DNA of 64,000 bases, taken from sequence record OQ992561.1. The stretch is one strand, 5' to 3'. This document shows, piece by piece, positions 1 to 64,000 of this stretch. The translations under genes and the position numbers were made by a program. Every line of letters starts with the position of its first letter. The stretch's first letter is position 1. The notes under the pieces are model-generated. The model was not told the DNA's origin. It made no database searches and saw only the letters and a list, made by a program, of their open reading frames with translations.

Positions 1-146
1 AACAACTTTAGACTGGATTCATAAAGAACCCCCATCTAAAGAGGTTGTGTAAAAAATAGTAAAAGAAATACACTATTCTATGTAGTTCCTTTACGATTGC
101 TCTTTTATCTTAGTTTCAGTTTTGCTGAAGAAGTACCAATGAGATA

Positions 147-167
147 CCCTCCCCTGATCGGGGAGGG
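147..167 (+). terminator. Intrinsic terminator hairpin
   Basis: CCCTCCCC-tgatc-GGGGAGGG followed by TTTTT. Confidence 0.75.
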
Positions 168-193
168 TTTTTGACATCTAAGAGGAAAATATA

Positions 194-574
194 ATGTGCA
201 AACAACATCGTGTAGTATCTATGAAAGTTACATGCACGCAAGCTCGCTATCCGATCGGTCTGTGCGATCTCGGATTTGATAATGCTGCTGATGCTCGGCA
301 ATATCTACTAGATGTCGTTGAGTACAATATGGATCGTCTCCACCCACAACATGCTAATACATTCCAGCTACAAAATCTACAAGACGGGTTCGTAGTATCC
401 TACGATATCGAAAAAGATGGATCCGTTTATCTTCGGTTAACACTGGCGGTTGTAGCTTATCAATCAATCGATCTTGAGTTGGGGGTTACCGTTAAAGAAA
501 ATGAAGGGATCAGTGTTGTAATCAAAAATTGGATCAATGGTGATTATACTGCGGGGAACAAATACTTGCAGTAA
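194..574 (+). CDS. Hypothetical protein, 126 aa
   Basis: ATG with GAGG SD upstream; bounded by two terminators. Confidence 0.8.
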   Translation: MCKQHRVVSMKVTCTQARYPIGLCDLGFDNAADARQYLLDVVEYNMDRLHPQHANTFQLQNLQDGFVVSYDIEKDGSVYLRLTLAVVAYQSIDLELGVTVKENEGISVVIKNWINGDYTAGNKYLQ

Positions 575-677
575 TACCATATGTAAAGAATACCCAAATC
601 GGGATCTCCCGGACTATCTCCCTTCAGCGTTCCCGTCCGCAAATGAAGGTGCCGCCGAGATCCCACCTATTGATAAT

Positions 678-697
678 GCCCTCCCTTCGGGGAGGGC
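678..697 (+). terminator. Intrinsic terminator, UUCG tetraloop
   Basis: GCCCTCCC-TTCG-GGGAGGGC-TTTATTT. Confidence 0.85.
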
Positions 698-740
698 TTT
701 ATTTCGCTTAAGCCTATTTATTTTATTATAAGGAGTGAAA

Positions 741-1472
741 ATGACATATATCGTAAATGATGGTAAAGTCATGATTGCAGACTGCCTATTAATTGAGCGG
801 AATAATGCAACTGATAGCATTGGGCGACTTCCAGTATTAGATAACGGTTATATTGATCTAACTGCTAAAGCTGAAGGTGTAGATGTATATTACAATGATT
901 GCCACAAGATAATTTTTCATCCGACAGTTACTTGGCAAGGTAAACGTGTTAAAACTATGGCTTTTGCTGGAACTATAGATAATGTTTATGATCTATTGAA
1001 TGCCCTTACCGCAGGTGTTGATTTAGCTGATTGGTTTAAAGTTGAAGTAAATATCTTGCCAGTCATAGAACGCAGGTTGTTTAATGGTAATACTTCTATG
1101 ATGTTCACTATGGAGAATGGTGACATATATACAGTTATTCTTAAAGACATGGGTATCAACATCACCAAGAAAGATTGGGCTCATTTGGGTAGTGGTGTAG
1201 ATGCAGTTAATAGTGTACTTGAGTTTATCCCTAATTGTAATGATAATGGATCAACCAAACTAACTGCACTTGAAGCATTTGCTATTGCATGTGCACATAC
1301 TACTACTGTAAGTCGTAAATTTGATTATTACATCCATGCTACAGGTGAGTACAAGCAAAATCAAGAACTATCAACTAAACAACTAAAATGGATACTAGCG
1401 CGCATTCAAAAGCGGATGGATCTTACCCGCATTTTCAATGACCGCGAATATGCCAATAACATATGGGGTTGA
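741..1472 (+). CDS. HslV/proteasome beta-subunit-like Ntn hydrolase (putative threonine protease)
   Basis: AGGAG SD favours ATG741, giving N-terminal M-T-YIV. Motifs NDGKVMIAD, HKI, AFAG, NGDI, HLGSG, LTALEA run colinear with HslV motifs. Confidence 0.65.
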   Translation: MTYIVNDGKVMIADCLLIERNNATDSIGRLPVLDNGYIDLTAKAEGVDVYYNDCHKIIFHPTVTWQGKRVKTMAFAGTIDNVYDLLNALTAGVDLADWFKVEVNILPVIERRLFNGNTSMMFTMENGDIYTVILKDMGINITKKDWAHLGSGVDAVNSVLEFIPNCNDNGSTKLTALEAFAIACAHTTTVSRKFDYYIHATGEYKQNQELSTKQLKWILARIQKRMDLTRIFNDREYANNIWG

Positions 1473-1477
1473 TTTGT

Positions 1478-1993
1478 ATGAGTAATTCTAATATGGATAT
1501 GCTATATTACACTAATGTAAATTGGGAGCAATATTTTCATCATGTGAAACAACGTGCAGATGATACTGTTAAAGTAATGTATAAACCTGAATATGAAGAT
1601 CTTATTGATGAAGCATGTAGGCCATTAATTAAATGGTTTAATCAATTTACCAATGTTGCAACTATTTATTGCTGTTCAGGCCATGTTGATGAAGAAACTG
1701 GTGGTAGCCCTGGATACATTAGTCTTTTATTTAAAGATACCAATGCAGAGAATTCTGCAATGCGTTTATTGCGTGAAGCAATGTGTAAGGGGCGTGAGTG
1801 TAAGATCCCATTCGAAATTGAACTGGGGGCTTATTTCGGGCATCTACATGAGACCATTGATCAGAATCACTGGGTCGCCAATCTAGTCATCCGCACCAAT
1901 AGCTACAAACGTAAAAATACGTATGATCGCTATTGGCATCGTCTTTACAATATCATAACAACATGTAATACTGAGGGTTTATACACCGTCTAA
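1478..1993 (+). CDS. TYW3/Taw3-like motif protein
   Basis: IDEACRPLIKWFNQFTNVATIYCCSGH resembles the TYW3 ID..I..L...N......T.SSCSG motif. Confidence 0.5.
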   Translation: MSNSNMDMLYYTNVNWEQYFHHVKQRADDTVKVMYKPEYEDLIDEACRPLIKWFNQFTNVATIYCCSGHVDEETGGSPGYISLLFKDTNAENSAMRLLREAMCKGRECKIPFEIELGAYFGHLHETIDQNHWVANLVIRTNSYKRKNTYDRYWHRLYNIITTCNTEGLYTV

Positions 1994-2161
1994 AAAATCT
2001 GAGATAATTTAATGAATGATATTAAAAATACATTATTAGTTAGATTAAAGAGGAAACAAAAAGCTAAGCGTATAGATAAATTACAAAGACTAGGTTTATG
2101 GTTTATTCTATTGCTATGTGTATCTAATCTATTTGTCCAATTAATAAAAGGTATATTCTAA

Positions 2162-2842
2162 ATGGCAGAAAAGCTCAGTTTTGCTGATATATTTAAGATG
2201 GCTAAAGAGGAAAATGTTAAGCTTGAATTGCATTGTCTAATTGGTACTCGACCAGTTAGGGGTCTTATTAAAAGTTTAAACTTTAATTCAATCAGACCTG
2301 ATATATGTGAATCTGTTAATTTATATGTAAATGTATTTTCTAAAGTAGTAGAGGCTAGAGTAGATCTATCGAGCACTACTGCTGATTATGGTTGCTGGAG
2401 GATGACTCCAGAAACCAAGAAATATGTAGATAGTAAACATAACTTACCAGAAAAACTAGATATCACTAATCCAGATATCGTTAGAAGTAATATTAATTAT
2501 TATCTCAGTTTACCTACTAAGGAACGCACTGAGTTATTTAATAAAATAAATAATCCCAATGTCATTAATGCAATAAACAAAGAATGGTCTAAAATGGTTG
2601 TAGAGTATTATCAATCTGAGATCGATTCGTTTATTGAATTAATTGATTTCGATCATGTCCTTATCAATAAGTTCATGGCATTTAACTGGATGGATGATCT
2701 GTTTGAATATGCTTTAAATATCCCATTAAAACAAACCAATACAGTAAATGAAGGTACCTGTTGCTTACTGGTTCACAAAGATAAAAAGGCAACATATACT
2801 CATTTTACTGATATTAAAAATCTTATCAAAGTAAGTGTATAA
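2162..2842 (+). CDS. Hypothetical protein, 226 aa
   Basis: Long ORF with phage-like codon usage, ending at a convergent terminator. Confidence 0.8.
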   Translation: MAEKLSFADIFKMAKEENVKLELHCLIGTRPVRGLIKSLNFNSIRPDICESVNLYVNVFSKVVEARVDLSSTTADYGCWRMTPETKKYVDSKHNLPEKLDITNPDIVRSNINYYLSLPTKERTELFNKINNPNVINAINKEWSKMVVEYYQSEIDSFIELIDFDHVLINKFMAFNWMDDLFEYALNIPLKQTNTVNEGTCCLLVHKDKKATYTHFTDIKNLIKVSV

Positions 2843-2854
2843 TTACGGCATAAA

Positions 2855-2876
2855 CCCCTCTCCATGTGGAGAGGGG
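2855..2876. terminator. Bidirectional terminator at a convergent junction
   Basis: CCCCTCTCCA-tg-TGGAGAGGGG. Confidence 0.8.
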
Positions 2877-2903
2877 ATATGTCTTTATTTTTTTTATTTA
2901 AAC

Positions 2904-3293
2904 TTACTTAGAAAAATCTTCTACTGGAATATCATCCAGCCAATCATTAAGTAGTTTAAATTGATGAGGGTGTTGCATCTTAGTAACTTTACCATACTTA
3001 ACACTAACTGCTTTACCAGTAGACACGGCAAGATCAACTAGTTTCTTTTCATATGCATTAAACTCATCATACCACCGAGTATGAATAAGTTTTGCTAGGC
3101 GATCGTAAGCCGTCTTTCGATAATGATCTTCTTGTTCGCGACGTTGTTCGTCAAGTAGTTCTTTTTGACGTTGTTCTTGCTGACGCTTTTCTTCTTCCTT
3201 TTTCTCTTTCTCTAGTCGTTTCTTCTCAGCAAAATATGATAGAACCGGTAGTTTGAAAAGTAGGCTTAGAAGTAGTTGAAAGAATTGTTTCAT
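2904..3293 (-). CDS. Hypothetical protein with hydrophobic N-terminus and charged coiled-coil segment
   Basis: Likely start MKQFFQLLL (GAGGA SD upstream); E/K/Q/R-rich helix. Confidence 0.75.
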   Translation of the reverse strand: MKQFFQLLLSLLFKLPVLSYFAEKKRLEKEKKEEEKRQQEQRQKELLDEQRREQEDHYRKTAYDRLAKLIHTRWYDEFNAYEKKLVDLAVSTGKAVSVKYGKVTKMQHPHQFKLLNDWLDDIPVEDFSK

Positions 3294-3373
3294 TAGTATT
3301 TCCTCAGTTTGATTAAATAGATAATTTACAAATGGCAATCCGCCTAGTTACATACTAGATAGCTGTAAGTATT

Positions 3374-3784
3374 TTAATCCGTTACAATGTCTGGATAACG
3401 TTCATCAATTAATGATTTTCTATATGCAAACTCACTCACCTCTACTTCTAACTTCTCTTTAGTTGCATATGTGGTGCCGATTACAATAATTGAATCATTA
3501 TTAATTGATAACTCTACATCATTATCTTTTCCAAACACTAATTTAAAAACAGTATTTAATTCATCTAATTGATTTTGAATGGACACTGCATCATCATGGA
3601 TTGCCCTAGATGGTTCTTCTAATAAACCTTCTAGTATTTTATAAGACTTTATAAAAAGAGTATCATTAAAATCTTCTTTTAGCCATGCTAATTCAAGTGT
3701 ATACAAATCAACTACTCTATTAAGATTTGAAGTAGTTATATCTGTTTTCCATTCATAACCTAGATAGTTAGTTTCATTACTCAT
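3374..3784 (-). CDS. Hypothetical protein, 136 aa
   Basis: ORF with AGGAG SD. Confidence 0.8.
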   Translation of the reverse strand: MSNETNYLGYEWKTDITTSNLNRVVDLYTLELAWLKEDFNDTLFIKSYKILEGLLEEPSRAIHDDAVSIQNQLDELNTVFKLVFGKDNDVELSINNDSIIVIGTTYATKEKLEVEVSEFAYRKSLIDERYPDIVTD

Positions 3785-3826
3785 TATAAACTCCTTTGAT
3801 TAATACATATTAAATAATCTGGAGTA

Positions 3827-4003
3827 TTATTTCTTTGTAATACGATAACCAACTGACCATAAATCTACACGGACGAAACCTTTTCCATCATGTTGGCCGT
3901 ATAAACATACACGCAACATTCTATTGTCTGGCTTCATATCAATTCGTGTTATCTCAAATTTATTAGTAATATATTCTTGAATGATAAATAATAGATGACT
4001 CAT
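3827..4003 (-). CDS. Small hypothetical protein, 58 aa (MSHLLFIIQEY...), below the ORF-track cutoff
   Basis: Hand translation; AGGA SD upstream; fills the gap between genes. Confidence 0.6.
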   Translation of the reverse strand: MSHLLFIIQEYITNKFEITRIDMKPDNRMLRVCLYGQHDGKGFVRVDLWSVGYRITKK

Positions 4004-4034
4004 TTTATATTTTCCTGATTAATGACAAACATAA

Positions 4035-4054
4035 GCCCCTCCATATGGAGGGGC
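4035..4054. terminator. Terminator hairpin downstream of tRNA-Thr
   Basis: GCCCCTCCA-ta-TGGAGGGGC. Confidence 0.75.
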
Positions 4055-4132
4055 AGTATGATTTACTGAGTCTTTCGCGTTCAATCCCATCCTAACTAAT
4101 ATATTTAAGAATAGTTTAAACCTCAGTAAATT

Positions 4133-4209
4133 TGGTGCCGCCACTCCGAATCGAACGGAGGACCTACGCATTACAAGTGCGTTGCTCTACCTAGCTGAGC
4201 TATAGCGGC
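4133..4209 (-). tRNA. tRNA-Thr(UGU)
   Basis: Cloverleaf GCCGCTA...TGGCGGC-A-CCA, anticodon TGT, encoded CCA. Confidence 0.95.
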
Positions 4210-4260
4210 GAAATCTTCTACATATAGTGTATATGGAAGTATTATTTTATTTATTTAATA

Positions 4261-4803
4261 TTAAATAAATAACCAACGCTTATCATATTCAACTAAGTCA
4301 TTGAATTCAATTTTCTCGAATCGCCATGACTGAACAGTAGTTCTGATTAGATTACCTGACTTATTAACAATATAACCTTGCATAGTATCAAATAACTTGT
4401 CCGATTCACCGAGAATAAATATTAGATACACATCATCTGTATTTTTGGTATGCATTGATTTTAATTTATAAATACATGGCCTAAAGGAATCGTAATTTTT
4501 ATAATATTCTTTGATTTCTAGAGCAGCATCAATCATCATCTTGGCGCTATTCTGAATGCCATTATTAAGTAGATAATTATTAAGCTCTTTTAATGAATCA
4601 TCTGTCAGTGATGCTTCGATATGTTCTTCACTTATAGGGTCGCTATAAACTAGTTTATTAATAGCTGAATTAACAATATTTAGTTTATCAACATCATAAG
4701 CTACTAATGTTTGCTTGCCAACATTTATTTTTAATACTTTATTTGAATTATTAATAAAGTCGTCTAGATCTAGTGTATTAAAATGAAAAGCCATTTGAGT
4801 CAC
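4261..4803 (-). CDS. Hypothetical protein, about 177-180 aa
   Basis: Long ORF; start uncertain (GTG or downstream ATG). Confidence 0.75.
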   Translation of the reverse strand: MTQMAFHFNTLDLDDFINNSNKVLKINVGKQTLVAYDVDKLNIVNSAINKLVYSDPISEEHIEASLTDDSLKELNNYLLNNGIQNSAKMMIDAALEIKEYYKNYDSFRPCIYKLKSMHTKNTDDVYLIFILGESDKLFDTMQGYIVNKSGNLIRTTVQSWRFEKIEFNDLVEYDKRWLFI

Positions 4804-4914
4804 CTTTATGTTTTCCGTAGTGTTAAATTTTATTAACGCCCGGTTTCTAGTTGAGTTATATGTAGGGTTAACCTACAAATAATAATGACTTTATGTATAT
4901 TTTTACTTATAAAT

Positions 4915-4938
4915 AGACCCCTCTATATAGAGGGGTCT
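4915..4938. terminator. Terminator ending the virion accessory cassette
   Basis: AGACCCCTCTA-ta-TAGAGGGGTCT. Confidence 0.8.
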
Positions 4939-4952
4939 TATGCCGTATAAAG

Positions 4953-5813
4953 TTATTTTAGTATAGGTCTAAATACAAAAATCACATCAACTTCATTAGC
5001 TATGTCAACATCATATTCAATACCATCGTTATCGATAGCAACTAACATGGTATTATTTCTTGGAGATGGTGTTGATGTGAGGAACTTTACATTATCTGGC
5101 AGTGATAAATTAGTTACCGGGGACTGGTCTGTTTGGATGCCTGTCTGAAAAGCTGTACCCATATAACGCTTGAATTCGTTTAATGTTGGAACATATACCT
5201 CCCACTTAACGTCCTGCATATCTATTATACGTCCTTGTTGAGTTGGACCACCTATATGTTCTATCAATTCACTCGGCCATACATCGGACATATCTCCAGA
5301 CCGTCCCATGTACCCCGCATGGTAAACAGCCACAGCGACAGCTTTCTCAATACTAGATGTATCATGAAAAGCTACATACTCATTATCAATAAAATAAGGG
5401 GTTGGAGCCTCATCAAGATTCATTCCTGGGATGCTATATGGCGAAGAACCAATTGGTCTAAGGGTTGGTCTATTTTCACCTTTGTATGACTTTGTCAACC
5501 TGGCATATTGTCCATCACCGGCTTCAAGCTTTGTATATCCCAATACACTTTGCCATTTACTACTTACACTAAGAGTACGCATTGGTCCTGTATAAGCTAA
5601 TTGACCAAATATATCCTTATATTTTAAGTTCAACCAAACGCATGTATCTTCAGGGTATCTGGATGGCCAGAATCCTGCTATTAAATCCCAATCATAGTAA
5701 TAGTGGGGTGGTAGGTTATTGTAATCCCAAGGTATCGCATTGGTATACGACCAAAATGTAACGATCGGTGTAGAACCAGGCCAACCTCTAACATTTTTAA
5801 GAGTGATGTACAT
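4953..5813 (-). CDS. Putative virion protein, paralog of the FN3 plus lectin-like family
   Basis: Start MYITLK overlaps the upstream stop (TAATG); colinear weak similarity to three neighbours. Confidence 0.65.
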   Translation of the reverse strand: MYITLKNVRGWPGSTPIVTFWSYTNAIPWDYNNLPPHYYYDWDLIAGFWPSRYPEDTCVWLNLKYKDIFGQLAYTGPMRTLSVSSKWQSVLGYTKLEAGDGQYARLTKSYKGENRPTLRPIGSSPYSIPGMNLDEAPTPYFIDNEYVAFHDTSSIEKAVAVAVYHAGYMGRSGDMSDVWPSELIEHIGGPTQQGRIIDMQDVKWEVYVPTLNEFKRYMGTAFQTGIQTDQSPVTNLSLPDNVKFLTSTPSPRNNTMLVAIDNDGIEYDVDIANEVDVIFVFRPILK

Positions 5814-6667
5814 TAATTTACTCCTGATTCTTGGATAAAATTTAATATGGGTTTCCAATACCAACTAACATTAGCATCAATAGTTGGGTTAAAAGTGGTA
5901 ATGGTTGATGACCCATACTTACTCAGATCCTTAAATGCTCTAGTTGAATTCGCACCTACTACAGTCATAATTACCCTGACATCATCTGCATTTTTATTAA
6001 CCTGATCACTAATTGACCGGATCATTGATTTTCTAGGGTAATCAGCTGGTAGTGTATATGGTCCAACAAACCGACCATCCATAACTTGCATATAGAACGA
6101 AGTTGGCAATGATGGGACATAAAAAGAATATTTACAATTACCTTTAACTATAGTTCTATTATTATCTACATTATTAATTAGCTCAGATAATTTGTCTATC
6201 GGTATCTCGATATAACCCATATATGGGAGAAAGTAAATATCTGATTTATGTTTAATTTTTGTCCATTGATCAGTCCAATTTATGGCATTTTCCGATTGCC
6301 CATTAAACATCATTAATAGATCTTGAAGACTAGGAAGCTCCGGACTAGTTACCCTATCTAACAATGCAGCTCCATCTGCTTGCATCATAGGTTCTAAGAA
6401 ACCACCTGGTCCATATTGCGAAACAGCTTTAAATGTAAATACTGGACTAATGGCTGTGTCGCCGCCTTCTCTTACAGTCCTAATGCGATAATCGTAAACA
6501 TTACCAATTACCACATCACGATCAATAATAGCTGTCGTGAATCCGTCTAGTTTCTGGATTGGTTGGTTTATAGGAGTATCCGGAATAGGTGTACCTGATA
6601 ACTCGCGGTATACTTCAATACTTGTAATTGATCTAGAATTAGGATTCCTAATTTTAAAGGTAATCAT
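5813..6667 (-). CDS. Putative virion protein, N-terminal FN3/Ig-like domain
   Basis: IEVYR...D.DV..G..YDYRIR FN3 pattern followed by YGPG linker. Confidence 0.7.
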   Translation of the reverse strand: MITFKIRNPNSRSITSIEVYRELSGTPIPDTPINQPIQKLDGFTTAIIDRDVVIGNVYDYRIRTVREGGDTAISPVFTFKAVSQYGPGGFLEPMMQADGAALLDRVTSPELPSLQDLLMMFNGQSENAINWTDQWTKIKHKSDIYFLPYMGYIEIPIDKLSELINNVDNNRTIVKGNCKYSFYVPSLPTSFYMQVMDGRFVGPYTLPADYPRKSMIRSISDQVNKNADDVRVIMTVVGANSTRAFKDLSKYGSSTITTFNPTIDANVSWYWKPILNFIQESGVN

Positions 6668-8610
6668 ATCGAAACCTCAGCATAAGTTGTAAATATCCGA
6701 CTTGTGCCAACTTGTACATCTGTGACTGGGATGATTGGTGCATCGATTGGATCGATTAATCGAATAACATAGAAACTTGATGTAAACGATTCATTAAGCC
6801 AAGGTTGATTATGCATAAGCACGAGCTTATCTTCGTAAAACGCTCCATTTAAAGATGCTCTACTGCTATTACTTAATCCTGGTATCGCTACGGTTATTTT
6901 CAACCAGCGGTTTTCATTAGGTACAAATTGATATAAGTATAACTCACCTTGTTTCTCATCAAGAGATGCCGAGCCATACATGAAGATAGTATCTCGCCAA
7001 ATATGAATTTTACCACCTTTGGTGGTTGGTAATTCTGTACCTTGTTGAGTTATCTTGGTTCTATATGTATACGAGTCAGTGTCTTCAGGTATAGTTAATT
7101 TATATGTCGCATTTGTAAAACCATTAGTACTTCTTTCTGGAGCAACCCATAAGAAATAATCTTCATGTGGTGCTATTGGACCGCCGCCACCGTCGTAGAA
7201 ATTAGACCGATTATAGACTGTAAATGTACCGTCAAATGTATCCAGATCAGCTGTTGCAAAATTATACTGTCCGGAAGGAATTACATTACCATACCCGCCA
7301 ATATATAAAAGTCTTTGACGATCAGTGATTTTATCATAATACTTCGTAACACTAGCACCATAATAAAATTGTAAACTATTCGTTATAGTTGACCAAGAAC
7401 CTTCTGGCGTACCATCATCCTCCCATACCTGAATGTCATTGTATAATTCAGCATACGTATATTCGCTACTGCCTATCTTTTTGGCGCCGCCCATACAGTA
7501 GATTTTATTCCCGTTAACCCAAGTACATGCGTTATATACCCCAACTGGCATATCCGCATGTACTTGCCTATCAGATCCATCCAAATTAATACTGATATGT
7601 TTAGTAGTGGCAGATGCATATGAATTAAAATGGCTATAAACACCACCAAAGAAATGGGCACGTCCGTTAATAATTTCAGATTGACAGAACATCATGCGAT
7701 CAGTTGGATCAGCAGGAATGATATTTACATCAGGGCTTGGCCATGCCATATCACCTCTATTCATTAACTCGACCACCATATAAAGTGGTCCCTTAGTAGT
7801 CCACTCTGTGTCTGAAGACACTCCATCTAATCCAACTGTTCTGAATTTATTACCCTGTGATCCGATATCTACGACTGGTGATTTATATGAATGCGTGTTA
7901 CAATTACCTATAACTCGATCACATGTAAGACCCATAGGGGAATCTGGATATAACTTAACATATAGTTCAGCATACTCGCTTGTTGTCATCAGTCTGAACT
8001 TAAATGAATAATTGTTATACGTTACAGGTTTCCCTTGCTCAACTTTAGTTGTTAAAGAATCGTAAAATGTGCGGCTGAATACACCTAATCCGTCTCCGTA
8101 TGATAGTAGAGCACCATCATTATAAAGATCTTCAGGACTACCATAGAAAACAGGTATATTAGAAATAAATAACACGTTCCCATGATAACTACACTTCTCG
8201 ACCTCTATTGTTTCATGATCGATTCCTTCAAGTACAGTACATGATGGTACTAATTTTTTAGCTTCATCTATTGACAATATGACGTTCAAAGGTAATGTAC
8301 CATATCGGCCAATATAACTATCACCACGTAAGATTCTATCTGGGACATTCTTATCAATTTGTGGTCCAGTATAATAACGTTTCATTGTTGTGTATAAAGG
8401 ACCAACTACTTCATTGCCATTATGTACGACTGATATCCTGTAATAAACCATGGTGTTGAGTATAAGAGTCTCATCGGTGTAGCTACTTGTATTACCAGGT
8501 AATTCAACTAACACGGGCGGCAAATCTTCTGCATCAAATGGGAAATAATGTCGATATATCTTTATAGTAGTGGATGGATCTGAATTATAGTCAGTTAATT
8601 CAATTCTCAT
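6664..8610 (-). CDS. Putative tail or baseplate fibre protein: FN3, jumbo-phage lectin-like domain, C-terminal kelch beta-propeller
   Basis: IKIYR...SYTD...YYRI; YTGP..GDSYIGRYG; kelch repeats FFGG, IYCMGG, LYIGGY, IFMYG. Confidence 0.75.
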   Translation of the reverse strand: MRIELTDYNSDPSTTIKIYRHYFPFDAEDLPPVLVELPGNTSSYTDETLILNTMVYYRISVVHNGNEVVGPLYTTMKRYYTGPQIDKNVPDRILRGDSYIGRYGTLPLNVILSIDEAKKLVPSCTVLEGIDHETIEVEKCSYHGNVLFISNIPVFYGSPEDLYNDGALLSYGDGLGVFSRTFYDSLTTKVEQGKPVTYNNYSFKFRLMTTSEYAELYVKLYPDSPMGLTCDRVIGNCNTHSYKSPVVDIGSQGNKFRTVGLDGVSSDTEWTTKGPLYMVVELMNRGDMAWPSPDVNIIPADPTDRMMFCQSEIINGRAHFFGGVYSHFNSYASATTKHISINLDGSDRQVHADMPVGVYNACTWVNGNKIYCMGGAKKIGSSEYTYAELYNDIQVWEDDGTPEGSWSTITNSLQFYYGASVTKYYDKITDRQRLLYIGGYGNVIPSGQYNFATADLDTFDGTFTVYNRSNFYDGGGGPIAPHEDYFLWVAPERSTNGFTNATYKLTIPEDTDSYTYRTKITQQGTELPTTKGGKIHIWRDTIFMYGSASLDEKQGELYLYQFVPNENRWLKITVAIPGLSNSSRASLNGAFYEDKLVLMHNQPWLNESFTSSFYVIRLIDPIDAPIIPVTDVQVGTSRIFTTYAEVSI

Positions 8611-8612
8611 GG

Positions 8613-9581
8613 CTACACCTCCTTCGGTTTAGTTAGACCTGTATAAACTAGAATTGGCCAAATAAGCATTTTATTCCATACGTCATCTGTGGCTACATTA
8701 ACTACTTCGGTATGTAGTTCTTTTGCTCTTAATGGATATACTGCATCTCTACTTGTCCAATTAATAGCTGTACATTCATTATCAGTCCAATCTGAACTAA
8801 TTATATATTTTATTTCGGTATCTGGAAATCTGGCACTCAATGGGTCATAGAACATATTTAAACCACTGTTTAATGTAAGTCTACCACCTGTTTTGTTACC
8901 TGTCTCAGCATCTTCAACACGAGCATACATCTCTGTAATAACTGCCATCATTGACCGCAGTTCACCTGGGAAATGCCGCACATTATGGTTTGGATTATTA
9001 TGATGTTCGGCTGAGGGTATTATTATTTTCCAATCATGTAAACCTATTGTTAATGGAATTGCACCACCATTAATTAATGTTTGCATGATTTCACTATCTC
9101 TTGGTAGTTCCGACCCAATTGCCAATGGATATGGGAAGGTACCTCTAACAGTACCACCTATTGCGAATTTATGAAGTTCTGCTACTTCTAGATAGTTACC
9201 TGTAATTGGCCCTAAACTAAATGCTTCACGAACCATATTAAACGATGGTAATGACGGTAAGTCCATTGGGAACTTTCCAAAATAACCAAAACGTTCATCT
9301 CCAAATTGGAAAATAGCTGGACCAGGTCCAGTGTATGGGATAGCTGTAAATGTGAACATATCCGATGCTTCAAATTTTTGTGATCCATAGATCAATCTAA
9401 AGCGATAATAATATGTTTTTTTATGTTCCACGGTTGTATCTTGATAAGATGTTATCCCTGGTCCAACTGTAGCAATTAATTCAGCATCTTTAATATTATC
9501 GAATTCGTAATCGGCTCGATAAATTTCAGTGGAGTGATATTTTGTTTTATTAGGATCAAGCCATTTAAGTTCAATTATCAT
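8613..9581 (-). CDS. Putative virion protein, FN3 plus lectin-like family
   Basis: TEIYRA...SYQDTTV...YYYRFR then YTGPGP...GDERFGYFG. Confidence 0.75.
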   Translation of the reverse strand: MIIELKWLDPNKTKYHSTEIYRADYEFDNIKDAELIATVGPGITSYQDTTVEHKKTYYYRFRLIYGSQKFEASDMFTFTAIPYTGPGPAIFQFGDERFGYFGKFPMDLPSLPSFNMVREAFSLGPITGNYLEVAELHKFAIGGTVRGTFPYPLAIGSELPRDSEIMQTLINGGAIPLTIGLHDWKIIIPSAEHHNNPNHNVRHFPGELRSMMAVITEMYARVEDAETGNKTGGRLTLNSGLNMFYDPLSARFPDTEIKYIISSDWTDNECTAINWTSRDAVYPLRAKELHTEVVNVATDDVWNKMLIWPILVYTGLTKPKEV

Positions 9582-9729
9582 CCGGTATAACCTCTGGTTC
9601 AGTCACGGTATTATCTAAATCGATAACCTGGAAACTTGCTGAAGGTGGTAAACTACCTTCGTATATGTCTATAGCATCCACAACAGGTTTTAAATTAACA
9701 AGTGGTGTAAATAATAACGCCTCAAACAT
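9571..9729 (-). CDS. 52-aa small protein MFEALLFTPLV... heading the cassette
   Basis: Hand translation; GAGG SD; stop overlaps the next start; N-terminus resembles that of the kelch protein. Confidence 0.6.
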   Translation of the reverse strand: MFEALLFTPLVNLKPVVDAIDIYEGSLPPSASFQVIDLDNTVTEPEVIPDDN

Positions 9730-9855
9730 TTAAATACCTCTTCTAAAAATTACTATAATTTATAGTTAATGACATATGCAAAGCCATTAAAAATGACTTC
9801 GCATATGCGTACTATATTTTATTTAGACAACAATGTCATATCATAACAACATAAA

Positions 9856-9874
9856 GCCCTCCATGACGGAGGGC
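9856..9874. terminator. Terminator hairpin
   Basis: GCCCTCC-atgac-GGAGGGC with A/T flanks. Confidence 0.75.
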
Positions 9875-9896
9875 TTTTATTTTACCTATTTATATT

Positions 9897-10421
9897 TTAA
9901 CTAAAACGAACTACAATCACACTAGTGCCAAAAGTATCAGCTACCCACTGATTAAATTCTTTATCAGTAATACCTCGTAAATTTAGATTATAAGATGCAT
10001 TATCTACAAGTATATAGCGGATATCTGAAAGTAAATTTTCATTAAAGTCTTTCTGGATCGTTGATAGTCCAGATTTATGGATATAGCTACGTAGTTTAAA
10101 TGTAGTTAAATATGGAATAATGTTATCTGGTGTTTTGGATAGTTTATCTTGAGCACCACGTCGAATTCTTTCGTCGGTGAATACTGCCAAACATTCACCA
10201 GGGTAGCGTTTTGAAAATTCCATTAATGCTGTAGTACTACCAGATTGACGACCAATAAAAAACCCTACTGTTCTATGATCACGTATAGTGATATGACTGA
10301 CATCATTAAGATGATAATGCATCCCATACTTATTCCAATTCTCATTAGTTTTATATATCAATGCATCCAGGATAGCCTGGTAATCAACAATAGTTTTTAC
10401 AAACTGATTTGTGTTATTCAT
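9897..10421 (-). CDS. Degenerate P-loop NTPase-like protein (terminase/helicase-type motifs)
   Basis: FFIGRQSGSTT (Walker A with Lys replaced by Ser) and YILVDNA (Walker B-like). Confidence 0.5.
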   Translation of the reverse strand: MNNTNQFVKTIVDYQAILDALIYKTNENWNKYGMHYHLNDVSHITIRDHRTVGFFIGRQSGSTTALMEFSKRYPGECLAVFTDERIRRGAQDKLSKTPDNIIPYLTTFKLRSYIHKSGLSTIQKDFNENLLSDIRYILVDNASYNLNLRGITDKEFNQWVADTFGTSVIVVRFS

Positions 10422-10571
10422 TATAGAAGTTCCTTTATTACAATGTGGTATATAACCTTTATTAAATTAGGTTATATACCGGCTATGGAAAGGCCTCGTC
10501 ACCTTCCCTTCACCTATATTAAATATCAATAGTGGTTATAAAGAACGAGATACACTCATTGACATAATATA

Positions 10572-10594
10572 GCCAGGGGTGGCAAACCCCTGGC
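10572..10594 (-). terminator. Terminator hairpin
   Basis: GCCAGGGG-N7-CCCCTGGC. Confidence 0.7.
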
Positions 10595-10711
10595 ACTCAG
10601 ACACACTCTATAATTAAATCTACCACCGAGTGTATTTAGTGGATAGCTTTAGGATTATCTAGATACAGTAATCCTACATAATATCATCGCACTAGTATTT
10701 TTATCTTTAGT

Positions 10712-11719
10712 TTAATCGAGAACTAATGGGGCTACTTTAACTTGATATATACCAGTTAATAATTGGCTTTTCAACATATATGCTCCACCACCAACTGCCG
10801 TTTTAGATCCACCAACAATAATCATACTGCCATCTGGACCTTTAGCTATTGACGATATATTAAGGAACCCTATGCCAAGTTCTAATGGTTCAGCCCATTT
10901 ACGACGCCTAATGTTAAAACGTTGTGCAAACATTTTAGTTACGCCATTGACATCAACTGCATTAATATAATTAAAATATTCTCCATCTACATAACCGTTA
11001 CCTTGCCAGATTGTTCCTTTATCAGCAGGTATAATCATCCAAGGTGTTTGCTCCCATACTAAGGTAGTTGCATTATATCGATAAACTTCAAGATTAGGTA
11101 TGTTCTTTGTATTATCCCAGCCGCCAAAATGATAAAAGTAACCATTATAGAAGAATAACTGTTGACCTGAACGAGCACCACCTGAATAATCTTGTCCACT
11201 AAGCCATGTCTTACCCGATGGTTTTAACCGCATTGCATTTACCCCAACTGGGTTTACACACAAAATAAGATCATTACCATCTGATGCGGATGCTGTACCC
11301 CAAAATGGTACAGGCCCACTATATCGTTCAACCCTGCTACCTGTACTTATATCAAAATGTTGTATAAAGTTAGATGTCCCCGTACCACCATTACCCGCCG
11401 CGTTCCATCCAGTAATACCGCCATAAACAATAAAGTTATTCTTATGTAATGTTCCAAATCCTAAGGATACACCTGGTAGGAATGTTCCAGAAGATGTTGC
11501 ACCTGCATCTGCGAATGGTGATATGGTAAAACGTCTGAATACAGTTGCGGCTGTTTGTCCTTCAGTATGATGACCAGATCCAACATACAGTGTATTTCCA
11601 TCCACATATGACATTGTACCAGCTAACGCTACAGGTAGATCACCTAATTTAATAATTTCATTAAATCCAACCAAGGGTAACTCTTCGCCTATATCTGGTG
11701 ATAATAGTAATTCAAACAT
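10712..11719 (-). CDS. Kelch-repeat beta-propeller protein, probably virion-associated
   Basis: LYVGSG, FIVYGG, FYHFGGW, MIIVGG kelch-type repeats. Confidence 0.75.
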   Translation of the reverse strand: MFELLLSPDIGEELPLVGFNEIIKLGDLPVALAGTMSYVDGNTLYVGSGHHTEGQTAATVFRRFTISPFADAGATSSGTFLPGVSLGFGTLHKNNFIVYGGITGWNAAGNGGTGTSNFIQHFDISTGSRVERYSGPVPFWGTASASDGNDLILCVNPVGVNAMRLKPSGKTWLSGQDYSGGARSGQQLFFYNGYFYHFGGWDNTKNIPNLEVYRYNATTLVWEQTPWMIIPADKGTIWQGNGYVDGEYFNYINAVDVNGVTKMFAQRFNIRRRKWAEPLELGIGFLNISSIAKGPDGSMIIVGGSKTAVGGGAYMLKSQLLTGIYQVKVAPLVLD

Positions 11720-11773
11720 GAGTGTGCTCTCAAGTAAATCATTTTAATTCATAAGATAACTCATGGCAACATA

Positions 11774-11797
11774 AAAGAGTAGCCGAAGCTACTCTTT
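11774..11797 (-). terminator. Terminator after the tRNA cluster (UUCG loop on the minus strand)
   Basis: AAAGAGTAGC-cgaa-GCTACTCTTT. Confidence 0.8.
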
Positions 11798-11803
11798 AGA
11801 ATA

Positions 11804-11879
<76 letters not shown>

Positions 11880-11885
11880 ATTAAA

Positions 11886-11962
11886 TGGCGCGCCCAAGGG
11901 GACTCGAACCCCTGACCACCCGCGTGACAGGCGGGTATTCTAACCAACTGAACTATGAGCGC
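11886..11962 (-). tRNA. tRNA-Asp(GUC)
   Basis: Cloverleaf, anticodon GTC, encoded CCA. Confidence 0.95.
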
Positions 11963-12015
11963 AAACGTATGGACATGACTTCCTACATAGTATTACATAA
12001 CCAGTAATATTTTTA

Positions 12016-12363
12016 TTACGGGCGATCAGTCCAGTGCTTGAAATAGTTACCATCCTTGGGACGATCGTACTTAGCAAGAATATTTTTAAGTTCTTCGCCG
12101 GACAACTTAATACTATCGCCTACTGGGCTATCCAGTTCAGGGCAAGGTTCAGTTTTACGTGTAATGATTAAATTATCAGTCCCATCTTTGAAGATAAAGA
12201 TAAACTGCGTTTCATTAGCACTAATCTTTTTCTTAACGCAATGCTTTACTTCTGGATGTTTCTTGTGGATCGCTACAAAAGATTCAACAAGAGTTAGCTT
12301 TATAAACTCAGGGCTAATAAATGTGAAATATACAGCGCTCTGCGTTGGGGTTAGATGATCCAT
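12016..12363 (-). CDS. Hypothetical protein in the tRNA cluster
   Basis: ORF packed directly behind the upstream gene. Confidence 0.75.
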   Translation of the reverse strand: MDHLTPTQSAVYFTFISPEFIKLTLVESFVAIHKKHPEVKHCVKKKISANETQFIFIFKDGTDNLIITRKTEPCPELDSPVGDSIKLSGEELKNILAKYDRPKDGNYFKHWTDRP

Positions 12364-12365
12364 AT

Positions 12366-12653
12366 TTACTCCGTATGTTTGAGATAGGCTTTAACTGCTT
12401 TAAGACCTTTATTAAAGAACATAGCTTCAACATAAGTAATGTTACTTACATCCTCGCCGATAAGTTCCCATTTGATGCAACGTGTAACAGCGTTGATTGT
12501 AATATCTAATCCGTTTGGGAATAGGGTTACTTCATCGGTCAGGTGAATCCAATCGGGAGCCTTCGCTCCATTACGTAAACGGGGACTAAAAGTAAGATTA
12601 TAAAGTGTTTGTAATGGTTGTCTCAATAGTTCTTTTTGTTCTTGATGTTCCAT
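12366..12653 (-). CDS. Hypothetical protein in the tRNA cluster (likely start MEHQEQ)
   Basis: AGGA SD before the ATG; tightly packed. Confidence 0.7.
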   Translation of the reverse strand: MEHQEQKELLRQPLQTLYNLTFSPRLRNGAKAPDWIHLTDEVTLFPNGLDITINAVTRCIKWELIGEDVSNITYVEAMFFNKGLKAVKAYLKHTE

Positions 12654-12661
12654 GTATTTTC

Positions 12662-12883
12662 CTAGAGACATTTAAAAATATAAATAGAATGGTTATCTCT
12701 TTCGGTTATCTTTAGAGTATTCTCATTTCGAATAACTCCAAGAGACTTGTATTTATGTTCCAGAATATCCAGATGAGAAATACACTGTTCCCTATTTTCA
12801 AATAGGATATTACTTTCATTAGTCGAAATGAAACCAAATAATCCAACTTTGATAGATAATACCAACATTATTACTGTATTCAT
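12662..12883 (-). CDS. Small protein with hydrophobic N-terminus (likely start MNTVIML)
   Basis: GAGGA SD; signal- or TM-like N-terminus. Confidence 0.65.
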   Translation of the reverse strand: MNTVIMLVLSIKVGLFGFISTNESNILFENREQCISHLDILEHKYKSLGVIRNENTLKITERDNHSIYIFKCL

Positions 12884-12935
12884 GTTTTCCTCAATGAGAC
12901 AGTATAAAACCTCCCCCAAGTGGGAGGCTAGTATA

Positions 12936-13012
12936 TGGTGGGCCCAGCAGGACTTGAACCTGCGACCAAGCGATTATGAGTCGCCTGCTCTAACCAACTG
13001 AGCTATAGGCCC
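12936..13012 (-). tRNA. tRNA with CAU anticodon, most likely tRNA-Ile2 (lysidine type, reads AUA) rather than Met
   Basis: Body GCAGGCGACTCATAATCGCTTGGTCGC matches the proteobacterial ileX-type sequence as I recall it. Confidence 0.85.
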
Positions 13013-13019
13013 TTTTTAT

Positions 13020-13313
13020 TTATTCTGGTAAGAATGTTCCATCTTTTTGACGGACTAATACACCTGACCATTTGAATTTATTTGTATCACTAGCAGGGCA
13101 CTCTCTAATTACATTGGTTCTAAATGTGCCATGTGGATAGGTTACAGTGAATGTAATATGGTTATTACAAACATGTAATACAGAAGACTTTGCTTCTGTT
13201 AGATAGTGTAAGCCTTGAGCTAATTGAATATTAGTTAATTCAGGGTCACTAAGAATAGCGTAAAGAGCTGTTCCTATAATTTGATGTTCCCATGATATCC
13301 ATTTATTATCCAT
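13020..13313 (-). CDS. Hypothetical protein, 97 aa, between tRNAs
   Basis: GAGG SD, ATG start. Confidence 0.75.
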   Translation of the reverse strand: MDNKWISWEHQIIGTALYAILSDPELTNIQLAQGLHYLTEAKSSVLHVCNNHITFTVTYPHGTFRTNVIRECPASDTNKFKWSGVLVRQKDGTFLPE

Positions 13314-13334
13314 CCTATTTACCTATTATTAAAA

Positions 13335-13410
13335 TGGTCGGAGTGGGGAGACTCGAACTCCCGACATCCTGCTCCCAAAGCAGGCGCGCTACCAACTGCG
13401 CTACACTCCG
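13335..13410 (-). tRNA. tRNA-Pro(UGG)
   Basis: Cloverleaf CGGAGTG...CACTCCG-A-CCA, anticodon TGG. Confidence 0.95.
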
Positions 13411-13419
13411 TATTTAAAT

Positions 13420-13504
13420 TGGTGCCCGAAGTCGGATTCGAACCGACAAGACCGTAGCCGGAAGATTTTAAGTCTTCTGTGTTTACCAATTTCACCATTC
13501 GGGC
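13420..13504 (-). tRNA. tRNA-Leu(UAA)
   Basis: Class II cloverleaf with long variable arm, anticodon TAA, encoded CCA. Confidence 0.95.
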
Positions 13505-13562
13505 ATTGTGCTTCAATACATAACATGTAATGCTAGGTATTTTATTACAACTTATTTTAAAT

Positions 13563-14015
13563 TCAACGTGGCCATTGTAAAGAAGTTATCTTATTACCAT
13601 TAATGTAGACATCGGTCACTTCGCACCAATCATTAATTCTGTGTTCAATAATTGGAACATCATTTCGGCCAGCCACTCCAATCATATTCCATTTAACATA
13701 AATATTCATTAGATCAATTGTTAATTTCTCTTTTATGAGTTTAGGAGAAATTAATTTAATATTATTAATGTTAAAGAAGTAATTATTAACTTCTTCTAAA
13801 TATTCATTAGTATTAGTAGTACTAACTTTGCCTTCATGTTCAAGTGAGGATGGTTTATTCTGATTTACAATATTGCTCACTAGACTTCTTAAAACGGCAC
13901 TTGCCCTACCAGCTTCACGTCTTTTATATTTATCATAGTCTTTTACATTAGCTGCAATTTTATCAAATTCTTTTTGGGCATAGATTAACCCTGGTAAAAG
14001 TTCATTCTTAATCAT
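13563..14015 (-). CDS. Hypothetical protein, 150 aa
   Basis: ORF track; contains an SLE motif of unknown significance. Confidence 0.75.
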   Translation of the reverse strand: MIKNELLPGLIYAQKEFDKIAANVKDYDKYKRREAGRASAVLRSLVSNIVNQNKPSSLEHEGKVSTTNTNEYLEEVNNYFFNINNIKLISPKLIKEKLTIDLMNIYVKWNMIGVAGRNDVPIIEHRINDWCEVTDVYINGNKITSLQWPR

Positions 14016-14078
14016 TTTATAATTACTCTATGTTATTTGTACATATTTTAACATACTCACGTAAAAACAAAATATAAA

Positions 14079-14096
14079 GCCTCCCCGAAGGGAGGC
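14079..14096 (-). terminator. Intrinsic terminator
   Basis: Minus strand GCCTCCC-TTCG-GGGAGGC-TTTATATTTT. Confidence 0.85.
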
Positions 14097-14230
14097 GATA
14101 TATCGTCATTAATGCCCAGCAAAGAGTTTTACTCTCTGGGAGCCAGTTGGAAGGGGGACTGGCTCCGATTTATTATGACTAATGTAGAAACGAGGGGGAG
14201 GGATCATTTCTACATATCATTACATACTCA
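14097..14230 (-). ncRNA. Candidate structured small RNA or 3' UTR element with C-rich loops
   Basis: TATG motifs then three hairpins (14182-14215, 14139-14166, 14115-14140) and a terminator; no ORF. Confidence 0.5.
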
Positions 14231-14235
14231 GTAAG

Positions 14236-16119
14236 TTATTCTTCAATACCAATGACCGTATTGCGTTCATTGGTGTTCTCTACGGTTGAACCACTTGGGA
14301 AGCTACTGACAGATGCTTGCATTAGTTTCAACATGTCGATAGCAAATACTCGATATGTAGATTCAACCTTAGCGTCGTCGTACGATGCATGAATGTTAAG
14401 AATGGCATTATCGACCCTTTTAGCCAGCAGATATACATCCTCAAGAGCATCTTTATCTTTAATAGTGGATAGCTTATGTTTGTAGATATCCCCATTGACA
14501 GATAGGTCAGGATACTGGGCTACCCAAGTGTCCGCAATAGTCTTAGTGTTGTTAGACAGAACGTCAATGATAACGTTAGCTGCTTCCACAATACCGGTAG
14601 CATCAAGCAACTTAATCTTAGCACCAGCATTATCTGGCCATTTGGGTTCTTGGAAGTTTGTCTTTACATTGGGTTTCCATTCAGCCAGAAGAGTAGCGAC
14701 TTTCTTAGGGTCTTGCCAATCATTCCCTTTGAACAGATTAACCACGGGGGCTAGTATCTTACTGTTCTCATCCAGAACTTTCTGGTTGTGACGATCAGCT
14801 TTAGCTACAGCATTAGTGATATTGGCTTTTGCGGTCTTAGGATCATTAGACGCGAACGTCTCGTAACTCGATACTTTTACTTCGCCGGTTTTAAGCTTTG
14901 CTTCTGCCACCCATTTGGCATCACCATAGGTACTTTTCAGTGTAGCAATAGCTTTCTTCTTTTTATCAAGATTGATCTCAGGGCCAGAGTCGAAGATACT
15001 CTTAATGGTGTCGATAAGACCTTCATTTGAGACTTGTATAAAGTCGGGAGTATTAATGATGGACTTCTCTACATACCCGCCACGAATAACTCGATTTATA
15101 AAACCATTAAGACCACTACCGGTTTCGGCCATATCTTTCATGATTTCTATATTCGTTTCACCAGCACTTTGGGCATTGTATAAATAATAAGAGCCATCTT
15201 TAAATTTTAATATAATCCAGTCATCCCCAGTTAGATATGAATCAATATTACTATCATTCATACTTTGATATTTAATGAATTCTGGATTAGTACTTAATAC
15301 TTCTTCAATGAATTCTTCTAATGCCGCAGAATTATTAATAGCATCAACCGGTGGAATTTCACCATCAATGGGTTCAGTAGTTGGACCAGTAACAATGGCA
15401 GGTAACGGATCCTCCTCTACAATAACAGTTTCTTCCACTGGTAGAGCACCGCAAGATAAATCAATTAGTTTATTAAAACTACTAATGATCTCACCAAGTG
15501 CTACAAGAACTGCTGGCTGTTCAACTTGTTCAACTTTAGCAATACCAGTTTCTGTAAATTCTTCAGTAATTCGGTTATAGACTTCCACTAATTGATTAGT
15601 AAGCTCTGCTACTTTTGGCAGAGTCTGCTTAGACAGAGGTTCAACTACAGTTGTATCTGCTTCAACAAAAATAGAGTCATCTTCTTCTAAACGGCTAGTA
15701 TTAGCTGAGCCAGCTGTGAAGTTATAAGGCATATCTTGAATTACTTCATTAATTTCAGATGCCTCCATATCTTCATTTAGACGACCACTATAAGTACGCA
15801 TCATACCTTCTGCTTCTTTAATAGTGGAATGCGCCAAGCGTCCCCAATCACCACGCATAATACCGCGCTCGGTAAGACCGCGTGCAGCTGAACCAAGATC
15901 AATAGGTTCTTCAATAAATGATTGTTCTTCAACCCACTCCTCATTACTGTAACATTCTTTTAGAATGGTTTTAAATTTAGTACTAAAGGGTTGTAGAATC
16001 TTTTTATCTACTTGTTCAACATTTGTTTTAAAGTGTTCTAGACTTGGTGTAGCTTTTGAAGATACTTTTTCAGTACCGCTATATAGCGTACGGTTTAGGA
16101 AGTTTAGCATTTTATTCAT
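14236..16119 (-). CDS. phiKZ gp303-like internal head protein, proteolytically processed
   Basis: Position next to the nrdB operon; SLE, ALE and SNE head-protease-type sites; two LK..Y....WV.E family repeats. Confidence 0.8.
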   Translation of the reverse strand: MNKMLNFLNRTLYSGTEKVSSKATPSLEHFKTNVEQVDKKILQPFSTKFKTILKECYSNEEWVEEQSFIEEPIDLGSAARGLTERGIMRGDWGRLAHSTIKEAEGMMRTYSGRLNEDMEASEINEVIQDMPYNFTAGSANTSRLEEDDSIFVEADTTVVEPLSKQTLPKVAELTNQLVEVYNRITEEFTETGIAKVEQVEQPAVLVALGEIISSFNKLIDLSCGALPVEETVIVEEDPLPAIVTGPTTEPIDGEIPPVDAINNSAALEEFIEEVLSTNPEFIKYQSMNDSNIDSYLTGDDWIILKFKDGSYYLYNAQSAGETNIEIMKDMAETGSGLNGFINRVIRGGYVEKSIINTPDFIQVSNEGLIDTIKSIFDSGPEINLDKKKKAIATLKSTYGDAKWVAEAKLKTGEVKVSSYETFASNDPKTAKANITNAVAKADRHNQKVLDENSKILAPVVNLFKGNDWQDPKKVATLLAEWKPNVKTNFQEPKWPDNAGAKIKLLDATGIVEAANVIIDVLSNNTKTIADTWVAQYPDLSVNGDIYKHKLSTIKDKDALEDVYLLAKRVDNAILNIHASYDDAKVESTYRVFAIDMLKLMQASVSSFPSGSTVENTNERNTVIGIEE

Positions 16120-16174
16120 GTCTACTCTCTCGTTGATGACTGTTAATAAGAGTGCTATAGAATTGTTAGCATAA

Positions 16175-16196
16175 ACCCTCCCAATTAAGGGAGGGT
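16175..16196. terminator. Terminator hairpin, identical to the one at 17849-17870
   Basis: ACCCTCCC-aattaa-GGGAGGGT. Confidence 0.8.
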
Positions 16197-16204
16197 CATT
16201 ATGT

Positions 16205-16618
16205 CTACATTATATCTCGTGTACCATCATTCATTTCAACAACAGTGACTTTATCACCAACCTTTGGTTTTTCATTGGTAACTGTTTGAACCATGTACTG
16301 CTTGCCATCTGTATTAACAATCAGTTTACATTGAAATGTTTCAGTAGCACTAACATTATTACCGACTGCGCCGCCTGCGGCACCACCGATTAAACCACCT
16401 ACCCAACCTCCAGATTTACCAAAGATTGCTCGACCTAATACAGCGCCTGCGGTGGCTCCAACCGCACCTCCAACAGTAGTGCCGACAACACTACTATCTT
16501 TAGCAACTAGCTGACATTCTGAATGTGCAATAATACCATCTGTAGTTGATTTTACTTCAGTTGCTGCAAATAGGACAGTGGACCACATTAAAACTACGAA
16601 TGCGATAATCTTAATCAT
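16205..16618 (-). CDS. Glycine-zipper 2TM membrane protein with signal peptide (SlyB/YcfJ-like architecture)
   Basis: Hydrophobic leader; GTTVGGAVGATAGAVLG...GGLIGGAAGGAVG. Confidence 0.8.
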   Translation of the reverse strand: MIKIIAFVVLMWSTVLFAATEVKSTTDGIIAHSECQLVAKDSSVVGTTVGGAVGATAGAVLGRAIFGKSGGWVGGLIGGAAGGAVGNNVSATETFQCKLIVNTDGKQYMVQTVTNEKPKVGDKVTVVEMNDGTRDIM

Positions 16619-17778
16619 AAGAAGTCAACCTCAAATTCTTCTTCTTCACCAACATCATTTACAACGTTGACCATGTAATCAGGCTTCTCTTCTTCCTGAG
16701 GAGATGCTTGGGTTGATGAAATATCTAGGTAGTCTTCCATATAAAGAAGTGGGTTCTTCTCTGGCCAAACAAAATCAAATCCAGCTGATTCTTTAAACTC
16801 CACTTGATACTGTTCTACAACATCATTTTCAATACTTAGGAATGTTGCTGCGGCATTAGCATTGAAAAGTACCCAGTTAATAAGTTTAGTCGCATTAACA
16901 CCAGTTAGTTCACGACCTTCAGAGAATAGATAATTAACCCAGGTAACTTCAGTCTTTACAATTTCCCATAGTAGTTCAATGATTTTATCTTTACATTGAC
17001 TATAAGCGAGTTTACCACGTTCAGTTGCTAGTAGTGCACGAATAACTTCTTGGCCATATTGCGCATGGATTTCGAATTCGTCTTGGGCAATCTTCTTAAC
17101 AGCAGCTGCAATTTGCTGGAATGCACCGGTGCGACCAATAGCGAAAGTCACAGCAAAGGATGCCATGAACTGAATACGCTCAAGGAAATATAGAGCGATG
17201 AAGAACATGAATACCTTATTGTAAAGTTCTTGATCATTGGGTACCTGATTAAGAGCATACGCGTGAACTGCGTCATGTGCTTCACCCATAGTGCGGGCTA
17301 CTGCAACCATCCGTTCTTGTGCTTCTTCTACCCTAAGAATTTCATCTAGAATAACTTTAGGATCTTTAAAGCTATTACGTACAATTTCAGAATAAGTTAA
17401 AGCATGTACGTCTTCATTATCATTAATACGTACATATCCTGCCCATACTCGTGAATCAGTCATGACAGGTGATAGAATATTAACAATGGAACGACTGGCT
17501 ACAGAGTCAGCTTCCCATTGCCACGCCAGTGTCTTAATCATCATGTCATAAGTTGATTTATCACATGTTTCAAATTCTACTAGACAAGTAGAAAAGTCAA
17601 ATTCTAACTCATCCCAATCAAGCATTTTTAGACGCTTATATAGGTCCCACATTTTAGGATAATGAGTGTGGATTGAATCTAGTAGACCTGGGTCATCTCC
17701 AAGAATAATTTCTGGTAGATGATAATCACTCTTAGCCGCATTGAAGATTTTCTTTGGTAGTTGTGATTTAGTAGACAT
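16615..17778 (-). CDS. nrdB: Ribonucleotide reductase class Ia beta subunit
   Basis: W...E, EADS, E.VHALTY (radical Tyr), LE.IQFMASF, DEFEIH di-iron motifs; acidic C-terminal tail. Confidence 0.95.
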   Translation of the reverse strand: MSTKSQLPKKIFNAAKSDYHLPEIILGDDPGLLDSIHTHYPKMWDLYKRLKMLDWDELEFDFSTCLVEFETCDKSTYDMMIKTLAWQWEADSVASRSIVNILSPVMTDSRVWAGYVRINDNEDVHALTYSEIVRNSFKDPKVILDEILRVEEAQERMVAVARTMGEAHDAVHAYALNQVPNDQELYNKVFMFFIALYFLERIQFMASFAVTFAIGRTGAFQQIAAAVKKIAQDEFEIHAQYGQEVIRALLATERGKLAYSQCKDKIIELLWEIVKTEVTWVNYLFSEGRELTGVNATKLINWVLFNANAAATFLSIENDVVEQYQVEFKESAGFDFVWPEKNPLLYMEDYLDISSTQASPQEEEKPDYMVNVVNDVGEEEEFEVDFL

Positions 17779-17846
17779 GTCAGTTCCTTTACAATTTAAA
17801 AATATTTCTTACAATAAATAATAGAGGTTAGTATAAATTGGGAATA

Positions 17847-17872
17847 ACACCCTCCCAATTAAGGGAGGGTGT
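17847..17872. terminator. Hairpin between nrdA and nrdB
   Basis: ACACCCTCCC-aattaa-GGGAGGGTGT. Confidence 0.7.
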
Positions 17873-17878
17873 ATACAC

Positions 17879-20167
17879 TTAAAGAGTGCACGAACCGCCT
17901 GCACACCCAACTTCGGCATTAGTTACCTCAACAGCACGTTCGAGTGATTTAATATCAAGTCCTGCTGCTGTTTCTAGATTTACATAATACCGGGTTTTCA
18001 TTCCACGTTTCACCATATAGAAGTGATTACTTAGCATTTCATTAGAAGAGATCTTTTCAGAACCTACAATGCGTCGATAGAGGTCCGCACTGATTGTTTG
18101 ATCAGTCCACTTTTGAATAATGGCATAGCAATCAATAAGATCTTTAGTGGGGATATCATAAGCTGATTCATACACATAAGAATCATCATCTCCATATGGA
18201 GCAGCCCATAGTACACGTGCGCCATTATCAGTCTTATTAAGAATTAGACGACGTACCGGATATGGACCATTAGTTGATCCTAGTGCTTTAGATGACGCCT
18301 CACCCGGCATGTATGCAGCTAGTACGGAGTGTGCAATACCACCATTCTCCTTAATCTCTTTCTCTAGCTCATCCCATGGATAAAGTTCTTCAAAACCACC
18401 TTCAATGATAGTGTCCACTGACTTATTATAAGTCTTACGTGGAGTCCATCCCTCTGGCCATTTAGTCTTATGAATCCAAGGCGCATTACCACGTTCTTTA
18501 GCAATCTTAAGTGACGCCTTAATAAGGAAGTACATATGCCGTTCAGCAATGAAGTGGATTTCAGCTTTACCAGCATCGCTACTATATTTAAGGCCAGCAC
18601 GTGCCATATGCGTAGCTAGACCCATGATACCAACACCAGCACTCATTCGATTCTTAGCGGTTAGTGCAAGGTGTGGGAAAGCATACTCTGCATTAAGGAT
18701 ACAATAGTCAATCATCTTAAGTGCGTAGTAAGCTGCCATTTCATAAGTTTGCTTATCAGGAACATTATCCACTGCAATAGCAGCCAGTGAACAAGTAGCA
18801 ATTTCACCGCGACCATGATCCTCACTAGAATAAAGATCTTCCATTCGATAGTAAGGCTTAGTGGGTTCTGCGATTTCAAGGCAGAGGTTAGAACTGTAAA
18901 TAGGTTCTTTAAATGGTGTATGATGATTGAGTTCATCAATTTGAGCTGAATAAATGGTTCCAGTCTCATATGCTTCAACTAGCATTGATTTGAGAAGATC
19001 CCGAGCATTTACATAGGTTTTCTCAAATTTAGGATCTGCTTCATATTTTTCATAAAGCTTAATAAACTTATCAATATTACCACTATAGAAAGCCTCATGT
19101 AGATCTGGTGCAGTAAATGGATTGAATACAAAGATCATGCCATCTTTCTGCGCCGCTTTCTTAGCAAAGAACTTATTACTTAGGAATGCATAGTGAAGAT
19201 CACGGTTCTTCCTATCCTCAGTAGAACGTGGATTACGTAGCTGAGTAATCATATCTGCTTCAGGATCGAAAGCACTGTAGTAACACGTAACAGCACCACC
19301 TCGACCATTCTGTAGGTTAGCTCGTACTGCTTTACCCATTACATCGATGTATGGTTTCTTACCTTGGTGAATGATTAGACCATTACGAATAGGATCACCA
19401 ATTGACCTAGTCATTAAGTTAACACCAATACCCGCTGATGATTGGGTCATGATGTTAGCAATATAATCGCCCATTGCCAGTGATACACCATTATCACCAG
19501 AAGCAAATAGGCAACATGATGCAAAACCACGAAGCTTAGTACCTAGGTTAACGTAGTTAGGTGTTGGCGCACTAAGAATTTTATTAGAAAGTAGTTTATA
19601 GTAATTCTCCACATGAGTCATGCGAGTTTCAGCTGGCTCTTTTTCAGCTAGAGCCATTGCCATTCGCATATACACAAACTGGGCAGTCTCATATTCTTGA
19701 CCAGTTTTACGATTACGTAGAGCATACTTTCCACGAATGTGATGAAGTGAGAAATGTGGACAAAGTAGGTCAAGATCGTGATCAATGATCTTTTCAATCT
19801 GGGCGTATTCTTTACTACTATAATCTAATTTAACAATGATACCATCTTTACGCATCCTGGTTTGAAGCGCTTTAACAGTTGGGATACCATTTAGACCATA
19901 GAACTTCTTACGAAGATAAATCGCATATAGTCGACCAGCCATTAGATAATAAGACCATGTCTTACGATTTAGACATTCTTCAATAAGTTGTAATTGTAGT
20001 TCTTGTGATGAAGTTTTATCACCAAGAGCTTGAACAGCATCCATTACAACACTACTCCAATCCACCTTATCGCCAAGATGTTGGGCTGCCCATTCACCCC
20101 AACCATTAATCTTAGCAGGTGAGTATGCTTCTTCAGTACCGTCTAGTTTAATGATAGTTTTTAACAT
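17879..20167 (-). CDS. nrdA: Ribonucleotide reductase class Ia alpha subunit (likely start MLKTIIK)
   Basis: ATP-cone-like N-terminus, PTP, SCC, SNLCLEI, TRYY, C-terminal CAGGSC. Confidence 0.97.
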   Translation of the reverse strand: MLKTIIKLDGTEEAYSPAKINGWGEWAAQHLGDKVDWSSVVMDAVQALGDKTSSQELQLQLIEECLNRKTWSYYLMAGRLYAIYLRKKFYGLNGIPTVKALQTRMRKDGIIVKLDYSSKEYAQIEKIIDHDLDLLCPHFSLHHIRGKYALRNRKTGQEYETAQFVYMRMAMALAEKEPAETRMTHVENYYKLLSNKILSAPTPNYVNLGTKLRGFASCCLFASGDNGVSLAMGDYIANIMTQSSAGIGVNLMTRSIGDPIRNGLIIHQGKKPYIDVMGKAVRANLQNGRGGAVTCYYSAFDPEADMITQLRNPRSTEDRKNRDLHYAFLSNKFFAKKAAQKDGMIFVFNPFTAPDLHEAFYSGNIDKFIKLYEKYEADPKFEKTYVNARDLLKSMLVEAYETGTIYSAQIDELNHHTPFKEPIYSSNLCLEIAEPTKPYYRMEDLYSSEDHGRGEIATCSLAAIAVDNVPDKQTYEMAAYYALKMIDYCILNAEYAFPHLALTAKNRMSAGVGIMGLATHMARAGLKYSSDAGKAEIHFIAERHMYFLIKASLKIAKERGNAPWIHKTKWPEGWTPRKTYNKSVDTIIEGGFEELYPWDELEKEIKENGGIAHSVLAAYMPGEASSKALGSTNGPYPVRRLILNKTDNGARVLWAAPYGDDDSYVYESAYDIPTKDLIDCYAIIQKWTDQTISADLYRRIVGSEKISSNEMLSNHFYMVKRGMKTRYYVNLETAAGLDIKSLERAVEVTNAEVGCAGGSCTL

Positions 20168-20511
20168 TGTTAATTTCCAATTGTGAGTCGTAAGTTCATG
20201 TGAAAAAGTATTCAACATATCTTTAGATCAACTAAGTATTTTTACGACCCATTTTAAATGAATTTAGTTGATCTATTGTAAAAGCATATTATGGTACATT
20301 GGATATCTTTATCTTAAAAACCTATGTAGCCTTAGTGCCATAAGGGTTACAGCTATATAGTCCAATATCGTTCTACCGTGCTATTTAAGAGCTTTAAACA
20401 ATAACCCGCTATGTACCCTTAGGTTTTATTTTATCAGCAATATAGCTTAAAATAGAAATATACCTAAGTGCTTTTTACTATACTACTATTATTTATCGGA
20501 GTTAATTAAGA

Positions 20512-20901
20512 ATGTCTTTTTATCTACCGAGACACACCGATCCAATTGAAGCAATCGAATGGAAAAAGAACGGTGATATACCTGGTGATGGCGTTATCAA
20601 TAATATCAACCAAGGTGCTATTGTTGGTTATGCTATACCTACTAAAGAGTCTACTCTTAGTAATGCTATCTGTCCATTATGTAATCTAACTGAATCTAGT
20701 CATGGTATTTTACGTGTGGGTTCAGATAAAGATAAAATTGTCTGTCCGGGTGATTTTATTATTTTAATTCGTAAAAATAATGGGCGTATATTAGATTACA
20801 AATTAATGCGTCAACATGAATTTAATAAACTTTATCAACTGGTAACAAAAGAGGAAGCTAAACAATGGGCAATGATGTTGGATCCAGAAAAGAAGGACTA
20901 A
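20512..20901 (+). CDS. Hypothetical protein (gp1 position) with CxxC-H-C putative Zn site
   Basis: IEAIEWKKNGD...CPLC...SHG...VCPGDFII. Confidence 0.75.
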   Translation: MSFYLPRHTDPIEAIEWKKNGDIPGDGVINNINQGAIVGYAIPTKESTLSNAICPLCNLTESSHGILRVGSDKDKIVCPGDFIILIRKNNGRILDYKLMRQHEFNKLYQLVTKEEAKQWAMMLDPEKKD

Positions 20902-21449
20902 AGTTATATGAAGCTTTAGTTGAGGATATAATCATCACCAATGATCTTGGTACTGGTCTTCGACCATCTCTTAATATAACCACTAGTGATGGCGTAACTA
21001 GGAATGTTACATTTGATCAACTTGAGAATTTTATTAAAGTTATAAAAGCCACACATGACACACAAACTGTTGGCACTCCACTACAATGGTGTATTTACAG
21101 GTATGCTCCTAATTTAGTTAAAGCTCGGTATATTGCGACTAGCTGGAAAATAACTGTAGACCATGTTAAGAAGACTTTGAATTTTCAAGGTACTTTAAAT
21201 CATGAAGGTACTGTAGTTGATCATCCTAATTATGATCCGGATATTACTGCAAGAGAACTAATGTTTGATGAAACTATCACTGATTTTAGTCGATTTGAAC
21301 AAATTGCTCTGTCTGGAAATATCGCTAACTTTAAAGAAGAATTCAAAATGATGAAATATAGTTTTGACTTCAGTTACATTATTGAAGTTAGTAACGGCAT
21401 GACTAGACTCAAGGAGTTAGCTAATGATCAAACTGGATTATCAGATTAA
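20865..21449 (+). CDS. Hypothetical protein at the gp2 position; candidate ChmB-like nuclear shell-associated protein
   Basis: Synteny and length only; no motif recognised. Confidence 0.4.
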   Translation: MGNDVGSRKEGLKLYEALVEDIIITNDLGTGLRPSLNITTSDGVTRNVTFDQLENFIKVIKATHDTQTVGTPLQWCIYRYAPNLVKARYIATSWKITVDHVKKTLNFQGTLNHEGTVVDHPNYDPDITARELMFDETITDFSRFEQIALSGNIANFKEEFKMMKYSFDFSYIIEVSNGMTRLKELANDQTGLSD

Positions 21450-21930
21450 ATCAGAAGTCAATCATCTATTAAATAGATTATTAGTTAAAAACTTAGATGG
21501 TACTGTTTATTTTAGAACAACTATTAAAGAAGACGATTTAAAAGACTTACCTGTTAATCTGATTAGTCTACAAGTACTTATAAATCTATTGATAGGTTAT
21601 GAAGGACTAGATATTACAACTAGTATTGAGGAATTCACACAACAGATTAGTCTGATTCTTTGGGACATGCCCATACTAGAAAAAGGCGAAGTGGAATACC
21701 TCTATATTGAACAAGATATTAAGTTGAATGAATTAGTTATTAAACATAAAAGACCTGGTGTATTGATTGATGAGAAAGTATATGGTGAATTAACGCTATT
21801 ACAAATGGCTCAAATTAATTACCTATTAGCGTCTACATTTAAGTTTAAAACTAATTTCACTTGCTGTAGTTGGGCTATTGAATTTAAAGATAATGAAGTA
21901 TCTTGTAAATTCTGGCCTAAGGAAAATTAA
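21424..21930 (+). CDS. Hypothetical protein, 168 aa
   Basis: Coupled to the DHFR start (TAATG). Confidence 0.8.
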   Translation: MIKLDYQIKSEVNHLLNRLLVKNLDGTVYFRTTIKEDDLKDLPVNLISLQVLINLLIGYEGLDITTSIEEFTQQISLILWDMPILEKGEVEYLYIEQDIKLNELVIKHKRPGVLIDEKVYGELTLLQMAQINYLLASTFKFKTNFTCCSWAIEFKDNEVSCKFWPKEN

Positions 21931-22451
21931 TGGCTATTAAATTAATCGTTGCCCATGACCTAAATGGTGTCATTGGATATAATAATCTATTACCTTGGCA
22001 TATACCTGAGGATTTAGCTTTCTTTAAAGAAATGACAACTGGTTGCTGTGTTATCATGGGTAAAAATACTTTCTTATCCTTAGGTAGTAAACCGTTACCT
22101 AATCGTAATAACATTGTTGTATCATCAAGTTTATATCGTAACGGTAATTATCCAGTAGCCTATGATAATAAATTAGGTGTACTCCCTAATCTAAGTGCAG
22201 CTATTGTTTATGCCACTCATTTCAATAAAGAAACTGGAAAGGATGTATGGATCATTGGCGGTTCTCAACTTTATAAAGAAGTCATTGAAAAGGATATTTT
22301 AGACGAAATGTACATTACTACTGTCAAGATGGAAATCGATAATAGTAGTTGTGTTTATTTCCCTAAAGAAATCATTAAATGGGATAAATGGAAATCAACC
22401 ATTATTAAAGAAACTGACCTATGTACATATACCCATTGGATTAAAACATAA
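21930..22451 (+). CDS. folA: Dihydrofolate reductase
   Basis: IVA.D.NGVIG..N.LPWHIPEDL.FFK..T, IMGKNT, LP.R.NIV, IIGG. Confidence 0.97.
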   Translation: MAIKLIVAHDLNGVIGYNNLLPWHIPEDLAFFKEMTTGCCVIMGKNTFLSLGSKPLPNRNNIVVSSSLYRNGNYPVAYDNKLGVLPNLSAAIVYATHFNKETGKDVWIIGGSQLYKEVIEKDILDEMYITTVKMEIDNSSCVYFPKEIIKWDKWKSTIIKETDLCTYTHWIKT

Positions 22452-22455
22452 TAAT

Positions 22456-22477
22456 AGCCTTCCCCCAGGGGAAGGCT
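22456..22477 (+). terminator. Terminator after the DHFR operon
   Basis: AGCCTTCCCC-ca-GGGGAAGGCT-TTATG. Confidence 0.8.
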
Positions 22478-22494
22478 TTATGTCATATATTCAA

Positions 22495-22520
22495 ATGTAT
22501 TTAAAGGGTATATTACAAAT
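22495..22520 (+). promoter_or_regulatory. Early (virion RNAP) promoter, TATATTAC core
   Basis: TATATTAC at 22509-22516 in AT-rich context; known phiKZ early motif. Confidence 0.75.
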
Positions 22521-22567
22521 GTGAATTAACTATAGATTATTCTATTTATTATTGGAGGATACAGTCC

Positions 22568-22972
22568 ATGAAGAACTCTAAGAAAACAACTTATAATGCT
22601 ATCGATCCAAGTAAATTAAGTAAAGATATGTTCAGCGGCAGTAGAACCTGGGCAGCGGTTGAGTTTGCAATAAGTTGTGCAAATGAGTTAATGGAATTAA
22701 ATAGTAAAGGAAATACTATTTTATTTGATGACGATATTGTCGACAAAGTTGAATTTGAACTTAAGATCTATGATTGGCATGATGCCCCACATGGTTGTTA
22801 TCTTTATAGATCTTTATGGAAAAATACTCAGGAAATTGTCTTTGGTGATAATATAAACAAAGATGAAAGACTTGTATTGACTAAAAAAGAAGTACGTGAA
22901 TACTTTTCAAGATTCAAAATTTTCCGTAGTGTCATGTACTTATCCAATGGTATTAAAAAGTTAAAAGAGTAA
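22568..22972 (+). CDS. Early hypothetical protein
   Basis: GGAGG SD. Confidence 0.85.
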   Translation: MKNSKKTTYNAIDPSKLSKDMFSGSRTWAAVEFAISCANELMELNSKGNTILFDDDIVDKVEFELKIYDWHDAPHGCYLYRSLWKNTQEIVFGDNINKDERLVLTKKEVREYFSRFKIFRSVMYLSNGIKKLKE

Positions 22973-22986
22973 TCCTCTCCTACTGA

Positions 22987-23056
22987 TAATACATTCAAAC
23001 CATTTTAAACAGTATATTACTAACTTGATATTAAACCTTCAATTAATGTAAAAAGG
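22987..23056 (+). repeat. 70-bp early promoter/leader cassette, copy 1 (TATATTAC at 23013)
   Basis: Near-identical to 24488-24557. Confidence 0.8.
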
Positions 23057-23065
23057 AATCAAACC

Positions 23066-23581
23066 ATGTTCGAAATTAAATTTGCTAAAAAAGAACAATT
23101 TCCTGGCCGTGGTCACTGCATCGAACTTTATGGTGATTATGTCACCGAGCGTGTATGGAATGCAGTGAAACAAATGGTTGAATGCAACATCACCAATCAC
23201 GAGTTTTATAAGGCAAAAGAAGGTTTCTGTGTATTCTTCCAAGGTGGGCATAATAACCCTCATGGGAAATGGATCCTTCTGGAATTCTGGGTAGACGACA
23301 TCGAGAAGACTCGTGAGTTCGTTCGTCTCTTGACCATCACTATTAATCGAGTATTGACGGAGCGTTTTACTCAAATCTGCGTTAACCCTAATCAAATGGG
23401 TTATGCAGATGGGACAGGTGCATATGTTGCACTTGGTGAAATCCATAAAGAAACTGGATGTCGTGTTAATTGGGGTAGTCCGACTACACCTATTACCTTC
23501 TATCCAGAAAATAACTTGGAACATCGTAAAGTACTCGACTTGTGTAAAACCTTCGAACTCCCAGTAACTAAATTGGTGTAA
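23066..23581 (+). CDS. Early hypothetical protein, 171 aa
   Basis: AAGGA SD. Confidence 0.85.
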   Translation: MFEIKFAKKEQFPGRGHCIELYGDYVTERVWNAVKQMVECNITNHEFYKAKEGFCVFFQGGHNNPHGKWILLEFWVDDIEKTREFVRLLTITINRVLTERFTQICVNPNQMGYADGTGAYVALGEIHKETGCRVNWGSPTTPITFYPENNLEHRKVLDLCKTFELPVTKLV

Positions 23582-23598
23582 TTAGAGGATAAAGTACC

Positions 23599-23835
23599 AT
23601 GTACATCGTTATTCATAGATACGAGTCTGAAAGACATGAATTGACTGTAGGTGATCCTAAAGATCTTATCGCGATCTTAGTCATTCTGGAGAATAGTGAT
23701 AAAGTCATTGAATATAAGGTTATCGATTCGGATGTTGGTGTAGTCAAAGACTTTAGATACTCATTTGGTTGGGGTAACGAGTTCTTCACTAAAAATGCAA
23801 AAGATAATTTTAACTGGACTAAATCGAGGAAATAA
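23599..23835 (+). CDS. Early hypothetical protein, 78 aa
   Basis: GAGGA SD. Confidence 0.8.
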   Translation: MYIVIHRYESERHELTVGDPKDLIAILVILENSDKVIEYKVIDSDVGVVKDFRYSFGWGNEFFTKNAKDNFNWTKSRK

Positions 23836-23837
23836 AA

Positions 23838-24050
23838 ATGGCAGACGGTAAAATCAGTGGCGAAGCTGTAATGAACTATCTACTTTCTCGAAATGACCAC
23901 GTGGATTTCATGCGAGATGAACTGTCGGTTTACATTGAAGATGATAAAGTGGTAGTTAAGATTACAGATACTGCTTCAGGTGGTACTGCAACCCACTTCT
24001 CAAATTACAGTGTAAGCGATTTCGAAAGAACATATGGTCAAACTAATTAA
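23838..24050 (+). CDS. Early hypothetical protein, 70 aa
   Basis: GAGGA SD; terminator at 24082-24099 follows. Confidence 0.8.
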   Translation: MADGKISGEAVMNYLLSRNDHVDFMRDELSVYIEDDKVVVKITDTASGGTATHFSNYSVSDFERTYGQTN

Positions 24051-24152
24051 ATAAATTAGTAACACCTATTGGCGACATACACCCTCCCTTCGGGGAGGGC
24101 TTTATTTTCAATATAGACATATTTTTTTTAATACATTAGTTGGAGTTTAAAA

Positions 24153-24485
24153 ATGTTTAATAAAAATTTTATCAATGGTATTCAAATTTTTGTTGCCGCA
24201 ACTACTGTTGCTACAACTATTGTTAAGTTAGTCGAATCATACAACAAACTAAATGAAGAAAAATCGGCTAACGATGTATGTAAGAAAATCCATATGGAAA
24301 TCCATAAATTAACTAGCCTGTTTATCGAACAAGATATACCTAATGAAGAACGCTGCGTTAGGTTACGTAAAACTGTTGATACATTAGTTAATAAACACTG
24401 CTCTAACTTAACTGGCCGTCGGCGACTCAGGGCTGTTGCAGAAATCACTCGACATGTAGATGACTATTGTCGTCTATGGAAATAA
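24153..24485 (+). CDS. Early hypothetical protein with hydrophobic N-terminal helix
   Basis: GGAG SD. Confidence 0.75.
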   Translation: MFNKNFINGIQIFVAATTVATTIVKLVESYNKLNEEKSANDVCKKIHMEIHKLTSLFIEQDIPNEERCVRLRKTVDTLVNKHCSNLTGRRRLRAVAEITRHVDDYCRLWK

Positions 24486-24487
24486 TG

Positions 24488-24557
24488 TAATACATTCAAA
24501 CCATTTTAAGCAATATATCACAACAGTGTAATTAAACCTTCAATTAACGTAAAAAGG
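24488..24557 (+). repeat. 70-bp early promoter/leader cassette, copy 2 (TATATCAC variant)
   Basis: Near-identical to 22987-23056. Confidence 0.8.
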
Positions 24558-24567
24558 TACTTTAAAA

Positions 24568-24723
24568 ATGAAAGCAATTGTAATGATTATTATCGGTATG
24601 GTTATGGGTGCCACTATTGTTTATGGTGGGACTTACGAAGCACCTAAAGTAAAGAAAGATGCTGAAGTTATCCTCGGTCATCGCATCGCTCCTAATGGCG
24701 TTGAAATTCTCGTTACCAAATAA
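24568..24723 (+). CDS. 51-aa single-TM small protein (MKAIVMIIIGMVMGATIVYGG...)
   Basis: Hand translation; AAGG SD. Confidence 0.7.
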   Translation: MKAIVMIIIGMVMGATIVYGGTYEAPKVKKDAEVILGHRIAPNGVEILVTK

Positions 24724-24749
24724 TCACTGCTATTAAATGGAGAATAATT

Positions 24750-25118
24750 ATGCTTAAAGATAATGTAGTCATTAATGTCAGCGACCTCGTTGAAGAGAAT
24801 GGCAAAACTGTACATGAGAATAATTTGGCTAAAAACCATAATATCGCTATTGGCGAGTTGGTAGAAGATGTGTATTCAGGTATCCGTCTTTATGTTTTTG
24901 GACATGGGCGGGATTGCGATGGTACACCATTATATCACCTTACTGCCGATAAAGATATTATTGGTGAAGAAATAAATCGGGGTATTCCAGATCTTCAGAA
25001 ACAACATATAGAAATATGGTTAGATGGAATTACCTATGGTAAGGTCCTTTGGAACTATACTTCCGAAGATAATCTGCGTATTGTAAATTATCCTCAACCA
25101 CCCACGGCTGCTGTATAA
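24750..25118 (+). CDS. Early hypothetical protein, 122 aa
   Basis: GGAG SD. Confidence 0.85.
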   Translation: MLKDNVVINVSDLVEENGKTVHENNLAKNHNIAIGELVEDVYSGIRLYVFGHGRDCDGTPLYHLTADKDIIGEEINRGIPDLQKQHIEIWLDGITYGKVLWNYTSEDNLRIVNYPQPPTAAV

Positions 25119-25158
25119 AAGCGGAAGGTCGATTGGGTGAACTCACTCTAGACTAAAA

Positions 25159-25215
25159 GATGGGTCTCTTCGGAGACTCCATCCCAATGTATCTTGGAAA
25201 GGATGCATTGGGATG
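25159..25215 (+). promoter_or_regulatory. Structured 5' leader with two overlapping hairpins
   Basis: GATGGGTCTC-TTCG-GAGAC(T)CCATC and a 14-bp stem CATCCCAATGTATC/GATGCATTGGGATG. Confidence 0.55.
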
Positions 25216-25252
25216 TACTCAACTTAACATAATCGTAAAAAGGAAAATACAA

Positions 25253-26365
25253 ATGAAACAATATCGTGAACCCGTAACTCGTCTGTCCAAAGAAAAACTG
25301 GAATGTGTTATCAGCCGTCGTAAAGAAAGAAAGGCCGAACAACCTTTCGGTCGTGCCCATTTCCCTGCCGGTACTCGTGCTATCTTCGAATCCTGCTCCC
25401 TTCGTTACCTGGATGAGAATGAACGTGTATACCCTGGACAGCGCTACGAGACATTCGAAGCTACTGTTCTCGGCGTTGTGGCCAATGGTCATAACAGTTA
25501 TGTCGCTATTCTGGACATGCCCTGTGATCTTACTGAAAGCCGTAACAAGGCAATCAACGTCAGTTGGTGCCGTGGTATTGTATCGCGCGGTGAAGGTAAT
25601 TTCACCTGGTTCAAAGAAGAGTCAACCGAGTATGATCGCAATCATGGTTGGAACATCCGTGAGAAACATCCGACTGTTCGTTGGGCAGAAGGTCCTCGTC
25701 CTACTAAAGTACGTAGCCTTACCTGGGCAGAGGAATTCGATTATAACCGCGCAGTAGATCCGGTATACATCGAAATCAACAAACATCACAGTCAGTACTA
25801 TATCACTGACATGCGTTCGTTTGTGATGTTCACTCTTCGGGAACATCCTGCTTATGCAAACTCGTTTAAAGATCATCTGCACAAACTGGACAAGCTAGTC
25901 ATGGCGCTGTACTCCGATCCGACTATCAAAGCAGCTGAAGTAAAGCTGTCTCGCTACTCTGTTAGCTGGTTGATCAGCAAGAAGAAGTTCCATAAAGTCC
26001 TGCAACGCCTGCTTCCGTTCTACAAGACTTCTCGTCGTAAGGCGCAAGAAGAAGACGATAAAGCAATTAGCGAGATGTATGAGGCTGAACTGGACCGTGA
26101 CCTCAGTGAACAGTATGGTGAGTCTGATGATACCTCGGATGAATCAAGCTATTCATGGAATGACAGCACGCCCCTGGATGATGATGATCTGAATGTGTTT
26201 GATATGTACGACGACTCGGCATGCTCGCGTGAAATCAGTGATGATGTTCAACCCAAAACTATTGGTGAACTCCTGCGTGAAGCAATGGAGAACCCTGAAG
26301 AAGAGAAATCCAAATTAGTTATTGGAAGTATGGAAACTCTTTCTAAAGCGGTTATCATCAAATAG
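25253..26365 (+). CDS. Probable homolog of phiKZ gp14 (early ribosome-binding protein); 370 aa, acidic C-terminal tail
   Basis: AAGGA SD before MKQYREP; eleventh ORF upstream of the terminase by my count; D/E/S-rich tail. Confidence 0.6.
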   Translation: MKQYREPVTRLSKEKLECVISRRKERKAEQPFGRAHFPAGTRAIFESCSLRYLDENERVYPGQRYETFEATVLGVVANGHNSYVAILDMPCDLTESRNKAINVSWCRGIVSRGEGNFTWFKEESTEYDRNHGWNIREKHPTVRWAEGPRPTKVRSLTWAEEFDYNRAVDPVYIEINKHHSQYYITDMRSFVMFTLREHPAYANSFKDHLHKLDKLVMALYSDPTIKAAEVKLSRYSVSWLISKKKFHKVLQRLLPFYKTSRRKAQEEDDKAISEMYEAELDRDLSEQYGESDDTSDESSYSWNDSTPLDDDDLNVFDMYDDSACSREISDDVQPKTIGELLREAMENPEEEKSKLVIGSMETLSKAVIIK

Positions 26366-26380
26366 ATTACACGCAATAAT

Positions 26381-26398
26381 GGGAGTCTTCGGACTCCC
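26381..26398 (+). terminator. Intrinsic terminator
   Basis: GGGAGTC-TTCG-GACTCCC-TTTTATTTT. Confidence 0.9.
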
Positions 26399-26469
26399 TT
26401 TTATTTTCTACATCGTAATATTTTTTTATTTAGCAATATATTCATAAACTGTAAAAAGGAAGATATCTC

Positions 26470-27471
26470 ATGATCATCAATGCAACCATCACTCGCGCAA
26501 TGTTGAGTGCTCAAACTACAGAATCATCGCTTCTGTTTATTCTGACACACCTACATGGCAGTCCAGATGCTACTTCGTCGGATATGAACGACACCAAGCG
26601 CATTCTCGCCTCTAACGATCCTCTAAGTACCCTGTGGCAATGTGGTTGCCATTTGGTCGTATCGGAAGACGAACGCTGGTTCATTTCTCCATTTGGTGAT
26701 ACTGTACGCCTGGCATACCAGCACAAAGTACGTGGTAGCTGGATTACTTTCGGCATAGACCTGTTCGATCCGGAAGAATCCGAATCGGTACTATTGGCTA
26801 TCCGTAGGCGGCTCCGCACCGGTTTCCCAGCAGATGAACTTGAAGTTAACTGTGGTATCAAAGGTTACCTCGAAGAAAGTTACGAGGTCAACGGGACCGG
26901 TTTGTGGAGCGTAGGTCGGATCATTCTGGCTCTGCATCCCACCAGCCCTTTCCGTTTTGCTGCTCTGGAACGTTTGTACGAGATTGCTAAGTTCCATAAG
27001 AACTACGCTGACATCGTGGATAATGTCGGGATCAATCATGATCGTAATTACCTGAATAACATCGTTGATGGAAAATGGATGGTCGAAGAGAAAGATGCTC
27101 AAGCTGTATTGAACAGCTACTTCACTTCGATGCTGAAGTTATTCTTCGACCGTGGTTTCTACTATCAGGATACTATCGACGGCGGCAGGATCGATGTTCG
27201 TAGCAATGAAGGATCGTACTACCTCATTGGTAGTAATGCCACTGTAAATACCATCAATATCACTTACCTCAGTGCTAACAAAATAGAAATTCGTGATGGA
27301 GAATGGGAGTTCGCTTGGGACTGCAACAACACTGAATACTTCCCTATTGAAAATCCGGTAGATGCTCTGCTTGGTTTCCACAAGCGTGTAGACCAGGAAC
27401 ATATCTACATGGCTTCTGGTCTGGGTACTAGCCTGGAAGACATCCACAAGGTCCAACATACTCTAAAATAA
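26470..27471 (+). CDS. Early hypothetical protein, 333 aa
   Basis: AAGGA SD; C-ending codon bias. Confidence 0.85.
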   Translation: MIINATITRAMLSAQTTESSLLFILTHLHGSPDATSSDMNDTKRILASNDPLSTLWQCGCHLVVSEDERWFISPFGDTVRLAYQHKVRGSWITFGIDLFDPEESESVLLAIRRRLRTGFPADELEVNCGIKGYLEESYEVNGTGLWSVGRIILALHPTSPFRFAALERLYEIAKFHKNYADIVDNVGINHDRNYLNNIVDGKWMVEEKDAQAVLNSYFTSMLKLFFDRGFYYQDTIDGGRIDVRSNEGSYYLIGSNATVNTINITYLSANKIEIRDGEWEFAWDCNNTEYFPIENPVDALLGFHKRVDQEHIYMASGLGTSLEDIHKVQHTLK

Positions 27472-27483
27472 GGAAAATTAATT

Positions 27484-27963
27484 ATGTCGTATAGCTTAGG
27501 TATTGTCACTCGCAATAAGTCGGCACTGATTGTCACCAATGATTACAAATATGATGAGTTCGTTCTACTAAAACCGACCAGTGGTCTCAAGGTAGAAGGT
27601 CAGTTGGTGCAATTGGTCTGTATCTGTTTCGGTGACAAGGAAAAGCGTTCTCTGACTCACAAGATCATGACCAATGCTGAACAAGCAGATTACACCAAGG
27701 AAGACATCCTGGCTATGATGAAGGAACACGGTGTAGAACTGCGAGTGATCACTGATAAAGCAGTTCATGTATTTCAGTACATTCGTGATGTGGCTATCCA
27801 TGGTGTGGTTGATTCCAATAACACCACCTTCTGGTTCGGCGACACGGAACACCGAAAATTGTTTTATCCGTATTGCGGTATTGAAGGTAAATCTTTTCAT
27901 CATGCCCATCGTGATAAAGAATTGTGTCGGGTATTTGAGTTTGTCGCTGTAATCAATTGGTAA
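27484..27963 (+). CDS. Early hypothetical protein, 159 aa
   Basis: AAGGA SD; terminator at 27971-27994 follows. Confidence 0.85.
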   Translation: MSYSLGIVTRNKSALIVTNDYKYDEFVLLKPTSGLKVEGQLVQLVCICFGDKEKRSLTHKIMTNAEQADYTKEDILAMMKEHGVELRVITDKAVHVFQYIRDVAIHGVVDSNNTTFWFGDTEHRKLFYPYCGIEGKSFHHAHRDKELCRVFEFVAVINW

Positions 27964-28019
27964 CGATATAAATACCCTCCTTCGGGAGGGTATTTATTTT
28001 GTGATTAGAGGAATAAAAA

Positions 28020-28163
28020 ATGGTAGGTTATCGTATTATTGCTTTTAATGGTACTCAGTGGGAATCTCCGAGTGGGTACACCATTCAGCAAGCGGTGAAT
28101 GAGTTCCTAAAGAAATATGATTTACATGAATTAGATATTCGCAGTATTACTGCATTGCACTAA
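28020..28163 (+). CDS. 47-aa small protein (MVGYRIIAFNG...)
   Basis: Hand translation; GAGGA SD. Confidence 0.65.
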   Translation: MVGYRIIAFNGTQWESPSGYTIQQAVNEFLKKYDLHELDIRSITALH

Positions 28164-28191
28164 ATCCAATTTTAAATAGGAATACGTATTA

Positions 28192-28584
28192 ATGAATTAT
28201 AATGCAGAGAAATATACCGCACTGCTAGTTTCAATTGCAGCAAACATTGACACTGTAAATAAACTCACCAAAGAGATTTTATCGTCTTCTGATAATAGGG
28301 ATTTTCTCTATGATGTGCATCAAATGACTGACATGTCCCTCGCCAGTCTTCATACGCATCTAACTAAAGAAGTCGAAAAGTTGGTAGAAACAATGGATCT
28401 AGTTAAAGATGGTCTATATGTCCAGGATGTTGAACTCATTAAGGGTAAGGGAAACTGGCGACATATCGCGGATAATGAACCTACCATCAACGCTATTAAA
28501 GCACTGCGTAAACACATTGGCGAAATCAGTGCATTAGAAGCTAGAACTGTTGTTAAAGGTTACAAGGCAGGTGTCTTAAAATAA
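28192..28584 (+). CDS. Early hypothetical protein; C-terminus resembles a ribosomal L7/L12 C-terminal-like helix pair
   Basis: INAIKALRKHIGEISALEARTVV resembles the I.AIK.LR...G..L.EAK..V pattern (weak). Confidence 0.6.
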   Translation: MNYNAEKYTALLVSIAANIDTVNKLTKEILSSSDNRDFLYDVHQMTDMSLASLHTHLTKEVEKLVETMDLVKDGLYVQDVELIKGKGNWRHIADNEPTINAIKALRKHIGEISALEARTVVKGYKAGVLK

Positions 28585-28646
28585 CATCGAATAGTATTAA
28601 GTCTATCTTCTAGGAGGTATACTTAATAAATCATGAGGAAAATATA

Positions 28647-28976
28647 ATGTCCAATATGAAAAAATCTAGTTTGAAAGAATTCTTCGAACATATCACTCAG
28701 GCTGATCCATTTAATCCTTATTCCTTCATCTACTCCAGACCTATACAATACATTGGTGAAGATAGCGAGTACGCACTACATGTTACGTATGTGCATGGTG
28801 CAGCTTACATTGAAGGTCTTGTTGGCCATGAAGGAATCAGAATCAATGTATTCTACAATAAACTCCAAGGTATTCAACTTTGGACATACTTTGATAACGA
28901 ACCTCGTGTTGATTCATGGCCGTATTATCAAGTTGATGCAGCTTTAGAAGAAATCATCCGCCTAACTAAACTATAA
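28647..28976 (+). CDS. Early hypothetical protein, 109 aa
   Basis: GAGGA SD. Confidence 0.8.
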   Translation: MSNMKKSSLKEFFEHITQADPFNPYSFIYSRPIQYIGEDSEYALHVTYVHGAAYIEGLVGHEGIRINVFYNKLQGIQLWTYFDNEPRVDSWPYYQVDAALEEIIRLTKL

Positions 28977-28996
28977 ACTCTATTTATAAAAAATAG

Positions 28997-29215
28997 GTGA
29001 AGAAAATGATCTATCTGGGATGGTTTACCATTATCTTTGTTACAATGAGTCTATGTCTGTTTTATGTATTTTGTCACCGTAGTATTCGTGAATCACACCC
29101 AGGTGTAATAGAAAAACAGACTACTCGAAAAATTGTTATTTGGGCTGGTATTCTACTGGCACTCGCTTACTTAAATGAAATCAGCCGAGTCTATATAGAG
29201 CAGATAGTAACCTAA
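28997..29215 (+). CDS. Small two-TM membrane protein
   Basis: Two hydrophobic stretches; GTG start with an ATG three codons downstream. Confidence 0.7.
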   Translation: MKKMIYLGWFTIIFVTMSLCLFYVFCHRSIRESHPGVIEKQTTRKIVIWAGILLALAYLNEISRVYIEQIVT

Positions 29216-29272
29216 ATATTCAATAACTCCGAAATAATCAAAACTATTTAATATATCAAAAGGAATATTTCA

Positions 29273-29558
29273 ATGTTCGAAACTCAAGTCGCTCTTACTG
29301 ATGAACTCTAACAAGCTACGAGGGATACTGACTGACCTCGGTATACTCCCACCTCGCTTTGTTGAGAGCACCGATATCCGTGTCGGCAACTTCCGATTTC
29401 AGCGCTGGAAAACCCAGGTCCTCAAACCTGCTGCTCCTGGTTATCGGAAGTGGATTGACGTGGGTAGGTTAGAATGGGTGGAGGTTAAATACCACCTCAA
29501 CAAATTACTTAAAGAGAATAATCTCAATATCCAAGAAGAAAGTAATCGGTCTGGATAA
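29273..29558 (+). pseudogene. Frameshifted gene, or 12-aa uORF overlapping an 85-aa ORF
   Basis: SD-supported ATG29273 stops at 29311 (MFETQVALTDEL); the ORF continues in the +1 frame from ATG29301, which has no SD. Confidence 0.45.
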
Positions 29559-29704
29559 CCTCCGGAAGCTCCTGTCAGATCAACTCAACCCGCCACGTCA
29601 GTTAACAGACGCTGTACGCGAGAAAAATCTTCACAGCAAGTAACGATATAAGGCCCCTCCCTTCGGGTAGGGATTGTCTATTCATTTCTTAACAGGAAAT
29701 TCTA

Positions 29705-30040
29705 ATGGAAGACTTCAAAGAAATCGAGATTTACAGTATGACGTTCATCGACCATTCGGAAAATGCTTCTCGTGTAGTGATTGCACAGATCACTACTTTG
29801 GATGATCGTACTGTTTACGGGGTAATGGAGGTCAATGGTTTCGGCGGTCAGGCCACTACTAATCTGCGTCGATTCGAACAGAACCGTCAACACGCTCGTT
29901 ACTTCTTCACCAAGTCGGTAGCCACTGCTCACGCCGAGGCTTACGTCAAGTACCTGAATGACGACATGGTCGAACAAGACTACCTCGACATGAATACTGG
30001 CTATAACTACGCCGAATTCATGAACATGGTAAATATCTGA
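29705..30040 (+). CDS. Early hypothetical protein, 111 aa
   Basis: AGGA SD; host-like codons. Confidence 0.85.
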   Translation: MEDFKEIEIYSMTFIDHSENASRVVIAQITTLDDRTVYGVMEVNGFGGQATTNLRRFEQNRQHARYFFTKSVATAHAEAYVKYLNDDMVEQDYLDMNTGYNYAEFMNMVNI

Positions 30041-30117
30041 GGTCATCATGGACAAGATGCATTCAATCTTCGAGTTCAGTAACAAGACCATTTGTAGCTG
30101 TTAAAGGAAATTAACTC

Positions 30118-30333
30118 ATGTCAATGAAAATGTATAATGGTCCTTATGGTAATTATAAGGCTGGTACTTATGGAGCCGTATTAAATGCATTGGCCGAACA
30201 AGAAGGTCGACCACTGACGTGGATCGACCAACATGTACTTGGTCAGGGTAAGCTGTTGAAGCGGAGTGATGAATCTATCATTGTGGCCACCTGGGAATGG
30301 CATGATAATGAAATCGTTTTCAATTTTTCCTAA
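30118..30333 (+). CDS. Early hypothetical protein, 71 aa
   Basis: AAGGA SD. Confidence 0.8.
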   Translation: MSMKMYNGPYGNYKAGTYGAVLNALAEQEGRPLTWIDQHVLGQGKLLKRSDESIIVATWEWHDNEIVFNFS

Positions 30334-30617
30334 ACTCAGTAAAGAAGGTCGAGACGGCATAAAAGGAATTCCCACTGGCCGCTAAACCAGTGGGGTTCCA
30401 AACAGCGCATTCGCGACTACACTGTCAGTAGGTATCATCCAAGAGAACTGCGGATTAGCTACTTACCTATCATGGGTATTTTCGCTAGCAGTATTATAAC
30501 AACACCGTACGTTCTGAAAAGATTAGCCCTCCTGTCGCACCAGGAGGGCTATATGTCGTCAAGTTTAAGCTTGACATTTTTTGCCCAAAATGGGCTTTCT
30601 TGCAGAGGAGACTTCGA

Positions 30618-30884
30618 ATGAAAGTCTTTGAAACAAGTTCCAGACCTGATCCAATTTATGGATACATAGCTGGTTTAGAAGTAACAGCATTCAATGGTAA
30701 GCCACTAGTCTACGGACGAAATGAGCTAATCAAAATTGCTGTATATGATAATAAAACTTTCCTAGGTTACATTGGCAATGGTCAGCTTGTAAACATGATT
30801 TCTGATGCTAAATGGATTGACGGATCGTCTAACTATCATATTAATTCTAACTCCAGTAATCTTTTGTTCGCTAGAGTTGCTTAA
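30618..30884 (+). CDS. Hypothetical protein, 88 aa (start MKVFETS)
   Basis: GAGGAG SD; convergent terminator at 30892-30916. Confidence 0.75.
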   Translation: MKVFETSSRPDPIYGYIAGLEVTAFNGKPLVYGRNELIKIAVYDNKTFLGYIGNGQLVNMISDAKWIDGSSNYHINSNSSNLLFARVA

Positions 30885-30938
30885 CTTCAAATACCCTCTT
30901 CATTGCGAAGAGGGTAACGTATTATTATTTTTTTTTGT

Positions 30939-33092
30939 TTAATACCAACTATTTCTAGAATATCTGTTAATACGCACTCTACGTGTACGCTCTGCACGAG
31001 CTTGATTTAACATGGCATCAATACCTACACCACTGCTATCATCAATATTAACACGTTTAGACAATTGTTTCAAACGCATTTCTAACTTAGCTGCAATCAT
31101 CGGGTTCTTTTCACCGCGAAGCTGCTCAATTATCTCTTCAAATTCTTTGCGACCTTGCTGTTCTTTCTCTTCATGATATTTTTCAAGTTGACTTGGTTCT
31201 TTATCACGTAATTTTGATTTACCTAAGATGGGAACATTGATACCATAATAAGATAAATTCTTACCTTGTATTAATAACCAATGGGCTAATAATAATGATA
31301 CCACTAAGTCATCATGGTTCCCCTTAGCATGGTCAATTCTACCATTACGGATAGTAAGTGCTAATAACTCCGTGCTAAGTGGTTTATCATAGATGGTCCT
31401 TACCCCATAATGCATTGCTGATGGTAATGCCACCTTAAATAGATTATCACGAGAATACTCGCCAGTACCTGACGTTGCATAGCCAAAATAACGTTTAAAC
31501 CTATCATAGAACGATGGTTGTCTTGCTGATAACGGAGTTTGAATGTCTCTGAAATCATTTTCTCTTTCTGATGATTCATTGACAATTCTGTTAAAGATAC
31601 GCCGGAATGGATCTACTCCTTTAGTATGTAGAATCAAGATAACATGGTCAATTAACGATATACCTATTGATTTACGTTCTGGTATCCAAAGAATATTAGG
31701 ATATCTCAATAGCATTGTTGCAAAGAAATTACCCATTGATGGCACTGATGATTCATTGTATCTACCAACACACATAACCTCATGTGTTTCTACATCAACT
31801 ACAACTGTGCCGGTGGCGTCATTATCTTCACCAAGAAGTTCAGATGGGTCGGTACCCATAACGAACCTACCCTTCATCATCCGTGAGGCTACTTCTTCTT
31901 TTGGTATATACCAACGAAGTGTGTAACCATCATCCGTGATTTCTGTCCAGCTTGGCTCACGCATATTGTTTTTAAGTTTATCTTTCTCATCTGATGATAA
32001 GGGTGAACCTTCACCACCAACTGTCCAGATATTGAAGAAGTCCCTATCGGCAATTTCACCGAATGAACCTGATTCACGAAGTGTGTTATATAACCACTCA
32101 TCGGTACGTCCTAATTGACGGTGGTTAAATGCACCATAAACTAGAGGTTTCTTTCCAGTAGTGCCTTTTTCTACAACACGATGTAGAGTTTTCTGATCTG
32201 GTAGATCAAAGAATTCCTCTGACCATGGGCAGCCACCTGTTAAGAAGTGATATGCAAATTCACCATCACGGGTAGTGATGTTACCAGCTGTAGTTGTATA
32301 GATGTTACCATAAGGCTGGTTCTCACGGCGAGCTTCATCACGAGCTGCTGAACCTGATGCAAGTGCAACAGGTAGTGAAACACCAATTAAGTTAATATAT
32401 GCAAGTTCGTCAAAGTGCATATTTGGTACTGTAAGACCACGACCTAATTTATCAGCTGCGTTAACATCATTTCGACCAACAGCTGTTAGATACCTATTAC
32501 CTAATCTAATACATGTCATCAATTCGGAGTTATCCGCATCTAATGGATCAGTATAGTGGATATACTCTGGTAACAAATCACGCATTACTTTTAGACGCTC
32601 GATGTTAGCATTGCGTAGTTTGTTATCTTTAGTAATAAGGTTAATCTTAGTGTTCTCACCCCAGATATACATCATGCCTGTATTGAGCACGTCAGTTGAT
32701 ACGGACTTACCTGTCTGACGAGGCTGTAATAAACCAAAATCTACGTGATTGAAATAACACCAGAATAAAGCAATATTACCACGGTTAGCTTGGAATGGAA
32801 TTGGATTATTACCCGAGTTAGGGGGGATTCTTGCCACTTCCCTAAAAAAATACCAAGGATTATATTTGCATTCCATGTTAATACGAAACTTCATTTCTTC
32901 GCTAAGATTAGGGTCATATGGATCCACCCCAATTAAACCTTGGTCCAATATAGCTAGTATAAATTTGTAATTTTTAATACCCATCTTTTTATAAGTCAAT
33001 GCTAACTTTATAAATGATTTATTTTTAGTAGTAAGATCAACACTAGCGCTGTAGTATTTATCCCAATCACTATTGAAAAGTATAACGTCCAT
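30939..33092 (-). CDS. terL: Terminase large subunit (phiKZ gp25-like)
   Basis: Walker A PRQTGKS, Walker B HFDE, RNase H-like MGTDP and HDDLV. Confidence 0.93.
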   Translation of the reverse strand: MDVILFNSDWDKYYSASVDLTTKNKSFIKLALTYKKMGIKNYKFILAILDQGLIGVDPYDPNLSEEMKFRINMECKYNPWYFFREVARIPPNSGNNPIPFQANRGNIALFWCYFNHVDFGLLQPRQTGKSVSTDVLNTGMMYIWGENTKINLITKDNKLRNANIERLKVMRDLLPEYIHYTDPLDADNSELMTCIRLGNRYLTAVGRNDVNAADKLGRGLTVPNMHFDELAYINLIGVSLPVALASGSAARDEARRENQPYGNIYTTTAGNITTRDGEFAYHFLTGGCPWSEEFFDLPDQKTLHRVVEKGTTGKKPLVYGAFNHRQLGRTDEWLYNTLRESGSFGEIADRDFFNIWTVGGEGSPLSSDEKDKLKNNMREPSWTEITDDGYTLRWYIPKEEVASRMMKGRFVMGTDPSELLGEDNDATGTVVVDVETHEVMCVGRYNESSVPSMGNFFATMLLRYPNILWIPERKSIGISLIDHVILILHTKGVDPFRRIFNRIVNESSERENDFRDIQTPLSARQPSFYDRFKRYFGYATSGTGEYSRDNLFKVALPSAMHYGVRTIYDKPLSTELLALTIRNGRIDHAKGNHDDLVVSLLLAHWLLIQGKNLSYYGINVPILGKSKLRDKEPSQLEKYHEEKEQQGRKEFEEIIEQLRGEKNPMIAAKLEMRLKQLSKRVNIDDSSGVGIDAMLNQARAERTRRVRINRYSRNSWY

Positions 33093-33193
33093 ACACTGCC
33101 CTTTAAGGTACTTATTTTAATGTGCCATAATAAAGCCGTATTGAACGGCAATTGTAAAGTATAGTCTCATATGGATAATGTGTTAAAAGACGT

Positions 33194-33230
33194 TATAAAG
33201 CCCCCTAGGAACCACCTAGGGGGCTTTATA
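33194..33230. terminator. 16-bp perfect hairpin
   Basis: TATAAAGCCCCCTAGG-aacca-CCTAGGGGGCTTTATA. Confidence 0.85.
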
Positions 33231-33231
33231 T

Positions 33232-38562
<5,331 letters not shown>

Positions 38563-38639
38563 TACCGCTACTCCTTAAATGGATAGTAAAAAATAACTAG
38601 TATGGTCAACTATGATTAATATCTATGATTGACTGTTAG

Positions 38640-40778
<2,139 letters not shown>

Positions 40779-40806
40779 GTGGGTGGCTTTCAGAATGAGG
40801 AAAAGT

Positions 40807-41690
<884 letters not shown>

Positions 41691-41691
<1 letters not shown>

Positions 41692-41873
41692 TGGCAAAAG
41701 TATATCCGATGGTCCCACCTGGGAAGACTCGCAACCAAGATCAGAACTTTGATATCAATGCATTCTTTTCTCCCGATGTAGTTGCGGCTGACAATGGTCT
41801 GGTTAGTCAACTTCGGCGAAATGCTCAAACTGAAAAGAATGAGCAGACTGTCGGTACTAACCAAAAAAGCTAA
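41691..41873 (+). CDS. 60-aa small protein coupled to the tail tube gene
   Basis: TAATG overlap; terminator at 41882-41899 follows. Confidence 0.65.
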
Positions 41874-41922
41874 AGCATATCGCCTCCCTTCGGGGAGGCT
41901 TTATGTTGTTAAAAACTATGCT

Positions 41923-41947
41923 AAAAAATAATTAAGATATATATTAC
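41923..41947 (+). promoter_or_regulatory. Early promoter (AAAAAATAATTAAGATA-TATATTAC)
   Basis: TATATTAC at 41940-41947; the extended motif recurs at about 47736, 54214, 61153, 63258 and 63905. Confidence 0.75.
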
Positions 41948-42000
41948 ATGTTTGCTTATTCAATAAGTAAAACTAGATTGTAAATTTTAGAGAGGTTAAA

Positions 42001-43197
42001 ATGAAAATTAATGAACTTACAAATACTGATTTATTATTAGAAAACCACACTATTAATAAAATTGATTGTTTACTAGGATTACTTTATAAACATAACTTCG
42101 ATAAAGAATTTACATCTAAAATTAATTTTGGTATTCTAACGCAAATGACATATCAGAAGGATGATGTCAGTTTCGTAGTGAAGCCTAGCTTTGAACAAGG
42201 TTTTATTAATATCACTTTTAGTAATGATACATCATGGAATGTTAATTTTGCACTCATCGATGGTAAACCTAAATACATTGGTTATACTGATCAAGAAGTG
42301 ACAATTGAAGAGCCGCATAGCAGGGAATATTACACTCTAACAAGTGAGAGTATTCGGCAATTAACAATTCAAGTATTAATTAATACATGGTATCAAGTAA
42401 ATAATATTCCAAGCGAAGTATACGAGTATCAACATCACTGGAAACTGGATAAAAATATTCTTAACGATGATGATATTATTCGATACTATTATCGTTTCAT
42501 TTTAGCTACCTATTGGGGAATGCCAACACCTGATAGACAAGCTACATTTGAAAAGTGGTTAGAAAATGACATTGCAAATGGGGAAGGTGATGACACAACT
42601 AATAGTCATTTAAAATGGCTATTCAAACAGGATCATTCTAATATTACTGAAACAACTAATGTTAGAGATGAAATTAATGCATGTAGCATCCACCACATTT
42701 ATCCGTCAGGCAATATTACGTGTGTTTTAACTGATAATAAGAAACCCACACGTTGGCGAGAATATGTAATGCATGCCTTCTATAAAACCATTGGGTATAC
42801 TTGGGTTAATCCAATTGAACTATATTGGCATAAAGGTACTTCTGTGGAGTATGTTAGTTTAGAAACGGTTAATGCCAACCTTTTACTAGCTGCAAATATT
42901 TTCACTGTATACAGTAATTGGAATATTACGGAAAATAGCCATACTTCAGATAACTCTGTATCTATCCCAGCTATTAACCTATTTTGCATCAATAGTGAAA
43001 ATAGTCAATATGCAGTATCCTTTAAGAATAAAAATAATAACTCTTATGAATTATTTGATTCATTATCCTTAAGTGGAAATCAAATAATTTCATACACTGA
43101 AACCGCTATTGAGAAATCTAATTGTTCTGGTCCATTGAAATTTGTAAGTGATCACGTTATCAAGTTTATTTGTAAGGAACTAACAACGTGTCGATGA
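42001..43197 (+). CDS. Hypothetical protein, 398 aa
   Basis: GAGG SD. Confidence 0.85.
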   Translation: MKINELTNTDLLLENHTINKIDCLLGLLYKHNFDKEFTSKINFGILTQMTYQKDDVSFVVKPSFEQGFINITFSNDTSWNVNFALIDGKPKYIGYTDQEVTIEEPHSREYYTLTSESIRQLTIQVLINTWYQVNNIPSEVYEYQHHWKLDKNILNDDDIIRYYYRFILATYWGMPTPDRQATFEKWLENDIANGEGDDTTNSHLKWLFKQDHSNITETTNVRDEINACSIHHIYPSGNITCVLTDNKKPTRWREYVMHAFYKTIGYTWVNPIELYWHKGTSVEYVSLETVNANLLLAANIFTVYSNWNITENSHTSDNSVSIPAINLFCINSENSQYAVSFKNKNNNSYELFDSLSLSGNQIISYTETAIEKSNCSGPLKFVSDHVIKFICKELTTCR

Positions 43198-43550
43198 AGA
43201 ATGAAATTGATAGTTTAACTAAAATTATTAATGATTTATTAAAAGAGCACTTTACTAATCGTAAAGAATTTATTACGAAGATTGGTAATAAACGTATAGT
43301 CGTTCCGGGTGCTCTAGTTTTCTTCAAAAAGTTACGTGGAGAAATTACGGCTAAGGTTTATGCAAAGCGTAAAGTAGATGGTGGCTATCATGAGCCAGCT
43401 ATTAGCACTGTATGTGTTAGTAATACAAATGTATCATGGGGTGGATTCAGTGGCACCCCACGTAAGGAAATTAAAGATAGTTTAACTATTTTTACTTATG
43501 TGGCTATTTACGATGCTCTGAAAAATTTATGTAATGATCAATCTAGCTAA
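43188..43550 (+). CDS. Hypothetical basic protein, about 120 aa
   Basis: Overlaps the upstream stop; convergent terminator at 43569-43589. Confidence 0.75.
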   Translation: MSMKNEIDSLTKIINDLLKEHFTNRKEFITKIGNKRIVVPGALVFFKKLRGEITAKVYAKRKVDGGYHEPAISTVCVSNTNVSWGGFSGTPRKEIKDSLTIFTYVAIYDALKNLCNDQSS

Positions 43551-43596
43551 TGTTACTTAACAGCATAAGCCCTCCCATTGCGGGAGGGCATTATGT

Positions 43597-44871
43597 TTAT
43601 TTTGTTTTTGTATAGTAATTCTTAGTCATAGCACGTAGAATTAAATACAACATCAACCCAGTCCTAGTTGCTGCGATATATGCAGGTACCCTAGAATTAG
43701 TCGCATCCCTAACTAACTTCTCACCTTCTTCACGCATGAAAATAACTTGAGCATTTTCTGTTTTAGATGCCATTATCTTTGCTCGTATTTTTACAAGCAA
43801 TGTTTGTAGATCATTATTTCTAGCAACCATTGTACGGAGTGATTGCATATAATCGAAAGCATACAATAAGCACTCATCTACGAGTTTCTCAAGCTTTTGT
43901 GCTCTAGGTTGACCGATGTTACGGGAAAGGTGTCTAAGCGTTGCCATGAACATTTCTGGAGGCATTGTGGGCATTATCTTTTCAATAATACCGACTAGCT
44001 CAGGTCTAATGAAATTTTGTTCTTGTTGCGCAACTTGATGGATATAAGTAAGATATGAGCGATACCCAGTAGACTTATCGCGTAGAATCTGCTCACCATC
44101 AGAATTAACAGCCATATCCGATGAAATAACTAATTTACCACCTGATTGCAGTGTTCTGATATAAACATCATAGTACTTGTTGATTAATTCACGTAGACGT
44201 GTTTGAGTATCAGATACCACACGACCAGACCAATAATCCAGTTCTTGTGTTTTACCAGTTAAGAAAGGTGCATAAATAGAATCAGGTGCAATGATACCTT
44301 CAGCCCGTTGCCTAAATAGTTTCTCCCATGACCCAATTGTCTTAATGTCAAATCGATAATTGAGTGCGGCGAATGCAGCTTCGGCTACTTCTTTACGTGC
44401 AGGATATTTAAAGCGTGGTACAAGTAAAGATGTTAGATATTTAAAATGCAACACCATGAAACAACTAACCATTGCTTCATGTCTAATATTCAAAGGAACA
44501 TTAGTTGTTTTTAAAAGCCTAGAACAAATATAGGCAGGAAGATGATTGAATACATCTGACATTACACGATGGTTAGGGTCAATGAATTCAACTGACTTAA
44601 AATCTTGGACTAACAGCGCTTCATCAATTCGTAAAACATCATCATACCAAATCTCACGATCCGTATCGAAGAATTTAACTTGTTGTACACCTAGTAATAC
44701 ACCACCAAAGAAAGCAGAGTGATCAGCATTCCTATTCATAAAACTGATAGTAAAGTCAATAATTCTTTTACATAAATCGCGATCAAATTGAACATCCTTA
44801 AAATTTCTATCAAGGACTTCTTTAATAGTTGCCATTGGGAAAACCTCCTGGAGAATCAAATCATAAGTCAT
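43597..44871 (-). CDS. Conserved virion-associated protein (gp32-like; probable start MATIKEV)
   Basis: Size and synteny; GGAGG SD before the internal ATG. Confidence 0.7.
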   Translation of the reverse strand: MTYDLILQEVFPMATIKEVLDRNFKDVQFDRDLCKRIIDFTISFMNRNADHSAFFGGVLLGVQQVKFFDTDREIWYDDVLRIDEALLVQDFKSVEFIDPNHRVMSDVFNHLPAYICSRLLKTTNVPLNIRHEAMVSCFMVLHFKYLTSLLVPRFKYPARKEVAEAAFAALNYRFDIKTIGSWEKLFRQRAEGIIAPDSIYAPFLTGKTQELDYWSGRVVSDTQTRLRELINKYYDVYIRTLQSGGKLVISSDMAVNSDGEQILRDKSTGYRSYLTYIHQVAQQEQNFIRPELVGIIEKIMPTMPPEMFMATLRHLSRNIGQPRAQKLEKLVDECLLYAFDYMQSLRTMVARNNDLQTLLVKIRAKIMASKTENAQVIFMREEGEKLVRDATNSRVPAYIAATRTGLMLYLILRAMTKNYYTKTK

Positions 44872-44925
44872 AAAAGTACTTATGTTATTTATTCCATGTA
44901 ATTACATAAATTAGAGGATAATAAA

Positions 44926-45795
44926 ATGGTTTATAAAATGATTAGTTTATTAAACCTAGCTAACCCTAGTTTAATTCAGCAATTAAGTCAATCGGTATCT
45001 AATGAAAAAGATCTAGAAAATCTTAGAACTAGTGGTTGGCTAAAAGATGATCTTAATAATAATGTGTTTTTCATTTATTCTGAAACATCTTCTGATATTC
45101 TAGCTAGTCTAAGGATTTTTTTAAATATTGACCCATGGGTAGATAGTGGTAGTAACTATCAGAAACTAGATGTTAGTCAAGTTAGTCGATACATGACAAC
45201 TGCACTTGCTTGTACTAATAATGATTATGAAGTTAATGTTATTAAAACTATTTCTAAACTATTATTATCGTTTATTAATAATCAGATATGTTCAGTTAAT
45301 AATATTAAGTTTAACAATAGTGGTAATGAGACTCAACTATCAATTGGTTTAATACATGATTCTTACACACTGGACATAGATTTAAATATTGGGATGAAAT
45401 CATTTATTGATAATAAAACTATTATTGATAAATATAAATTATTTGAAACATCGTTAAGTAAAACTAAGAGTGAATTTAATTTTTCTATAGTCACTAATGA
45501 CAAAGTTAATAAAGTTGCATCCATATACAAGACCGCAGCTACATGCGAATATGATGATACAATTCTATTTAACAAAGATTCGCTAGTAAGTATAAAACCA
45601 TTTATTGATGGACATTCACTTATTACTAATGAGCTTATTGAATCGCTTATCAAAGAAATTCAAAATAAAGAAACTAAAAAATTAAAGTTAATCAAAGTTA
45701 TGTGTTCCAATCATTATCAAAGAACTCATAGAGATTTAATCACAATTGTCTTATGCAGTCCTGTTAATATTTGGTCCATAACTATCCATGTATAG
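44926..45795 (+). CDS. Hypothetical protein, 289 aa
   Basis: GAGGA SD. Confidence 0.8.
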   Translation: MVYKMISLLNLANPSLIQQLSQSVSNEKDLENLRTSGWLKDDLNNNVFFIYSETSSDILASLRIFLNIDPWVDSGSNYQKLDVSQVSRYMTTALACTNNDYEVNVIKTISKLLLSFINNQICSVNNIKFNNSGNETQLSIGLIHDSYTLDIDLNIGMKSFIDNKTIIDKYKLFETSLSKTKSEFNFSIVTNDKVNKVASIYKTAATCEYDDTILFNKDSLVSIKPFIDGHSLITNELIESLIKEIQNKETKKLKLIKVMCSNHYQRTHRDLITIVLCSPVNIWSITIHV

Positions 45796-45802
45796 GTAAC
45801 AT

Positions 45803-46006
45803 ATGGATTTAAATCCTCATGACATCGATAATCAAGCAATATTTAATTATTTAGAAATGCTGCCATCTACTTTTAAGATAACTGAATCTACTTTTATTGC
45901 TGCTGATTTTGATAGTAATGGCGATGTCATCATACAACTAGAGCAATCATTAATTTATACTGGCTGCTCATTATCTAAATTTAATGCGTGTTTTAACACT
46001 ATGTAA
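45803..46006 (+). CDS. Hypothetical protein, 67 aa
   Basis: Tightly packed; terminator at 46014-46035. Confidence 0.7.
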   Translation: MDLNPHDIDNQAIFNYLEMLPSTFKITESTFIAADFDSNGDVIIQLEQSLIYTGCSLSKFNACFNTM

Positions 46007-46092
46007 ATATAATGCCCTCTCCATAAGGAGAGGGCTTATGATGTATTTTCTCTTTTATCATCTGTAGTACAATAACTCAAATATAATTGTAG

Positions 46093-46872
<780 letters not shown>

Positions 46873-46881
46873 GGTACAACC

Positions 46882-47697
46882 ATGGCTAAACGAAAAGCTC
46901 GCGCAGTAAGTGCACCGGTAACATTATCAGAAATTAGTGAAATCCCTAATGAAGTAACTAATGCAGAGGATAGTGTCAATGAACTTGAAACCACTTCTAC
47001 TGAAATTGTTTCTACTGAATCAAGTGAAAATGAAAATACCACTGCCGATTCAGAAAACACAACCACAACTGACTCGACAACAGATGAAGAATCAGAAGAC
47101 ACGTCTTCTACTGAAGCAAATGGAGATGGGGAACCAGAAGAGCCCGATCTATCGGAGAATCAGGAAGATCCGAAAGATCCTATAGAACCGCCTGAGGAGC
47201 CCATTGAAGATGATGATGGTTCAAGTGACCCTGATGGTGGCACATCTGAAGAAAAGCCAACAGAAGGCGATCCAGAGGCTCCTGAAGAGCCAACTGAACC
47301 TACTGACCCTGAAGAACCCACTGATCCAGTTGATCCGGTGGAACCACCGCCTGAAGAACCTAAAGCATTCCAATTAAACCTAGCTACAGTGAAATCACAG
47401 TTTGGTGATTTACCAACGTATTGGGCTATTGAGTTAATTAAACGTTATTTCAGTGCGCCGCCTGCTATCTATATCCCAGATGTAGTCGATAACCCTGATT
47501 TCAAAATAATGGTTCAACAGGTGAAATTCTTTGGTAATGGTCTACGTCCGATATATAACTCTAAGAACATGATTACTTTCACCACTATGTTAGAAGGTGC
47601 AAGTGAAACAACAATCTTAGAGGATATGAAGAAACAACAACCGGCATTACTAAGTTTATTACCTTGGTATGATCCAAACGCTGAAATAGATAAATGA
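46882..47697 (+). CDS. Acidic low-complexity protein with folded C-terminal domain (gp35-like capsid decoration candidate)
   Basis: T/S/E/D-rich then PEEP/PTDP repeats; synteny four genes before PhuZ. Confidence 0.6.
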   Translation: MAKRKARAVSAPVTLSEISEIPNEVTNAEDSVNELETTSTEIVSTESSENENTTADSENTTTTDSTTDEESEDTSSTEANGDGEPEEPDLSENQEDPKDPIEPPEEPIEDDDGSSDPDGGTSEEKPTEGDPEAPEEPTEPTDPEEPTDPVDPVEPPPEEPKAFQLNLATVKSQFGDLPTYWAIELIKRYFSAPPAIYIPDVVDNPDFKIMVQQVKFFGNGLRPIYNSKNMITFTTMLEGASETTILEDMKKQQPALLSLLPWYDPNAEIDK

Positions 47698-47735
47698 ACA
47701 TATTGCCTCCCCTAGGGGAGGCTTTATGCTGAGTT

Positions 47736-47760
47736 AAAAAAAGTTTAAGATCTATATTAC
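47736..47760 (+). promoter_or_regulatory. Early promoter
   Basis: TATATTAC at 47753-47760, directly after the terminator at 47705-47722. Confidence 0.75.
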
Positions 47761-47800
47761 TAATTTGCAATAATAACCAATATTCAAATAGGTATCTATA

Positions 47801-48616
47801 ATGACTGAATCAACTACTTTTAGTTTTACCCCTAATCCACATCTAAAAGAAATATACGATAATTTTAAAAATAAATATCCCAAAAACAGTGTAATCTACG
47901 GTTGGATAAATAAAGAAAATAATAAATGGGGAATTACTGGTAATACGAAATATAATTCAATTACAGGTACTGGTCATAATGTTCAATACATTAATCATCT
48001 AATTTCTAGACTACTAGAAGAAGAACAGCATTTTGAGAATACACGTATTGAAAGAGCATGGCTTAATTTAATTGAGTCATATGAAGACAGTTATAAAAGC
48101 GATGTATCTCACTATACTAATCTGCCATTAAAAGCCACCTTACCAATTGGTAAGCTAAATGTATTTCAAATCGGAAGAGCACACTCAGATGAACTAGGTA
48201 TGATTACACTAAAATCTGCCAATGTATCAGAAATCATTATTGAGTCTAAATCAGCTCTTGATGAAGCTCTTGATTCTATTGATTGCATTATTCATGAAAA
48301 CATTAAAACTGATTTTAAAGTACTCATGCATGAATTTTATAAAAATGAACCATATAGACCTGATTGGTTAAAAGAAAATGGTACATGCAAATTTATCCAA
48401 TCAACCTTTAACATTGGTTCATCATTTGATTTAATTTACTATGGATGGAAGTGGGAAGGTGTAACCAGAATTAAAACAAGTGATCGAGATGCAGCTGATA
48501 TGCTGTATTCTGGTATTATTATTAATACATCAAAATTAGTTAATGATCCAGATAACGAACCGTTATTTGAACAATTAGTTAATGTATGTGAAGTATCAAC
48601 TGCTAAAGTAAATTAA
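47801..48616 (+). CDS. Early hypothetical protein, 271 aa
   Basis: First ORF behind the early promoter. Confidence 0.85.
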   Translation: MTESTTFSFTPNPHLKEIYDNFKNKYPKNSVIYGWINKENNKWGITGNTKYNSITGTGHNVQYINHLISRLLEEEQHFENTRIERAWLNLIESYEDSYKSDVSHYTNLPLKATLPIGKLNVFQIGRAHSDELGMITLKSANVSEIIIESKSALDEALDSIDCIIHENIKTDFKVLMHEFYKNEPYRPDWLKENGTCKFIQSTFNIGSSFDLIYYGWKWEGVTRIKTSDRDAADMLYSGIIINTSKLVNDPDNEPLFEQLVNVCEVSTAKVN

Positions 48617-48652
48617 GTGTATTATTTTTAATAAATGAAGAGGTTAGAAAAA

Positions 48653-49474
48653 ATGACTCAATTTAACATTACCTGGGAAGAACAACTCCAAGCCCTATCT
48701 AAGCTAGATGATTTACATCATCCACATAAATTAGAGGATATCTCTGTTCATTGGATTTTTAATCCAGTAGATATTTCAGTTTTTGTTACATGTGCGACCA
48801 TGAGTAGTCATAACACTCACTATACTTTTAAACCGCAGTCAAGTCCAGATGATGCCATGGTGCGAGAATATGTACTATCTCGCATTATTGCCGATAATCT
48901 GAAATATGTTGATAATTTATATCTAGCGGCTGGTGCCGTTATTTGCGGTAATGACGAATACATTAGTGATGGTAATGTGATTGGAATTCATATCGCTGAC
49001 GGCGTAGGAGGTAACAAGCTTATTCTACCAGTCATTGAATTTATGCCAGGCGTTCATGTTGATGATATCAGTGATGAACTAATCGAGTCGTCATCTTATC
49101 AAGGTATTTTCAAAACAGATAACCTTGAAGAGTTTGAATTCCTTGTTGATAAGAAGAATGCAATTAATGTAAAAGAATTAATTCTAGCCCATACTGATTA
49201 TTTCGCTAATAAGCTGGCCTTTAAAGATCCAGCTGAACCAGCTGTAGAAATGTATCAGTTTATTGATCGGACTGAAGTATATTTTAGTTTCGAAGGATGT
49301 CATTCAGATGTTGAAGAAGTTCTATTTACTATTAAGATCACACGTTATAATCAACCGCTCAATTCAACCGCGATGCAAGTATTTTTGAAAAACCCGCTAT
49401 TACCGCACATCCGGACCATCGTCCGGCAGGCCAATCCGACGCAACGGACGCGCGGTGTACTATTTAATTTTTGA
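48653..49474 (+). CDS. dip: Dip, RNase E/degradosome inhibitor (phiKZ gp37-like)
   Basis: Recalled N-terminus MTQFNITWEEQLQALSKLD; GAGGT SD; two genes before PhuZ. Confidence 0.8.
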   Translation: MTQFNITWEEQLQALSKLDDLHHPHKLEDISVHWIFNPVDISVFVTCATMSSHNTHYTFKPQSSPDDAMVREYVLSRIIADNLKYVDNLYLAAGAVICGNDEYISDGNVIGIHIADGVGGNKLILPVIEFMPGVHVDDISDELIESSSYQGIFKTDNLEEFEFLVDKKNAINVKELILAHTDYFANKLAFKDPAEPAVEMYQFIDRTEVYFSFEGCHSDVEEVLFTIKITRYNQPLNSTAMQVFLKNPLLPHIRTIVRQANPTQRTRGVLFNF

Positions 49475-49721
49475 GAAATTCATTACTTTAATAGACTGTA
49501 TTTCTCTTATTTATCTCTTTTCTTCTAAAAAGAAAATTATATAAATAGTATATTATGTGGGGGGGACCCTTTGGGGGGGTCCCATATAATATTCCTTATT
49601 ATTAGAGAAGGGGTATAACCCATCCTTAGTTCGAGAATCTATTACTTTTAGTAATAAGGGATTGGCTATAAAAAGCCAATACCGTTTAATTTGAAAATAG
49701 AAAAATTGGAAAAAATGAAAA

Positions 49722-50234
49722 ATGACTGAACAGAAAGATTACACTCTAGTACGTACTCCACTAACTCATGATGAACTAAAGAAAGCATTTAAAGAAGATA
49801 ACATTCATGCATCTGATGTTCAACTAGATAGGTTAGTTAAGTTATCTGAAGAAGTATGCAGTGTTAAAGGTAATTATAACATTCGTCCTTTAGCTAACTC
49901 AAAAGGAATGGTATTTGAATTCACCAACAAAGATGGTGAGATCATTGCACTAATTCCTTTTGATATTTCAAAAGAACGTAAAAATGCCAAAATCCCAAAA
50001 ACGAAATGGCTTACTGAACTTCTAAACGTTTATCGTTATAAAGTTAGTAAGATTGAAGTTAAGAATGTACTTAACATGATTATTGATTGTGTTAAGTCTG
50101 GTGGTACTTGGCAAACATACATGTGTCGAGATAAGATGGTAATCGAATTTAAATCTGATACTGGTAAAGTGGTTAATGAATTAATTGTTCATCAAGAACG
50201 AACTCATGAAGAGATCGTTACTTTTAAGCACTGA
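49722..50234 (+). CDS. Hypothetical protein (gp38 position) with an internal two-fold repeat
   Basis: Two segments of about 70 aa ending MVFEFTNKDG and MVIEFKSDTG. Confidence 0.8.
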   Translation: MTEQKDYTLVRTPLTHDELKKAFKEDNIHASDVQLDRLVKLSEEVCSVKGNYNIRPLANSKGMVFEFTNKDGEIIALIPFDISKERKNAKIPKTKWLTELLNVYRYKVSKIEVKNVLNMIIDCVKSGGTWQTYMCRDKMVIEFKSDTGKVVNELIVHQERTHEEIVTFKH

Positions 50235-50284
50235 TACCATTTACAAGTTGGTATATGAATTTATATTAAACACAATGAGGTGTA

Positions 50285-51268
50285 ATGATGTCTAAAGTAA
50301 AAACTCGAATTTACTTTTGTGGTGGTGCTGGTTTCCGTATTGGTGAACTATTCCATGGTTATCATGAGGATGTTTGCTACATTGATACCAGTGTACAAAA
50401 TAAACACAAACACAATACTGACGATAATACGATCATTATTGAAGCGGATACTAAGCTAGCTGACCAGACCGCACGTAAACGTGCTATCGGTATGGGTAAA
50501 GATCGTAAGGCAGCCGCAGAACTAATCTCTTCACACATTCCTGCCATTGCCCATCATTTCCCAGCAGGGGATGCTAACATTGTAGTGTATTCAATGGGTG
50601 GTGCTTCTGGTTCAACTATTGGTCCTTCCCTTGTCAGTCATCTACAACAACAAGGTGAAGTAGTTGTAAGTGTGGTCATTGGATCTTACGACAGTGATAT
50701 TAGTCTTCGAAATAGTAGTGGTAGCCTTAAGACGTTTGAAGGGGTTTCCTCTGTTAGTAAAGTTCCGATGATTATTAACTATCATGAGAATGTTGAAGGT
50801 GTACCGCAGTCAATGGTGAACCAAAACATTCTTGAAGTACTAGATGCACTAGTAACTCTATTTAATCAAGAACACCAAAGTCTTGATCTAATGGATATCA
50901 CTAACTGGGCACACTTCCATAAACACCATGATGTACCTGTACAGACTGTCCAATTACACGTGTGTTTTGATCGTCAAGAAGCCCAGGCTATTCTGGACCC
51001 AATTTCTATTGCTTCGCTATACACTGACCCTGATCGCGAAGTATCCATTAACACTGTTTTAACTCGTACCACTGGTTATGCTGATCCCGAGAAATATGAT
51101 TTCGATCAAATGCATTTTGTGATCACTAGTCTATCTGTTGAAGATATTCGTAAGCGATTAGAAGAACGTCGTGAAATGATGAATCGAGCCAAAGCTAATA
51201 TGCGTAAGCGTCAGTCTACTCTAGATGTGGATGACCAAGCAACTAGTAGTGGTCTTGTATTCGATTAA
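50285..51268 (+). CDS. phuZ: Phage tubulin PhuZ (gp39-like)
   Basis: CGGAG, IDTS, G.GKDR, GGASGS tubulin/FtsZ loops; conserved C-terminal tail LDVDDQATSSGLVFD. Confidence 0.96.
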   Translation: MMSKVKTRIYFCGGAGFRIGELFHGYHEDVCYIDTSVQNKHKHNTDDNTIIIEADTKLADQTARKRAIGMGKDRKAAAELISSHIPAIAHHFPAGDANIVVYSMGGASGSTIGPSLVSHLQQQGEVVVSVVIGSYDSDISLRNSSGSLKTFEGVSSVSKVPMIINYHENVEGVPQSMVNQNILEVLDALVTLFNQEHQSLDLMDITNWAHFHKHHDVPVQTVQLHVCFDRQEAQAILDPISIASLYTDPDREVSINTVLTRTTGYADPEKYDFDQMHFVITSLSVEDIRKRLEERREMMNRAKANMRKRQSTLDVDDQATSSGLVFD

Positions 51269-51276
51269 CTTATACT

Positions 51277-51294
51277 GGAGCCCTTCGGGGCTCC
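51277..51294 (+). terminator. Terminator after phuZ
   Basis: GGAGCCC-TTCG-GGGCTCC-TTTTATTTTT. Confidence 0.9.
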
Positions 51295-51321
51295 TTTTAT
51301 TTTTTTGTAACGAGGTGTAAT

Positions 51322-51804
51322 ATGAAACCAGTAAATACAGTTACTTATATTCCTTTGCATGTAGCTGAATCATTTTATTCCCCTAGAAATATGATCTGTC
51401 TACTGGAGAAAGGTAGAGTCCCACTTTATTCAGCAAAACATCTTAATTATTTACGTATCAATGTTGATGACATTGAGGATTATGTTGATTCTTCTTATGA
51501 TCTATTTGATCATCGGCATGCACAACGTATTATTTCCTTCTGTGAAGCTCTTGGTAAGGGTCAACACCTATTCGTACACTGTGAGGCAGGTATTAGCCGA
51601 TCGGCTGCTGTAGCTAAGTTTCTGTGCGATAAAATGGGATTCATTCATGTACCGCATAATCCATCTTTATTTAATTTTGATGGTTACAATGGTCACATTT
51701 ATGGAGTTTTATGTAATGCTAAAGCAGGGAAGCTTTATTATGACGATAGAGCCGATGGTATTTTTATGGGTAAAGTAAATCAGAATTTTGCAGATATTAA
51801 ATAA
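51322..51804 (+). CDS. Cysteine-based (PTP/dual-specificity) phosphatase
   Basis: LFVHCEAGISRSAAVA = HCX5R(S) signature. Confidence 0.85.
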   Translation: MKPVNTVTYIPLHVAESFYSPRNMICLLEKGRVPLYSAKHLNYLRINVDDIEDYVDSSYDLFDHRHAQRIISFCEALGKGQHLFVHCEAGISRSAAVAKFLCDKMGFIHVPHNPSLFNFDGYNGHIYGVLCNAKAGKLYYDDRADGIFMGKVNQNFADIK

Positions 51805-51843
51805 CTAGCGATAATTAATAATCTGTATATTAGGAGATAACCG

Positions 51844-52317
51844 ATGGCAAAGAACACTGCTAAAAAGCTCGACGAGCAAATGGCAGCTGAACTTGATCTG
51901 ACGTTATCTCCGTTTACTATGGTTCTGAAACACGTAGTTCGTCTCCCCAACATAGTTGAGGGATTTATCTTTGTAATGGTTAAGGATGGAATTATTAGCT
52001 ATGATCGGGTAGACAAATGGGCTGAAGTAAACGGGATGCGTTTGCGAGTTCCTCGTTTCAAATCGCATTCGGTTATTGAGAAGCGGTTAAACGATAAGCT
52101 GTATAGACGTTGGTATGTTTGGGGGAATGGTATTTTATATCCATTACAAACATCCAAGGTTGAAGATTTAAAAGATAATTTCTATTTCAAGATTGACAGT
52201 AACCCCCACTGTTGTACCATCCACATTCCAAATATTGATGCAGACAGTATACGAAATAATACATTACCATTTTTCGAAAGAGTCCACCCTGGATGGGGTG
52301 TTATATTAACTAATTGA
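51844..52317 (+). CDS. Hypothetical protein, 157 aa
   Basis: AGGAG SD. Confidence 0.8.
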   Translation: MAKNTAKKLDEQMAAELDLTLSPFTMVLKHVVRLPNIVEGFIFVMVKDGIISYDRVDKWAEVNGMRLRVPRFKSHSVIEKRLNDKLYRRWYVWGNGILYPLQTSKVEDLKDNFYFKIDSNPHCCTIHIPNIDADSIRNNTLPFFERVHPGWGVILTN

Positions 52318-52646
52318 GATTTACGTATATGCTATTATTGATTGATTATCCTGAGGTTAAGGAACTGGCAGATTATGTAATGTCTGAATTTGAACAATAT
52401 CCTAAATTAGTTAGTGGTTCTATTCTTTCACTTGAACACCACACTAAAGGATCATTTGATTTTATCTGGAGATATGACGGATGTGTTGATATTAGATATA
52501 AAAATCATATCTGTGGGACTATTACATTTATGGGTTCATATCCAACTTATTTAACTTATAAAAATGTTATTACCATCAATGTCCAAGATATGATTATTTC
52601 ATTAACAGATATCGAGAAATCATTATGTCAACAGTTGCTCAGTTAA
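52314..52646 (+). CDS. Hypothetical protein, about 105-110 aa
   Basis: Coupled ORF; start uncertain. Confidence 0.7.
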   Translation: MRFTYMLLLIDYPEVKELADYVMSEFEQYPKLVSGSILSLEHHTKGSFDFIWRYDGCVDIRYKNHICGTITFMGSYPTYLTYKNVITINVQDMIISLTDIEKSLCQQLLS

Positions 52647-52912
52647 GTATTTATGTAAAACAGTTTGTTCGTCTTAATCTTAAAGATGAGGATGTTATTT
52701 TAGCCGATGGCGAGAAATGGAATATTTTTGTTTTAAATAAAAATAAACTATTGATCCGTGATAGTGATCGAATAGCAGTTACAACTATCGATTATGATTC
52801 ATTCGGTAAGATTATTAAGATTGATCATTCTGATTTTGTCAATAGTTCCATGGCAACTGATAAGGCATATGAGGTATTAAAAACATATATAGCTCATCGC
52901 TATGGGGTTTAA
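52625..52912 (+). CDS. Hypothetical protein, 95 aa
   Basis: ORF track. Confidence 0.7.
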   Translation: MSTVAQLSIYVKQFVRLNLKDEDVILADGEKWNIFVLNKNKLLIRDSDRIAVTTIDYDSFGKIIKIDHSDFVNSSMATDKAYEVLKTYIAHRYGV

Positions 52913-52979
52913 TAAATATTTAAATACATTTAAAGGCTATATTACAAACATGATAATAATCCATGTTAAAGGAATAATC

Positions 52980-53207
52980 ATGAATAGCCTTGCATATAAA
53001 ACAACTGTTGTATTCGGTAAGACATATCGCGTAACAGGTAACAAAGCATTTATATCCATTCTAGATTCACGTGGCAATATTTGCTTTGAATTAAATATCG
53101 TTGAAAAGAAAGCATGTCAACCGTGTAATAACTTTAGACGGTATTGTTCAGGTATTGGTATTGCACCTGGTGATCTCATCAAAAAGATTCTCAACAGTAT
53201 TAATTGA
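52980..53207 (+). CDS. Early hypothetical protein, 75 aa (start MNSLAYK)
   Basis: TATATTAC promoter at 52938-52945 and AAGGA SD. Confidence 0.7.
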   Translation: MNSLAYKTTVVFGKTYRVTGNKAFISILDSRGNICFELNIVEKKACQPCNNFRRYCSGIGIAPGDLIKKILNSIN

Positions 53208-53315
53208 TGATGGGTTATACCAGTATGTTTTTAAATATAGTGTTATTTAGATATTATCTTAATGGCATAAGCCCTCCCGCAATGGGAGGGCATTATGTCT
53301 TTTTTTTATTTTTTT

Positions 53316-54125
<810 letters not shown>

Positions 54126-54252
54126 CTATAATGCGCTGTACGCGTTTTTTCGATGGAGATAATACCCAACTAAGGTATAATATACATCGGCTTACCACGA
54201 ACAGATTTGACTAAAAATATTTTTAGATCTATATCATGTTCCTGAACATTTA

Positions 54253-54681
54253 ATGAGAGATTGTACTGTGACTACTCCCCAAATAGCTGACCTGTATGTA
54301 ATAGATGTAACGAGGGTGATAGCCAAGTTAGTACCAAGATCGCCAAAAGAGCTAATAAATGCTCGTTTAGCAATTAGGTGCCAAAGCTTTGGAATACATC
54401 CAGATGACTATGGTACATTAGAGCATATATTTAAATCAGTAGAGGACAGCTTAATTGATGACTTCTTTAAATATTCTATTGACTCTTTTGAATTCATGTA
54501 TACTACTGGATATAATCCAATAAATAACACCCCTCAAGAAATCCAATGGTTTCATGATAATCATGAGGCCGCATCTGATCTTTGGGATATATTAAAAATT
54601 ATACCTAGAGTAAATGCAGGTAAGTTTGTAATATTTTATCGGTTAAAGAACACAGTTTGGATCGCTATTCCAAAAAATTAA
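54253..54681 (+). CDS. Hypothetical protein, first gene of the pre-polymerase operon
   Basis: Behind an early-type promoter at about 54214-54238. Confidence 0.8.
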   Translation: MRDCTVTTPQIADLYVIDVTRVIAKLVPRSPKELINARLAIRCQSFGIHPDDYGTLEHIFKSVEDSLIDDFFKYSIDSFEFMYTTGYNPINNTPQEIQWFHDNHEAASDLWDILKIIPRVNAGKFVIFYRLKNTVWIAIPKN

Positions 54682-54694
54682 TTGGAGAAATATA

Positions 54695-55768
54695 ATGTCG
54701 AATAAGCTCATTGTACTTGATACGCGCCACCAAGAAAAAGCAATATACGATTTACTAGGTCAGCTTACAGCTTCAGCTTCAATTGATGAAGCGATTGGGG
54801 TGAAATTGAGTAAAGATGTGGCTCAACAGTTTTTACATCTAATGGTTGAAAATATAGTAGAGAGTTTAGTTTCATATAAAACAGCCAAAGACCAGTACAC
54901 CAATCTTAAGATGGCAGCAGCTATTTTTAATTGTGCTGTAACTGACGTAGATAGTAATAAAGTTGCTTGGGTAGAAAATCTAATGAAACTACCTTATCTA
55001 GAAACTATCTATCTAGATATCTATAAACAAGTAGCTAAATATATCGATAGCGGTACATGGATCCAATGGGATGTAGTTAAAGCTGGTTCAGTTATAACTT
55101 TAATCAGTGGCAAAGATTATCGTATCGCGGAATATGATCGTGTCCATGGGATTGATAATGGTGATGATCATGCAGTGGTATCACTTAACCTACTGAACCC
55201 ATTAAACTATTTATTTAGTGAATTTCTCCGTACATTCTTCCATGGCTTTGACAGAATTAATTTACAAACATTAGGTTATAGTATCTACGAATCTAGGCGT
55301 AAAACTCAGCTATCTCTTGCTAATGGTGGTAGCTATACTTTAAATAAAGACCACATCACCACTAACCATGCATATAACATCGCAGTAGAATATATTCAAG
55401 AACAGTTAACTGCATTACTTATTGGTGTAATTGTTAAACAATATAGTAATATTAAAGTATCTTATCTAATACCTAAGGTTAACCATGATTTCTTTGCAAG
55501 TTTAGGACTTGATAATTTATTACTATTTGAAGAGAAATATATTAGCCCTCTAGTTAGTTCTATTAACATGGCATATTTTTCAACCAGAATTGAGCATGAC
55601 GTTAAGTATGAACTAGAGTATCATAGCTATGTAATTTCTGTATACAAGAATAAGAATGCAACTTATCCTATTGAGAAATTAGTATTTGAATATCAACGTG
55701 GTGATTATTTACCTGATGATCAGCGAGCGCAAGCTGAGCGATACATTTTAGAAAATAATCTATACTAA
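54695..55768 (+). CDS. Hypothetical protein, 357 aa (possibly two repeated domains)
   Basis: GGAG SD. Confidence 0.85.
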   Translation: MSNKLIVLDTRHQEKAIYDLLGQLTASASIDEAIGVKLSKDVAQQFLHLMVENIVESLVSYKTAKDQYTNLKMAAAIFNCAVTDVDSNKVAWVENLMKLPYLETIYLDIYKQVAKYIDSGTWIQWDVVKAGSVITLISGKDYRIAEYDRVHGIDNGDDHAVVSLNLLNPLNYLFSEFLRTFFHGFDRINLQTLGYSIYESRRKTQLSLANGGSYTLNKDHITTNHAYNIAVEYIQEQLTALLIGVIVKQYSNIKVSYLIPKVNHDFFASLGLDNLLLFEEKYISPLVSSINMAYFSTRIEHDVKYELEYHSYVISVYKNKNATYPIEKLVFEYQRGDYLPDDQRAQAERYILENNLY

Positions 55769-55817
55769 ATAAAGCCCTCCTTATGGGGGGCTTTATACCG
55801 ATTATAAGGTTTTTATA

Positions 55818-56207
55818 ATGAACATATCTAATGATAAAGACACATCAATGTGTATCAGAATGGAAGTAAGATCTTTTGTACAAGATCAACATTCTGATAT
55901 TTGGAAATCTATAAAAAATAGTATTGGTGCAGAATATGCATTAACAATTGTATTGGCAGCAGCGTCTGAGAGGGCATCGGGTAGCACATCTAATGATGTC
56001 ATAGAACTAATTAATCAGATGCTGGGTTATAGGGATATTTGTGATATTAATTTAACAACTTATCTGTATAATTGTTCTAACCGGGTAGTTCTACCATCAG
56101 CTGGTAACATCCAGTTAAATAGGGTTATTTATGATACTGAGAAACCAGAAGATCTATACGTCACCATTACCCACACCACAACCTCGTTTTTTACTAAGAG
56201 CGACTAA
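55818..56207 (+). CDS. Hypothetical protein, 129 aa
   Basis: ORF track. Confidence 0.8.
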   Translation: MNISNDKDTSMCIRMEVRSFVQDQHSDIWKSIKNSIGAEYALTIVLAAASERASGSTSNDVIELINQMLGYRDICDINLTTYLYNCSNRVVLPSAGNIQLNRVIYDTEKPEDLYVTITHTTTSFFTKSD

Positions 56208-56583
56208 AAGTAAACTTATTAAAGATGATAACTATCTAAGATTTGTATTGGACTTTTTAGATATTAGTTATATCGAAGCAATGCATTTGCTTGTTGCATT
56301 GGCAGAACAGAAGCTTATGCAAATGGTCGTTAAAGAAGAAATGTTCTATGAATATGCTAAAGACATTCATTTCATGCATAAACTAATAGAACTTCTCGAT
56401 GAGGGTGCTGAGCAGATCATGCACCTCATTCCAACAAATACTAAGGAACTGTGGTATGAAACAGAAGCACGAGATGGATTGTACATCGGAGGAAGTACAA
56501 CGTCTGGTATATGTATTGCCAATCGAAGTGGTATTCCCACAATTAATCACATTGATAAAGAAATTTACTTACCTAACAAATAA
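56131..56583 (+). CDS. Hypothetical protein, 150 aa
   Basis: 77-nt overlap with the upstream gene. Confidence 0.7.
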   Translation: MILRNQKIYTSPLPTPQPRFLLRATKSKLIKDDNYLRFVLDFLDISYIEAMHLLVALAEQKLMQMVVKEEMFYEYAKDIHFMHKLIELLDEGAEQIMHLIPTNTKELWYETEARDGLYIGGSTTSGICIANRSGIPTINHIDKEIYLPNK

Positions 56584-56914
56584 AGATGAAGCTACAGTCA
56601 TCGTCTTATTAACTCAATGGGTTGTTAAGATGATGTCTAAATTACAACAGGATAATACGGTTATTCCTTTTGTGGATATATCAATACAACTAGGAAATGG
56701 TCCAGATTGGGATGAGTTCATTAATTTGTTCTATACAACTGGAATCCAATTACTACATAGAACACCGAAGAATTTAATAGACTATAAGTTCATTAGTGTA
56801 ATAGATAACAAAGTTGTTCTATTAACTATAGTCACTGGTAAAGAGTGGAGTCAATATGCAATTGTTGCTAATTTTGAAACCGCGTTCTTTTACGGAAGAG
56901 CTAGGTGTAGATGA
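56456..56914 (+). CDS. Hypothetical protein (likely start MKQKHEM)
   Basis: AAGGA SD before ATG56456; 128-nt overlap with the upstream gene. Confidence 0.65.
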   Translation: MKQKHEMDCTSEEVQRLVYVLPIEVVFPQLITLIKKFTYLTNKDEATVIVLLTQWVVKMMSKLQQDNTVIPFVDISIQLGNGPDWDEFINLFYTTGIQLLHRTPKNLIDYKFISVIDNKVVLLTIVTGKEWSQYAIVANFETAFFYGRARCR

Positions 56915-57290
56915 ACCGACTGACTTTGTACTGTGGTGTATCAATAGACTTCTAGCAGCATATGTAGAATACTTTAACCACTGGCAGAGATTAGATTGGC
57001 CTACCTTTTTAGAGCAATGGTTAGAAGATTACTTAAGCGATACCTATATAGAACCAGATAGACCGATGAGCATGATGGTATTTGATCATCAGGGAAATCC
57101 TAATACTATCAATTGGCACTTAAGATCTGCTGAGATTATCGAAAGGGTATTGGATTTATTTGGAACTGATTTCTTAGAGATAATCCAAAAACAAGTTATT
57201 CAAGCAGGTAATCTTATTACTAGTCTTAAATGTATAGAAGTAGATAAATATAAGATGGTAACTAAATTAGTTATGAGGTCTCAAACATGA
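56856..57290 (+). CDS. Hypothetical protein, 144 aa
   Basis: GGAG SD; 59-nt overlap. Confidence 0.8.
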   Translation: MQLLLILKPRSFTEELGVDEPTDFVLWCINRLLAAYVEYFNHWQRLDWPTFLEQWLEDYLSDTYIEPDRPMSMMVFDHQGNPNTINWHLRSAEIIERVLDLFGTDFLEIIQKQVIQAGNLITSLKCIEVDKYKMVTKLVMRSQT

Positions 57291-57823
57291 TGCATCCACT
57301 TCTTTATAGACAACAAGAAATGCAGCGGATAAATGATGCTAATAACATAACTCCAGGCCAACAAGGAATGACGAGTTTCGTAGTTATTAACATCAGTGAT
57401 ATCTGGCCCATTGTTAATAAAATGGCTGATGTAGTTGTCAATAAGTCTTACAATACTCCTTACCCATATACTGAACACCAATCTATAGAACAGTTATGGT
57501 ATCAGGCGATTAATGCATATATTGAATTTCTAGCACAACAGCCTACTCAACCAATTATAGGGGTTGACTATTATTTACAAGAATACTTTCCATCAGTAGC
57601 GCCTGTGATTATGCAAGATAAATATGCATTGAGTATTCTTAATATGTGGTTTGCAGCTGTGTGTAAAACACTGGCTAGTAAACTACAATCTGAAATAGCG
57701 TATCTTTATCAGAATGGATATGGTGTAGAAAGAATCCAATCAATAGCAGTTGATCAACATAATCAAGGTTATATTCTAGAAGGTGAAGACTTTGGTATGG
57801 ACTGCTACAATGATGTGGATTAA
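57287..57823 (+). CDS. Hypothetical protein, 178 aa
   Basis: ATGA coupling. Confidence 0.85.
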   Translation: MMHPLLYRQQEMQRINDANNITPGQQGMTSFVVINISDIWPIVNKMADVVVNKSYNTPYPYTEHQSIEQLWYQAINAYIEFLAQQPTQPIIGVDYYLQEYFPSVAPVIMQDKYALSILNMWFAAVCKTLASKLQSEIAYLYQNGYGVERIQSIAVDQHNQGYILEGEDFGMDCYNDVD

Positions 57824-57895
57824 GTGACACATATTAACAATTGACGTAAATAGGAAAGCCTATCGGTTCACATAGGCTTCCTACTAGGAACCGAT

Positions 57896-58279
57896 ATGGA
57901 AAAACGAGTATTTATCGTATTTAAATCTAAAGAGTCAGAAATATATTCGCAACATTTGCTTCGTGAATATACAAAACGAATGATATATCCAGATTGTCCA
58001 ACACCACTTGATTTATTTGAAGAATCACGTAAGTTAAGTTATATGGATACGCTTAATAATGACATATATATCCATATGCTGATGTATGGACATGACTCAT
58101 TTGATGATCCTGACGAAGATATTGAGTTAGAGAATTATTCTACTAAAGGATATGTTATTGAATATTGTACCGACTTTATCAATAGCTTTAAAGAAAAATA
58201 TCCAAATGGACATGTATTAATTACAGTGCCAATGGATACAAAAGGTCTGTTTGGTGTAGTTGTATTACTAGATGAGTAA
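57896..58279 (+). CDS. Hypothetical protein, 127 aa
   Basis: AGGA SD. Confidence 0.8.
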   Translation: MEKRVFIVFKSKESEIYSQHLLREYTKRMIYPDCPTPLDLFEESRKLSYMDTLNNDIYIHMLMYGHDSFDDPDEDIELENYSTKGYVIEYCTDFINSFKEKYPNGHVLITVPMDTKGLFGVVVLLDE

Positions 58280-58304
58280 TACCCTATGTAACCAACTATT
58301 TTAG

Positions 58305-58730
<426 letters not shown>

Positions 58731-58930
58731 CTATAAAGGAGCCATTATGGCTCCTTTTATGTTGTATTATTTTTACTTGCTTACATCATCTAATGTGAAT
58801 GTAAGTTGATGTGCTACCTCTCAATTTAGGGTGCCCGTATAGGGTACCCATTCTTTCCTTTTCTTTTTTAGTTAAAGAGAGAGAAATCATTCACTATAAT
58901 TAAAAATAAGTATACTGAGAGATATGTGAA

Positions 58931-61126
58931 ATGACCGCATTTGCCCAACCAAATCCGTTTTTAAAAGATGTCAATGATTACCATCGTGATATTGATATCA
59001 TTAATGCATGTCTTGATGATAATGCCAAATATCTTCAATTAATGACAAAAGATGAATTAAATATTAGTTTAGAAGAATGTAAAGAATTTGTTAAAGAACA
59101 ATTACGTCAAAATGGCGAATATGCACTTCGTAATCCATTAGCAACTATTCTAGATAAAAATAAGTTTGGTGATAGGGAATTAAAGACGGTTTCATTTATG
59201 GCTTTTCTTAACCGTGTTAAGAAACAGAATCTATTATTATCTCCATCAATGACCGCATATTTACCAGAGTCTGTTAGACAGTCTACGCACTCCATCTATA
59301 TTGCCGAAGGTGTGAAAAACCGTAAGCGTGTTAAAGGTGAACAGATGCAGGCTGAACGTGAAGCAGCTGCTTTCCTACAGGCCGGCGATAAAGAGAATTC
59401 ACAAATTAAAACAGAACTTGCACAAGTACGTAAAGGCGAGCAAGAAAACTTCAAAATTAACAATAACTCATATTCAGGCGGTACTGTATCTGCTGCCACT
59501 ATTCTTTATTATAAGTCCACACACTCTAGTTTAACATCTACCTGTAGAACTGGTACCTCTTATGCTAACTCAAATAATGAAAAATTCATTATGGGTAATA
59601 GGCATTATTATACTCCAGAAATCACAAAAGCTAATTTAGTAAACACTATTAATGTAGCTGATATGGAGTTAATTCAAAAAGCAGTAACTAATTTTAATCT
59701 ACATTGCCCAACGCCAGAAGAAGTAGTTGATATGGTTCTTTATTCAACTAAACACTATTGGCAAAATAAGTACTACACGGCGCAGATTTTAAAACTAGCT
59801 ACTGGGATGACACCAGTCGAACGAGCAGCAGTTATGTACGTAGGTGATCTATATCACTTATATAAATACAATAAAGAATTAATCAAGAGCTTTCTAATTA
59901 AATTAAGCCAGGTTGGAACAAAAGAACAAATCATCACTGAAGAAGAATATTCAACTTATGATGGTGATATGGATCTATTGGCTAGCTTTATTTGCTTTGA
60001 TACTGTTAAAGGTCGATCTAAAGCTAAACTAAAAGAGTCAGATCCAGATACATTAAACCAAGTTTATGCCACTGGTCGAAATATCGCTGAAACTCTTAAT
60101 GAATATCGTCTATTGATTGAAGCTTTCTTCTTGACTAAATGTGTACCATCAAGCATTCATGCTTTTCCAACTGTGTATAGACGAGCTGCTGTTATTTCAG
60201 ATACTGACTCCACTATGTTTACATTACAATGGTGGGTTGAGGAATTCTTTGGTAAAGTAACTTTTAGCAATGAAGCTAAGCGACTAGTATTCGCACTAGT
60301 GTTTCTAGTGTCTGAAGTAGTTATGCATATCTTGGCGATTCAATCCGCTAATATGGGTGTATCTAAAGATAAGCTTCGTCTATTTGCAATGAAGAACGAA
60401 TATTATTTCGCAGTACTGGCCTTAACTACTCGTTCTAAACATTACTTTGCATCACAGGATGCCCAAGAAGGGGTAATGTTTAATGAGTCACGAATGGAGA
60501 TCAAGGGTGTAGGACTAAGGGATAGTAAAGTACCTAAGAAGATTAATAGTCGTGCTAAAACACTCATGGAAGATATCATTAAAACTGTAAAGACTGAAGA
60601 GAAAATCGACTTGGCTTCAATTCTAAAAGAAGTTGGTGATATCGAAAGAGAAATTATTGAGTCTGTTAGAAGTGGTAAAGCTGAGTATCTGACAAGTGGT
60701 CAAACTAAACGACCTGAGTCTTATAAATCTGAAGATAACTCAACCCATAAAAAGGGATTAGTGTGGAAGACTGTATTTGCTCCATCATTTGGTGACGCTG
60801 GTGATCCACCTTATTCACATGTAAAGATCTCAGTTACTCTTAATAATAAAACTGCGATCAAAGAATGGATTGATGGTATCGAAGATAAGAAATTAGCTGC
60901 TCGTATTCAAGCATGGGTTACTGAAGAAAATAAAACCAGTATTGGTGATTTCCATATCCCGAGTACAGTAGTAGAAACTGGTCGTATTCCAGAAGTTATT
61001 ACGCGTGTTGCTGACGTTAGAACTATCATTGGAAACACTATGGGTGTATTCTATCTAACCTTAGAGTCCCTAGGTATTTTCCTTATTGATAAAAATAACG
61101 ATCGACTCATCTCTGACTTCTATTAA
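58931..61126 (+). CDS. polB: B-family DNA polymerase, polymerase-domain subunit (phiKZ gp50-like, split polymerase)
   Basis: Q..FK...NSYSG (motif B), ISDTDS (motif C), KNEY, KHY, KGV; no exonuclease motifs recognised. Confidence 0.88.
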   Translation: MTAFAQPNPFLKDVNDYHRDIDIINACLDDNAKYLQLMTKDELNISLEECKEFVKEQLRQNGEYALRNPLATILDKNKFGDRELKTVSFMAFLNRVKKQNLLLSPSMTAYLPESVRQSTHSIYIAEGVKNRKRVKGEQMQAEREAAAFLQAGDKENSQIKTELAQVRKGEQENFKINNNSYSGGTVSAATILYYKSTHSSLTSTCRTGTSYANSNNEKFIMGNRHYYTPEITKANLVNTINVADMELIQKAVTNFNLHCPTPEEVVDMVLYSTKHYWQNKYYTAQILKLATGMTPVERAAVMYVGDLYHLYKYNKELIKSFLIKLSQVGTKEQIITEEEYSTYDGDMDLLASFICFDTVKGRSKAKLKESDPDTLNQVYATGRNIAETLNEYRLLIEAFFLTKCVPSSIHAFPTVYRRAAVISDTDSTMFTLQWWVEEFFGKVTFSNEAKRLVFALVFLVSEVVMHILAIQSANMGVSKDKLRLFAMKNEYYFAVLALTTRSKHYFASQDAQEGVMFNESRMEIKGVGLRDSKVPKKINSRAKTLMEDIIKTVKTEEKIDLASILKEVGDIEREIIESVRSGKAEYLTSGQTKRPESYKSEDNSTHKKGLVWKTVFAPSFGDAGDPPYSHVKISVTLNNKTAIKEWIDGIEDKKLAARIQAWVTEENKTSIGDFHIPSTVVETGRIPEVITRVADVRTIIGNTMGVFYLTLESLGIFLIDKNNDRLISDFY

Positions 61127-61224
61127 GAAATATAGCCTCCCCTAGTGGGAGGCTTATATACTAAAAAATAATTAAGATTTATATAGTCTGATTGCCAATT
61201 ACTAACTTAATATGGTTCAATATA

Positions 61225-61401
61225 ATGACAAATCATACCGAATTTAATTTTGACTTAGATCGGATGAAGAAGGCAATTAACAGTGGTACTATCACATTAC
61301 CAACCGCTCCACCTGGGTTAACTCGTGAAGAAAAACGAGCATTTATCCGAAGTTATATTAAAGACAAATTAAAAGAGGTAACTAATGATGAAAGAGAATA
61401 A
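61225..61401 (+). CDS. Small hypothetical protein (MTNHTEFNFDLDRMKKAI...)
   Basis: Behind an early-type promoter at about 61153-61177. Confidence 0.65.
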   Translation: MTNHTEFNFDLDRMKKAINSGTITLPTAPPGLTREEKRAFIRSYIKDKLKEVTNDERE

Positions 61402-62107
61402 AGAAGTCCGCGTAATTACCTGGAATGATTATAGTAAATTAGTAAATGATAATCGTATTAGGATCCATGGATTAGCACCTGATGATTCCACCAAAGCAAC
61501 AGCCTATGTTCTTTTGGATGACGGTAGTGAAGAATTAGTATATGTAACTTATACCAACGAATTAAAAGAAGTTGATGTTACTACTGAAACAACTGCAATT
61601 ACTAGTGATAAAAGTTCACTAGATGATGTTCAACCAATTGGTTTAATTACCTCTAGTAACGAACCACCAAAGTTAATGAGTCTAAATGACTATATTGATG
61701 AATTCAATTGGCACTCAAGTGCTGACAACGATTACAATAATGTCTCACTTGAATTAATGTTAAATACCCATCATACAACTCTTTGGGAATGTGATAATAT
61801 CCTGGTAAAAGACGTAACTATTAAACAAGCTCTTAAAGAAGGTGTTGATAAACAACTTATTAATACCGATAGTTCATTTGATGAACTAGTTACTCATCTA
61901 AGATTGACTGCTAAAGCTATTATGGACCCATTAGATGAAATGGATAATGGAGTTAAAAGCAGTGACCAAGCTGTAGTTGATCAATTACTAAATCATGACC
62001 GCAAGCCAGGTAAGTTTAGTAATAAAATGCTATTACCAGCTATCCCAGGAATTAACCGAGCTGAACGTAGAAAATTACTTTCTAAAATGAAGAAAGGTAA
62101 TTTCTAA
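61385..62107 (+). CDS. Hypothetical protein, 240 aa
   Basis: GAGGT SD; convergent terminator at 62121-62146. Confidence 0.85.
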   Translation: MMKENKEVRVITWNDYSKLVNDNRIRIHGLAPDDSTKATAYVLLDDGSEELVYVTYTNELKEVDVTTETTAITSDKSSLDDVQPIGLITSSNEPPKLMSLNDYIDEFNWHSSADNDYNNVSLELMLNTHHTTLWECDNILVKDVTIKQALKEGVDKQLINTDSSFDELVTHLRLTAKAIMDPLDEMDNGVKSSDQAVVDQLLNHDRKPGKFSNKMLLPAIPGINRAERRKLLSKMKKGNF

Positions 62108-62150
62108 TAAAACGGCATATAACCCCCTCCAATTTAGGAGGGGGTTTATG

Positions 62151-63242
62151 TCACATTTCTTTTCTTTTAAGTGCATCTATCATCCAATCAACTTGTGCCT
62201 GTTGAGCTTTTACAAACTCACTATTTGCTTGTTGCTTAAATGCTTGATCATTAGATGCTTCTATAAGATCAATTAATACAGTGTTAACAGAAGATTGATC
62301 ATAACCAGTATTCTTTAAAAGCTGCCCTACAAGATACTTAATGAAGGGTGTGCGAGCCAATACATAAGCCCATTCATTATTCCTGTTAATAGGTTCTCGT
62401 GGGAGCCGCATCATATCGAACAAATTAGATTGTACGATAGCTGGTGTTATCCATGATAAACCTTCCATGTCTACACCTTTTAATATGGATTCTCTATTGA
62501 TAGTTGTACATAGTTTATCAATACGTGGATTCATATCAGTGATGTAAAATGGATGCGGTATAGGGAATGTTGGATTTTTAATATCTAAAGCATTCCTTGC
62601 TAACCTATTAAAGAAAGAAATATCTAAATAAGAGTCAACCATATTTGGCAATACAAATGATCCTATAAACCTATAAGTGTCTTCTACTTCATCAGGATTC
62701 TTCTCAACTTGCCATCGATACCAGTAACGGTACATCACAAGAAGCATTGGTATATTTACTAGAGTTACACCATAGCCTCTACCCTGTGTGGTATTGTTCA
62801 TGATAGGTAAATTAGTATCAGTACGTGTATGATACAGATACGTAACAGGGGAAAGTTTATACCATGTTTTATTTAGATCTTTTAGATCAAAGCTCTCTGA
62901 TGTGGATACTAGAACCTCTTCAGTTTGAGGACCAAGTGTAACACCACCTACATGAACCTTACCTTTATTTAAAGATGATGTAATACCAAATGAACGAATA
63001 ATAGCACGTGAACGATCGTCCACGTTCTTTATAAAAGTAGCATCATCACTTAGTAACTCTACGTTAAAATGTCGAATCATTTGTGCTAATATGTTTTTAG
63101 ATTCAACATACTTCGGTGCCCGTCTATAATAACTTTTAACGTCCCTAATTTGCTCAGCGTAGATTCGTCGGATATAATGGATGTTAGGATCAACCACCTG
63201 CCCCAATTTACGTGACGGAGCATTCTTAAATAAATTATACAT
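62151..63242 (-). CDS. Conserved virion-associated protein (gp52-like)
   Basis: 363 aa, synteny. Confidence 0.7.
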   Translation of the reverse strand: MYNLFKNAPSRKLGQVVDPNIHYIRRIYAEQIRDVKSYYRRAPKYVESKNILAQMIRHFNVELLSDDATFIKNVDDRSRAIIRSFGITSSLNKGKVHVGGVTLGPQTEEVLVSTSESFDLKDLNKTWYKLSPVTYLYHTRTDTNLPIMNNTTQGRGYGVTLVNIPMLLVMYRYWYRWQVEKNPDEVEDTYRFIGSFVLPNMVDSYLDISFFNRLARNALDIKNPTFPIPHPFYITDMNPRIDKLCTTINRESILKGVDMEGLSWITPAIVQSNLFDMMRLPREPINRNNEWAYVLARTPFIKYLVGQLLKNTGYDQSSVNTVLIDLIEASNDQAFKQQANSEFVKAQQAQVDWMIDALKRKEM

Positions 63243-63323
63243 GGTTATTATCCGATTAAAAATTAATTGAGATCTATATCATAGTTTGGTAACAACAGTA
63301 GTAATTACAAATAGGAATATACA

Positions 63324-63689
63324 ATGGCTAAAAATAATGTTGAAGATCCGCCACTATATTTAGGTAATAACAAAGATCTTACTGTATACATGACTAGCAA
63401 AGAAATTGTAGTAAACTTTTTCAATGTCGAGCGTAGGATTAAGATAGATCCTAATGATCCCAATCCATTAGCAACTGCTACTAAACTCCATGAGGAATTA
63501 ATAAAGGTATTAGTCGCATATCGATTTGGTAGTGTAGTTAAAGTAAATGAAACATCTGCTTCGGCACATTCACCATTTATTGCTAAATTTGATACAACTG
63601 ATAATAATAAAGTTGATCCAGTTAGTAAACTATACAAACTGTACCATTCTCTTTTTGGAACAGTTCGTAAGTATATGCGAAGTAAATGA
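63324..63689 (+). CDS. Hypothetical protein, 121 aa (gp53 position)
   Basis: AGGA SD; early-type promoter at about 63258-63282. Confidence 0.8.
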   Translation: MAKNNVEDPPLYLGNNKDLTVYMTSKEIVVNFFNVERRIKIDPNDPNPLATATKLHEELIKVLVAYRFGSVVKVNETSASAHSPFIAKFDTTDNNKVDPVSKLYKLYHSLFGTVRKYMRSK

Positions 63690-63904
63690 TAACTGCATTT
63701 TATAAAAATACTGATAGTTATTATTTAATACAGGACTGACGTAAATTAGTTTCTGGATTCAAACTTTATACCCATAAACTCAAAAAAGAAGATATGGAAA
63801 TTGTAAGATGAAAAATAAATAATACTCAGATTGTAATAATATGTAGTGAACATAGTGTTCGTTACGATCTGCTGATAGCAGATTATAGCGTCTATGTTGT
63901 AATG

Positions 63905-64000
63905 AAAAAAATTTGAGATTTATATTACTAAATTGAATCTAGTATACTAAGTACTTAGGTTCTTCTTGATCAAGAAACCATAATCGTAAAGGTATTTAAA
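63905..64000 (+). promoter_or_regulatory. Early promoter, leader and RBS of the next gene (by synteny the chimallin/PhuN shell gene, outside the window)
   Basis: TATATTAC at 63921-63928; palindromic leader; AAGG SD at the window end. Confidence 0.6.

Follow-up and report, generated by a model that had tools for sequence, protein, structure and literature searches.

Known proteasome-type peptidases and their phage counterparts

Peptidases of the T1 family include the beta subunits of the 20S proteasome, HslV (ClpQ, MEROPS T1B), Anbu and BPH. HslV is a protein of 175 amino acids that gains its N-terminal threonine through removal of the initiator methionine and has no propeptide, and the 20S beta, Anbu and BPH subunits are 200-240 amino acids long. 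Phages, in many cases jumbo phages, also encode short HslV-like proteins, which are collected in PHROG 1040, examples being ORF1 of pSal-SNUABM-04, gp1 of SPN3US, gp185 of phiEaH2, an Elvirus (EL-like) protein and gp29 of Klebsiella phage BUCT_49532; our literature searches found no published functional study of such HslV-like or proteasome-type peptidases from phages. HslU-like ATPases occur in jumbo phages as well, namely gp116 of Erwinia phage RAY, reported to be nucleus-localised, and ORF121 of pSal-SNUABM-04, which has an HslV-like ORF116 2.4 kb upstream of it. These ATPases indicate that jumbo phages can carry components of HslUV type.

The phage phiKZ serves as the model for nucleus-forming jumbo phages. 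Of its approximately 370 genes, most are without assigned function. One of these genes, PHIKZ289, is labelled 'hypothetical' in the GenBank records examined and of 'unknown function' in PHROGs, and goes unmentioned in the two recent reviews that we searched. Here we analyse its ortholog, called gp289 below, in the phiKZ-like and nucleus-forming Pseudomonas phage ANB1 (OQ992561.1), using the last 64 kb of the genome (64,000 nucleotides, hereafter the window). We consider it likely that gp289 is a divergent N-terminal-nucleophile (Ntn) peptidase of the T1 family, that is, of the proteasome-beta/HslV/Anbu superfamily. An early accessory gene of phiKZ thereby gains a concrete and testable biochemical identity, and proteasome-type peptidases are scattered through many jumbo phages.

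The gp289 gene and its surroundings

The ANB1 protein is 98.8% identical to PHIKZ289. Its reading frame may open at GTG735 or ATG741 and closes with TGA at 1470-1472 (Table 1), which gives, counted from ATG741, 243 amino acids and a computed mass of 27.4 kDa without Met1. The initial annotation had favoured a Shine-Dalgarno-supported start at 741 with a threonine next to the methionine, and this assignment holds, AAGGAG being found at the expected place and Thr being residue 2. Because the same hexamer overlaps GTG735, that codon is unable to use it as a ribosome-binding site, and the RefSeq annotation of phiKZ has the same start as ATG741 (263329-264060, 732 nt).

Table 1. Features of the gp289 locus of phage ANB1, numbered from the first nucleotide of the window. 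A1 and A4 are the profiles described under Sequence relationships; fractions refer to the 17 aligned homologs.
Feature	Position	Strand	Remarks
Terminator-like GC-rich hairpin and T-run	678..704	+	Hairpin at 678-697; between the gp288 and gp289 orthologs
Shine-Dalgarno sequence AAGGAG	730..735	+	Read from the sequence; five bases 5' of ATG741
Gene of T1-family (proteasome-beta/HslV-like) peptidase homolog	741..1472	+	PHIKZ289 ortholog; by homology and fold
Thr2 codon (ACA)	744..746	+	Predicted nucleophile, Thr1 after Met removal; 17/17; aligned to HslV Thr1
Asp14 codon	780..782	+	17/17; A1 D14 = A4 D14 = HslV D17 / proteasome beta Asp17
Insertion, residues ~23-46	807..878	+	~24 residues (gap of ~22-25 columns against A4 and HslV); between triad Asp and Lys
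Lys56 codon	906..908	+	17/17; A1 K56 = A4 K30 = HslV K33 (catalytic Lys33)
A-F-A-G, residues 74-77	960..971	+	Corresponds to the HslV G-F-A-G loop (Gly45-Gly48)
G150-S151-G152	1188..1196	+	Corresponds to Gly-Ser-Gly (HslV 123-125; proteasome 128-130, Ser129)
C-terminal extension, ~45 residues	1335..1469	+	Not in HslV; strand 203-209, helix 212-225, flexible tail
PHIKZ290 ortholog	1478..1993	+	Starts 5 bases past the gp289 stop
PHIKZ291 ortholog	2162..2842	+	Final gene ahead of the next terminator-like hairpin
Terminator-like hairpin	2855..2876	+	9-bp stem, 7 GC pairs; closes a putative gp289-gp290-gp291 unit

The hairpin preceding the gene has an 8-bp stem with 7 GC pairs and is followed by TTTATTT. 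Downstream, the PHIKZ290 ortholog has a weak Pfam match to TYW3 that stays under the family cut-off. A tRNA-Thr gene lies near gp289, and RtcB is encoded about 5 kb off in relatives. The sole neighbour kept together with the gp289 gene in distant phages is gp287. Searches of Pfam and the PDB found no match for it, and it shows no relationship to the gp289-family profile; the model of a distant gp287 homolog was too poor for a structure search (pLDDT 43).

Sequence relationships

Searches with the gp289 protein found no match in Pfam, NCBIfam or the PDB (phmmer). PF00227 matched neither gp289 nor any of its 17 homologs at E<=10, the NCBIfam HslV model did not match gp289 even at E 10, and an HslV HMM run against 97 ORFs of the window gave it an E of 5.3, which is noise level. 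The profile of the gp289 family (A1) reached HslV in the PDB only at E 0.7. The same profile produced weak, repeated matches to TAL-effector repeats (Hax3) on its GSG..LTALEA segment, which were rejected as a repeat artefact. Two large protein searches returned only a small family, 6 clusters and 16 representatives respectively, with no annotated distant bridge.

The link to T1 peptidases runs through an intermediate phage family. A search of PHROGs matched residues 1-216 of gp289 to phrog_1040, 'peptidase HslV family', at E 5e-5. A profile of seven short phage proteins of the 'peptidase HslV family' (A4) was aligned with A1 by hhalign at 97.5% and E 7.4e-12 over 148 columns beginning at M1-T2, with a score of 79.8 against 18.2 for the best of 30 column shuffles and 14.8 for the reversed control. 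A4 was in turn aligned with genuine HslV at 97.7% and E 2.5e-12. Searched against the PDB, it gave 110 matches at E<=1, and all of the 60 that were listed are proteasome beta, BPH or HslV. Our HslV profile comprised 84 sequences from 80 genome loci and from Firmicutes, since an E. coli HslV query had given only sequences at least 86% identical; its direct alignment with A1, although in register, was weak (score 29.0 versus at most 22.4 for shuffled profiles; P 0.0014). As judged from sequence comparison, the resemblance of gp289 to HslV has no significance by eye or by the HslV HMM alone and is significant via the intermediate phage family.

The profile alignments also allowed an appraisal of six motif pairs that the initial annotation had matched by eye between gp289 and HslV. 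Five of them are in register: NDGKVMIAD with NGHVVIAGD, HKI with KKV (Lys56 and Lys33), AFAG with GFAG, HLGSG with AIGSG and LTALEA with LSAREI. The remaining pair, MFTMENGDI with LIITGNGDV, had been placed one strand off, hhalign aligning MMFTMEN with ALLAVAD and DIYTVIL with SLIITGN.

Predicted fold

The AlphaFold2 model of gp289 has a pLDDT of 88.9 and a pTM of 0.82, with low pLDDT in the tail (residues 226-243). Foldseek recovered 456 PDB chains at E<=1e-3, with TM-scores against solved structures of only 0.4-0.57, and the best 50 of the 456 were all 20S alpha or beta subunits, HslV or Anbu. Top E-values of about 1e-7 belonged to the archaeal beta subunits 1pma and 1j2q; HslV of Staphylococcus aureus (6kui_A) was matched at E 4.8e-6 and Anbu of Pseudomonas aeruginosa (5lox) with a TM-score of 0.51. 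A search of BFVD retrieved other phage proteins, some of them named proteasome subunit, for instance in Caulobacter phage CcrBL9. The order of strands and helices is that expected of an alpha-beta-beta-alpha Ntn sandwich, as the initial annotation had anticipated. The predicted proteasome-type Ntn fold and the homology are both well supported, and the core proposal, an HslV/proteasome-beta-like Ntn threonine peptidase homolog, is borne out by the chain of profiles, by this model and by the invariance of Thr, Asp and Lys described below.

Predicted catalytic residues and family-specific additions

Conservation was assessed in 17 aligned homologs sharing 27-78% identity (lowest about 27%). All possess the Met-Thr pair, with which 16 begin and which seven residues precede in P0018; Thr2 was aligned with Thr1 of HslV through A4 and also in a global hhalign alignment with HslV. 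The proposal had been staked on conservation of Thr1 and of the lysine, and both are kept in 17/17. The whole alignment contains only 13 invariant columns, among them T2, D14, K56, G77 and G150. Residue 74 of the A-F-A-G loop may be A, S, T, G or V, and residue 151, a serine in ANB1, is Ser in nine homologs, Ala in four and Cys in four. In the second shell, which has partly diverged, proteasome Asp166 is represented by Thr in ANB1 gp289 and by Asp in only 5/17, and Ser169 by a Val conserved in all homologs, with an equally conserved Ser next to it on the C-terminal side.

Two additions set the family apart (Table 1). The insertion is modelled mostly as a loop with no regular strand or helix. 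The tail of the C-terminal extension carries a motif, Tyr237-x-Asn239, whose Tyr is present in 16/17 and Asn in 15/17, and which forms the very C-terminus in four homologs.

Comparison with known T1 peptidases

The short PHROG 1040 proteins share with gp289 the Met-Thr start, Asp14, the Lys, the A-G loop and Gly-Ser-Gly. Unlike gp289 they measure 150-180 amino acids, lack the 23-46 insert as well as the C-terminal helix and tail, and retain the proteasome-like D-x-x-T-G-G where gp289 has (T/S/D/C)-x-x-V-S. BLAST showed no link between the two families, and because the best PHROG of gp289 is 25842 ('unknown function'), we regard its family as sister to PHROG 1040 and do not count it among the members. 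ORF116 of pSal-SNUABM-04 was rejected as a relative, since it does not match A1, whereas ORF1 of the same phage does.

With HslV, gp289 shares the absence of a propeptide and the predicted exposure of an N-terminal Thr by removal of Met; Asp17, Lys33, G-F-A-G and Gly-Ser-Gly have counterparts in register, and the modelled Ntn fold would be the same. It differs by its length, by the insert and C-terminal extension and by the lack of an adjacent hslU. The insert replaces the HslV segment around Lys28, which is part of the pocket for the HslU tail. Assignment to HslV proper (T1B) is not supported, given the unmatched HslV models, the extra length and the lack of hslU linkage. The 20S beta subunits, Anbu and BPH are similar to gp289 in length, and archaeal 20S beta subunits have the best structural E-values; gp289 differs from this group in having no propeptide and no Anbu-type operon neighbours, and no alpha-subunit gene was found in the window. 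Overall, HslV is not a nearer relative of gp289 than are the 20S beta subunits or Anbu.

Candidate ATPase partners

No HslU-like sequence was found in the window, in agreement with an earlier reading that no ATPase partner is visible there, nor was any such gene found within 8 kb of the gp289 counterpart in five related loci. A tblastn search with RAY gp116, in a collection holding about 47 phiKZ-like records, gave matches in only 11 Pseudomonas records, and the three of these that were listed are ClpX of PA5oct type. Judging by these searches, phiKZ-like phages appear to be without an HslU-like gene. Three RAY proteins were rejected as HslV counterparts: gp116 is the HslU-like ATPase, and its neighbours gp117 and gp118, as read by eye, show neither an N-terminal Thr nor motifs like those of HslV.

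The nearest phage ATPase, a candidate AAA partner outside the window, is PHIKZ286, whose gene is situated just past the left edge of the window, 2.1 kb upstream of gp289. It matches PF00004 AAA (61.5 bits) and BCS1_N (43.7 bits), as a Bcs1-like classical AAA protein, and shares strand and mRNA kinetics with PHIKZ289. The two genes are unlinked in distant relatives, PHIKZ286 being absent within 8 kb and about 40 kb away in Psa21.

Expression and dispensability

Published data show PHIKZ289 mRNA to be early and present by 2 min of infection, with reads of 1, 74.5, 219, 348, 488 and 550 over 0-10 min, and the protein has a log10 iBAQ of 9.86 (PMC10914614 supplements). It was also detected by SEC-MS (PMC10449902). 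The supplements of an antisense-oligomer study hold only RNA-seq rows for PHIKZ289. Published Grad-seq places the protein peak in fraction 3, as for host HslV, with more signal than host HslV in fractions 1-2 and 57% in the pellet. Transposon sequencing found insertions at 12 and 28 distinct sites of the gene, which falls within the non-essential region orf184-304 (PMC12676376); PHIKZ289 is thus dispensable on PAO1 in the laboratory.

Proposed function and alternatives

Our preferred reading is that of a T1-family peptidase, probably an accessory protease that is made early and is dispensable. By analogy with HslV, where Thr follows the initiator, host methionine aminopeptidase would remove Met1. 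The hydroxyl and alpha-amine of the Thr so freed, acting with Lys56 and Asp14, are predicted to hydrolyse peptide bonds, and the subunits probably form rings around the active sites. Since folded proteins can be processed in a closed chamber only with the help of an unfoldase, three routes may be envisaged: gp289 could act alone on peptides or unfolded chains, be served by host HslU, or be served by a phage AAA ATPase, PHIKZ286 being the nearest candidate. Because the gene is expressed early and lies in a dispensable region, a conditional role in some non-essential step, such as host takeover or counter-defence, would be the likeliest. An active enzyme would offer the phage a route for degrading host or defence proteins. 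A more elaborate version, to which we assign a low probability, has a phage-specific chamber fed by PHIKZ286 or by host HslU, engaged via the insert or the Y-x-N tail, and destroying host defence or takeover targets early in infection; if true, a nucleus-forming phage would here encode a machine for ATP-dependent degradation.

About equally unlikely is a pseudo-peptidase or scaffold in which the fold is kept in a non-catalytic ring, adaptor or decoy, sequestering for example host HslU or another host factor. Inactive proteasome subunits do serve structurally. The second shell of gp289 has diverged, with Ala or Cys replacing Ser151 in 8/17 and no conserved Asp166 counterpart, the large insert and conserved flexible Y-x-N tail resemble a docking element, and the pelleted share in Grad-seq suggests association with large structures. 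However, Thr2, Asp14 and Lys56 are invariant down to the lowest identities and stand among so few invariant columns, and a protein of purely structural role would not be expected to keep the exact triad and the Met-Thr start.

We find it distinctly improbable that gp289 is an Ntn hydrolase acting, in the manner of an amidase or acylase, on a non-protein amide or small-molecule bond and not on polypeptides. Many chemistries are known on the Ntn fold, the family as a whole shows no linkage of the gene to an unfoldase, and the neighbours of the gene (weak TYW3 match, tRNA-Thr, RtcB in relatives) hint at RNA or tRNA metabolism; yet the listed profile and structure matches are all T1 peptidases (proteasome, HslV, Anbu, BPH), with none from other Ntn families, and the Thr/Asp/Lys triad is a T1-specific arrangement. 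Chance resemblance or convergence of fold with no true T1 kinship, which the lack of significant direct HMM or phmmer matches to HslV, Pfam and the PDB might suggest, is effectively refuted by two independent profile-profile links (each E ~1e-12) with clean shuffle controls, by a high-confidence model with its many proteasome-type structural matches and by catalytic residues in register.

The peptidase reading is open to genetic analysis: since the published TnSeq pools contained orf289 insertions, orf289 mutants should be obtainable from that library.

The gp289 gene and its product

For gp289, an early, non-essential protein of Pseudomonas phage ANB1, a T1-family fold (that of proteasome beta, HslV, Anbu and BPH peptidases with an N-terminal Thr nucleophile) and an intact Thr/Asp/Lys triad are well supported. 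Its initial annotation as an HslV/proteasome-beta-like threonine protease is supported by a chain of profile alignments, by the fold predicted with AlphaFold2 and compared with Foldseek, and by the invariance of the triad. The phiKZ group, to which ANB1 belongs, comprises the model nucleus-forming jumbo phages. Window positions 1-6000 are 100% identical to ANB1 OQ992561.1 214928-220927 and share 90-99% identity with other phiKZ-like phages. The protein is 98.8% identical to PHIKZ289 (NP_803855.1) and was found by tblastn in 51 phage records; the 40 listed call it 'hypothetical protein', 'phage protein', 'PHIKZ289' or nothing at all.

Because the AAGGAG motif overlaps GTG735, ATG741 is the supported start, as initially proposed; the motif lies five bases ahead of it, and the RefSeq start is identical. 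Translation from ATG741 yields 243 aa beginning with M-T-Y-I-V, and M-T occupies the start position in each of the 17 homologs aligned, the most distant being 27% identical, with homolog P0018 having been called with seven extra residues ahead of it. The Met would be removed from the predicted N-terminus.

Features of the gp289 locus and of related loci (window coordinates unless a locus is named; L001, phiKZ locus; L003, L004, L005 and L007, distant jumbo-phage loci), with gp289 residues and HslV counterparts mapped through the A4 alignment
Feature	Position	Strand	Remark
gp289 ORF	GTG735/ATG741 to stop 1470-1472	+	sequence read
Shine-Dalgarno AAGGAG	730-735	+	five bases 5' of ATG741
Terminator-like hairpin	678-697	+	strong; before gp289
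Terminator-like hairpin	2855-2876	+	strong; beyond gp291
PHIKZ290 ortholog	1478-1993	+	starts 5 bases past gp289 stop
PHIKZ286	L001:2357-3880, phiKZ 259685-261211	same as gp289	~1.4 kb left of window edge
PHIKZ287	L001:4244-4894		
gp287 homolog	L003:5393-6040		
gp287 homolog	L004:5342-5989		
gp287 homolog	L005:5339-5986		
gp287 homolog	L007:5397-6044		
Thr	residue 2		HslV Thr1
Asp	residue 14		HslV Asp17
Lys	residue 56		HslV Lys33
A-F-A-G	residues 74-77		HslV G-F-A-G loop
Gly-Ser-Gly	residues 150-152		HslV Gly123-Ser124-Gly125

Remote homology to HslV

No Pfam family was found at E<=10 for gp289 or any homolog, and gp289 matched nothing in NCBIfam or, with phmmer, in the PDB. An HslV HMM of 84 sequences, run against 97 window ORFs, scored gp289 at noise level (E 5.3), and in a search of the PDB with the gp289-family profile the best HslV (E 0.7) ranked below spurious TAL-repeat matches. 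These matches to the TAL effector Hax3, on gp289 residues 144-180 (nt ~1170-1280), were rejected as a repeat-summing artefact; every repeat of Hax3 in the PDB is weakly matched by the profile segment GSG..V..V...LTALEA..A. Among direct searches, only PHROGs gave a hint, to the 'peptidase HslV family' (PHROG 1040, E 5e-5), gp289's own PHROG being 25842, 'unknown function'. The gp289 family is small, 1.84 billion clustered proteins yielding 16 representatives, and its full-length members lie, where contig size is given, on jumbo-phage-sized contigs or fragments thereof.

Three alignments were compared: A1, 17 gp289-family proteins; A4, seven phage proteins of the short 'HslV family' type (from pSal-SNUABM-04, phiEaH2, pEa_SNUABM_9, SPN3US, Gungnir39, BUCT_49532 and an EL-like Elvirus); and A3, true HslV sequences of E. 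coli and three more gamma-proteobacteria and of three Firmicutes, with a larger version of 84 sequences. A1 aligns with A4 over 148 columns from M1-T2 onward (probability 97.5%, E 7.4e-12), the score of 79.8 comparing with 18.2 for the best of 30 column shuffles and 14.8 for the reversed alignment, and A4 aligns with A3 over 144 columns (probability 97.7%, E 2.5e-12). Against the PDB, 110 matches to the A4 profile reached E<=1; every one of the 60 listed is a proteasome beta subunit, BPH or HslV. Directly, A1 matches HslV weakly (P 0.0014, score 29.0, shuffles <=22.4) in the same register. Five of the six motif pairs initially matched by eye are reproduced in these alignments; the sixth, MFTMENGDI with LIITGNGDV, is displaced by one beta-strand.

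Predicted fold

The AlphaFold2 model of gp289, from a 17-sequence alignment (pLDDT 88.9, pTM 0.82), follows the order of a proteasome-type subunit, namely an N-terminal hairpin, more strands, two helices, four strands, two helices and two strands, followed by an additional helix (212-225) and a disordered tail. Foldseek returned 456 PDB matches at E<=1e-3, the best 50 being filled by 20S alpha/beta subunits, S. aureus HslV (E 4.8e-6) and P. aeruginosa Anbu (TM 0.51). TM-scores to PDB chains are modest (0.4-0.57), which fits a diverged core bearing an insert and an extension. In BFVD, the same fold occurs in phage proteins of Psa21, Noxifer, Vibrio USC-1 and CcrBL9 ('proteasome subunit beta') and in PhiPA3 gp331.

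Putative catalytic residues and architecture

In proteasome-type peptidases, Thr1, Lys33 and Asp17 are considered to form the catalytic triad. Only 13 columns of A1 are invariant, and they include Thr2, Asp14 and Lys56 as well as Gly77 and Gly150. The second shell is less conserved than the triad: the Ser151 position holds Ala or Cys in 8/17 homologs, the position of proteasome Asp166 is Thr in gp289 and Asp in 5/17, and at the counterpart of Ser169 every homolog has Val, with Ser at the next position. The main rival reading, that gp289 forms a non-catalytic ring or acts as a decoy, appears improbable to us. As a T1-type peptidase, gp289 would hydrolyse peptides and may assemble into rings.

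Unlike HslV, gp289 carries an insert of ~24 residues (23-46) between the Asp and the Lys, and its core is extended by ~45 residues that form a strand and a helix and end in a flexible tail. Within this tail Tyr237 is present in 16/17 and Asn239 in 15/17 homologs, Y-x-N being the extreme C-terminus in four, which suggests that the tail might dock onto an adjacent subunit or a partner.

Expression and dispensability

PHIKZ289 is an early gene, since its RNA rises through 1, 74.5, 219, 348, 488 and 550 at 0, 2, 4, 6, 8 and 10 min (Gerovac et al. 2024, PMC10914614). The protein was detected by Grad-seq (log10 iBAQ 9.86), with 57% in the pellet and a peak in fraction 3, where host HslV and HslU also peak, so that the gradient does not discriminate its oligomeric state; it bears no virion structural protein flag in the table of that study (PMC10914614). 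It is also among the proteins detected in SEC-MS source data (Fossati et al. 2023, PMC10449902). A phiKZ TnSeq preprint records 28 distinct insertion sites gene-wide and 12 in the central part, and assigns the gene to orf184-304, a largely dispensable region where its authors suspect host-interaction or anti-defence genes (PMC12676376). The putative role of gp289 may be in host takeover or counter-defence. Literature searches on gp289/PHIKZ289 and on phiKZ with HslV or Ntn hydrolases turned up no paper giving the gene a function, and a protease of this type is absent from two recent reviews of jumbo phages.

Neighbourhood and candidate ATPase partners

Flanking hairpins suggest that gp289, gp290 and gp291 form a three-gene unit; shuffling predicts 1.2 terminator-like sites for the region, which has five. 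The PHIKZ290 ortholog has a weak, sub-threshold Pfam match to TYW3, a family of tRNA wybutosine methyltransferases (E 0.0015-0.002). A tRNA-Thr gene is annotated a few kb downstream in records matching window 1-6000, and in relatives the gp289 homolog has an RtcB tRNA ligase ~5 kb away.

The partner of gp289 could be none, host HslU or PHIKZ286. As initially noted, no HslU-like or other AAA gene was detected within the 64-kb window. HslU-like ATPases occur in other jumbo phages, as gp116 of Erwinia phage RAY (L008:1353-3059) and ORF121 of pSal-SNUABM-04; a search with RAY gp116 retrieved no more than 11 Pseudomonas records, of which the three shown are PA5oct-type ClpX, against ~47 phiKZ-like records in the collection. 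PHIKZ286, 2.1 kb upstream of gp289, combines a classical AAA ATPase domain (61.5 bits) with a BCS1 N-terminal domain (43.7 bits), both above Pfam cut-offs. PHIKZ286 mRNA follows the same early kinetics as that of gp289, and in the published Grad-seq the protein occurs in fraction 5 and the pellet. Homologs of this ATPase are found in 156 phage records, mostly of jumbo phages; Psa21 and RVTF4 possess both it and a gp289 homolog, the two genes being unlinked there.

Of the genes near gp289, gp287 alone (48-51% identity) is conserved beside the gp289 homolog in each of four distant jumbo-phage loci, always ~2 kb upstream and in the same orientation. This 217-aa protein has no Pfam or PDB match, and the AlphaFold2 model of a distant homolog (pLDDT 43) is too poor to interpret.

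T1-type peptidases in other phages

This kind of protein is already known, since phage proteasome/HslV-like proteins are an annotated category (PHROG 1040; several GenBank records; PMC7823757) and one metagenomic gp289 homolog bears the automatic JGI name 'HslVU peptidase subunit'. What is new is the T1-type assignment of the phiKZ gene, missed by direct sequence searches, and its distinct architecture.

In Erwinia phage Gungnir39 (~49 kb), a short HslV-like gene (L097 24699-25160) lies in the structural module, between head-tail adaptor and head-closure genes, whereas the phiKZ gene belongs to an accessory region expressed early. In Klebsiella phage BUCT_49532 (L098), of similar size, the HslV-like gene is flanked by hypothetical and DUF551 genes. 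Two HslV-like genes, ORF1 and ORF116, occur in pSal-SNUABM-04 (locus L093, 103180-107877), and in neither of them does the current Pfam release detect PF00227, contrary to the record notes; its ORF121, annotated 'putative DnaA protein', lies 2.4 kb downstream of ORF116. The EL-like Elvirus phage IR-QUMS-PaBa1 encodes a short A4-type peptidase (L099 142835-143383), and approximately the orf184-304 stretch of phiKZ is described as missing from its reference phage EL (PMC12676376); related nucleus-forming Pseudomonas phages therefore differ in the form of their T1 peptidase.
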